Part shown: piece after piece, positions 1 through 32,000 of the stretch
How positions within the stretch are numbered: position 1 is the first letter of the stretch
Layout of the letters: the number at the start of each line of letters is the position of its first letter
Source of the DNA: Acholeplasma laidlawii PG-8A
Lineage (GTDB): Bacteria > Bacillota_I > Bacilli_A > Acholeplasmatales > Acholeplasmataceae
Direction of reading: 5' to 3'
NCBI RefSeq assembly: GCF_000018785.1
Contig: NC_010163.1
Coordinates: 870,001 to 902,000, forward strand
Length of the DNA stretch: 32,000 bases
Translations under genes and position numbers: made by a program
The notes under the pieces: model-generated
Database searches by the model: none
Told to the model about the DNA's origin: nothing
The model's input: only the letters and a program-made list of their open reading frames with translations

Positions 1-1
1 T

Positions 2-241
2 GCATTAGTTAAATACTTTAAAAAGAATATCGTTTCAACCAATGTTGATGCCTATGTAGGTAAATCAGCAATAGTTATCAAAGAGATTTCACCCTTGACT
101 CGTGGTCAAGTAGATTTTGAACATATGAACTGGACCGCTATTTCATCAGAAGATATTGAAGTAGGAGCTACTGTTCGTATTCTTGCAATTGAAGGAAATA
201 AATTTATAGTAACTAAAATTAATAAGGAGGATTTAAATTAA
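2..241 (+). CDS. NfeD-family membrane protein, C-terminal OB-fold part (5' end outside the window)
   Basis: Frame 2 is open from the window edge to TAA at 239-241. The translation ends ...GKSAIVIKEISPLTRGQVDFEHMNWTAISSEDIEVGATVRILAIEGNKFIVTKINKEDLN, matching the typical NfeD C-terminal beta-barrel (G.V...G..W.A). It sits 1 nt upstream of an SPFH gene, the canonical NfeD-stomatin pairing. Confidence 0.75.
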   Translation, partial: ALVKYFKKNIVSTNVDAYVGKSAIVIKEISPLTRGQVDFEHMNWTAISSEDIEVGATVRILAIEGNKFIVTKINKEDLN

Positions 242-242
242 T

Positions 243-1166
243 ATGGAACCAGGACAAGTAGTATTAATTGTATTAGTTGTTGTACTAGGTGTACTTGCAT
301 TACTTGTAATATCAGGTGTGCGTATTGTTACACAAACTAAAAAGTACGTTGTAGAACGTTTAGGAGCTTATCACACAACATGGGGCGTTGGTATTCACTG
401 GCTTTTTCCATTTGTAGATAGAGTGGTATCTGTGGTATCACTTAAAGAACAAGTTAAAGACTTTGATCCACAAGCAGTAATCACTAAAGATAACGTTACA
501 ATGCAAATCGATACGATCGTATTTTATCAAGTTACAGATCCAAAACTTTATGCTTATGGTGTTGAAAACCCAATACTAGCGATTGAAGCATTATCTGCTA
601 CAACACTTCGTAACATCTTAGGGGATTTAGAACTTGATACTTCTTTAACCTCAAGAGATATTATCAACACCAAGATGCGCCACATCTTAGATGATGCTAC
701 TGATAAATGGGGTATTAAAGTAAACCGTGTTGAAGTTAAAAACATTATGCCACCTAAAGACATTAGAGACTCTATGGAAAAGCAAATGCGTGCTGAACGT
801 GAAAGACGTCAAACCATTTTAATTGCTGAGGGTGAAAAACGTGCTAAGATTTTAGAAGCTGAAGGTATTAATGAATCGATTATTTTAAAAGCTCAAGCGG
901 ATAAACAACAAGTGATTTTAAACGCGGAAGCTCAAGCAGAATCTATTCGTCAATTAAAAGAAGCTGAAGCATTAGGTATTAAGTTAATTAAAGAAGCTGC
1001 ACCAGATGCAGCTGTACTACAAATTAAGGCTTATGAAGCACTTGCTAAACTTGCTGAAGGTCAAGCTACAAAGATTGTAGTTCCATCTAATTTAGCCGAT
1101 TTAGCTGGTACAGTGACTGCATTAACTGAAGTTGTTCAATCAGGTAAAGAACCAACTAAAAAATAA
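243..1166 (+). CDS. SPFH/band-7 (stomatin/prohibitin-like) membrane protein
   Basis: 307-aa ORF with an N-terminal TM helix (VVLIVLVVVLGVLALLVISGV). The SPFH core follows (KDNVTMQIDTIVFYQVTDP, VKNIMPPKDIRDSMEKQMRAERERR), then an Ala/Glu/Lys coiled-coil tail. RBS AAGGAGG lies at 224-230. Confidence 0.9.
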   Translation: MEPGQVVLIVLVVVLGVLALLVISGVRIVTQTKKYVVERLGAYHTTWGVGIHWLFPFVDRVVSVVSLKEQVKDFDPQAVITKDNVTMQIDTIVFYQVTDPKLYAYGVENPILAIEALSATTLRNILGDLELDTSLTSRDIINTKMRHILDDATDKWGIKVNRVEVKNIMPPKDIRDSMEKQMRAERERRQTILIAEGEKRAKILEAEGINESIILKAQADKQQVILNAEAQAESIRQLKEAEALGIKLIKEAAPDAAVLQIKAYEALAKLAEGQATKIVVPSNLADLAGTVTALTEVVQSGKEPTKK

Positions 1167-1179
1167 GTGGTAAATAAAT

Positions 1180-1210
1180 AAGGTACTGTTCAAAGTGAAC
1201 AGTACCTTTT
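1180..1210. terminator. Bidirectional intrinsic terminator between convergent genes
   Basis: Perfect 12-bp stem AAGGTACTGTTC (1180-1191) / GAACAGTACCTT (1197-1208) with a 5-nt loop. T-rich tracts flank it on both strands. Confidence 0.8.
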
Positions 1211-1211
1211 A

Positions 1212-2249
1212 TTATGTATATAATATCTCTTCTATGACTTTATCATTTAAGGATTCAACAAATAGTTTGAGTAACTTTTTAGTATGAACTAAATCAGAAT
1301 AGTCTATCATTTGGTGATGTGAGTGTTTATTTTTGATTGGTATACCAATGGATAATGTTGCAGCACCTAATTTTGATAGTTGAAGATAATGACCTTCACT
1401 TAAAACTGATTGTTGGTGTGCTTCTTGATAAGGTATTTTATGTAGTTTGCACAAGTTAAGTACATAATTTCTTAGTCTTGGATGAGCAATTAAGCCTTGA
1501 TCATAAAAACTAATTACCGGTCCACCCCCTAATTTAATAAAATCAGGCATCGTGTGATCTGTACTATCCATGGTATCTAAACTGATAGCTATATCAGGTT
1601 CTACCATGTAACTTGCTGTTTTAGCACCTTTCATGTTCATCTTGTGTTGAACAGTAAATGCAGCATTAAGTGCTACTTTTAAGTTTTCTACTTCTTCTAA
1701 AAGTTCACTTAATACATAAACAGATGATCTCGTATCTAAAGCTTTTGAAATAAAACGGTCATTTTCTAGTGACTTAAATTCAGCATAACGCGTAACCATA
1801 TCACCGATTTGAATACCTTTATCAAATGCTTCTTTATCCGATTTAAAACCAGCATCTAAATAAAGTGTTTTAAAGTCTTCTACTCTAGGTAGTTCATCAC
1901 CTGCTTGATAGGTTAAAGGCTTACCAATTAATGTAGCTAAAAATGTTTTATCTTTGGTTGTAACTAAAAATAATTGGTTTAATGAGTTCTTAGCATGCAT
2001 ATAGCCAACATTTTGAAATTTAAGTAGACCTTGTTTGGTTACTTGAGTAACAATCATGCCCACTTCATCTATAGGTGCAGTGATTAAAACTTGTCCGCCT
2101 TCACCAGTTGATGCGACAACAGAGCCAAGTCTATCTTTCGTTATTTGACCTTTTAGTGAAGATTTTAAGTAACTAGTTACTTCAACTTCATTGGATGCAA
2201 TTGCATGTAATTGCGTTAATTTATTTAATTTTTCGATGTCTTTTTTCAT
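1212..2249 (-). CDS. M42-family aminopeptidase (FrvX/PepA/YsdC-like)
   Basis: 345-aa ORF. The N-terminus (LTQLHAIASNEVEVTSYLK...) and overall layout resemble M42 glutamyl aminopeptidase / endoglucanase-like proteins. This is an eye-level family call. Confidence 0.7.
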   Translation of the reverse strand: MKKDIEKLNKLTQLHAIASNEVEVTSYLKSSLKGQITKDRLGSVVASTGEGGQVLITAPIDEVGMIVTQVTKQGLLKFQNVGYMHAKNSLNQLFLVTTKDKTFLATLIGKPLTYQAGDELPRVEDFKTLYLDAGFKSDKEAFDKGIQIGDMVTRYAEFKSLENDRFISKALDTRSSVYVLSELLEEVENLKVALNAAFTVQHKMNMKGAKTASYMVEPDIAISLDTMDSTDHTMPDFIKLGGGPVISFYDQGLIAHPRLRNYVLNLCKLHKIPYQEAHQQSVLSEGHYLQLSKLGAATLSIGIPIKNKHSHHQMIDYSDLVHTKKLLKLFVESLNDKVIEEILYT

Positions 2250-2280
2250 TTATATGTCCATTCTAAACTGTTTTATGAGA

Positions 2281-2440
2281 ATAAAATAAAAACCTAGGAA
2301 GGTGTTGGAATCTCTTATTTTTAAGTGGGAATTTCCTATACACATACGTTGGGATTCCAAGTGATAATTTGGCCTTCAACTCCAGTATGGTTTAACTCCC
2401 TAAAAGATATGTTTGGGTTCCACGGGTACTTCCTAGGCAC
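2281..2440 (-). ncRNA. Candidate structured small RNA of about 160 nt, rod-like and 6S-like (alternatively a leader of the M42 peptidase gene)
   Basis: It has its own promoter (next feature). The 5' CCUAGGAAG (2434-2442 region) pairs with 3' CUUCCUAGG (2294-2302 region), followed by UUUUUAUUUU. Further imperfect helices lie inside (AUCUUUU/AAGAGAU, GGAA/UUCC, GGGA/UCCC). No credible ORF is present. Confidence 0.4.
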
Positions 2441-2444
2441 CTTT

Positions 2445-2473
2445 AATTTACATCATTTTTTTATATTTGTCAA
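2445..2473 (-). promoter_or_regulatory. Sigma-70-type promoter driving the candidate RNA
   Basis: On the minus strand: TTGACA (2473-2468), a 17-nt spacer, then TAAATT (2450-2445). It starts about 20 nt after the galU stop. Confidence 0.55.
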
Positions 2474-2492
2474 TGAAAATGGTTTCCACGTT

Positions 2493-3353
2493 CTAAATCT
2501 TTTTGCTTAAGATTTCATTCAAATCCTTTTTCAAGTCATCGCGTTTTAAACCAAAATCAATGATAGCTTCAATATAACCAATCTTTGATCCAATATCATA
2601 TCTTTTACCAATCATGTCAAATGAAAATACTTTCTCATAGTCCATTAATCTTAAGATGGAGTCGGTTAATTGAATCTCATTACCAGCACCTCTTTTTTGA
2701 TCTTTTAGTAATTGAAAGATTTTTGGAGTAAGTACATATCTACCAGAAATTGCTGAGTGTGATGGTGGATTTGATTTAGGTTTTTCAACAACACCTTCTA
2801 GTTCAACAATTGGTTTGACACTATCTTTTTTAGGTATACAAATACCATATAATTTGGTGTCTTCTAGTGGAACTTCCATGGTACCTAAAATACTGGATTT
2901 CTTATCATTATAAGCATCAATTAGTTGTAAAAGTGCAGGTTTTTCTTCTGATACATACACATCATCTCCAAGTAACACTGCAAACGGTTCACCATTAATG
3001 AATTTTTCTGCTTGTAAGACTGCATGACCTAAACCTAGTTGTTCTTCTTGTGTTGTGTAAAATATTTTTGCACCATAACTTGTATTTTTGATGAGTTTAA
3101 TATCATCAAGTTTATTTTTTTCTTTTAAGAATTGTTCTAACTCAACATTATGTTCAAAGTAAGATTGTATTGCCCCTTTATTGGATGAAATAATAATTAA
3201 TATTTCTTCTATACCTGATGCAACCGCCTCTTCAATAATATAACTTAATGCTGGTTTATCAATAATTGGTAGCATTTCTTTTGGAACTGCTTTAGTTATT
3301 GGTAAAAACCTTGTCCCCCAGCCTGCTGCGGGTACTACTGCTTTTTTAATCAT
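2493..3353 (-). CDS. galU: UTP--glucose-1-phosphate uridylyltransferase
   Basis: 286 aa. N-terminal VVPAAGWGTRFLPITKAVPKEMLPI nucleotide-binding motif, plus LGDD and the family-typical length. Confidence 0.92.
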   Translation of the reverse strand: MIKKAVVPAAGWGTRFLPITKAVPKEMLPIIDKPALSYIIEEAVASGIEEILIIISSNKGAIQSYFEHNVELEQFLKEKNKLDDIKLIKNTSYGAKIFYTTQEEQLGLGHAVLQAEKFINGEPFAVLLGDDVYVSEEKPALLQLIDAYNDKKSSILGTMEVPLEDTKLYGICIPKKDSVKPIVELEGVVEKPKSNPPSHSAISGRYVLTPKIFQLLKDQKRGAGNEIQLTDSILRLMDYEKVFSFDMIGKRYDIGSKIGYIEAIIDFGLKRDDLKKDLNEILSKKI

Positions 3354-4825
3354 CTTTGTTTCTCCCCTTCGTAATATACTAATATTCTAACGTATGTTGC
3401 TTGATAAATCATTGCGTTTAATAAAATGTCTCTTATCTTTTGTTCAATAGCAAAATTAGAGTTTGGTGTTTTAATAGATACTCTAGCTGCTAAATAATCC
3501 GAATCATCTAACTCTTCCATACGAGCTACATAATAATGCTTTGATAATTTCAAGATATCTTCTTTATTTTTAAATGAGAATATAATCGATATAATTAACT
3601 CTCTCTTGGTTACTTGTAATTCTTTTAATAAATTGGCAAGCGATAATGCTCTTGCAACAATATACTCTGTTTTATGAAAGAAAGTTTTCTCATAAATTTG
3701 TTTGTATTTATCATATACAATTTGTTCTTCAATATTTGTGTGTAGTATATTTTCTAAATAGTTTTTAAAATTTTGAGCACGCTTGGCATGTTTATGATAA
3801 AACTCAGTATATACATTCATTTCCTTACCATTGAAGGTATATGCAGTAATCATAAAGTGTTTTCTATTGGCATAAAACAGTATATCGTTTAGATGTTTAT
3901 GAAATTCATCTACATGAGTTTTGAATTTATAAATACCTACGATATTATACGTTTCATTATAAACAAGTGGCTCATAAAACTCATTGGCATAGACATGTCG
4001 TTGATCATCTGGATCATAATATTTATAGGCACTATATGCCACTCGGTTTAGTGATAAATATTTTTCATAGACAATATCTGTAATACCAAGTAGTGAAATG
4101 ATTACTGTAAAGATAACTTGTGATAGAAAGGATATAGGAAGTATCCATGCTGCAAATATAACCGGTAAGAATATAAACATTATAGCTGCTCTAAACATCG
4201 CTCTAAAGCCATTTTTATAGAGTATAAAGGTCAGGACGAATAAGGATGTTACACCATAGAAAGTAAAGACTTGTAAGGGATTATAGTTACTTAGATCAAT
4301 ATAGATATTCTTCAATTCATTAATAAACAAGAATATTGCAGTAAATAAGAATAGAATTGTAATTAATTGTCTAGTTTTTAAATACCAACTCTTAGTAAAT
4401 AACTTTTTAGTTTGAGGTAATCTAACATAGTTTTTCATTTCTTGGCGATATGCATAAAACGGCCAATATTTACCACGTATTGAAATACTTAAAGGTGCTG
4501 TGTCTGTCGGTATAAGTTTTGCTTCTAGATGTGTTTCAAAGTTTGATAATGGGTTTAATATAATCATAAGTGAACCAACAGCAATAATAGCTTGCTCATA
4601 GTCTGGTAAAATGATTAAACCCAATATAATGACTAATGAGTAAATTAACATTACTATGAACTTGGCGGTACCACTAAATAAGTATACAGAAAGTAGGACA
4701 ATGCTTATGGTTGCAAATACAGTATATATTAAAGAATAATCTAACTCCATCAATGGAAAAACAAGCATGAATGAGATCAATAACATTAAAATTAATATTA
4801 AACTAATTAACAATCTTCTTTTCAT
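3350..4825 (-). CDS. Hypothetical polytopic membrane protein with a soluble C-terminal domain of about 230 aa
   Basis: 491-aa ORF. Hydrophobic helices are visible by eye: about 3-4 N-terminal, then a loop, then about 4 more. The C-terminal half is hydrophilic. Its stop overlaps the galU start by 4 nt (ATGA-type coupling). No family was recognised. Confidence 0.6.
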   Translation of the reverse strand: MKRRLLISLILILMLLISFMLVFPLMELDYSLIYTVFATISIVLLSVYLFSGTAKFIVMLIYSLVIILGLIILPDYEQAIIAVGSLMIILNPLSNFETHLEAKLIPTDTAPLSISIRGKYWPFYAYRQEMKNYVRLPQTKKLFTKSWYLKTRQLITILFLFTAIFLFINELKNIYIDLSNYNPLQVFTFYGVTSLFVLTFILYKNGFRAMFRAAIMFIFLPVIFAAWILPISFLSQVIFTVIISLLGITDIVYEKYLSLNRVAYSAYKYYDPDDQRHVYANEFYEPLVYNETYNIVGIYKFKTHVDEFHKHLNDILFYANRKHFMITAYTFNGKEMNVYTEFYHKHAKRAQNFKNYLENILHTNIEEQIVYDKYKQIYEKTFFHKTEYIVARALSLANLLKELQVTKRELIISIIFSFKNKEDILKLSKHYYVARMEELDDSDYLAARVSIKTPNSNFAIEQKIRDILLNAMIYQATYVRILVYYEGEKQR

Positions 4826-4930
4826 CTTAATCGCCCTTTATACGTTTACTTTCCTATCTTCTATTATATCAAACTTTGACTATAAATTGCCCAGGTAACT
4901 ATAAGTTAAATAGCAAATATTTAAAGAACT

Positions 4931-4963
4931 AAAAATAAAAGAGACATATTTATTATGTCTCTT
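4931..4963 (-). terminator. Intrinsic terminator of the infC-rpmI-rplT operon
   Basis: On the minus strand: AAGAGACAT, a 7-nt loop, ATGTCTCTT, then TTTTATTTTT. It lies 24 nt after the rplT stop. Confidence 0.8.
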
Positions 4964-4986
4964 AAGTCAATTGTAAAAAAAATTGA

Positions 4987-5367
4987 TTATTTTACTTGAT
5001 ATTTAGCTGGATTAGCGATTGCATCTTTTGCTAATTCAACATATGAAGCAAATACTGTTGGTTCTGAAATTGCTAAATCTGCTAAAACTTTTCTGTTTAA
5101 TTGTACATTAGCAAGTGATAAACCGTGAATTAATTTAGAGTATTTAAATCCGTTTTGGACAGCTCCTGCATTAATTCTTGAAATCCATAATCTTCTAAAG
5201 TTTCTCTTGTTTTGTTTTCTATCTCTGTAAGCATACTGTAATGCACGCATTACTTGTTCGTGTGCTGTACGGTATAATGTTGATTTGGAACCAAAATAAC
5301 CTTTAGCTAATTTTAATATTTTCTTACGTCTTCTTCTAGTTACTGGTGTGTTTTTTACTCTAGCCAT
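4987..5367 (-). CDS. rplT: 50S ribosomal protein L20
   Basis: 126 aa beginning [29 protein letters not shown]...[21 protein letters not shown], the unmistakable L20 signature. Confidence 0.97.
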
Positions 5368-5381
5368 TTTCTAGTTCCTCC

Positions 5382-5582
5382 TTATTTCATGTTAGCAATT
5401 AAACGTTTGATTCTTTTAGCATCTGTAGCATGTACAGTTGTTTCTGCGCTTAATTGTCTATTTTGTTTTGTAGTTTTAGATGCTGCTAAGTGGTTTGAAT
5501 ACGCTTGATGACGCATTAATTTACCAGTAGCAGTGATTTTGATACGTTTTTTTAATCCACTATGTGTTTTTTGCTTTGGCAT
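5382..5582 (-). CDS. rpmI: 50S ribosomal protein L35
   Basis: 66 aa beginning MPKQKTHSGLKKRIKITATGKLMRHQA... The start was taken at the internal ATG (5582) because it has RBS AAAGAGGA upstream. The longer 78-aa track ORF overlaps the infC 3' end and has no SD. Confidence 0.93.
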   Translation of the reverse strand: MPKQKTHSGLKKRIKITATGKLMRHQAYSNHLAASKTTKQNRQLSAETTVHATDAKRIKRLIANMK

Positions 5583-5586
5583 GGTA

Positions 5587-6141
5587 TTATCCTCTTTCAT
5601 CTTTCTTTGCAGGTGCAATAATTGCTATAATCTGCATACCTTCTAGTTTAGGTTGTGATTCTACAACAACACCTTGTAGTAATTCAACAAATTTGTTAAC
5701 TTGCTCGAATCCGATGTCCTTGTGAGTAATCATACGTCCTCTAAAACGTAATGATACTTTTAATTTGTCACCACCATTAATAAACTTTTGAGCATTTCTT
5801 AATTTGGTGTCAAAGTCATGTTTATCAATTGTAGGTGATAACTTGATTTCTTTTAGCTTAACGATTTGTTGATTTTTCTTCATTTCTTTAAGCTTCTTTT
5901 GTTGGTCATAACGATGTTTTGAATAATCTAATAGTTTTGCAACCATTGGCTTTGCATTTTCAGGTGATACAACTAAAATGTCGATATCTCTTTCTCTTGC
6001 AATCTCTAATGCTTGTCTACGATCAAACGTTCCAAGTCTTTGACCTTCTTCATCAATAATTAAGAATTGTCCGTTTGGCAATGTCTCATTTACTAAGTCT
6101 GAGTTTTGTTTGGGTTTGAAGCCCATTTTTTGTGGTCTAAT
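5587..6141 (-). CDS. infC: Translation initiation factor IF-3, probable ATT start
   Basis: IF-3 N- and C-domains are recognisable (LIIDEEGQRLG..., ...KLKEIKLSPTIDKHDFDTKLRNAQKFINGGDKLKVSLRFRGRMITH). The frame stays open upstream of the first ATG (6126). ATT at 6141-6139 lies 9 nt after AGGGAG (6156-6151), whereas the ATG is about 24 nt from the SD. Confidence 0.85.
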   Translation of the reverse strand: MRPQKMGFKPKQNSDLVNETLPNGQFLIIDEEGQRLGTFDRRQALEIARERDIDILVVSPENAKPMVAKLLDYSKHRYDQQKKLKEMKKNQQIVKLKEIKLSPTIDKHDFDTKLRNAQKFINGGDKLKVSLRFRGRMITHKDIGFEQVNKFVELLQGVVVESQPKLEGMQIIAIIAPAKKDERG

Positions 6142-6311
6142 ATTTAACCACTCCCTTCGATTTTTATGCTTTGGTAAAATAATGAAAAAGCGCGTATATA
6201 TGAATATACCCGCTTTGCACTAAAATTCGAAATTAAATAAATGTTAGCGTGCTATTTACCCAAGGATGGACCATCAGGTGAGAGGGTATCTCTTCTTTTC
6301 ACAATATTACC
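6142..6311 (-). promoter_or_regulatory. infC operon 5' leader with intrinsic attenuator (L20-leader-type arrangement)
   Basis: The leader of about 170 nt lies between a consensus promoter and the infC SD. It contains a terminator: AAAGCGGGTATAT, loop TCAT, ATATACGCGCTTT, then TT (6185-6216, one mismatch). This ends 30 nt before the SD. Confidence 0.6.
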
Positions 6312-6317
6312 GTAGTT

Positions 6318-6346
6318 ATTATATATAATATCTACTCATTTGTCAA
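6318..6346 (-). promoter_or_regulatory. Consensus sigma-70 promoter of the infC operon
   Basis: On the minus strand: TTGACA (6346-6341), a 17-nt spacer, then TATAAT (6323-6318). Confidence 0.8.
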
Positions 6347-6372
6347 ACATATTTTGTATCTTTGATACCAAT

Positions 6373-8163
6373 TTACGCAAATTGTGACATAAAGAGTTCA
6401 TGATACTTGCCCTTTTGCTCCATTAAGCTCTCATGGGTACCTTTTTCAATGATATTACCTTTTTCAACTAGTAAGATGATATCAGCATTTCTAATTGTAG
6501 ATAGCCTATGTGCAATCACAAATGTTGTTTTATGCTTCATTAAGTTAAGCATAGCTTCTTGAATGTTGACTTCAGTATAAGTATCTACATTCGATGTTGC
6601 CTCATCTAAAATAAGCATTTGAGATTTACTTAACATCGCTCTTGCTATAACAATTAATTGTTTTTGTCCTTTTGAAATGTTTACACCTTCATCTGATAAG
6701 ACCGTGTCATATCCATTGGGTAGATGTGAAATATAGTGGTGTATACGTGCCTTTTTAGCGGCTTCTACTACCTCTTCAAATGAACAATCGCCATTACCAT
6801 ATTTGATATTATCCAACACTGTACCTTTAAATATCCATGTATCTTGTAACACCATTGAAAATGCACGTCTATAATATTTTCTATTAAACGACTCAATTGG
6901 TATACCATCCACTAAAATCTTACCTGAATTTATATCATAATATCTCATCATTAAATTCACGAGTGTCGTTTTACCAGCACCAGTTTGTCCAACAATAGCA
7001 ACTGTTTGACCAGGCTTTACATCAAAACTTACGTTTTGCAGTACCGGTCTATCTTCTACATATCTAAAACTTACATCATCAAATGTGACTTGGCCTTCAG
7101 TAATACCTGAATCTTTACCATCTAAGATATCTTGAGTCTCATCGTCTTGATCAAGTACATAAAATACGCGTTCTGCAGCAGCAAGTGCTGATTGAATATC
7201 AGCAACCAAGTTACTCATATGATTAATTGGTCCTGAAAAACGTTTAGAATAGAGCATAAATGCAGATAAGTCACCAACCATTATACGACCAAATAAGACT
7301 AATATGGCACCTGCAGTACCCACTAGTGCTGTACCAAAGTTGTTAATAAATAATACACCGGGTCCTGTAGTTGTTAAATAATATCCTGCTTCATAACTCT
7401 TTTCTGTTGTATCTTCATTTAAAATCTTATATCTTTCATAGACATTATCTTCTTGAACATAAGATTGAATTGTTTTTTGTGCGCTAATCATCTCTTCAGT
7501 ATAACCATTTAGTTGACCTAAACTCTTATTTCTAATTCTTAACTTCTTCTTAATAATTTTTGATAAGAAGGTTGTTAATAAGAAACTTAAAGGTATGGTA
7601 ATAAAATAGATAAGTAATAAAAGCGGAGATACGATTATCATCATAATAAAGGATACAACCAGTGTGATGGTTGATGTAATCAAACTAAGTGCATCAGATG
7701 AAAGTGATCCAGCAATCGTGTCAATATCATAACTCATACGAGATATGATGTCACCTGTTTGGTTTGTATCAAAGTACTTTACACTTACCGTTGTCATTTT
7801 ATTAAATAAATCAGTTCTAAGTTTAAAAACGACACTTTGGGACATTTTAACTAAAGCAACACTTAAGATATAATTCATAAGTGCTGAGGTTAGATAAAAA
7901 GAAATCATCAGTCCACCTAATAAAAATACTTCATTAAAATCGATATTAAGTCCATTATTCACTACGACCATCTCATTAATCATCTTACCTGTTAAGTAAG
8001 GCCCAATTAATGATAAAGCGTTTGATAATACGGTAAGGATAATACCTATAACTAATCTTTTCTTATAAAACGATAGATAAAACCATAATCTTTTTAGGGT
8101 TTTCTTTCTGTCTTTAGCAACATCTGAACCATCGTTTCGACCTTTACGTCCGCCCCGATTCAT
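6373..8163 (-). CDS. ABC exporter half-transporter (TMD-NBD), the subunit with consensus Walker B and a degenerate signature
   Basis: 596 aa with a 6-helix type-I exporter TMD. Walker A is GQTGAGKTT and Walker B is LILDEATSNVD. The signature is ISKGQKQL rather than LSGGQ. Confidence 0.9.
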   Translation of the reverse strand: MNRGGRKGRNDGSDVAKDRKKTLKRLWFYLSFYKKRLVIGIILTVLSNALSLIGPYLTGKMINEMVVVNNGLNIDFNEVFLLGGLMISFYLTSALMNYILSVALVKMSQSVVFKLRTDLFNKMTTVSVKYFDTNQTGDIISRMSYDIDTIAGSLSSDALSLITSTITLVVSFIMMIIVSPLLLLIYFITIPLSFLLTTFLSKIIKKKLRIRNKSLGQLNGYTEEMISAQKTIQSYVQEDNVYERYKILNEDTTEKSYEAGYYLTTTGPGVLFINNFGTALVGTAGAILVLFGRIMVGDLSAFMLYSKRFSGPINHMSNLVADIQSALAAAERVFYVLDQDDETQDILDGKDSGITEGQVTFDDVSFRYVEDRPVLQNVSFDVKPGQTVAIVGQTGAGKTTLVNLMMRYYDINSGKILVDGIPIESFNRKYYRRAFSMVLQDTWIFKGTVLDNIKYGNGDCSFEEVVEAAKKARIHHYISHLPNGYDTVLSDEGVNISKGQKQLIVIARAMLSKSQMLILDEATSNVDTYTEVNIQEAMLNLMKHKTTFVIAHRLSTIRNADIILLVEKGNIIEKGTHESLMEQKGKYHELFMSQFA

Positions 8164-9926
8164 ACTAACCCCTCCCCTAATTGATGTTTTACAAGCAATT
8201 GATAAATCTCATTTGTTTTTAATAGTTCTTCGTGTGTACCTTGAGCAGCTATTCTACCATTATCAATAATAAGTATTAAATCTGCATCTTTGATAGAAGA
8301 TACACGTTGAGCAACAATAATTTTAGTTGTATCTTTAAGATGTGTTGTAATAGCAAATCTTAAGTTTTTATCTGTTCTATAATCCAGAGCAGATGAAGCA
8401 TCATCTAAAATTAAGAGTTTAGGATTGCTGGCAACAGCTCTGGCAATTAATAGTCTTTGACGTTGTCCACCTGAAATATTGGTACCACGTTGAGCAATTT
8501 CATAGTTATAAGTTTCTGGTATATCATCAATAAAGTCTGCTTGAGCAATTTCTTTTGCCATCTTTACTTGATTTGCATCAACTCCTGGTCTAGAAAATGC
8601 GATATTTTCGTGAATCGTATCCGAAAAGACTGAGTCATTTTGTAACACCAAACCAACATGTCTACGTAATTCATCACGGTTGATATTTTTAATGTCTTCT
8701 CCAAATACTTTAATCACACCTTTTTGAGGATCATAAAAGCGCATAATCAAGTTAATAATTGTAGTTTTACCACTACCTGTAGCTCCAATGATACCTAATG
8801 TTTGTCCCTTTGAAATTTTAAATGTAATATCTTCTAGGTGTGATTCTTTACCTTGGTATGAAAAATCTACATGATCAAATTCTAAATGGACTTCATCATT
8901 CATTACTAGCGGCAAATTACCATCAACCATCTGAGTTTCCATATTTAGAACTTCTACAATACGCTCAGCTGATGCAGCAGCTTTTGACATTCTAATAAAT
9001 ATACGTGTTAAAGATGCCATTGAGTTTAATATGATTGTAAAGTAAGTAATTAACGCTAAGATTTGACCTACCTTTGTAGCACCATCAGCAACTCTATATG
9101 CACCAAAGATGAGGACAATGACCAATCCAACATTCATTACGACACTAATAATAGGGCTAATCTTGTTCATAGTAATTGTAGCAATGAGTTCTTTATCTAC
9201 TGCTTTTTTGTTCTCATTCTTAAAACGTTGTTGCTCATAATCTGTCATAGATAGTGCACGCACTACACGTACCCCTGTAATATTTTCTCTTAAGACTCTA
9301 ATAATCTCATCCATTTGAACTTGAATATCTTTATAAAGTGGTTGACCTTTTTTAGAGTATTGCCATACTACAATAGAAATAAGTGGTAACATCGCAATCA
9401 TTACTAAAGTTAGGAGTGGATCCATAAACGCAGACATGATAATCCCACCAATTAATAACATTGGTGCACGTATACCTAATCGTTGTAAGGAACCTACCAT
9501 TTGGAAAATATTATAGGTATCTGATGTAAGTCTTGAAATAAGTGATGATGTTGATATTTCATCCACTTGAGAAGCACTTAACTTTTCAGTTTTATAAAAG
9601 AGCTCATTTCTAACATCTCTAACTGTTAAGCTAGATACTTTTTCTGCAGATCTATTGGCTGATATATTAAAAAACCAACCTAATAGTGCAATTAATAACA
9701 TACCAATACCGGTAAATATAAGTAACCAATAATCTGATGTAGTCACTTCAAATAAAAGTTCATCAATCATATAAGCTAATATAAAAGGCAATAATAAGTC
9801 TGCTCCGGCAGCGAGTGCCTTAACAATAAGTGAATAAATCACTTGACCCTTATATTTGCCCATTTTTCTAAATATAAATAACATGTTTACATAACCTCTG
9901 TTATTTATTTTAACATAATAATTCAA
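8160..9926 (-). CDS. ABC exporter half-transporter (TMD-NBD), the subunit with degenerate Walker B
   Basis: 588 aa. Walker A is GATGSGKTT and the signature is ISGGQRQR. Walker B is LILDDASSALD, with Asp replacing the catalytic Glu. It overlaps its partner by 4 nt. The true start may be ATG 9884 (MLFIFRKMGKY..., with GAGG 10 nt upstream). Confidence 0.88.
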   Translation of the reverse strand: MNYYVKINNRGYVNMLFIFRKMGKYKGQVIYSLIVKALAAGADLLLPFILAYMIDELLFEVTTSDYWLLIFTGIGMLLIALLGWFFNISANRSAEKVSSLTVRDVRNELFYKTEKLSASQVDEISTSSLISRLTSDTYNIFQMVGSLQRLGIRAPMLLIGGIIMSAFMDPLLTLVMIAMLPLISIVVWQYSKKGQPLYKDIQVQMDEIIRVLRENITGVRVVRALSMTDYEQQRFKNENKKAVDKELIATITMNKISPIISVVMNVGLVIVLIFGAYRVADGATKVGQILALITYFTIILNSMASLTRIFIRMSKAAASAERIVEVLNMETQMVDGNLPLVMNDEVHLEFDHVDFSYQGKESHLEDITFKISKGQTLGIIGATGSGKTTIINLIMRFYDPQKGVIKVFGEDIKNINRDELRRHVGLVLQNDSVFSDTIHENIAFSRPGVDANQVKMAKEIAQADFIDDIPETYNYEIAQRGTNISGGQRQRLLIARAVASNPKLLILDDASSALDYRTDKNLRFAITTHLKDTTKIIVAQRVSSIKDADLILIIDNGRIAAQGTHEELLKTNEIYQLLVKHQLGEGLV

Positions 9927-10666
9927 TAAATAACGTAGTTATGATGCAATCTAGCGCTTAATAGTTCATAATTTACAAAATATGAAAAATAAGGTAAATA
10001 AGTAATACCTTCACTCGTAATAACCTTTACAAAAGTAGTACTAAATAGATAATCGTTTGGTAATACTTGAATAATGATATTGTCTAAACCCAGATGAAAT
10101 GGTGTTTCATCTGGTCCAACATATATAGTATCTATTTCTGTTTTTAACGCCACATCCACAATAATTTGAAACAATCTTGGTAAATCATCTTTGATACCTT
10201 CAATACCATACCAGTGGATATGATTTGCTTGTTGTTCTGGATATTCTACATAAAGCCTACCTGCAAAGAATTCATATACGTCATGATGATAGTTTAGTTT
10301 AATATACAACTTATCCATCAAGTAGGTTGCATCAATTTCAGGTAGTTTTAGTATGAGTTCGTATCCATAGTAAGTTTTATCTTGATACTGCTCATTGTGA
10401 TATGTATCAATATACACTTCTTCTATTTGAAACTTAATCGTTTCATCGGCATTATATATGAACGTACTTAAGATCATTTGTTCATCTAAAATATCTTTTT
10501 TAGTAGAAAAATACTTCATGCTGATCGTTTTATCTTGTTCAAATAAAATATAATGCGATTCTGGTACGACTAATATTTCATCCAGTCCCTTTTTGGGTAA
10601 GTATAAATATATAAGTATAGCCACCAAAGTTATCATGATGATACTAAATGTAATGTATTTTCTCAT
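9923..10666 (-). CDS. Hypothetical membrane-anchored protein (N-terminal signal-anchor)
   Basis: 247-aa ORF. A single N-terminal TM (ITFSIIMITLVAILIYLYL) is followed by a Tyr/Glu/Asp-rich soluble domain. It has 4-nt overlaps with both neighbours. No family was recognised. Confidence 0.6.
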   Translation of the reverse strand: MRKYITFSIIMITLVAILIYLYLPKKGLDEILVVPESHYILFEQDKTISMKYFSTKKDILDEQMILSTFIYNADETIKFQIEEVYIDTYHNEQYQDKTYYGYELILKLPEIDATYLMDKLYIKLNYHHDVYEFFAGRLYVEYPEQQANHIHWYGIEGIKDDLPRLFQIIVDVALKTEIDTIYVGPDETPFHLGLDNIIIQVLPNDYLFSTTFVKVITSEGITYLPYFSYFVNYELLSARLHHNYVIY

Positions 10667-11283
10667 ATCGGTGTAATTTCTAATCGCTGATAGTGGGTTG
10701 TTACTACAAAGATCTCAAACCCACCTTTAGCAATTTCAATCCAAAATAAGTAGTTTTTTGCAACCCCATTTGTAATTTTACCTTCACCATAAAGATAAAG
10801 TACCATTTGTGTAGTTGGCTCTATAGAAACTTTAATATCAAAAGTTTCTATATCTTCTGTCTTATTATCATAGACATAGTCCATATTTAAGGAAGCAGTA
10901 AGTCCACTACCAAATACTTTATTATCTTTTTGAGTTTGTAGTTTGACACCACCACTGACCTTTAAGGTGTATGAACTAATTGTCTTCTTACTTGCTTTAT
11001 AATTATATGTAATGGGTGATTTTCCGTTGTTGTAATAACTAAAAAGTGTTTCAGATGTATAAGTAACTTTCATATTTTCTGTGACATAATAATGTTTCCA
11101 TCCAGCAAATTTATTACGCCCTAACTCTTTATAGGCATAATCATAATCTGATGGGGTAAACTCATCTAATAGCTTATTTGTACCTACTTTTGTAAAATCT
11201 TGAAAATCTGCATAACCAAAACTCGTTTGAGTACTTAATGTGATAAGTACAACCAGCAATAAACATATTAACTTAGTTTTCAT
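10663..11283 (-). CDS. Hypothetical secreted beta-rich protein (possible small aerolysin/ETX-MTX2-like fold)
   Basis: 206-aa ORF with a signal peptide (MKTKLICLLLVVLITLSTQTSFGYA). The composition is Ser/Thr/Tyr/Asn-rich. There is an alternating amphipathic stretch TLKVSGGVKLQTQKDNKVFGSGLTASLNMDY. RBS AGGAGG lies 9 nt upstream of the ATG. Confidence 0.6.
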   Translation of the reverse strand: MKTKLICLLLVVLITLSTQTSFGYADFQDFTKVGTNKLLDEFTPSDYDYAYKELGRNKFAGWKHYYVTENMKVTYTSETLFSYYNNGKSPITYNYKASKKTISSYTLKVSGGVKLQTQKDNKVFGSGLTASLNMDYVYDNKTEDIETFDIKVSIEPTTQMVLYLYGEGKITNGVAKNYLFWIEIAKGGFEIFVVTTHYQRLEITPI

Positions 11284-11317
11284 TAAAAAAATCCTCCTAC
11301 TTTATAGTAGAAGGATT
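11284..11317 (-). terminator. Intrinsic terminator after the M24B peptidase, overlapping the SD of the next gene
   Basis: On the minus strand: AATCCTTCTACT, loop ATAA, AGTAGGAGGATT, then TTTTTTT, then AATG. The 3' arm contains the AGGAGG SD of the 10663-11283 gene. Confidence 0.65.
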
Positions 11318-11332
11318 CCTTAATTTTGACTT

Positions 11333-12589
11333 TTATTTCATGAAAGCTTCGATATCTTTAACTTCTTTAATGATATCACTTGATAAATTGATACATCCAT
11401 CTTCAGTTAATAACAGATCATCTTCAATACGGATACCAATACCCTCTTCTGCAATATAAAGTCCTGGTTCAACCGTAATGACTTGACCGACTTTAAATGG
11501 TTTTGTAGGATCTCCTACATCATGTACATCAAGGCCAAGTGGATGTCCTAAGCCATGATAGTAATATTTAATGATTTCAGCATCTTCTTTAATTAATCCT
11601 AAATCTTTAGCTGCCTGAGTTAAGAGTTCTTTACCTTTTTGATTGTATTCAAATTGAGTAACACCCGCTTTAACCCAGTTAATGATGTCCTTATTAACTT
11701 TAAGCACTGCCTCATACACTTCTTTTTGGCGTGGACTAAATTTCCCACTTGCAGGATAAGTTCTCGTAATATCAGATGCGTATTGATTGTATCTTACACC
11801 TAAGTCTAATAATACTAAATCGTCTTCATGAATCGTATCATTATTCTTTTCATAGTGAAGAATTGTTCCATTTTTACCACTTGCAATAATTTCATTAAAA
11901 CTTGGTTTAGTTTGATTTTTATTTAAAACATAATTAAATTCAGCATAAAGGTCCGCTTCATTTGTAGCTGTTTTAAGTGCATTTAATAGTGCAGTATTTG
12001 CTAGATTAGATACATGAATTGCACCTTTAATGGCTGCAACCTCACTGCTATCTTTACTACTTCTTAAATCAGCAATCATACCTTGTGCATTTTTAATATT
12101 AATATGTGGGTATGTTTTACTAAATTCACTTGCTTTTTTCTCACCAAGTAGTGGATTATCCATTGGACTTTGACGTTCAATATCAAAATACACTTTATCT
12201 ACTGTACCAAATAGTGCACGTCTTGTTTGAGTTAATAGTTGGGCAAAGAAACTGTCAAACTGTGCAATATCAATAATATTAGATAATGGAATACCTGATA
12301 ACTTACTTGCTTCTTCAAAACTTAAGGAAGCGCCTACCCATAATGCTTCTACTGGATCAATTTTTTTGATAAATAAATAACTATCTGTTAAGTGAGGTGA
12401 TTTACCCATAAGTAAAACAGCACCTGCTTGGTCAATATTTGTTAAGTACCAAAAGTTTTTATTGACCATAAATGGATAATAAGAATCATTTGATAAATGT
12501 GGTGCATGTCCTGCATACAATACAGTTAAACTATTTTCTTCAACTTGATTTAAATAATTGTTTCTACGTGTCTTAAACATATGTAACAC
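11333..12589 (-). CDS. Xaa-Pro aminopeptidase/dipeptidase (M24B family)
   Basis: 418 aa. The metal-ligand motifs DLGVRYNQYASDITRT, HGLGHPLGLDVHD, VEPGLY and IRIEDD are present. Confidence 0.88.
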   Translation of the reverse strand: MLHMFKTRRNNYLNQVEENSLTVLYAGHAPHLSNDSYYPFMVNKNFWYLTNIDQAGAVLLMGKSPHLTDSYLFIKKIDPVEALWVGASLSFEEASKLSGIPLSNIIDIAQFDSFFAQLLTQTRRALFGTVDKVYFDIERQSPMDNPLLGEKKASEFSKTYPHINIKNAQGMIADLRSSKDSSEVAAIKGAIHVSNLANTALLNALKTATNEADLYAEFNYVLNKNQTKPSFNEIIASGKNGTILHYEKNNDTIHEDDLVLLDLGVRYNQYASDITRTYPASGKFSPRQKEVYEAVLKVNKDIINWVKAGVTQFEYNQKGKELLTQAAKDLGLIKEDAEIIKYYYHGLGHPLGLDVHDVGDPTKPFKVGQVITVEPGLYIAEEGIGIRIEDDLLLTEDGCINLSSDIIKEVKDIEAFMK

Positions 12590-12596
12590 TCCTTAT

Positions 12597-14231
12597 TTAT
12601 ATCTGATTTATAAACGCCATAATGGCTGTTTTTAAATCGCTAATTTTTTGTTTAGATGCTGCATGACTCGTCGTTTTAACTGAGATATAAATCTTTAATT
12701 TAGGCTCAGTACCACTTGGTCTAAAGATAATAAAGCCTTGATCACTTTCAAACTTCAATACATTAGATGGCGGTAGTACAATATCATGAGGATGTATCAT
12801 ACCTTTACTAAAGTCAATTTTCTTTTTAACTTCAAAGCCATCAATTTTGATACCATGTAGTCTAACATAGTCCGTAATTTGGATAATACGTTTAGATCCT
12901 TCAATACCTTTTAAAGTTAAATTGATGGTGTCTTCAAGATAATATCCGAATATATGATAAATTTCGTCTAAATAGTCTTTAACAGTAAGATTTCTAGATT
13001 TTAAAGTATTTAGTATTTCAGCCAATAAGTATACTGCTTGAACAGCATCTTTATCTCTTACAAAATCAGATACTAAACTACCATAGGATTCTTCACATCC
13101 GAAGATGTAAGGTAGTTTACCTTGATTTTTTTCTGCTTGTTCACCAATAAATTTAAAACCTGTCAAAGTTTCTCCAACCTTTTGGTTGTATTTATGTGCA
13201 ATATCTTTAAGTAAATGAGATGATACTACCGTTGTATAAACAATACCTGAAGGTTGCTTCTTTTCACTTAAGATGTAATATAACATCATCGATGCTGTTT
13301 GATTACCATTTAAAATGTGATAGTCATCATTTAGTTTATATGCAACACCCAATCTATCAGCATCTGGGTCTGTAACAAAGATGACATCTGCATCTTTTTT
13401 TCTAGCAAGCTCAATCGTTTTTTCATAAGCGATATGATCTTCTGGGTTTGATGATTTCGTATGACTAAATTCAGGGTCTACCTTCATTTGATTTGGTTCC
13501 CTATAAACGGTGTAACCTGTCTTATCAAGGAGTTTTGGTATCACAGTACCACCAGTTCCGTGAAGTGGTGAGTAAACGATTTTTAAGTCTTTTTCATCAT
13601 GTCTTACAGCTATTTTTTCTACTTCATTTAAGTAAATATCATCAATTTCATCACCGATCCAGTGAATGAGGTCATTATCTAGCGTACCAATATGAAATGG
13701 TGATGCAATCTTACTAATTTCTTCAATGACTTTATTAGATTCATCGGTTGATAACTGTGCACCTGTATCATTATATGCTTTAAATCCATTATATTCTTTT
13801 GGATTATGAGATGCTGTTAACATGATACCTGCTGAAGTTTTAAAGTGTCTGACTAAATAACTTAACATTGGGGTAGGTCTTAATGCTTTATAGATATAAG
13901 ATTTAATACCATTAAATGCTAGTACTTTTGCAGCTTCGTATGCAAATTCATAAGAACCATAACGATTATCATATGAAATAGCTACACCATTTAATTTATG
14001 TTCACTTTTTAAGTAATTCGCAAATCCTAATGTTACACGTTGAATCGTATATTTATTAATACGATTTGGTCCTAAACCTAAAATACCTCTGATACCACCT
14101 GTTCCAAAGCTTAATTCTTGGTAAAAAGATTCTTCTTTTTCTTTTTCATCCATGGAAAGTAGTGTTTGTTTTTCTTTTTCTGATAAGGCATTTCCATTTA
14201 ACCAAATCTTATAATTATCTTGATATGTCAT
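12597..14231 (-). CDS. Alpha-D-phosphohexomutase (phosphoglucomutase/phosphomannomutase)
   Basis: 544 aa. It has the phosphoserine loop TASHNPKEYNGFK, the Mg loop FVTDPDADRLGV, the sugar loop GCEESYG and the phosphate loop RPSGTEPKLKIY. Confidence 0.92.
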   Translation of the reverse strand: MTYQDNYKIWLNGNALSEKEKQTLLSMDEKEKEESFYQELSFGTGGIRGILGLGPNRINKYTIQRVTLGFANYLKSEHKLNGVAISYDNRYGSYEFAYEAAKVLAFNGIKSYIYKALRPTPMLSYLVRHFKTSAGIMLTASHNPKEYNGFKAYNDTGAQLSTDESNKVIEEISKIASPFHIGTLDNDLIHWIGDEIDDIYLNEVEKIAVRHDEKDLKIVYSPLHGTGGTVIPKLLDKTGYTVYREPNQMKVDPEFSHTKSSNPEDHIAYEKTIELARKKDADVIFVTDPDADRLGVAYKLNDDYHILNGNQTASMMLYYILSEKKQPSGIVYTTVVSSHLLKDIAHKYNQKVGETLTGFKFIGEQAEKNQGKLPYIFGCEESYGSLVSDFVRDKDAVQAVYLLAEILNTLKSRNLTVKDYLDEIYHIFGYYLEDTINLTLKGIEGSKRIIQITDYVRLHGIKIDGFEVKKKIDFSKGMIHPHDIVLPPSNVLKFESDQGFIIFRPSGTEPKLKIYISVKTTSHAASKQKISDLKTAIMAFINQI

Positions 14232-14246
14232 ATTTCATATCCCCTA

Positions 14247-14990
14247 TTACTTTATATTTTTCTTATAGATATTAAGTAATCCTTTTAATACAAGCTCTTT
14301 ATCTTGCTTAATATCTAACCTAATGTGTTCTAAGATTAAACTAGATAGGCCACCAGTGATGATTACATCAAAATCTTCGCCTACCTCTTCTCTAATACGG
14401 CCAAACATACCTTCAATCATAACAATAGTCCCGTAGACAACACCTGATTGAATACAGTGAATCGTATTATTGCCTAAATATTTTTTAGGTACTTTAATAT
14501 CCACTTCATGTAAGAGTGCAGTATTTCCATCTAGCGCATGAATCGATAGTTGAAGACCTGGTGCAATAATAACACCAGTTATCATTTGGTTTTTTACATA
14601 GATTAATTTGTTGGCAGTACCTAAGTCTATAATCAGTGTTGGATGTGGGTTATCTAAACCTGCAGCATTTGCGATTAAGTCTGCACCAACTTCTCTAGGG
14701 TTATCTGCTTTGACAAAAATACCAGTTTTTGTGCCTGGTTCAATAACGACTGGTTTTAGTTTTAAATATTTTTCAGTTAATGCAATTAAAGCTTGTGTAA
14801 CAAGCGGTACGACTGAACCAATAATAACGCCAGTAATGACATTTGGATCAATAAAAGATTTTAATGTGACAAAATATTCATCCGGTGATTTATGGATATC
14901 GGTATTCATTCTAAATGTCTCATCAATGTTTGTACCATTGGATAAACCTGTATAAATACTAGTATTACCTACATCAAATAATATAATCAT
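14247..14990 (-). CDS. coaX: Type III pantothenate kinase
   Basis: 247 aa. ASKHA-fold motifs LFDVGNTS, REVGADLIANA and IIDLGTA are present, with the family-typical length. Confidence 0.88.
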   Translation of the reverse strand: MIILFDVGNTSIYTGLSNGTNIDETFRMNTDIHKSPDEYFVTLKSFIDPNVITGVIIGSVVPLVTQALIALTEKYLKLKPVVIEPGTKTGIFVKADNPREVGADLIANAAGLDNPHPTLIIDLGTANKLIYVKNQMITGVIIAPGLQLSIHALDGNTALLHEVDIKVPKKYLGNNTIHCIQSGVVYGTIVMIEGMFGRIREEVGEDFDVIITGGLSSLILEHIRLDIKQDKELVLKGLLNIYKKNIK

Positions 14991-15006
14991 ATTTTTTAAC
15001 CTCTTA

Positions 15007-15630
15007 TTATATTTTACCTTGTTTTTTCCATTTTATATAAAATGGATTGTTTTTACGTTCATTTCTTATTGTTGAAGCATCATCATGGCCAGGTTTAATG
15101 ATGATATTGTCATTTAGATCATCAATAAGCTTTAATACACTGCGTTTTAAATCAAATAAGTTGCCACTATATAAATCATGTCTACCGACACTTTCTTTAA
15201 AAAGTGTATCACCTGTAAATATATATTTTTGATATAAAAACGAAACAGAACCTTTTGTATGTCCTGGTGTATGAAAAACAACCACCTCATGATCTGCCAG
15301 TGGAATTTTTACTTGATCTTCAATCGTTTGAATGTTTAGTTGTTTACGTACATATGGTCTTGGATTATCTTTTGAATACCCATTATATTTATCTTCGAAA
15401 AGTAATGCTGCATCATCACTGTGCACATAAATTGGCACATTAAATAGATGAATAAGTGATGTATGATCACTATGAGCATGTGTAAGTAGGATGCCATCAA
15501 GTATCTGGTCTCCTAATTTAGATTCTATTTCACTATAATTTATATTGGGATCAATTAATAAACAATGACCAAATCTACAAATCATGTATGCATGAGCATA
15601 TGATTCATTACCGTTAAATGTATATATCAT
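15007..15630 (-). CDS. MBL-fold metallo-hydrolase (glyoxalase II-like)
   Basis: 207 aa. It has the LTHAHSDH (HxHxDH) motif, a downstream HTPGHT, and GD..F. Confidence 0.85.
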   Translation of the reverse strand: MIYTFNGNESYAHAYMICRFGHCLLIDPNINYSEIESKLGDQILDGILLTHAHSDHTSLIHLFNVPIYVHSDDAALLFEDKYNGYSKDNPRPYVRKQLNIQTIEDQVKIPLADHEVVVFHTPGHTKGSVSFLYQKYIFTGDTLFKESVGRHDLYSGNLFDLKRSVLKLIDDLNDNIIIKPGHDDASTIRNERKNNPFYIKWKKQGKI

Positions 15631-15667
15631 GTCTTATAAATAGAAAAAAAACTATACTAAAGATAGT

Positions 15668-15817
15668 TTATTTCTTTTCTCTATGAAGCGTATACTTTCT
15701 TGTACGTGGGCAATACTTACTCATTTCCAAACGATCTGGTGTTGTCTTTTTATTCTTAGTTGTGTGATAGTTCTCATCGCCACATTCTGTACAAACTAAT
15801 TTTACTAATTCACGCAT
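15668..15817 (-). CDS. rpmG: 50S ribosomal protein L33 (not in the supplied ORF track)
   Basis: Translated by hand: [49 protein letters not shown] (49 aa). It has the CxxC...CP zinc-ribbon L33 signature. RBS GGAGGGAT lies 5 nt upstream of the ATG. Confidence 0.93.
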
Positions 15818-15845
15818 GAATCATCCCTCCAAACTTGCAATATTA

Positions 15846-15874
15846 AGTATAACAAAATTAAATAGATTTATCAA
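15846..15874 (-). promoter_or_regulatory. Candidate promoter of rpmG
   Basis: On the minus strand: TTGATA (15874-15869), a 17-nt spacer, then TATACT (15851-15846). Confidence 0.5.
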
Positions 15875-15889
15875 CTTAAAAATATATAT

Positions 15890-17425
15890 TTATGATAAAT
15901 GAATTTCATAGTCACATATTTCTTCATAAAATGATTTTTCATGTGAAACTAAAATAACGGTTCCTGGATATTTTATCAAAGCTTCTTTTAAAACAAGCTT
16001 CGCATGCTTATCTAAATGATTTGTAGGCTCATCAAGAATAATTACGTTAGATTTATGTGTTCTTGTCAGTGCAAACTTCACCTTTGTTTTTTCACCACCA
16101 GAGAGCGTTCCAAGCGCTCTAGAGGCCATATCAAAGGTAATACCAAACTGTGCTAGAATCGATAAAATATCTTTTCTATCAAGTTCTGGGTTTTCATGAT
16201 GCACTAATTCAAATGGTGTATATTTATCCTCTAGATTAATATCTTGTTCATAATATAATATTTGTGTATTATCAATCCAGTCAAAGCTGCCTTCAAGTGG
16301 TGGGATAATACCCATTAAGGTTTTAATCATGGTCGATTTACCAACTCCGTTTTTACCTGTTATAGCAACTTTCTCACCTTTTCTTACAATGAACTCGATA
16401 GGTTCTACTAAAGGTGTTTCATAGCCAATACTTAAGTCTTTAACCTTTAATACTTCTCTACCAACTGAATTACCATATAAAAACTCAATATGGATCTTTT
16501 TATCAAGCACTGGTTTGTGCACTCTAACAAGTTTTTTTAGCATTTTACGTCTTGATTGTGCCATTTTTGTTGTTGAAGCGCGTACAATGTTACGCTTGAT
16601 ATAATCTTCTGTTTTTTCAATAAACTTTTGTTGGGCTTGATATGTTTTTTGTTGTGTCTGAACACGTAATTGATGTTCATTTAAATAAAACTCGAAATTA
16701 CCTTTATATCTTAATATCGTTTTACCTTCTACCGCAAATACAGTTGTAGCAATCTGTCTTAAGAAATACTCATCATGACTCACAACGATAAAAGCTTTAT
16801 TAAATCCATTTAAAAACTTAATTAACCAGTCTATATGTTTGATATCTAAAAAGTTTGTTGGTTCGTCTAATAATAAAACATCACAATCTTCTAAGAGTAG
16901 CTTACCTAAAATAATTTTAGCGCGCATACCACCAGATAATGTTTTAATTTGTTGGTCTAATACTTCCATATTTAGACCCAAACCATTGATAATATTGGAA
17001 ATAGTGGATGAAATCGCATAAAAGTTATCCTTTTGTAATTCTTCTTCTAAACGATGTGCTCTGTTTAAAATTTTATCGTAATCTTTTGGATCAGCTGTCC
17101 CAATAGATTCATATAAGGTTTGAATGAGCTCTTCTTTTTCAAATAATGGCAAGAATACATCATATAAGTACGATTTAACTGTAAGTTTATCATCGATTTT
17201 GGCATATTGGTCAAGATAACCTACCTTTTGCCCACTCAGCCAAGAAACCTCACCTTTATCCGGTGAAAGATTTTTACTTAGTATTTTTAATAAGGTAGAT
17301 TTACCCGCACCATTTTTACCTACTAATACAGCGTGTTCACCTTCAAAAAGACGCAAATTAGCGTCTTCATAAAGTAAATCATTGTCATATGAAAATGTTA
17401 AATTTGTAACATCAAGTAAACTCAT
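15890..17425 (-). CDS. ABC-F family ATPase (tandem NBDs, no TMD; translation-associated class)
   Basis: 511 aa. Two Walker A motifs (GKNGAGKST, GKNGVGKST) and two signatures (LSGGMRAK, LSGGEKTK) are present. A Gln/Lys/Arg-rich inter-domain linker joins the NBDs, and there are no hydrophobic helices. Confidence 0.9.
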   Translation of the reverse strand: MSLLDVTNLTFSYDNDLLYEDANLRLFEGEHAVLVGKNGAGKSTLLKILSKNLSPDKGEVSWLSGQKVGYLDQYAKIDDKLTVKSYLYDVFLPLFEKEELIQTLYESIGTADPKDYDKILNRAHRLEEELQKDNFYAISSTISNIINGLGLNMEVLDQQIKTLSGGMRAKIILGKLLLEDCDVLLLDEPTNFLDIKHIDWLIKFLNGFNKAFIVVSHDEYFLRQIATTVFAVEGKTILRYKGNFEFYLNEHQLRVQTQQKTYQAQQKFIEKTEDYIKRNIVRASTTKMAQSRRKMLKKLVRVHKPVLDKKIHIEFLYGNSVGREVLKVKDLSIGYETPLVEPIEFIVRKGEKVAITGKNGVGKSTMIKTLMGIIPPLEGSFDWIDNTQILYYEQDINLEDKYTPFELVHHENPELDRKDILSILAQFGITFDMASRALGTLSGGEKTKVKFALTRTHKSNVIILDEPTNHLDKHAKLVLKEALIKYPGTVILVSHEKSFYEEICDYEIHLS

Positions 17426-17907
17426 TATAGTCCTTCTTTTAATACAGTATCCAGTTCATTAAATGGTATAACATGCATATCCCAAATACGTTCATTAGGT
17501 TTAGTGAAACGTACATCACTTTCATCGTAATGATAAGTAAATGGTCCTTCATTAGGATATATGATTACAATTTTTCTGTTAGGCATTTTAGAAAAGATGG
17601 TTTGATCGGTATAAAATTTCTTTTGACCTATCTTCTTTTCCCAAATAGTTCTAGAGTTAAATTGAAATTTTGCATATTTTTGAACCTTTATCATTATAAC
17701 ACTATATGTTAGACCTTGATAGTCATAAGATAAGTATAAACCTTCTTCATGTAGTGTGCCATGTGTTTCTAATATCGATTTAATTTCTTGTATATTTAGT
17801 GATTGTTTTTCCAAGTATTTACTGACACCATAATAAGCACCATAAATTAATAATATAGCAGCAGCGCCAATAATTATGTATAAATACATATCTGTAATGT
17901 CTGTCAT
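17425..17907 (-). CDS. Hypothetical membrane-anchored protein
   Basis: 160-aa ORF with one N-terminal TM (MYLYIIIGAAAILLIYGAYYGV). It overlaps the ABC-F start by 1 nt and the NUDIX stop by 4 nt. No family was recognised. Confidence 0.55.
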   Translation of the reverse strand: MTDITDMYLYIIIGAAAILLIYGAYYGVSKYLEKQSLNIQEIKSILETHGTLHEEGLYLSYDYQGLTYSVIMIKVQKYAKFQFNSRTIWEKKIGQKKFYTDQTIFSKMPNRKIVIIYPNEGPFTYHYDESDVRFTKPNERIWDMHVIPFNELDTVLKEGL

Positions 17908-18386
17908 AAAGCTTTTACCTCCACACTTAAGAGTTCATTCCCCTTAAATTCACAGTGATAATGATATTTTTTCTTATCTTGAATAACATTCATGATAAAG
18001 TAGGGAATATTATATGATACACCTAAGTTTTCTTTATTAACAATCCAATCGATTTGTTTCCAAGCTAATATACCTTCTCTTGTTTCAATTGGTGTTATAT
18101 AATCAAAGTCTTCTGGTACTTCAGCAAAATAAAGATGAAGTCCTAAAGAGGGTGTATTAAACTCACCGTTCCAAGTTACGATACCTTTATCAAAAATGCT
18201 ATGTTTATCCACTTTTATATTGGTTTCTTCTAATATTTCTCGGTGTATACAATCTAGTGGTGATTCACCTTGATTTCTTTTACCACCCACACCATTCCAG
18301 ATACCAAACCATGGACTTTTATTTCTGTTGAGCATTAATATGGATTTTCCGCGCTTAATAAAGCATAAAGTGTATAAAAATTGCAT
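17904..18386 (-). CDS. NUDIX hydrolase (MutT-like)
   Basis: 160 aa. The Nudix box GGKRNQGESPLDCIHREILEETNI matches GX5EX7REUXEEXGU. An extended -10 TGTTATAAT and RBS AAAGGAA lie upstream. Confidence 0.88.
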   Translation of the reverse strand: MQFLYTLCFIKRGKSILMLNRNKSPWFGIWNGVGGKRNQGESPLDCIHREILEETNIKVDKHSIFDKGIVTWNGEFNTPSLGLHLYFAEVPEDFDYITPIETREGILAWKQIDWIVNKENLGVSYNIPYFIMNVIQDKKKYHYHCEFKGNELLSVEVKAL

Positions 18387-18431
18387 GTTTATTATTCCTT
18401 TTCATCATCTTAGTTATTATAACATGCATGA

Positions 18432-18517
18432 CAAAATAAAAATAGAGTTTCAAGTTTCCCAAATACTTTTAAATGCGCTAGTATTAAAAGTAGATAAGAA
18501 AATTAGAACTCTATTTT
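18432..18517 (-). terminator. Long nested hairpin plus T-tract, a probable terminator insulating the peptide transcript from the NUDIX operon
   Basis: An 11-bp outer inverted repeat AAAATAGAGTT (18439-18449) / AACTCTATTTT (18507-18517) encloses a 9-bp inner repeat TACTTTTAA (18464-18472) / TTAAAAGTA (18484-18492). On the minus strand it is followed by TATTTTG. Confidence 0.4.
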
Positions 18518-18677
18518 AAGAGTGATTTCTGTAGGGAGAGTACAGAATATCTTGTTTGTAATTTATGCTGGAGAATGCTAAATTACAAGAAGTAAAAAGA
18601 GGTTGTTTTAATAATTTTATTTTTTTCAATCAAAAAAGGATTTCAAAAATAAATTTAAACACGAATATGATGTATAA

Positions 18678-18851
18678 TTAAGGGTGCACGACTCCAGCAA
18701 TTGGAGCAAGATCAGTATTACCAAAATCTTCAAACCCTAGTTTTGAGCTTTGAGCTCTCTCAGGATGATCATTAACAACAGATGCAGACATATTTGAAAC
18801 AAATACTACTGCCACTAAGAATAAAACGATTACTAATAATAATTTTTTCAT
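18678..18851 (-). CDS. Small secreted propeptide, a candidate quorum-sensing pheromone precursor (not in the ORF track)
   Basis: Translated by hand: MKKLLLVIVLFLVAVVFVSNMSASVVNDHPERAQSSKLGFEDFGNTDLAPIAGVVHP (57 aa). It has a Sec-type signal peptide (MKK, hydrophobic core, MSA-S), no Cys, a hydrophilic middle and a hydrophobic C-terminus. RBS GAGGTGAT lies 5 nt upstream of the ATG. It is divergent from an Rgg/RNPP-type regulator. Confidence 0.7.
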   Translation of the reverse strand: MKKLLLVIVLFLVAVVFVSNMSASVVNDHPERAQSSKLGFEDFGNTDLAPIAGVVHP

Positions 18852-18871
18852 TTAAATCACCTCATGTCTAT

Positions 18872-18899
18872 ATTCTACTAAATAACCTTATATTGTGAC
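18872..18899 (-). promoter_or_regulatory. Candidate promoter of the propeptide gene
   Basis: On the minus strand: GTCACA (18899-18894), a 16-nt spacer, then TAGAAT (18877-18872). The -35 element directly abuts the 16-bp palindrome. Confidence 0.35.
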
Positions 18900-18915
18900 A
18901 CGACATATATGTCGT
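18900..18915. promoter_or_regulatory. Perfect 16-bp palindrome, a candidate operator for the adjacent regulator
   Basis: ACGACATATATGTCGT is its own reverse complement. It lies in the 85-nt divergent intergenic region, adjacent to the -35 of the peptide promoter and 22 nt upstream of the regulator's likely TTG start. Confidence 0.5.
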
Positions 18916-18936
18916 ATAGTGAAAGGAGTAAAAAAA

Positions 18937-19881
18937 TTGTTCAATCACTCAAAAGAATTAGCTCTTTTTCTCGAACAAATGCGTTTTTCCAGAGGCATTT
19001 CGCAAGAAGATTTTACGGATGGTATCATTTCAAATAGACAATATCAACGTTACATAAACGGAAGTTCAGCAATGCCCTATCATTTATTAGATGCTTTTGC
19101 TGAGCGATTAAATACCAAAAAAGAAATATTATTGTTGGAATTTGATAACTATGCAATTAAAGAGGCAGAAATAGTTCTAGATTTTTATAACGCAATCAAT
19201 AATAACGAATTAGATAAAGCTAAATTAATCGGAGAAAATATTAGTCCTAAGTTTATCTTAGATAATTATAATCTTAAATTATATGAACATGCTAAGTCAC
19301 TCATGAATTACATGGAAAATAAAATTACAAAATCAGATTATATAATATATAACAAGAATCTCATTGATTATCCAAAAATTTTATCTCACGCAGCAATGAC
19401 TATGATTGAAACTGTAATTTTATCCAGTTTATTGCCCTATACTGATGAAGAAGAACAAAACAAAATATTTCCAAAAATCCAGTCGTTTCTATCTAATCCT
19501 AATTTGATATGGACAGGAAGTCAAATATTAACTTTTAACATGATTATATATATGATTGCAAAGTACTCTGGTGTTAAGAAAGATTTTAAAAATGTCATAC
19601 ATTTTTGTAAGATGGGTATCGCTACGAATTTAAAGGCAAGATATTTTTTAAATCTTGATTACTACTATTACTTCTTGGCATTATCTTATTACAATCTAGG
19701 TAACCAAGAGTTATTCAATTTAAATTTATATAAGTGCTATACAACACTAGAAATGATGGACAACCCAACTAAAACGTCAAAAATACTTAATTTAGTAAGA
19801 AAAGATTTCAACATGGATTTAAATCAGTTTGCAATTGAATATCAACTTAAGAAGTATAAATCAAAAGGTTTGAACATTTAG
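18937..19881 (+). CDS. Rgg/RNPP-family transcriptional regulator (XRE-type HTH plus helical-repeat peptide-binding domain)
   Basis: The N-terminal HTH is FLEQMRFSRGISQEDFTDGIISNRQYQRYINGSSAMPYHLLDAFAERLN, matching the Rgg/MutR/PlcR style. The remaining ~250 aa are helical and TPR-like (LALSYYNLGNQELFNLNLYKCY). TTG 18937 is preferred as the start (AAAGGAG 8 nt upstream) over the track's GTG 18895. Confidence 0.8.
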   Translation: MFNHSKELALFLEQMRFSRGISQEDFTDGIISNRQYQRYINGSSAMPYHLLDAFAERLNTKKEILLLEFDNYAIKEAEIVLDFYNAINNNELDKAKLIGENISPKFILDNYNLKLYEHAKSLMNYMENKITKSDYIIYNKNLIDYPKILSHAAMTMIETVILSSLLPYTDEEEQNKIFPKIQSFLSNPNLIWTGSQILTFNMIIYMIAKYSGVKKDFKNVIHFCKMGIATNLKARYFLNLDYYYYFLALSYYNLGNQELFNLNLYKCYTTLEMMDNPTKTSKILNLVRKDFNMDLNQFAIEYQLKKYKSKGLNI

Positions 19882-20510
19882 TTCAAACCTTTATTTATTA
19901 ATTTCTCTATGAAATTTTTAAGTAATACAAGTAAAACTGTAAATAATACAATGACCGGTAGCATGATACCTAAACAGAATATTAGTACACTACCAAGTGA
20001 TTGATCACCATATGTTGGATTCATAAAATTGTATGGATACCAATTGGTCCATGGACCAACCGCTAAAATAATCCCAAAATATAATATTGGCAAGATAAGT
20101 GAGACCCATACATGGCGTAGTTTGATACATTCTTGAATAAGTAGGTAGTAAAATGCTGCAAATAGTACTGGGTTGATCGTATGAACCACATGGTTTTGGA
20201 ACGACATGCCTGGCTCTGCTAGCAGTGCATGATATATGATGCCTGTCATCAATATGGCTACCAAACCAATTACAGCTAAATATTTAAACCATTTTTCCTG
20301 ATGTATGTTTAGTAAATATAAACCAACTACAACAAATACTATCATATTGGAAATATTTGTAAACATTCTTAATCTTTCTAAAACCTCTAACATAGATTCA
20401 TTTAAAAAGAATAAATCTATCATTGCATACACATTGAAGATGAAAATAATACCTGCGATTGTCTTTGTTGTTTTTTTATTATCTCTGATGGATTGGATCC
20501 AATTACTCAT
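19878..20510 (-). CDS. Hypothetical integral membrane protein (about 6 TM)
   Basis: 210-aa ORF, hydrophobic throughout. RBS AAAGGAGA lies 9 nt upstream of the ATG, with a TATAAT-like -10 further upstream. It is convergent with the regulator and overlaps its stop by 4 nt. No family was recognised. Confidence 0.6.
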   Translation of the reverse strand: MSNWIQSIRDNKKTTKTIAGIIFIFNVYAMIDLFFLNESMLEVLERLRMFTNISNMIVFVVVGLYLLNIHQEKWFKYLAVIGLVAILMTGIIYHALLAEPGMSFQNHVVHTINPVLFAAFYYLLIQECIKLRHVWVSLILPILYFGIILAVGPWTNWYPYNFMNPTYGDQSLGSVLIFCLGIMLPVIVLFTVLLVLLKNFIEKLINKGLN

Positions 20511-20555
20511 ATATGTTATTCTCCTTTATGAAGAATATTATACTAGTTTCATCGA

Positions 20556-22099
20556 TTATTTCAATCTAATTGACTTTCTTCTTTTAATAATGAGTATGGA
20601 TGAACCAACAATTAATACTATCAACGTTAGTGTTACACGGATTATAATCCATATATTATGTATATTGGTAGAGTTTATATCTGTTTGAATTGGTATGGTT
20701 TCATTGACTCTAACTTGTGTTTGAATTTGAATCCATTCAGTTCCAGTATTAGCACTTAATGTAACAACATATACACCTGGTTTAGTCTCATTCCCCTCAT
20801 AATCATTTTGAGTGATTTCAATTTCTGTGTAATTAATCGTTAATAGATTCTTGATTAATCCAAGTAATTCATTTGCGTCATGTATATTGCTTGCATCTAA
20901 GTTAATTGCAGGTATTTTAATAAAAAATACTGGTGGGGTATTGTCTAATACCTCAATAAATACTTCTTTAGTTGCTTCATTACCAAATTGATCTTTTGCT
21001 CCTATAATTACTGTAAACTGTCCAGTTTCATGTTTTTTAAAATCACTTGATTTGATATATACTTCAATGAAATCCTTATCTATTTCATCAATTGCTGACA
21101 TACTTTCTAGAATCATTTCTAAATCAAATTGATCTTCAATATCAATGATATATGTACTTCACCAGTAATAATAGGTGCAACATCATCAATTACATAAATA
21201 TGTTGTCTAACAGTGACAGCATTACCATTGTAATCATCCACCATGATATCAACATAGTATTGTCCAACAATATGTTCATTACCTGTATAATTTTCATCAT
21301 CAATTGATATTTCTAAGTTCTCTGTATAGTTATCTGTTGCCTCTACGATGTCAATAAGAGTTCCTACATCAATTTTGCCGGCATAACTAATCCTAATATC
21401 TTCTAAAGGTTGGACAACAGGTGGTTTTGTGTCTTGGACCCACACATTGTAAGTATATGTTGTTTTATTATTAGATAGATCTGTTGCTTCTATTGTCACT
21501 TTATACAGACCTGGTTTATGTTTATTCGGGGTGTAATTATCATTTATTATAACGATACTATCCGTAATGTTTCCATTTTGATTGTCCCATGCTCCAAACA
21601 ACTCATTTAATTCTAGAATATCTAGTGGATACTCTACATCAACTTTTAATGTGATAGTAGACTGAACTCTAGAGAATTCTCTTCCTTTTACAAAGTACAT
21701 ATGAAAATTACCTAAATCTTCTAGTAATGTCGTATCCTCTTGACTAGACAATTTTAAGATGCCATCTTTATTATAATGAGTGCTATCTAATAAAATTGAT
21801 GTTCTTCCAACATAACTGTATATGATATTACCCGTATCTGCATCAGATACTACAAATGTTTCATATAGTGAATCTATTTTATATATATTTGGACCCATAC
21901 GACTCATCACATCATCATTAAATAAAATGTCATCAAATGCTGCTATATAGACACGGTCATGCGTCTCTATAAGTTCCATTTCATCCAGACCTTCTAGCGG
22001 TTTTAAACTCACTGGAAGTGCATGTACATTCGGTATCAGTGATACCGTCAAACAAAGTATACTTATCCATATAACTATCATTAAAAGCTTTTGTTTCAT
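20556..22099 (-). pseudogene. Surface protein with repeated Ig-like (DUF5011/HYR-type) modules, split by a 1-nt frameshift into ORFs 21119-22099 and 20556-21116
   Basis: The upstream ORF has a signal peptide (MKQKLLMIVIWISILCLTVSLIPNVHA) and repeat endings ...NVWVQDTKPPVV and ...IYVIDDVAPIITG. The downstream frame is open back to 21158 and reads STYIIDIEDQFDLEMILESMSAIDEID..., which continues the repeat pattern exactly. The downstream ORF ends in a TM anchor plus KRRKSIRLK. Confidence 0.7.
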
Positions 22100-22170
22100 A
22101 TTAAAATCTCCTTTTATTTACTTTCTACCTTATAGTAGAGACAAAATATAAAAATGACTTTTATTTTTGT

Positions 22171-22199
22171 TTGACAAATAAGTAAACTTGATATACAAT
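22171..22199 (+). promoter_or_regulatory. Promoter of tRNA-Lys
   Basis: TTGACA (22171-22176), a 17-nt spacer, then TACAAT (22194-22199). It lies 20 nt upstream of the tRNA 5' end. Confidence 0.7.
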
Positions 22200-22219
22200 G
22201 ATAATGCTTTATAAAAAAT

Positions 22220-22295
22220 GCATCCATAGCTCAGTTGGTAGAGCAACAGACTCTTAATCTGTGGGTCCACGGTTCGAGCCCGTGTGGGTGTACCA
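22220..22295 (+). tRNA. tRNA-Lys (anticodon CUU), CCA encoded
   Basis: Cloverleaf folded by hand. The acceptor is GCATCCA/TGGGTGT (with G-U pairs). The D-arm is AGCTCAGTTGGTAGAGC. The anticodon stem is ACAGA/TCTGT with loop CT-CTT-AA. The T-arm is CACGG-TTCGAGC-CCGTG, followed by discriminator A and CCA. Confidence 0.93.
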
Positions 22296-22307
22296 TTTAT
22301 ATATGAA

Positions 22308-22346
22308 AAGGCCATTTGATGAACATATCAAATGGCCTTATTTTTT
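22308..22346. terminator. Bidirectional intrinsic terminator (tRNA-Lys / S51 peptidase)
   Basis: 13-bp stem AAGGCCATTTGAT / ATCAAATGGCCTT with a 6-nt loop. It is followed by ATTTTTT on the plus strand and by TTTTCAT on the minus strand. Confidence 0.85.
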
Positions 22347-22364
22347 CGTTATTAAAATCAATAA

Positions 22365-23045
22365 TTATTTTACTCTCTTACCTTTTTCATAGTATTTAGA
22401 CGCCATATAACTATAGATTATTTTCCCATCTTCTATAATCATATATCCAGGTTCATAAATCACATAGATTGGTCTTTCATGATAGTGACTTGTACGTCTT
22501 AAACTCTTCTTTTGTTGTTTACGGCGGTTATAATGCACCTCAACACCAAAATCCTCTAATAAGCCAATACCATCACTTAATTGATATTTTTTATAGTCTC
22601 TATCTTTTGAAATATGGAACCAGTTAAATTGAACCATGGTCCCTGCAGATGGTCCCATGACTACTTTATTAGAGTTTTTAATGGTATCTAATAAGTTATA
22701 TTCTACGAGACGATTATAGAATTTTTCTGGTGCACCACCTGGTAAAAAGATGATATCTGCATCACTGACTTTTTTTATGGCGCTATCCGCTGTATCCTTT
22801 TTATAAATCACCCAACTCACATTATCCGGATCGATACCATAACTTAAAAACGGTTCTAAAATATGCAGATACCAAATACCTAGAGGTTGTTCATAACCTT
22901 TGTGATATTGATCTATCATATCATCAGACTCAAATTGTGAGAATGCTATTACGCATATCTTACTATCTTTATGAATGTATTTTTCTAAATGTTTTTTGAC
23001 ATATGGTTTGTCATAGATTGTTCTTGAACTTAATATATTTATCAT
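22365..23045 (-). CDS. Peptidase E-like S51 family / class I glutamine-amidotransferase-like protein
   Basis: 226 aa. It has IIFLPGGAPEKF and the nucleophile elbow VVMGPSAGTMV, typical of S51 dipeptidase E-like proteins. Confidence 0.7.
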   Translation of the reverse strand: MINILSSRTIYDKPYVKKHLEKYIHKDSKICVIAFSQFESDDMIDQYHKGYEQPLGIWYLHILEPFLSYGIDPDNVSWVIYKKDTADSAIKKVSDADIIFLPGGAPEKFYNRLVEYNLLDTIKNSNKVVMGPSAGTMVQFNWFHISKDRDYKKYQLSDGIGLLEDFGVEVHYNRRKQQKKSLRRTSHYHERPIYVIYEPGYMIIEDGKIIYSYMASKYYEKGKRVK

Positions 23046-23106
23046 GACCCTATTATACCTTATTTTTACATGATTTTAAAGTCTATTAGAGGTGCAATTA
23101 AAGGTT

Positions 23107-23136
23107 AAAAAAAAACACCTTCTAAAAAGGTGTTTT
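23107..23136 (-). terminator. Intrinsic terminator overlapping the last codons of the 118-aa gene
   Basis: On the minus strand: AAAACACCT, loop TTTTAGA, AGGTGTTTT, then TTTTT. The TAG stop (23124-23122) sits in the loop. Confidence 0.75.
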
Positions 23137-23478
23137 ACAGCATGCGCCAAGTGTTTGATCTTTCTTAACTTTTTCAATTAAATGTAAAATGACATCTTCA
23201 TCTAACATCACATGAACAAGCGCGTTCGTAATACCTTCACTTAAGAAGGATTCAAGTTCAGCTAAAGTTCTTAACTGTTTTTCAGTTTGGGTTTGAAGTC
23301 TGTTATCAAGTAGTTGATCTTCATGATCCATAACAAGCGCCAACATGTATTCTTTATACGCTTTAATATGATCGCATAACTCATCCACACTAAGTTTTTT
23401 TAGAGCATCTACAGTTGGTTTTTTCTTCTTGTAATATTCAGTTTCAACAAATGTCTTATAACTTTTTTCTTCTGTCAC
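23122..23478 (-). CDS. Hypothetical helical protein, 118 aa, with a C-terminal CC motif
   Basis: GTG start with GAGGT 7 nt upstream and an extended -10 TGCTACAAT. The protein is charged and helical and ends ...QTLGACCKTPF. No family was recognised. Confidence 0.55.
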   Translation of the reverse strand: MTEEKSYKTFVETEYYKKKKPTVDALKKLSVDELCDHIKAYKEYMLALVMDHEDQLLDNRLQTQTEKQLRTLAELESFLSEGITNALVHVMLDEDVILHLIEKVKKDQTLGACCKTPF

Positions 23479-23583
23479 TTTTATAACCTCTAATTGATAT
23501 GAAGTATTGTAGCATTAAACAAAATAAATGTCATGGAAAGTGGATTATAACTTATGAATTGTGTGAATTTCCGTGACATTAAG

Positions 23584-23610
23584 AAAAAACACTTACCATG
23601 GTAAGTGTTT
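23584..23610 (-). terminator. Intrinsic terminator ending the 29805-23629 operon
   Basis: 11-bp stem AAACACTTACC / GGTAAGTGTTT, part of the 20-bp palindrome ACACTTACCATGGTAAGTGT. A T-run follows on the minus strand. Confidence 0.8.
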
Positions 23611-23628
23611 ATAACTATTATTTTATGA

Positions 23629-23829
23629 TTAAGGTTGTTGTGTCACAATTGGTTGTAGTGTTTCATTTTCTATGGATTCAGGATAAGGATAAGCTTCTTC
23701 ACGTAAGCGTTTGAACATGACATAAATTAAACCTCTAGTCAAATCAAGTCTTGTTACGATACCCAAATCTCTTTCACCCTCAACACGAATTTTTTCACCG
23801 ATTAAATACGTTTCATTGCTCCATGCCAT
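23629..23829 (-). CDS. Hypothetical small protein, 66 aa
   Basis: RBS AGGAGA lies 8 nt upstream of the ATG. It is the last gene before the operon terminator. The translation is MAWSNETYLIGEKIRVEGERDLGIVTRLDLTRGLIYVMFKRLREEAYPYPE..., which looks beta-rich. No family was recognised. Confidence 0.55.
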   Translation of the reverse strand: MAWSNETYLIGEKIRVEGERDLGIVTRLDLTRGLIYVMFKRLREEAYPYPESIENETLQPIVTQQP

Positions 23830-23875
23830 ATGTCATTTCTCCTAACATTTAAACTACTATTTATTATACCATATT

Positions 23876-24919
23876 TCAAGCTAAAATATCTTTAATTATT
23901 TTTCCAATTACGAAACTATGGTTTCTATCCTTTATTCTTTGGAACCATAATAGTAATTGTTTTAAACTCGGATCTTGAATTAATTTAATTAATTGATCTA
24001 AATCTTGCATAAATAAAGGGTGATCCATATCATTTAAATTATTAATTAAACGTTTAGCTTGTTTACTTGTTTTAATTGTTTTATATAGTTTTTCTATTAA
24101 TGGGGGCATTGTTAAAACAGGTATACGAATCTTTTTACTATTGATATCCAAATTCATTTTATAAATCGCTAATATTTGCTGTTTGGCAGCATAATCAATG
24201 ATTTCCTGATACTTATCATCCTTCCAGATAAAAATCTCTTTAAGGAGTTTTAATCGATATAAAAAGCGGTGGTTCGAACCCTTAGATAAGTTGTTTTCAC
24301 GTAAGAATTTCCCCTCTATTAATTCTAAATCCTGTAGATTATAAACACCATTGAGTGATTGCTCAAATAAGGATACTAAAAGTCCAGTGGTTTCAGTCTT
24401 ATGTGGTGTATTTTGAAGATATCTTTCTAAGTCTATTAATACATTGTTTTTTTCTAGTTCGTAAGCATTCAAAACACTATCAAATGATACTGTTTGAATG
24501 CTTCGATTGATTTTCTTATCTGTAATAATATAGGTTATATAAGAAAGTTTATCTTTTGTAATTTCATCTTCAATAATGACAGAAAATCCAAATGAACCAT
24601 CTTCATAGTTTCTATTTGTTGGATGTCCTACAATATCATTACGTAAATATTTTAAATGTCTTAAGTTTCTATTTTGGTTGATGTTAACGTGGTATTTATA
24701 TTTCGTTGCTGTAAAAGAGAGTTGATATAACGCATCAATGGCTACAAATAAGCCTTGAAGTAACCCAAAAACGTCAAGTAAAATATCTGCTTTACTGGAT
24801 GCATCTCTAACTTTAAAATCTTCTATCATAAGATCCACATACTTTAATGCGGCTACACTACTTTCAGCTCTAATTTTTGCATCAAACGCTAAGTTTTCAA
24901 TTGCTTTTTCAATTCTCAT
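23876..24919 (-). CDS. Hypothetical 347-aa helical protein with an RNxxxxH (HEPN-like) motif
   Basis: It overlaps the 3' end of the 1006-aa gene by 11 nt. After roughly three predicted helices comes LKYLRNDIVGHPTNR (R93...H99, nt 24643-24623). This fits the HEPN Rx4-6H motif with Asn after the Arg. The rest is helical and was not recognised. Confidence 0.6.
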   Translation of the reverse strand: MRIEKAIENLAFDAKIRAESSVAALKYVDLMIEDFKVRDASSKADILLDVFGLLQGLFVAIDALYQLSFTATKYKYHVNINQNRNLRHLKYLRNDIVGHPTNRNYEDGSFGFSVIIEDEITKDKLSYITYIITDKKINRSIQTVSFDSVLNAYELEKNNVLIDLERYLQNTPHKTETTGLLVSLFEQSLNGVYNLQDLELIEGKFLRENNLSKGSNHRFLYRLKLLKEIFIWKDDKYQEIIDYAAKQQILAIYKMNLDINSKKIRIPVLTMPPLIEKLYKTIKTSKQAKRLINNLNDMDHPLFMQDLDQLIKLIQDPSLKQLLLWFQRIKDRNHSFVIGKIIKDILA

Positions 24920-27900
24920 TTGAACTATTTCCTTTGATTTTTATAAATAGCCTATCTGCAGTAATTGGTTTATACATATCACCTTGAATGTATTTGATGC
25001 CTAAACTATGAAGTACTTCTTTGTGTTCAGGTGACTTTACATCTCTAATGATAACTGCCATGTGATGATTTAGGAACAATTGGTGCATACTTTGAATATA
25101 TTGGTTCCATTTATCGTCCGTAGATTTAAAGTCCAGATGAAGTGCATTAAATGGATAGGAAAGGGCAGTTTCCACAGATGTTGTATCCAGTCCAATACCC
25201 GTATTGGCAAGTTCTGATATTTGATTTAAGTGCTGATTGATTTTTATATTATCACCCTTGACTTTAAATCGAATAAATTCAAAGGGTATACTATATTGAT
25301 GAAACAACCCAAAGATATAAGGATTAAAGTCTACACTCGTAAATGTTTCTTTAGAAATTGGAATGGTAATTTTAATGAGCTTAGTTGTCTCTTTTTCGAG
25401 TGTATGTAAAAACTCACAGACCATCTTAATATGATGGTGTTCTAACGCTTCTAAACGATTACGTTTTTTAGCAATTGCGTGTAGGTATTTACTATCTACA
25501 GCAATATTTTCTAAGATAAGATCAGATTCATATTGCCAAATAACATTTCTATCTAAATCGATTATTTGCTCAAAAGCAAGTGATAGTTGATTGGTTTCAA
25601 TCGCTTGATTTAAGTAGTTAATGACTTGTTGTTCAAAGACTTCATTTTCATAGATAGAATGCTCATAGAATATATAGGGTTCATCACTTGCTTTTCTTCT
25701 TAAATAATCTAGTGATAATTCTAAATATCTAAATATCTTACTTGGTAGTTTTTCTTCTGTAACAACAGGATATCTAATCACAGCTATTTTCGGTTCAAAT
25801 TGTTCGTAGCTTATGACTACAGATTCCGTGTCATTTAAGTATTTAATATATGCTTTTAATAATCTTGTCACACTTCGTATATCATTTACAGGTACATATA
25901 CAAACAATTGGTTTGTACCATATCGGTAAACTGTACCATCTTCAAAGAACTTTTGACTACGTTGACCAAACTCTTTAAAGAATTTTAATGCAATATCACT
26001 ACCATAGATAGGTAAAATAGATTCATTAAATGATATGAGTAAAAATGAACCTTTATCTTTAATGTACTTTTCAAAGTTATTATGTAGCGCATTTAAATTT
26101 AAAAGCGATGTTTCAAAGTCCACTGTAGCTTCTTCAATGAGTTTCATACGTTCATCATAAATATGTGTAATATCATCAAAGATTGAAATTACATGAATTT
26201 CATCTTGAGTAGCGATTGAAACAAGTCTTTCTTTAATTTGTTTATCTAAATAAACGTAGGTGACTACATCCATTAAACCTGCTTTTTCAAATAATCTTTG
26301 AACTGAATGTTCATAAGCTTTAATTTCATGAACACCTAGATTTCTTAAAAACAGCTCAAATGGTAAGTGACTATCAACATTGAGTAATTTTTGACTTGCG
26401 ATATTATAAGTTGATTGATGATTCGTCATGATACGTAGGTTCATTAAGTTTGAGTCTAGGATATGTCTTAAAAACGTATTTTCAGTACGAATATTACCTA
26501 TTTTCTCTTCATCCTTTAAACTTCCATAGATGATGGTTGAAATACCTTTAAATAGGTCAAAAAAGGTTCCTGGATCTTGTATTTCATCTTTTAGATATAC
26601 CATGAAGGCACCTAAATCATAAAGGGCAAAACTATAAATATAGCCAACACTTTCATCATATGGTTTACCAGTTAATATATTTTTGGAATCCATAAATGAT
26701 TTTGGTGTACCAAAACGCTCTTGACCATCTTTTAAGACATTATGAATGATGGTGTCATAATAACTTTGAGGTATCAGTTGCTTATCGTAGAGTCTTTCTT
26801 TTTTATAATGATAGAGCATATCATCTTTACTGGTAAAGACGATAAAGTCTGTTGCATCTACTACTTCAGATACACGCATAAAAAAGAGTCTTAAGTATTC
26901 TCTATAGTGTTTGTTATCATGGATTTGATGAGCATACCCAAAGAGCTCAATTAAGGCATCCATGTGATAGATATTTTCCTTAACTGCTGAAACTTTAGGA
27001 GCTATACTTACTTGATGATCCGTGACCTTAATGCCTGAATCTTTCTTTTCTTCAATAACAGATTCATTTTTCTTTTGTTTCTTTAATTCTTTTTGAAGAT
27101 TTTTTAACTTCTTGGCATAATTATCATAAAGAAATTTGTTTTTAATTTCCTCATAAAAATTCATGAAAAGTTCATAGGATTTTAATCTAAATTCAGGTGA
27201 TTCTAACTCTATTTTCTCACTAAAATCGCCATCTAGAATTGCTAGTCTATGTGAATCCTTTTCATGTACATAAACTTCTAAAAGCGTCATAAATGCAGAC
27301 ATTTCATGTCTTTTATCTTGACGATATTGATTTGCGATTAATTTAGCTTCACTATACTGATTTAATTGTAGTAGTGTTTTTAAATATAGTGGTATATACG
27401 TTTGTTCATAATCTAATCTTTTGAGTTCAGCCATCAAAGTAATGGCTTTATTTGGTTCATTTTGATTTAAGTAATTCACTAAAAGATCTTTTAATAATGA
27501 TAGTTTTATGTCATTAGGTAATGTATCTTGTAGTAATCTTTCGATATCTTCAGTATAATTTTGATGGGTTATCTTTTTAAATTCTAATAAATTTAAATCA
27601 GCTAAATATCTTTTATTTACCGGTAGTACTTCTTTACGATCTTGAATATAGGCATATGCAATATCATATTTTTCTAAGTTCATAGCAGATAAATAAATCA
27701 GTTCATAAAGTACTTCTAATTCAGGATTTTGATGATGTTGAATCAACTTCTCATGATAAGCTATACCTTCATTTAATACGATTGGATATGCTTTTAGAGC
27801 ATAATAGGTTTTCATTAAATGGATAAAAACTGTTTGGTGTTCCAAAACAGTTAATGTCTTATGCTCTATGAAATTTAATATTTCAGCAACGGATTCTTGA

Positions 27901-27929
27901 CTTGGCTGAAGGTTTAATATCTCTTTCAC
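24909..27929 (-). CDS. Large signalling-type protein: TPR-like N-terminus, coiled coil, GAF-like, PAS-like, degenerate GGDEF, degenerate EAL
   Basis: 1006 aa. The GGDEF position reads RYGTNQLF (residues 669-676, nt 25925-25902). The EAL position reads QYESDLIL (ESD at nt 25529-25521). DDFGTG is replaced by LDTTSV and EGVE by RDVK, while the terminal QG(D/Y) is retained (IQGDMYKPI). The N-terminal ~290 aa are helical repeats followed by a Lys-rich coiled coil. Confidence 0.7.
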   Translation of the reverse strand: MKEILNLQPSQESVAEILNFIEHKTLTVLEHQTVFIHLMKTYYALKAYPIVLNEGIAYHEKLIQHHQNPELEVLYELIYLSAMNLEKYDIAYAYIQDRKEVLPVNKRYLADLNLLEFKKITHQNYTEDIERLLQDTLPNDIKLSLLKDLLVNYLNQNEPNKAITLMAELKRLDYEQTYIPLYLKTLLQLNQYSEAKLIANQYRQDKRHEMSAFMTLLEVYVHEKDSHRLAILDGDFSEKIELESPEFRLKSYELFMNFYEEIKNKFLYDNYAKKLKNLQKELKKQKKNESVIEEKKDSGIKVTDHQVSIAPKVSAVKENIYHMDALIELFGYAHQIHDNKHYREYLRLFFMRVSEVVDATDFIVFTSKDDMLYHYKKERLYDKQLIPQSYYDTIIHNVLKDGQERFGTPKSFMDSKNILTGKPYDESVGYIYSFALYDLGAFMVYLKDEIQDPGTFFDLFKGISTIIYGSLKDEEKIGNIRTENTFLRHILDSNLMNLRIMTNHQSTYNIASQKLLNVDSHLPFELFLRNLGVHEIKAYEHSVQRLFEKAGLMDVVTYVYLDKQIKERLVSIATQDEIHVISIFDDITHIYDERMKLIEEATVDFETSLLNLNALHNNFEKYIKDKGSFLLISFNESILPIYGSDIALKFFKEFGQRSQKFFEDGTVYRYGTNQLFVYVPVNDIRSVTRLLKAYIKYLNDTESVVISYEQFEPKIAVIRYPVVTEEKLPSKIFRYLELSLDYLRRKASDEPYIFYEHSIYENEVFEQQVINYLNQAIETNQLSLAFEQIIDLDRNVIWQYESDLILENIAVDSKYLHAIAKKRNRLEALEHHHIKMVCEFLHTLEKETTKLIKITIPISKETFTSVDFNPYIFGLFHQYSIPFEFIRFKVKGDNIKINQHLNQISELANTGIGLDTTSVETALSYPFNALHLDFKSTDDKWNQYIQSMHQLFLNHHMAVIIRDVKSPEHKEVLHSLGIKYIQGDMYKPITADRLFIKIKGNSSNEN

Positions 27930-28807
27930 TTGAATTGCTCAATTTCCTTTAGTTGTTCTAAAAAGTGGCCAGCTAAACTTAAATACTTGCCTGCAATCAT
28001 TTCAAAATCTAAATGAAGTTTCTCTGATAAATTAATTTCATGTTTATAGGTTGCAACAATATGCCATTGTAACACTTGATACATTCTATAAAAACGTATA
28101 TGTGCAAGTTCAAAAGCAGATGGTGTACGTTCTAGATAATAACCTAATAATTTTTCAGCATCTTTAAAATCAATGTTTCCAAACGATGCAATATCATAGT
28201 AAGGGTCATTTAATCCAGAAAATTCCCAATCTAATAAATAGATTTTATCCCCTGATTTCACTAAATTAGAGCGCTGTGCATCACCGTGGCATAGCACTTT
28301 AGGTAATTTAGAAAAATAAGCATCATATAATTTAAGCCATTGCATCTTAAGTGTATAATACGTAGTTGATGGCTCTTTTTTAAGAAGCTTTTCATATCTT
28401 CTTAAACGTTCTTTTAATCCATAGTCTTCACCAGGTAATTTAGCTTGATGAAGTGTTTTTAATGCATTAGCTACTAATGGATAATCTGTTTCTTCCATAC
28501 TAACAGATAGCGGTGTACCTTCTACATATTTTGAAACTTTAACACCTGTTTTAGAATCAAAATAAACTAATTCTGAGTTAAGATTTAAAGCTTTTGCTTG
28601 TTGAATATGCTTTTTTTCAATACTTGGTTTAACTAAAACTTCACCACCATCACCAATAATTCTAATGACATATGGTTGTTCTTTGACATAGACCAAGTAG
28701 GTGTAGTTACTCATACCTCCTTTAAATCTTGAATCTACTCTTACATCTATTTCATTTACTTGAAATACTCTTGTAGCTATTTCTACGATTTTATCTTCAA
28801 TCAACAT
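27926..28807 (-). CDS. Choline/ethanolamine-kinase-family (APH-fold) small-molecule kinase
   Basis: 293 aa. It has GGMSNYTY near the N-terminus, the Brenner motif CHGDAQRSNLV, and LLDWEFSGLNDPYYDIAS. Confidence 0.8.
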   Translation of the reverse strand: MLIEDKIVEIATRVFQVNEIDVRVDSRFKGGMSNYTYLVYVKEQPYVIRIIGDGGEVLVKPSIEKKHIQQAKALNLNSELVYFDSKTGVKVSKYVEGTPLSVSMEETDYPLVANALKTLHQAKLPGEDYGLKERLRRYEKLLKKEPSTTYYTLKMQWLKLYDAYFSKLPKVLCHGDAQRSNLVKSGDKIYLLDWEFSGLNDPYYDIASFGNIDFKDAEKLLGYYLERTPSAFELAHIRFYRMYQVLQWHIVATYKHEINLSEKLHLDFEMIAGKYLSLAGHFLEQLKEIEQFK

Positions 28808-29243
28808 TTATGATGCTCACTTTCTCTTTTTCGTATACTGCGTATGTCTTATTCTTTTGTCCGGTCAGGGCACCTGGGTTTATAAATATAATATTATCAA
28901 TACTTCTATAAAATGCGTCATGCGTATGTCCAAATATGCAGATGTCTGCACCCATTTCTTTAGCCATCATGATTAATTCATTTAAACCATACTTTACATT
29001 TTGAAGATGACCATGTGTCAGTAATATGTTTAAACCTTTAAATTCAATGAGTCTTTCGGTTGGTAAATCTAGGTAATAATCCGTATTACCTTTAACAGCA
29101 ATCATTTTAGCATTTTCAATAGTTTGTAAATCTAAACCTAAATCACCAGTATTTAGATGTAAATCAAATGTAGGTTCTCGTTTCAATACTTTTTCAAGTA
29201 CATCATTTCTTCCATGTATATCGCCAGTAATCAATAATTTCAT
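28797..29243 (-). CDS. YfcE/MJ0936-family metallophosphoesterase
   Basis: 148 aa. The motifs ITGDIHG, NTGDLG, VKGNTDY, LTHGH and IFGHTHD are present. RBS GGAGG lies 6 nt upstream of the ATG. Confidence 0.88.
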   Translation of the reverse strand: MKLLITGDIHGRNDVLEKVLKREPTFDLHLNTGDLGLDLQTIENAKMIAVKGNTDYYLDLPTERLIEFKGLNILLTHGHLQNVKYGLNELIMMAKEMGADICIFGHTHDAFYRSIDNIIFINPGALTGQKNKTYAVYEKEKVSIINVD

Positions 29244-29805
29244 CTTTAGCCTCCAAAAAGTTGTTCAAAGCATGTCTTCTATGCGAATGTTCATCTTTAT
29301 AAGTTGAACCTAATTCACCCAGTGTTTCTTGCTTACCATCTGGTATGAAGATTGGATCATAACCAAATCCCATACTCCCTTTTAAGTTTAAAGCTATATT
29401 GCCTAACATGTTGCCAACGTATGTAAATATTTTACCATCAGGAAACGCAATTGCAATCGCACATACAAATCTTGCTTGACGATTTTCCTTATTTTTTAGT
29501 ACATCTAATACTTTAATATTATTCACAGTATCACCTAATCCACTATACCGTTTCGAATAGATCCCTGGTAGGGGACTTATCGCTTCTATAATGATACCAG
29601 AATCATCTGCAATGGCCACTTGATTAAATCTTTTAGCAAATGCTCGTGCTTTAATCTGTGCATTTGCTTCAAAGGTTAATCCGGATTCTATAATTTCTTT
29701 TTCATCTATTTGAAAGTCTTTTAATAAAGTGATCTGATGTGGTTTTAAAATACTTTCCATTTCTATGAACTTATGATAATTATTTGATGCAAATATTATA
29801 TCCAT
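29203..29805 (-). CDS. rdgB: Non-canonical purine NTP pyrophosphatase (RdgB/HAM1 family)
   Basis: 200 aa. The motifs IIFASNNYHKFIE, FEANAQIKA, IADDSG and FGYDPIF are present. The last 41 nt overlap the phosphoesterase gene. Confidence 0.88.
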   Translation of the reverse strand: MDIIFASNNYHKFIEMESILKPHQITLLKDFQIDEKEIIESGLTFEANAQIKARAFAKRFNQVAIADDSGIIIEAISPLPGIYSKRYSGLGDTVNNIKVLDVLKNKENRQARFVCAIAIAFPDGKIFTYVGNMLGNIALNLKGSMGFGYDPIFIPDGKQETLGELGSTYKDEHSHRRHALNNFLEAKDEIIDYWRYTWKK

Positions 29806-29912
29806 ATATTCACCTTTATAAAATTTATATCATATATAATTATATCATTATTATGATAACTAATGGTTTTCTAGTATAATAGATTTATTAAATACGTTGA
29901 GGAGATAAGCAC

Positions 29913-31115
29913 ATGTATGACCATTTAGATGAAATAGAAAATGAATTTAAAGAAATTCATGAAGAACAGAAGAACAAGGATGAAGTAGATCCAAAAATGC
30001 AAAAAATTTATAGAAATAACCTATTCTTATACTTAGCGTATATGATACTACCAATTATTCTTTCTATATTTATTTTAATCGCATTAACTGATATCGACTT
30101 TTTCTTTCAAGATGTGAACGCTAGTGAATTTGCAATCACTAATGCAGTCAATGATGTCAATGGATTACTGATTGTCGATCCAAACAATTTTGAAAATCTT
30201 GATTCAGCTTATGAATCTTTCTTAATACCGGTTGGAGCAGATGGTACCCATATCATTTATGTACACGCTTCAGCAACCTTTATTACAGATACTGACTTCT
30301 TTGATTCCGTCTTAGAAGGCGATGTTTACACCTATACATTGAAGGCATCAGTGCTCAATGATATCATAGATGGAAACATAAAAAAATGGCCTAATAACGC
30401 CCAAATTAACTTCCATATACCCTATGATGATGTTTCACCACTAGTGGCAGGTTCTTCTGTTGACAATATCATCGAATTGACCAAAGAAAATTCAGTCCCA
30501 ACAGTAGCTTTAAATGCAATATTCGCGTTTACATTAATGTTAATTATTGCAATTCCGATGGTAATCATTTCTAAACCAATTTTAATTGGAGACTTCAATT
30601 TATTAAAGGTAGATAATGAAAGTGTTGGCACAGTTTTAGCAAAATCTGGTATTGGTGTGCTTTACATGTTTGGTGGTAATATTGCTGTTGGTATTCTTGT
30701 CATGGCGATTTCTACAATGTTTCAAATCCCTGATCAAGTATCTGCAAATCAGTTAGCAATTAATTTAATGTTAAAGTCACCTTACTTTATTTTAATGATT
30801 ATTACTGCTGTTGTTATTGGACCTATTGTTGAGGAATTGGTATTTAGAAAATCATTCTTTGGTTTAATTAAAAATGAAAACTGGGCACTTGTTATTTCTT
30901 CACTAGTGTTTGGATTAATCCACATCTCAACTGAAATTCTTACAGGCGATATTGGTATGGTGATTGTAAGTAGCTTACCATATATTGCAGGTGGATTTAT
31001 ATTTGGTTACATTTACATGATTAATAAGAAAAACATTGTGATACCGATCATTGCACACATGGGTTATAATTTAATATCTGTTTTAATGTCCATGTTCTTA
31101 CTTTATGTTTTATAA
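29913..31115 (+). CDS. CPBP-family intramembrane glutamic endopeptidase (CAAX protease/Abi-like) with an N-terminal extracytoplasmic extension
   Basis: 400 aa. The C-terminal core carries the motifs EELVFRK, FGLIH and HMGYN. The N-terminal part has one TM followed by a soluble segment of about 130 aa. RBS GAGGAG lies 8 nt upstream. Confidence 0.82.
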   Translation: MYDHLDEIENEFKEIHEEQKNKDEVDPKMQKIYRNNLFLYLAYMILPIILSIFILIALTDIDFFFQDVNASEFAITNAVNDVNGLLIVDPNNFENLDSAYESFLIPVGADGTHIIYVHASATFITDTDFFDSVLEGDVYTYTLKASVLNDIIDGNIKKWPNNAQINFHIPYDDVSPLVAGSSVDNIIELTKENSVPTVALNAIFAFTLMLIIAIPMVIISKPILIGDFNLLKVDNESVGTVLAKSGIGVLYMFGGNIAVGILVMAISTMFQIPDQVSANQLAINLMLKSPYFILMIITAVVIGPIVEELVFRKSFFGLIKNENWALVISSLVFGLIHISTEILTGDIGMVIVSSLPYIAGGFIFGYIYMINKKNIVIPIIAHMGYNLISVLMSMFLLYVL

Positions 31116-31148
31116 AAATAATAGCAGCCAAATTGGCTGCTATTTTTG
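31115..31148. terminator. Bidirectional intrinsic terminator (CPBP / ankyrin genes)
   Basis: The stem is ATAGCAGCC(A) / (T)GGCTGCTAT with a short loop. It is flanked by AAAAATA and TTTTTG. Confidence 0.8.
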
Positions 31149-31156
31149 TATCGTGC

Positions 31157-32000
31157 TTAAATGAGTTGTCTAAGTACATTAACACATGCACTTAACTTAT
31201 AGTGCTGTGCATAATCAAATGCGTTTTGCTTTAATCTGTCCTTTTTTAATAAATAGCCATTATCAATAAGTGTTCTAAGTTTTAAGTGATCTCTATTTAA
31301 TACTGCTAGTGTAAGTATTTGATCATTTAATAAATTTGTATAATCTGGCGATAACTGCCATTCTTTTAATAGTTCATAAATAACGATGTCATCATTAATT
31401 TTTGCTAGATTTAATGGTGTCTCATAGCGTCTATTATATATTTCAACATATGCATCATACTTTAGTAAAAGTTGGACAATGTCTTTTTGACCAAATCTTA
31501 CGGCGTTAAACAGTGGTGTTTCAAAGTGGTCATTTAATAAATTAGGATCTAATTTATGTTCTAAAAAGTGTTCTACCATAGATACATTGGTTGTTCTAGC
31601 AGCATAATGTAAAAACGAATCTTTATTACTGTCTAAATAAAAGTATGAAGTCTTAGCGTATTCTAAGAGATATGTAACTACATCCATATGTCCTGCAAGT
31701 ATTGCATAGTGTATTGGTAATCTATCTTCATTATTTTTAGCTTTAGGGTCTGCTTTATATTCAAGTAGTAATTTAACCATATCTAGATTACCCTTATGAG
31801 CTGCCAAATGTAAAACTGTTTCATCACGGTTATTTTTGATGTCTACACGTGCATATTTAGCTAATAGTTTTTTAGCAATATTTAGTTTAGCTTTTCTGGC
31901 ACAATCAAAAAGTGCAGTTTCTCCTAATTGATCTTTTAGATTTAAATCAATTTCTTGATTTAATAAATAATCAATAACATCCATACTACTGCCTAGTACT
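31157..32000 (-). CDS. Ankyrin-repeat protein (5' end probably outside the window)
   Basis: At least 6 tandem ~33-aa ANK repeats are visible (GETALFDCARKAKLNIAKKLLAKYARVDIKN, DETVLHLAAHKGNLDMVKLLLEYKADPKAKN, RLPIHYAILAGHMDVVTYLL...). The frame stays open upstream of the first ATG (31984) to the window edge, and the sequence there still looks repeat-like. Confidence 0.8.
   Translation of the reverse strand, partial: VLGSSMDVIDYLLNQEIDLNLKDQLGETALFDCARKAKLNIAKKLLAKYARVDIKNNRDETVLHLAAHKGNLDMVKLLLEYKADPKAKNNEDRLPIHYAILAGHMDVVTYLLEYAKTSYFYLDSNKDSFLHYAARTTNVSMVEHFLEHKLDPNLLNDHFETPLFNAVRFGQKDIVQLLLKYDAYVEIYNRRYETPLNLAKINDDIVIYELLKEWQLSPDYTNLLNDQILTLAVLNRDHLKLRTLIDNGYLLKKDRLKQNAFDYAQHYKLSACVNVLRQLI

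What the first reader, a model, noticed from the sequence alone, without database searches (positions are those of the whole stretch)
18678..19881. Candidate peptide-pheromone quorum-sensing cassette: unlisted 57-aa propeptide divergent from an Rgg/RNPP regulator, with a 16-bp palindromic operator
Three elements fit together.

1. A 57-aa ORF, below the ORF-track cutoff, has a strong SD. It carries a Sec signal peptide, an AXA-like site (MSA/S), a hydrophilic pro-region and a hydrophobic C-terminus (...DLAPIAGVVHP). This is the organisation of PapR, NprX, PhrA and Phr-type pro-pheromones.
2. A divergent regulator of 315-328 aa has an Rgg/PlcR-style XRE HTH followed by a helical-repeat body of about 250 aa. 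This is the architecture of cytoplasmic peptide receptors.
3. A perfect 16-bp palindrome, ACGACATATATGTCGT, abuts the -35 of the peptide gene's candidate promoter. An activator box for an autoinduction loop would be expected at that position.

The cassette sits in a small accessory-looking block (18.4-22.1 kb) together with a membrane protein and a decayed surface adhesin. Those two genes are plausible regulon members. If the host is a Mollicutes-like organism, an RNPP-type signalling system would be notable. The peptide sequence and operator appear unrelated to the classical PlcR box (TATGNAN4TNCATA) or to SHP peptides.
Basis: partly seen in the sequence, partly recalled or inferred. Interest (0 to 1): 0.75.

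Follow-up and report, generated by a model that had tools for sequence, protein, structure and literature searches.

The report
Peptide-pheromone signalling cassette in Acholeplasma

Summary
All three elements exist at the stated coordinates. The window is Acholeplasma laidlawii.

- **Peptide gene.** The 57-aa ORF is a real gene. It is present in all 13 related loci that have enough sequence, and pN<pS in 73 of 78 pairs. It has an MKK start, a hydrophobic leader, a variable middle and a conserved tail.
- **Regulator.** The 314-aa regulator has no TPR or Rgg sequence-family hit. Its AlphaFold model (pLDDT 90) matches only PlcR, ComR, PrgX and Rgg among the top 50 PDB hits.
- **Operator.** The palindrome is conserved in 15/15 loci. 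It sits exactly 23 nt from the peptide gene's -10 box in 14/15 loci. Its 12-bp core, GACATATATGTC, is identical to the streptococcal ComR-box core.
- **Distant relatives.** Regulators 34-35% identical sit next to leader-bearing precursors with 4 or 8 tandem DFEDSGIPEWIEL units. That layout is typical of a processed signal peptide.

- The locus is core and syntenic, not accessory.
- Nothing links the membrane protein or the broken adhesin to the operator.
- The operator was already predicted in 2016, with "unknown function".

One extra finding: a conserved structured RNA with two CUCC(C) loops follows the peptide gene.

Verdict: a new RRNPP-type subfamily. This rests on computation only.

The parts
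18678..18851 (-). Pro-pheromone candidate gene (57 aa). It has an MKK start, a hydrophobic leader, a variable acidic middle, and a conserved tail LGFEDFGNTDLAPIAGVVHP. It corresponds to ABX81470.1.
18857..18863 (-). Shine-Dalgarno sequence GAGGTGA of the peptide gene, conserved in the related loci (+ strand TCACCTC).
18872..18877 (-). Candidate -10 box TAGAAT of the peptide promoter (TA[G/A/C]AAT in relatives). There is no good -35 box.
18900..18915 (.). Operator ACGACATATATGTCGT. Its core, GACATATATGTC, is of the ComR-box type. Its centre lies about -42.5 from the inferred peptide transcription start site. The 14-bp core CGACATATATGTCG lies 23 nt from the -10 box in 14 of 15 loci.
18915..18920 (+). 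Regulator-proximal -10-like hexamer TATAGT, overlapping the right edge of the operator. It is poorly conserved (CATCTT or CATGTT in some species).
18922..18928 (+). Shine-Dalgarno sequence AAAGGAG of the regulator.
18937..19881 (+). Regulator (314 aa from TTG; ACL_RS04235 / ABX81471.1). It has an N-terminal HTH domain (about residues 1-61, with invariant R34 and R38 in the third helix), a long linker helix (62-88) and a helical-repeat body (to about residue 309).
19864..19892 (.). 12-bp-stem hairpin that scores as a terminator on both strands, shared by the convergent regulator and Pr6Pr genes.
18673..18678 (+). TATAAT on the + strand at the peptide stop codon, conserved as T(A/G)TAAT in 13/13 loci. 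It is a candidate promoter that would read antisense through the peptide ORF towards the operator and the regulator.
18616..18653 (-). HP1: an A/U-rich hairpin with a CUUUUUU loop, just downstream of the peptide stop. It has no U-tail.
18556..18588 (-). HP2: a hairpin whose apical loop carries CUCC. The stem sequence differs between species, with compensatory changes.
18527..18547 (-). HP3: a hairpin with the apical loop CUCUCCC.
18433..18517 (-). HP4: a long hairpin (AAAAUAGAGU...ACUCUAUUUU) followed by a U-run. This is the likely terminator of the peptide/RNA transcript. The invariant NUDIX promoter TGTTATAAT follows it.

Best explanation
This is an RRNPP-type peptide signalling cassette of a previously undescribed subfamily. 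It is closest in design to ComR/Rgg and is chromosomal and core in Acholeplasma.

Proposed mechanism (shown versus inferred):
1. The 57-aa precursor is exported through Sec, and its leader is removed near residue 24. (Inferred from sequence rules.)
2. The acidic pro-region is trimmed outside the cell, releasing a peptide from the conserved tail that starts at the DFED/DFKD motif. (Inferred. It is supported by relatives in which that unit is repeated 4 or 8 times.)
3. The peptide re-enters the cell, probably through an oligopeptide permease, and binds the helical-repeat domain of the 314-aa regulator. (Inferred from the fold only.)
4. The regulator dimer binds the GACA-N4-TGTC operator through the Arg34/Arg38 recognition helix. 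(Inferred by analogy with ComR R35/R39. The operator, its conservation and its geometry are shown.)
5. From about position -42.5 the regulator activates the peptide promoter, which has a -10 box but no -35 box, giving autoinduction. The same site overlaps the regulator's own proximal promoter, so binding should also limit regulator synthesis.
6. No second operator was found in the window or the eight related loci scanned; a genome-wide scan was not possible. The induced transcript continues into a conserved structured RNA with two CUCC(C) loops, which may be the output arm. (Speculative.)
For: **Regulator fold.** The AF2 model has pLDDT 90.2 and pTM 0.79. All 50 best Foldseek PDB matches are RRNPP receptors aligned over their full length: PlcR 3u3w (E 1.6e-6), ComR 5jub, PrgX 2axu, Rgg2/3 and Rgg144.

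**Linkage.** The small gene lies divergent from the regulator in 13 of 13 loci with enough upstream DNA. The operator is present in 15 of 15.

**The small ORF is coding.** pN<pS in 73 of 78 pairs. The closest pair has pS 0.37 against pN 0.07. Its length stays at 55-60 aa. The peptide is identical on 80 A. laidlawii contigs.

**Leader.** KK, a strongly hydrophobic core, and mostly a (-3,-1) cleavage site. Acholeplasmas encode a Sec system (PMC4221730).

**Conserved tail.** The motif is [LVI][GD]F[EKD]D...P[YWA]GP[VL][NH]P.

**Tandem units.** Regulators 34-35% identical (E 4e-61 and 1e-63) sit divergent from leader-bearing precursors with 8 (L136) or 4 (L138, P0267) copies of DFEDSGIPEWIEL. This unit is homologous to the Acholeplasma tail.

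**Same design at 24% identity.** In Izimaplasma-type loci a 43-aa MKK peptide, the palindrome GCTCATAT(A/G)TGAGC and a 302-aa regulator are arranged the same way.

**Operator.** Its core is identical to the S. thermophilus ComR-box TAGTGACATATATGTCTCTA. In ComR, R35 and R39 of helix 3 read GACA (PMC5131891). Here R34 and R38 are invariant, in predicted helix 33-41.

**Promoter topology.** A dyad, a fixed spacer and a -10 box, as in ComR-type promoters (PMC6703854). The spacer is 23 nt in 14/15 loci although its sequence varies.
Against: - There are no experimental data.
- No TPR or Rgg family is detected at sequence level. Pfam finds only a sub-threshold HTH_3 hit, NCBIfam finds nothing relevant, and PDB sequence search finds nothing.
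- The conserved part of the peptide is long (about 20 aa), acidic and Pro/Gly-rich. Short hydrophobic SHP, XIP or PapR peptides are unlike this.
- The hydrophobic leader could be an uncleaved membrane anchor.
- Opp genes and signal peptidase were not examined in this genome.
- Several listed A. laidlawii protein records (P0194, P0195, P0201) end at residue 75, so in those strains the regulator appears to be cut after the HTH domain and the system is dispensable there.
- No second operator was found in the held DNA, so no regulon is known.
Confidence: 0.68

Rival explanations
1. The regulator has an RRNPP-like fold and controls the small secreted or membrane protein, but does not sense it. The ligand would be something else, or there is none. 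The small protein would then be the regulated product, for example a surface or secreted factor, not a signal.
For: Peptide binding is untested. The conserved peptide region is unusually long and acidic. Some paralogues in the wider family have no adjacent small gene: Xianfuyuplasma L134, and the first regulator in L135/L137. Strains with a truncated regulator keep an identical peptide.
Against: The pairing is kept from 93% down to 24% regulator identity, across lineages with different flanking genes. Precursors with 4 or 8 tandem copies of one 13-aa unit behind a leader are hard to explain except as a source of many copies of a short processed peptide. All structural neighbours are peptide receptors.
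Confidence: 0.2
2. The main product of the minus-strand unit is a regulatory RNA. The twin CUCC(C) loops would act as anti-Shine-Dalgarno mimics, and the regulator would simply control this RNA. The 57-aa ORF would be a secondary or incidental feature of a dual-function transcript.
For: The hairpins are conserved in 13/13 loci. All 26 CTCC motifs sit in apical loops, and the mean z-score is -3.7. Stems show compensatory changes. The whole-region fold has z = -5.8. A terminator follows. The hairpin just after the stop codon has no U-tail, so read-through from the peptide promoter is plausible.
Against: The ORF is clearly under protein-level selection and keeps its leader and tail motifs. The RNA module is absent from the L136/L138 and Izimaplasma cassettes, which still pair peptide and regulator. 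This idea therefore adds to the peptide-signal reading and does not replace it. Transcript ends are unknown.
Confidence: 0.08
3. The palindrome acts as an RNA hairpin (a processing or attenuation signal in a transcript), not as a protein-binding operator. The gene adjacency would then be coincidental synteny.
For: It would form a 6-bp stem with a 4-nt loop in either transcript. Perfect 16-bp palindromes are not rare in this window: five are present.
Against: The variation seen is not compensatory. It consists of a centre A>G change, a single-arm C>T change and flank T>C changes, while GACA/TGTC stays fixed. The distance to the -10 box is fixed while the distance to the regulator start varies from 21 to 37 nt. 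The core is identical to a crystallographically defined ComR operator. In Izimaplasma the half-site changes (GACA to CTCA) together with the residue at the R34 position (Arg to Ser).
Confidence: 0.03

Closest known systems
ComR/ComS (XIP) of Streptococcus thermophilus and S. salivarius (Rgg-clade RRNPP)
   Same: About 300 aa, with an HTH domain plus a helical-repeat fold (5jub, 5juf, 6hu8 among the best matches, TM up to 0.60). The operator core GACATATATGTC is identical. Two Arg residues four apart lie in the recognition helix. The promoter has the same layout: dyad, fixed spacer, -10 box, no -35 box. An autoinduction loop on the peptide gene is expected.
   Different: There is no detectable sequence homology. 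ComS has no Sec leader. The reference SHP and PrgQ propeptides, which also lack a Sec tag, are exported by PptAB (PMC10075063). Here there is a classical leader plus a pro-region. No comX-like target is known. The peptide gene is divergent from the regulator rather than downstream of it (the ComRS gene order is from memory).
PlcR/PapR of the Bacillus cereus group
   Same: PlcR is the best single Foldseek hit (3u3w, E 1.6e-6). The precursor is Sec-exported and the active peptide comes from its C-terminus (PapR biology is from memory).
   Different: The PlcR box TATGNAN4TNCATA is not present. papR lies downstream of plcR on the same strand (from memory), whereas here the genes are divergent. There is no sequence similarity.
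PrgX/PrgQ of pCF10 (Enterococcus faecalis)
   Same: The fold matches (2axu, E 1.7e-5). The regulator and the small peptide gene share one control region. A conserved + strand TATAAT at the peptide stop codon would produce overlapping convergent transcripts, like Qs/Anti-Q (pCF10 details are from memory).
   Different: The cassette is chromosomal and core, not plasmid-borne. The antisense promoter is only inferred. The peptide has a Sec-type leader.
Rap/Phr and other Phr-type precursors with intragenic duplication
   Same: A leader, a pro-region and a C-terminal signal. Relatives carry 4 or 8 tandem units. Duplication inside propeptide genes is described for RRNPP systems (PMC10075063).
   Different: The receptor here is a DNA-binding HTH regulator, not a Rap phosphatase. 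The repeat unit and motif (DFED...) are unrelated.
Predicted binding site of ACL_RS04235 (Fisunov et al. 2016, Front Microbiol 7:1977)
   Same: The same 16-mer, ACGACATATATGTCGT, was assigned to this regulator from an alignment of A. laidlawii, A. oculi and A. granularum.
   Different: That paper lists the function as unknown. The passages retrieved for this regulator mention no peptide gene, receptor fold, ComR-box identity or signalling.
RNAIII (agr) and RsaE/RoxS-type sRNAs with C-rich loops
   Same: Apical loops rich in C (CUCC, CUCCC) are complementary to Shine-Dalgarno sequences. The structured RNA sits behind a small ORF in a transcript that a quorum-sensing system probably induces (the biology of RNAIII and RsaE is from memory).
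   Different: No Rfam family matches. Targets, transcript ends and any function are unknown.

Membership tests
RRNPP quorum-sensing systems (signature of Bernard et al. 2023, PMC10075063) | Receptor of 250-500 aa | tested here: met
   314 aa; orthologues are 299-327 aa
RRNPP quorum-sensing systems (signature of Bernard et al. 2023, PMC10075063) | Adjacent propeptide gene of 10-100 aa, with an intergenic distance of -60 to 400 bp | tested here: met
   57 aa; 85 bp between the two start codons; divergent orientation; kept in 13/13 loci
RRNPP quorum-sensing systems (signature of Bernard et al. 2023, PMC10075063) | Receptor matches TPR HMMs at sequence level | tested here: not met
   No TPR family in Pfam or NCBIfam at E<=0.1. 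The only hit is a Sel1-repeat chain at E 0.51 in the PDB sequence search. This probably explains why HMM-based surveys missed it.
RRNPP quorum-sensing systems (signature of Bernard et al. 2023, PMC10075063) | Receptor has the RRNPP fold: an N-terminal HTH domain plus a TPR-like helical-repeat peptide-binding domain | tested here: met
   AF2 pLDDT 90. The top 50 Foldseek PDB hits are all PlcR, ComR, PrgX or Rgg, aligned over about 300 columns with probability 1.00.
RRNPP quorum-sensing systems (signature of Bernard et al. 2023, PMC10075063) | Propeptide is secreted (SignalP-positive, or exported by PptAB) | tested here: inconclusive
   A rule-based check finds KK, a hydrophobic core and a (-3,-1) site after residue 24. 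SignalP was not available, and an uncleaved anchor is not excluded.
RRNPP quorum-sensing systems (signature of Bernard et al. 2023, PMC10075063) | Mature peptide binds the receptor and changes its activity | not testable with these tools
Peptide synthesis and binding assays are needed.
RRNPP quorum-sensing systems (signature of Bernard et al. 2023, PMC10075063) | Re-import by an oligopeptide permease (Opp) | not tested
   The 10 largest window ORFs scanned in Pfam include no opp-type gene. oppA and oppD are reported in A. oculi (PMC4221730). The A. laidlawii genome could not be scanned.
ComR / Rgg subfamily | Operator with an inner GACA/TGTC inverted repeat (ComR-box) | tested here: met
   ACGACATATATGTCGT against TAGTGACATATATGTCTCTA: the 12-bp core is identical
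ComR / Rgg subfamily | Sequence membership (Rgg C-terminal domain models, or detectable homology to ComR/Rgg) | tested here: not met
   No Rgg-type model hit in NCBIfam or Pfam. No ComR or Rgg chain is found by phmmer or hmmsearch against PDB sequences at E<=10.
ComR / Rgg subfamily | Leaderless short propeptide (SHP or ComS type; PptAB export reported for SHP) | tested here: not met
   The precursor has a Sec-type leader and a pro-region of about 30 aa. The PptAB point comes from PMC10075063.
PlcR/PapR | PlcR box TATGNAN4TNCATA upstream of targets | tested here: not met
   The intergenic sequence contains no such box
RsaE/RoxS or other described sRNA families (for the downstream RNA) | Match to an Rfam covariance model | tested here: not met
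   The only gathering-level hit in the window is a tRNA. In E-value mode only chance miRNA-like hits to the long hairpin appear.

The most novel reading that the evidence does not exclude
This would be the first peptide quorum-sensing system of the Mollicutes lineage, built as a compact bistable switch. The ComR-like receptor would autoinduce a transcript that encodes the pro-pheromone and also carries two anti-Shine-Dalgarno-like CUCC(C) hairpins. Those hairpins would act as the system's riboregulatory output, in the manner of RNAIII. A conserved convergent promoter at the peptide stop codon would transcribe the regulator antisense through the peptide gene, giving interference like that between prgQ and prgX.
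Probability: 0.2. Interest if true: 0.85.

Novelty: new member of a known kind. Interest (0 to 1): 0.62.

Why it matters
No paper in the searchable library links RRNPP signalling to Acholeplasma. Three large RRNPP surveys do not mention Acholeplasma, Mollicutes or Tenericutes. The largest of them scanned only Firmicutes and depended on TPR HMMs, which this receptor does not match.

If confirmed, the cassette would show that wall-less, genome-reduced bacteria kept peptide communication. A. laidlawii would then offer a tractable model with a very small regulon.

It would also define a receptor family of at least 658 sequence clusters, which are unnamed or only generically named. The family reaches Izimaplasma, Xianfuyuplasma and uncultured Bacillota.

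It further shows that the ComR-type DNA-reading solution (GACA-N4-TGTC, with Arg at positions i and i+4) is much older or more widespread than the streptococcal ComR clade. The tandem-unit precursors and the attached structured RNA are additional leads that can be tested directly.

Tried and rejected
1. **Regulon search across genomes.** I scanned genome contigs with the 15-mer ACGACATATRTGTCG. The pattern was too short for 596 Gb.
2. **Operator search in held DNA.** I searched with an 18-mer at up to 5 mismatches. Only the cassette copy turned up in the window and in each of the eight related loci scanned.
3. **Co-folding regulator and peptide.** I submitted a Gly-Ser fusion alignment (A2).
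5. **Sequence-level links to RRNPP.** Pfam, NCBIfam, and phmmer/hmmsearch against PDB sequences gave only a weak HTH hit.
6. **Rfam for the downstream RNA.** Nothing was found.
7. **RNA alignment.** MAFFT plus RNAalifold on all 13 twin-hairpin regions mis-registered HP3. A covariance model built from the six closest sequences found the distant copies only at marginal E-values, mixed with false hits. The structure claim therefore rests on per-locus folding statistics and on the close-clade and HP2 covariation.
8. **A wasted literature query.** One query was dominated by taxon synonyms.
9. **Ideas considered and dropped.**
   - Bacteriocin precursor: the mature part is acidic.
   - Mobile-element or accessory origin: synteny is conserved.
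   - Palindrome as an RNA hairpin: no compensatory variation is seen.
Full report
**What is there.** The window comes from Acholeplasma laidlawii. The 57-aa product is identical to ABX81470.1 and occurs on 80 contigs. The 314-aa regulator sequence matches A. laidlawii records RED20557.1 and SQH57068.1, and PG-8A's ABX81471.1 is the same protein annotated from an internal Met (300 aa). The flanking ABC-F, NUDIX and Pr6Pr proteins also match A. laidlawii records.

- The small ORF lies at 18678-18851 (-), with the SD GAGGTGA.
- The regulator ORF lies at 18895-19881 (+).
- The perfect palindrome ACGACATATATGTCGT lies at 18900-18915 and occurs once in the window.

The regulator's real start is almost certainly TTG 18937, behind the SD AAAGGAG, giving 314 aa. 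Orthologues start at the equivalent position, and the longer GTG reading would place the operator inside the coding region.

A 16-bp perfect palindrome is not significant on its own. The window has five, against about 1.5 expected.

**The small ORF is a real, conserved, secreted-type gene.** I collected seven orthologous loci through the regulator's homologues: A. granularum, A. equirhinis, A. hippikon, a locus matching A. oculi, and metagenomic relatives. Seven more came from a metagenome scan and a genome hit.

- Every locus with enough upstream DNA (13/13) has a 55-60-aa ORF divergent from the regulator.
- Codon-level comparison gives pN<pS in 73 of 78 pairs. The closest pair has pS 0.37 and pN 0.07.
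- All copies begin M(M)KK and have a strongly hydrophobic core. Most have a small-residue (-3,-1) site near residues 20-30. The remainder has a net negative charge.
- The middle is variable. The last 20 or so residues are conserved: [LVI][GD]F[EKD]D, about 8 variable residues, then P[YWA]GP[VL][NH]P.
- The A. hippikon-type clade ends instead in NPIG[KR]..FAG(G)F. A. laidlawii has its own variant, APIAGVVHP.

This is the layout of Sec-dependent RRNPP propeptides. SignalP could not be run.

**The regulator has the RRNPP fold but no recognisable sequence signature.** Pfam gives only a sub-threshold HTH_3 hit. NCBIfam and PDB sequence searches give nothing relevant.

An AlphaFold2 model built on 31 homologues is confident (pLDDT 90.2, pTM 0.79). 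It is all-helical: a five-helix HTH domain, a long linker helix, and about eleven further helices.

**The operator is a ComR-type box with fixed promoter geometry.** The palindrome is present in 15/15 loci as (C/T)(G/A)ACATAT(A/G)TGTCG. This holds even where regulators share only about 40% identity. The changes seen are not compensatory.

On the peptide strand, a conserved -10 box (TAGAAT in the window; TA[G/A/C]AAT elsewhere) lies exactly 23 nt from the 14-bp palindrome core in 14 of 15 loci, although the spacer sequence differs. The distance to the regulator start varies from 21 to 37 nt. With a transcription start 6-7 nt after the -10 box, the dyad centre falls at about -42.5, over a missing -35 box. 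That position fits an activator.

The 12-bp core GACATATATGTC is identical to the core of the S. thermophilus ComR-box, TAGTGACATATATGTCTCTA. In the crystal structure of that complex, R35 and R39 of helix 3 read the conserved GACA (PMC5131891). The Acholeplasma regulators have invariant R34 and R38, in the motif ISNRQYQRY, in predicted helix 33-41.

ComR-type promoters are described as a dyad, a fixed spacer and a -10 box (PMC6703854).

Fisunov et al. 2016 already listed this 16-mer as the predicted site of ACL_RS04235, with "unknown function". The operator prediction is therefore not new. Its interpretation is.

**The wider family supports a peptide-signal role.** A profile search of 1.84 billion representative proteins finds 658 full-length relatives at E<=1e-3. 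A sample of ten includes Candidatus Izimaplasma, Candidatus Xianfuyuplasma and Bacillota MAGs, and none hits an NCBIfam model in any meaningful way.

Two independent metagenomic contigs carry regulators 34-35% identical to the window's (E 4e-61 and 1e-63). Each lies divergent from a precursor that has the same MKK leader followed by tandem copies of DFEDSGIPEWIEL:
- One has 8 copies (L136). Its reading frame is broken at an A7 run, which is probably an assembly error.
- The other has 4 copies in an intact 86-aa ORF (L138, P0267).

The unit aligns with the conserved Acholeplasma tail (LDFEDFGN...). A leader followed by many copies of one short unit is what a multi-copy processed signal looks like. 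It also points to the DFED motif as the unit boundary or processing site.

In Izimaplasma-type contigs, a 302-aa relative (24% identity, E 6e-26) lies divergent from a 43-aa MKK peptide. Between them sits the palindrome GCTCATAT(A/G)TGAGC. There the half-site changes (GACA to CTCA) together with the residue at the R34 position (Arg to Ser). This fits direct readout of the operator by that helix.

Some paralogues have no neighbouring peptide gene.

- *Accessory block.* The locus is not accessory. The order rpmG, ABC-F, 157-160-aa gene, NUDIX, peptide, regulator, Pr6Pr membrane protein, then mostly a surface protein of about 513 aa and an S51 peptidase, recurs across species.
- *Adhesin.* The adhesin is indeed broken in this strain. 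The 326-aa and 186-aa fragments align to residues 1-316 and 340-511 of the intact A. granularum protein.
- *Regulon.* Nothing ties the adhesin or the Pr6Pr gene to the operator. No second copy lies within 5 mismatches of the 18-mer in the window or in any of the eight related loci scanned. Both genes converge on the regulator and share a hairpin that scores as a terminator on both strands, at 19864-19892.

**An unexpected conserved RNA.** The roughly 250 nt between the peptide stop and the NUDIX promoter (invariant TGTTATAAT) fold far better than shuffles (z = -5.8). The architecture is the same in 13/13 loci:
- an A/U-rich hairpin without a U-tail (18616-18653);
- two hairpins whose apical loops carry CUCC or CUCCC (18556-18588 and 18527-18547);
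- a long hairpin followed by a U-run (18433-18517).

All 26 CTCC motifs are unpaired in apical loops. The mean z-score of the 26 hairpins is -3.7. Stem sequences differ between species, and both sides change together at 9-10 pairs of HP2. CTCC is rare on this strand, at 0.56 per kb. No Rfam family matches.

The loops resemble the anti-Shine-Dalgarno sequence. By analogy with RNAIII and RsaE/RoxS (from memory), they could bind the ribosome-binding sites of target mRNAs.

Whether this RNA is the 3' part of the peptide transcript or a separate sRNA cannot be decided from sequence. It is absent from the L136/L138 and Izimaplasma cassettes.

A second conserved feature is a + strand TATAAT at the peptide stop codon, conserved as T(A/G)TAAT in 13/13 loci and within 12 nt of the stop. 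It would drive transcription antisense through the peptide ORF towards the operator and the regulator. The regulator-proximal -10 box is degenerate in several species. This recalls the convergent prgQ/prgX arrangement (from memory) but is only an inference.

**Classification and novelty.** Functionally this looks like an RRNPP system. Its DNA-reading end is ComR-like and its precursor is PapR/Phr-like.

It meets the length, adjacency and fold criteria of the published RRNPP signature (PMC10075063). It fails the sequence-level TPR criterion. It is not a sequence member of the ComR, Rgg or PlcR families. I therefore file it as a new subfamily of a known kind, not as a member of any named subfamily.

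No paper in the searchable library links RRNPP signalling to Acholeplasma. Three large RRNPP surveys do not mention Acholeplasma, Mollicutes or Tenericutes, and the supplements of the largest survey do not either.

**Caveats.**
- Everything here is computational.
- Peptide binding, export, processing, import and the regulon are all untested.
- Several listed A. laidlawii protein records (P0194, P0195, P0201) end at residue 75 of the regulator, leaving only the HTH domain, while the peptide is invariant. The system is therefore dispensable, or variable, in culture.

Noticed in passing
window 18433-18653 (- strand): A conserved structured RNA lies downstream of the peptide gene. Two hairpins carry CUCC(C) in their apical loops, which resembles an anti-Shine-Dalgarno sequence, and a long terminator hairpin follows. 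It is present in 13/13 Acholeplasma loci with compensatory stem changes and has no Rfam match. It could be the 3' part of the peptide transcript (a dual-function RNA) or a separate sRNA.
   Followed up: partly
window 18673-18678 (+ strand): TATAAT on the + strand at the peptide stop codon, conserved as T(A/G)TAAT in 13/13 loci (TGnTATAAT in five of them). It is a candidate promoter reading antisense through the peptide ORF towards the operator and the regulator. The regulator-proximal -10 box is degenerate in several species.
   Followed up: partly
regulator codon 76 (window about 19162-19164); proteins P0194, P0195, P0201, P0198, P0202: Several A. laidlawii protein records annotate the regulator as a 61-81-aa HTH-only protein ending at ...NYAIK, with separate downstream fragments. 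This implies a premature stop after residue 75. The peptide is identical on 80 contigs. This could be natural loss-of-function or a phase-variable state. The DNA of those strains was not seen.
   Followed up: partly
L136 1985-2401 (-) and L138 1044-1304 (+): Relatives of the cassette encode precursors with an MKK leader followed by 8 or 4 tandem copies of the 13-aa unit DFEDSGIPEWIEL (39-bp period, 92% matches). In L136 the leader is out of frame at an A7 run, which is probably a homopolymer assembly error.
   Followed up: yes
L135 3823-4945; L137 3847-4109: An Izimaplasma-type contig holds two paralogous regulators. The second lies divergent from a 43-aa MKK peptide, with a GCTCATAT(A/G)TGAGC palindrome between them. 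The first follows trpS and has no peptide partner.
   Followed up: partly
window 20556-22099 (- strand): The Ig-like surface protein is split into 326-aa and 186-aa ORFs in different frames. Orthologues are single ORFs of 513-517 aa. It is a pseudogene or frameshifted gene in this strain.
   Followed up: yes
window 19864-19892: A hairpin with a 12-bp stem scores as a terminator on both strands. It sits where the convergent regulator and Pr6Pr genes overlap by 4 bp at their stop codons.
   Followed up: no
window 18895-18936: Public annotations disagree on the regulator start (300, 313, 314, 327 and 328 aa). The 328-aa GTG start would put the operator and the SD inside the coding sequence, so it is very likely wrong.
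   Followed up: yes
window 2167, 15029, 20044, 23591: There are four other perfect 16-bp palindromes: AAGTAACTAGTTACTT, CATTTTATATAAAATG, TTGGTCCATGGACCAA and ACTTACCATGGTAAGT. The one at 23591 lies outside every ORF of at least 100 aa and might be another regulator site.
   Followed up: no
window 24909-27929 (- strand): A 1006-aa protein has a C-terminal EAL domain (Pfam E 2.3e-12) and a large unassigned N-terminal part. It may be a cyclic-di-GMP phosphodiesterase, in a Mollicute.
   Followed up: no
window 18416-18424 (- strand): An invariant extended -10 box, TGTTATAAT, lies directly after the RNA's terminator in most of the loci examined. It is the likely promoter of the NUDIX, 160-aa and ABC-F genes, which argues against those genes depending on read-through from the peptide promoter.
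   Followed up: partly

Follow-up and report, generated by a model that had tools for sequence, protein, structure and literature searches.

A core Acholeplasmataceae operon couples a catalytically degenerate GGDEF-EAL protein to a putative HEPN-type RNase

We analyzed a 32,000-nucleotide stretch of the Acholeplasma laidlawii PG-8A chromosome (NC_010163.1, positions 870,001 to 902,000; here called the window), in which an earlier note had described six tightly coupled minus-strand genes. Open reading frames re-derived from the window fell exactly where that note had placed them, with overlaps of 41, 11, 4, and 11 nt between the first five genes and then a 46-nt gap, and the last ORF, of 66 codons, has its own Shine-Dalgarno sequence (AGGAG, 9 nt upstream). 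The only minus-strand terminator-like hairpin (23610..23587; 10-bp stem and U-run, -10.2 kcal/mol) lies after this ORF, and domain matches in Pfam and NCBIfam agreed with the gene identities proposed. Thus, the layout and the domain calls stand, whereas the reported absence of an internal promoter does not. The features, all on the minus strand, are as follows.

29839..29847, minus: operon promoter, extended -10 TGATATAAT, lying some 35 nt before the ATG of rdgB (sequence and pattern match)
29203..29805, minus: rdgB, XTP/dITP diphosphatase of the Ham1 family, 200 aa (Pfam, TIGR00042)
28797..29243, minus: YfcE/YsnB-type metallophosphoesterase, 148 aa, with a 41-nt overlap with rdgB (Pfam, TIGR00040)
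27926..28807, minus: LicA-like choline-kinase-fold small-molecule kinase, 293 aa, a dispensable operon member (Pfam, PDB relative)
24909..27929, minus: 1006-aa soluble multidomain protein (TPR-like, alpha/beta sensor, degenerate GGDEF, and degenerate EAL domains)
27042..27929, minus: TPR-like helical repeat domain, aa 1-296 (AF2)
26160..26975, minus: two alpha/beta sensor-type domains, GAF-like and then PAS-like, aa 319-590 (AF2 secondary structure; GAF label provisional)
25905..25919, minus: GTNQL (aa 671-675) where the GG(D/E)EF catalytic motif would stand (translation, DosP alignment, family alignment)
24921..25661, minus: EAL-fold domain without most catalytic and metal-binding residues, aa 757-1003 (residue alignment to active DosP)
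23876..24919, minus: 347-aa basic protein, N-terminal HEPN-like and C-terminal helical domains, start overlapping the 1006-aa gene by 11 nt
24410..24886, minus: HEPN-like domain, aa 12-170 (AF2 secondary structure; homology to an approximately 315-aa defense-island family)
24623..24643, minus: RNDIVGH, putative HEPN Rx4-6H catalytic motif R93-N94-x4-H99, at the helix 3 C terminus (translation)
23863..23871, minus: extended -10 TGGTATAAT within the 46-nt spacer, serving the 66-aa gene as a separate promoter
23629..23829, minus: gene for an acidic protein of 66 aa with a probable SH3-like small-barrel fold
23587..23610, minus: intrinsic terminator at which operon read-through and the transcript of the 66-aa gene both end

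The promoter architecture (TAWAAT with the EXT element TRTG) was taken from PMC5138195. The earlier note had seen a six-gene unit with one promoter and no obvious internal one, but a perfect extended -10 lies inside the 46-nt spacer; it is kept in 47 of 53 orthologous spacers, versus 1.35% of control windows, and coincides with a mapped PG-8A transcription start site (TSS) in published data, 893857(-), assigned to ACL_0864. Besides, of 72 loci, 10 have the 66-aa gene displaced and 11 lack it, and it is not strictly an operon member. Upstream of rdgB, an extended -10 occurs within 120 nt in 56 of 62 loci, and the published A. laidlawii data assign TSS 899832(-) to ACL_0869 (rdgB) and contain no start at ACL_0865 to ACL_0868, between rdgB and the 66-aa gene. 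The TSS spacings of 453, 358, and 5975 nt (plus 56 nt to a divergent TSS) compare with 454, 357, and 5976 nt (plus 55) predicted from the window. We propose that a single promoter, the extended -10 ahead of rdgB, drives the rdgB, phosphoesterase, kinase, 1006-aa, and 347-aa genes, and that the 66-aa gene, with its own promoter, would have only the terminator in common with this five-gene operon.

RdgB matched Pfam Ham1p_like (1.3e-53) and TIGR00042 (173 bits; cutoff, 145), and its neighbor matched Pfam Metallophos_2 (6.4e-25) and TIGR00040 yfcE (98 bits; cutoff, 56). These adjacent, overlapping genes correspond to the ysnA-ysnB pair of Bacillus subtilis, an adjacency presumably widespread in Firmicutes without the other genes; unlike in B. 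subtilis, three more genes are appended here, in Acholeplasmataceae only. The kinase exceeded the gathering cutoffs of Pfam APH (1.4e-16) and Choline_kinase (3.5e-15), and its best solved relative (5.6e-26) is 4R77, deposited as "Choline kinase" (LicA of Streptococcus pneumoniae), with which it shares the catalytic motifs HGDxxxxN (here HGDAQRSN) and DWE. Unlike LicA, it has no licB, licC, or licD nearby, and it reached no NCBIfam equivalog cutoff.

Neighborhood counts refer to the 80 best loci, all from Acholeplasmataceae or Mycoplasmatota with one locus per genome, and each feature is counted over the loci evaluable for it. The order from rdgB through the 347-aa gene is kept in about 80 species-level Acholeplasmataceae genomes, and the locus is single-copy and syntenic, with conserved flanking genes, in every Acholeplasmataceae genome retrieved. 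This comparison bore out the suggestion that the genes after rdgB-yfcE are a lineage-specific addition travelling together. Gene coupling this tight exceeds chance and is kept over about 80 species whose proteins are as little as about 30% identical, and the rdgB/yfcE overlap is kept in 62 of 63 loci. The tightest and most insertion-resistant junction of the region is that between the 1006-aa and 347-aa genes. By aligned segments, the former lies immediately upstream of the latter in 78 of 80 loci. The two exceptions are accounted for by ends left unaligned (L080) or by roughly 250 to 300 nt of spacer (L052), and the two genes are neighbors in all 80. Where boundaries were called (68 loci), the junction has a median of -4 nt, with an overlap in 45 and a maximum of 35 nt, and the pair was never split by an insertion in the loci examined. 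The spacer to the 66-aa gene, by comparison, exceeds 100 nt in 11 of 63 loci, where as much as 6.5 kb is inserted. The rdgB-yfcE pair is present in 63 of 64 loci and the kinase gene in 58 of 66, and the 1006-aa and 347-aa genes persist together without the former (L008) or without the latter. Since the kinase is lost in 8/66 and rdgB-yfcE in 1/64, the combination that the earlier note had found worth attention is for the most part a matter of promoter sharing, with an invariant core of two genes, and the three upstream genes are probably promoter-sharing passengers.

Promoter sharing might also account for the whole arrangement: a streamlined genome would crowd unrelated housekeeping genes into a single transcription unit, the 1006-aa and 347-aa proteins would act independently, and their adjacency would simply be inherited. 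Indeed, the nearby ankyrin and CAAX-protease genes are likewise syntenic across the family, so that part of the conservation is general synteny, and synteny extends to flanks with no obvious link (ankyrin protein, Rce1-like protease, and S51 peptidase). The presumed occurrence of rdgB-yfcE in Firmicutes without the other genes, the loss of the kinase with the rest unaffected, and the lack of interaction evidence or of any gene fusion among 150 representatives point in the same direction. We nevertheless consider this account rather unlikely, because the pair holds together within 35 nt where the next junction takes up insertions, because it outlasts the loss of rdgB-yfcE or the kinase, and because both families were recovered from Acholeplasmatales-type genomes only.

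The 1006-aa protein was modeled by AF2 with a pLDDT of 84, and a sequence scan revealed no hydrophobic segment. Its first 296 residues form helical hairpins throughout, adjoining a disordered linker (aa 288-318), and their profile matched 7obi (a designed consensus TPR; 1.9e-4) as well as a PPR protein; the Pfam TPR models gave no match. The two alpha/beta domains that follow carry a KKERLYDK motif, of which E378, R379, L380, D382, and K383 are invariant in the family alignment. Foldseek retrieved DosP (1e-22), RbdA (PAS-GGDEF-EAL, 5e-20), MorA, LapD, and FimX (range, 1e-22 to 1e-13), the alignments to PAS-GGDEF-EAL proteins spanning about 560 to 840 columns, and the EAL domain matched Pfam EAL (2.3e-12) and aligned to EAL domains with TM scores of 0.7 to 0.8. 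Family and DosP alignments confirmed the degeneracy of both the GGDEF and the EAL domain, as had been noticed before. Besides the GTNQL replacement, the position of the RxxD I-site reads FEDG by manual residue count, and relative to active DosP, EAL is changed to ES(D) with loss of the Arg of EALxR, N to P, ExxE to KxxG, DDFG to TT/TS, KxD to HxD, and EGVE to RDVK. Because the alignments contain neither an RxxD I-site nor the EALxR arginine, c-di-GMP binding is doubtful; c-di-GMP is possible as the sensed signal, with no support from the binding-site residues. A. laidlawii possesses 14 GGDEF/EAL proteins (PMC2408644), and thus a signaling network exists.

The 347-aa protein is basic (pI 9.05), was modeled with a pLDDT of 90.3 and a pTM of 0.87, and has 171 close homologues, all of about 350 aa, with relatives in 165 GTDB species. 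Its HEPN-like domain comprises H1 (12-37), H2 (43-72) with an invariant D62, H3 (84-98), a beta insert (110-145), and H4 (146-169). The RNxxxxH motif that the earlier note had picked out is read as RNDIVGH, and RNDxxGH is invariant in 27/27 aligned members, 120/120 close matches, and 80/80 full-length representatives at 50% identity. The guess of a HEPN domain is supported by the invariant Rx5H, the Asn that follows the Arg where helix 3 ends, the helix 2 Asp, and distant homologues in restriction-modification (R-M) and toxin-antitoxin (TA) islands; the topology at the secondary-structure level, the motif placement, and the helix 2 Asp match the HEPN description in PMC3710099. Two independent sub-threshold Pfam matches were both of HEPN type (DUF4145 and HEPN_AbiU2). 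Nothing was found above threshold in Pfam, NCBIfam, PADLOC, or PHROGs, the PDB sequence search gave no match, and Foldseek of the model against PDB and BFVD gave nothing below an E value of 1e-3; no established HEPN family was matched significantly in sequence, profile, or fold.

This lack of a significant family or structure match would fit a protein that is no nuclease, whose RNDxxGHPT/Asp site serves ligand binding or another catalysis, and which works as output element or adaptor for the degenerate GGDEF-EAL protein. Some HEPN domains are noncatalytic binding domains (PMC3710099), the conserved signature GHPTxRxY...GFS reaches beyond the HEPN motif, and helix 2 is very hydrophobic (KD19 2.0) and could instead mediate membrane association. 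Noncatalytic HEPN domains, however, typically lack Rx4-6H (PMC3710099), whereas R, N, and H are invariant here, under strong purifying selection. The basic pI also argues against a non-nuclease role, and helix 2 carries the invariant polar residues D62 and Q55 and is modeled inside the bundle with a pLDDT above 90, which makes these alternatives distinctly unlikely in our judgment.

The only distant relatives of the 347-aa protein form a family of about 315 aa with a homologous N-terminal domain (hhalign 99.55%, E 2e-23, residues 14-174). They are located between hsdM and hsdS/hsdR in type I R-M operons or beside DarT-Macro, VapBC, BrnT, Fic, MmeI R-M, and transposase genes, some on plasmids, and PMC3710099 describes an R-M/TA-type context for PrrC, DUF4145, and other HEPN nucleases. 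From this restriction to phage-defense and toxin islands, we infer that a defense nuclease may have been domesticated into a core regulator. The same relatives, the status of HEPN nucleases as typical Abi effectors (PMC3710099), and that of A. laidlawii as a classical mollicute virus host (PMC10805103) would suit a lineage-fixed anti-phage or abortive-infection system, in which infection, detected by the 1006-aa protein, would set the HEPN RNase free to arrest the cell. This possibility, one of those that the earlier note had raised, appears very unlikely: PADLOC, run as that note had proposed, detected no defense system at the locus, which is single-copy, family-wide, and at the same chromosomal position with conserved flanks and without mobile-element context in all 80 loci. 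Furthermore, the divergence resembles that of rdgB or the kinase (35 to 45% identity), unlike that of a fast-evolving defense gene, and the pair lies downstream of housekeeping genes in an operon transcribed weakly but constitutively. Of that interpretation, the six-gene unit with one promoter and the defense role are not supported, while the gene identities, the degenerate domains, and the suggestion of a HEPN domain are; its remark that no described system has this composition also held, none being matched in Pfam, NCBIfam, PADLOC, or PHROGs.

The most likely reading is a vertically inherited sensor-gated RNase module rather than a mobile defense system, and we tentatively place at slightly under an even chance the full proposal, namely, a core Acholeplasmataceae operon in which a sensor and a HEPN-type RNase form a pair and the other genes share the promoter. 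The last two genes of the operon, translationally coupled, would form the functional unit. Within it, the 1006-aa protein would be a soluble sensor or scaffold whose TPR-like repeats dock proteins, whose GAF/PAS-like domains sense a ligand, and whose GGDEF-EAL tandem, having lost catalysis, serves as a signaling or regulatory module. The 347-aa protein has a predicted metal-independent endoribonuclease domain, with R93/N94/H99 and D62 as the putative active site, and apparently a lineage-specific C-terminal helical domain. The sensor would bind the RNase and gate RNA cleavage on or off upon an intracellular signal. The RNase domain may descend from stand-alone defense- or TA-island proteins and have been domesticated in an Acholeplasmataceae ancestor, and rdgB, yfcE, and the kinase would be housekeeping genes using the common promoter.

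LapD and FimX act by controlling a partner protein, not by catalysis, and the 1006-aa protein resembles them in its tandem GGDEF-EAL fold (Foldseek, 1e-14 to 1e-9), its lost catalytic residues, and the sensor domains ahead. It differs from them in being soluble, in its N-terminal TPR-like domain, in lacking the RxxD I-site and the EALxR arginine, in the family-specific motifs KKERLYDK and IAKKRNR, and in its putative RNase-like partner. The likeness to Csm6/Csx1 (CARF) and to RNase L/Ire1 (kinase or pseudokinase plus KEN) is one of concept, a HEPN RNase under a nucleotide- or ligand-sensing module. Here, sensor and nuclease are separate polypeptides, and the sensor is of the GGDEF/EAL type, not CARF, SAVED, or kinase. 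Kinase-fold and ankyrin-repeat genes happen to share the operon neighborhood, but the kinase is LicA-like and dispensable and the ankyrin gene is transcribed as a unit of its own. As with PrrC/RloC, DUF4145, and AbiU2-type nucleases (Anantharaman et al. 2013, PMC3710099), the distant relatives lie inside hsdM/S/R operons and TA islands, and in the 347-aa protein the motif precedes a beta-hairpin, as described for Csx1 in that paper. The 347-aa protein matches none of these nuclease families significantly by profile or fold, and its Acholeplasmataceae orthologues are core, syntenic, single-copy, and GGDEF/EAL-coupled, with no R-M, MNT, or ATPase partners.

The 66-aa protein is 55 to 100% identical across loci, the most conserved gene product of the neighborhood, and is probably an SH3-like small barrel, as suggested by weak SH3-type Pfam matches (9e-4 and 3e-3). 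In 51 of 72 loci, no more than 200 nt separate its gene, a loosely attached neighbor, from the 347-aa gene. The flanking genes for the ankyrin protein, the Rce1-like protease, and the S51 peptidase show no obvious link to the operon and are syntenic across the family.

ORF calling placed the six genes on the minus strand at exactly the coordinates claimed in the earlier note, with successive overlaps of 41, 11, 4, and 11 nt from rdgB to the 347-aa gene and a gap of 46 nt before the 66-aa ORF. The 66-aa gene carries, as had been read, its own Shine-Dalgarno sequence (AGGAG, 9 nt ahead of the ATG), and the hairpin that follows it was the sole minus-strand terminator-like structure in the region. 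The 347-aa and 66-aa proteins had no match in Pfam/NCBIfam domain searches.

Features of the locus, all on the minus strand
29839-29847, minus: extended -10 element TGATATAAT upstream of rdgB (perfect pattern match)
29203-29805, minus: rdgB (Ham1/RdgB; ORF call and domain search)
28797-29243, minus: yfcE-type phosphoesterase (Metallophos_2; ORF call and domain search)
27926-28807, minus: kinase (APH/choline kinase; ORF call and domain search)
24909-27929, minus: 1006-aa protein (EAL domain; ORF call and domain search)
23876-24919, minus: 347-aa protein (ORF call)
23863-23871, minus: extended -10 element TGGTATAAT between the 347-aa and 66-aa genes, in the 46-nt spacer (perfect pattern match)
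23629-23829, minus: 66-aa protein (ORF call)
23610..23587, minus: terminator-like hairpin directly 3' of the 66-aa ORF (terminator scan)

A. laidlawii promoters consist of a TAWAAT -10 box with a TRTG extension, as described by Fisunov et al., who mapped 607 transcription start sites (TSSs) (PMC5138195). A sigma-70 scan demanding a -35 box overlooked both real promoters of the locus, whereas the extended -10 pattern recovered both. The element in the 46-nt spacer was kept in 47 of 53 orthologous spacers, compared with 1.35% of 70-nt control windows within the 1006-aa gene. Table S1 of the published map lists minus-strand TSSs at 893046 (ACL_0862), 893499 (ACL_0863), 893857 (ACL_0864), and 899832 (ACL_0869) and a plus-strand TSS at 899888 (ACL_0870) (PMC5138195). 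Their spacings (453, 358, 5975, and 56 nt) agreed with those predicted from the promoters in the window (454, 357, 5976, and 55 nt), and thus ACL_0869, ACL_0868, and ACL_0867 are rdgB, yfcE, and the kinase gene, and ACL_0866, ACL_0865, and ACL_0864 encode the 1006-aa, 347-aa, and 66-aa proteins, respectively. Since Table S1 has no TSS for ACL_0865-0868 (PMC5138195), the locus is transcribed as a five-gene operon plus a 66-aa gene under a separate promoter, contrary to the earlier note, which had seen no internal promoter: the conserved element in the spacer is matched by the PG-8A TSS at 893857. Read-through transcripts can also reach the 66-aa gene, because no terminator lies in between. Besides, Rfam gave no RNA element in 22000-31200 except tRNA, and a literature search on ACL_0864-0869 found no paper, and no essentiality data turned up; the view that this combination of genes had not been described holds.

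The nearest relatives were Acholeplasma proteins, and the top genomic match was the chromosome of A. laidlawii 8195 (93%), a strain for which 93% identity to PG-8A has been reported (PMC10805103). The 347-aa protein had 171 close homologues, every one of ~350 aa, and relatives in 165 species-level GTDB genomes, the best 80 of which were all Acholeplasmataceae/Mycoplasmatota (Acholeplasma, Mariniplasma, Paracholeplasma, Peloplasma, and strain zrk7). We searched these 80 loci with the window proteins by tblastn, tallied the presence of each gene, and took junction lengths from ORF calling in the loci. The 1006-aa gene lay directly upstream of the 347-aa gene in 80/80 loci, with the aligned segments at most 200 nt apart in 78 (the two others were L080, with unaligned protein ends, and L052, with a spacer of ~250-300 nt); the junction had a median of -4 nt, an overlap in 45/68 loci, and a largest gap of 35 nt. 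Thus, judging from presence counts and junction lengths, the 1006-aa and 347-aa genes form an invariant, insertion-resistant unit.

The other members were conserved to varying degrees. The rdgB-yfcE pair was found in 63 of 64 evaluable loci and overlapped in 62/63; A. equifetale lacks the pair and retains the kinase, 1006-aa, 347-aa, and 66-aa genes. The kinase gene was found in 58/66 loci, being dispensable in 8/66 species, and its junctions had medians of -4 nt with yfcE and +4 nt with the 1006-aa gene. Of 72 loci, 51 had the 66-aa gene within 200 nt of the 347-aa gene; in 10 others it was displaced by 0.3-6.6 kb, and the remaining 11 loci lacked it. Its junction with the 347-aa gene had a median of +44 nt, never overlapped, and exceeded 100 nt in 11/63 loci. 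With its own conserved promoter and TSS and with this displacement and absence, the 66-aa gene does not belong to a single six-gene unit, and on the same grounds we rejected its product as an antitoxin or obligatory partner.

Two other explanations of the cluster have to be weighed against this survey. The chief rival is mere promoter sharing combined with synteny: both flanking genes, for an ankyrin-repeat protein and an Rce1-like protease, are likewise syntenic, so general synteny adds to the conservation, which is the principal caveat. Even if the genes were unrelated passengers, the locus would remain a well-documented example of an extremely compact operon conserved throughout a family of bacteria. 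The second explanation, a fixed abortive-infection system, is in line with the defence flavour that the earlier note had perceived. The orthologues occupy one syntenic place in 80/80 Acholeplasmataceae loci, and the patchy distribution of defence islands or mobile elements was seen only in distant relatives of ~315 aa. Furthermore, PADLOC-DB v2 had no match for the kinase, 347-aa, and 66-aa proteins, gave weak partial matches only (E values of at least 2.6e-4) for the 1006-aa and YfcE proteins, and was negative for the ~315-aa family too, so that nothing meaningful emerged. An abortive-infection system is unlikely, given this distribution and the negative PADLOC result, and the defence flavour of the earlier note does not hold. 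A HEPN-MNT type II toxin-antitoxin system was ruled out, because no MNT/NTase domain was found in the eight proteins scanned with Pfam. The reading with the best support is that of a core operon inherited vertically, the functional heart of which is a translationally coupled pair of a sensor/scaffold and a HEPN-like RNase.

The AF2 model of the 1006-aa protein (pLDDT 84) comprised five regions.

Regions of the 1006-aa protein in the AF2 model
aa 1-296: helical repeats, followed by a disordered linker
aa 319-590: two alpha/beta sensor-type domains
aa 600-750: GGDEF-like domain
aa 757-1003: EAL-like domain

Foldseek matched the model to DosP (1e-22) and the PAS-GGDEF-EAL part of PA0861 (5e-20), and also to MorA, PA0575, LapD, and FimX, and the family profile matched a designed consensus TPR. 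A PDB search with the single sequence returned nothing, whereas the profile did give matches, and a hydrophobicity scan found no hydrophobic segment. The earlier description as a TPR/GAF/PAS/degenerate GGDEF/degenerate EAL protein stands, with predicted secondary structure as the sole basis of the GAF label. The EAL domain scored 47.3 bits with PF00563 (gathering cutoff, 31.3) and gave Foldseek TM-scores of 0.7-0.8 with EAL domains. Aligned to active DosP, its site has just three residues left, namely the first Glu, the KxD Asp, and the Gln; the replacements are N to P, ExxE to KxxG, DD to TT/TS, K to H, and EGVE to RDVK. The Pfam GGDEF model did not match the 1006-aa protein, the fold being supported by Foldseek alignments to GGDEF-EAL tandems, and GG(D/E)EF is replaced by GTNQL in the window and by STYQL, DYHQL, and similar motifs in orthologues. 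With residues counted on the window sequence, the position of the RxxD I-site reads FEDG and the EAL motif reads YESDLIL, lacking the Arg of E(A/V)LxR. Thus, c-di-GMP binding is unsupported by sequence, and the two missing elements would rule out the protein as a c-di-GMP receptor, unlike the degenerate receptors LapD and FimX, the c-di-GMP-binding residues of which (RxxD or the EAL-site Arg) it does not have. A. laidlawii encodes 14 GGDEF/EAL proteins (PMC2408644). Motifs invariant and specific to the family are KKERLYDK, RYP, and a basic IAKKRNR; the last (25455-25475, aa 819-825) takes the place of an acidic loop found in canonical EAL domains (PLAEEIGEI in DosP) and might bind phosphate or nucleic acid.

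The 347-aa protein is basic (pI 9.05) and was modelled by AF2 with a pLDDT of 90.3 and a pTM of 0.87. The model shows H1 (12-37), H2 (43-72), a conserved loop, H3 (84-98, the motif ending at H99), a three-stranded beta insert (110-145), H4 (146-169), and then an all-helical C-terminal domain. An Rx5H motif, R93-N94-D-I-V-G-H99, is located at the C-terminal end of H3, and R93-N94-x4-H99 was invariant in 27/27 aligned members, in 120/120 close matches, and in all 80 full-length 50%-identity representatives. D62 in H2 is also invariant within the family, and nearly all members of the distant family have the matching Asp. The HEPN active site is defined by Rx4-6H, by a polar residue (N/D/H, most often Asn) directly following the Arg, and by an acidic residue conserved in helix 2; HEPN domains may have inserts between helices 2 and 3, and Csx1 has a beta-hairpin right after the motif (Anantharaman et al., PMC3710099). 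As modelled, the 347-aa protein appears to fit each of these features. Pfam gave isolated subthreshold matches to the family (DUF4145 in 1/27 members, E value of 0.032; HEPN_AbiU2 in 1/33, 0.027), PDB sequence and profile searches returned nothing, and Foldseek against PDB and BFVD yielded nothing below an E value of 1e-3, with every TM-score <0.2. NCBIfam, PADLOC, and PHROGs had nothing meaningful for the family or its distant relatives. Since no established HEPN family or structure matched significantly, the HEPN-like call of the earlier note seems to hold by motif, topology, and context, not by homology statistics; the conserved site may instead have a non-nuclease role. Helix 2 contains a stretch (aa 46-64, 24728-24784, ILLDVFGLLQGLFVAIDAL) with a 19-residue Kyte-Doolittle value of 2.0, in the membrane-helix range. 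We rejected a membrane protein and keep the stretch as a caveat: it is the conserved helix 2 with polar residues, predicted with confidence to be a buried helix of the bundle.

An exhaustive profile search with the 347-aa family retrieved 396 proteins, i.e., 84 full-length members plus a tail of ~315-aa proteins that share only the N-terminal domain. The two alignments matched in hhalign over residues 14-174 (probability, 99.55%; E value, 2e-23), and the distant set retains the YGLLQALF..QQDA and IRNDxxGHPT motifs. These proteins, nowhere named, are scattered over Eisenbacteria, Acidobacteria, CPR, Spirochaetes, and Gammaproteobacteria. One is encoded within a type I R-M operon (HsdM-PIN-...-X-HsdS-PIN-HsdR), and others are flanked by an HsdM fragment, Fic, and transposase on one side and HsdS, AAA ATPase, and DarT-Macro on the other, adjoin MmeI-type R-M, transposases, and RhuM, or lie amid VapBC, ParB, BrnT, and Phd; two are found on plasmids, in Marinobacter near SIR2 and IS elements and in Shewanella, on a conjugative plasmid, near HigB. 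For three relatives, the contigs were too short for gene context. Such surroundings are typical of defence and toxin-antitoxin islands and are of the kind described for PrrC, DUF4145, and other HEPN nucleases (PMC3710099). No GGDEF/EAL neighbour was seen beside any distant relative whose context was read. A small unannotated same-strand ORF (74-152 aa) often precedes the ~315-aa relatives (L081, L085, L086, L088, L089, and L090) and could be a partner or antitoxin gene.

The HEPN-like nuclease domain appears to have been recruited from the defence/toxin-antitoxin gene pool, and the locus would join an effector of HEPN type, from an uncatalogued family, to a partner of a new kind. We infer that the 347-aa protein has RNase activity, that it interacts physically with the 1006-aa protein, and that this activity is gated. 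If true, a family absent from Pfam, NCBIfam, PADLOC, and PHROGs joins the HEPN nucleases and provides a clear case of a defence/toxin domain turned into a fixed core gene; RNA cleavage would then be a new output of degenerate GGDEF/EAL proteins, and this in bacteria that lack a wall and have little other regulation left. It is a long shot that an Acholeplasmataceae ancestor captured a defence-island HEPN nuclease and made it a core, signal-gated RNase under a dead GGDEF-EAL/PAS/GAF/TPR protein; if so, this would be the first link of GGDEF/EAL-type signalling hardware to regulated RNA cleavage. The boldest form of this idea is that the co-transcribed YfcE-type phosphoesterase and kinase would process the 2',3'-cyclic-phosphate and 5'-OH ends made by the nuclease, and the whole operon would be an RNA cut-and-heal cassette. 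These ideas are directly testable: A. laidlawii can be grown in culture, there are published TSS data (PMC5138195), in which the TSS goes up ~2-fold upon heat shock, and the means for transformation, plasmids, and Tn5 mutagenesis have recently been rebuilt (PMC10805103).

As for the remaining genes, the adjacent Ham1/RdgB and YfcE-family genes constitute an RdgB-YsnB pair. The kinase exceeded the Pfam cutoffs for Choline_kinase (56.5 bits versus 29) and APH (61.4 versus 23.2), reached no NCBIfam equivalog cutoff, and keeps the catalytic motifs HGDAQRSN (HxDxxxxN) and DWE (D-x-E) of the choline/ethanolamine kinase family. Its best solved relative is PDB 4R77 (5.6e-26), deposited as 'Choline kinase' (LicA of S. 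pneumoniae). The 66-aa protein is 55-100% identical across loci, with weak SH3-type matches and nothing in a PDB search; in the complete genome of strain zrk7 (CP076021.1; L060, ~11043-11237), its orthologue has an in-frame stop at a conserved Glu (YPYP*AIDQ), which may mark a pseudogene or stem from a sequencing error or from recoding. In MAG CAZRJV01, the 1006aa-347aa-66aa block occurs twice on separate contigs (L069 and L079), from either real duplication or a mixed bin.

Upstream of the operon, the ankyrin-repeat gene (31157-31984, minus strand; Pfam Ank_4, 1e-35) is syntenic in nearly all of the 80 loci with 35-95% identity (mostly ~50%), which is unusual for a core bacterial gene. Downstream, a 118-aa protein (23122-23478, minus strand; equivalent to ACL_0863) has its own mapped TSS and terminator and is kept beside the 66-aa gene in Acholeplasma-proper loci only. 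The predicted -10 box of an S51-peptidase-like gene (22365-23080) ends at 23052, giving a TSS at ~23045, the A of its ATG; the spacing fits the PG-8A TSS at 893046 (ACL_0862), which suggests a leaderless mRNA. The tRNA-Lys(CTT) gene (22220-22295, plus strand) is preceded by a near-consensus promoter (TTGACA-17-TACAAT, 22171-22199) and followed by a terminator of its own (22308-22339), and a 61-aa ORF antisense to it (22130-22315, minus strand) is almost certainly spurious. Finally, two adjacent ORFs at 20556-22099 (minus strand) contain Ig-like repeats of bacterial type (subthreshold matches to Big_3_3 and InlK_D3) and probably encode surface proteins, the first of them having a C-terminal hydrophobic anchor.
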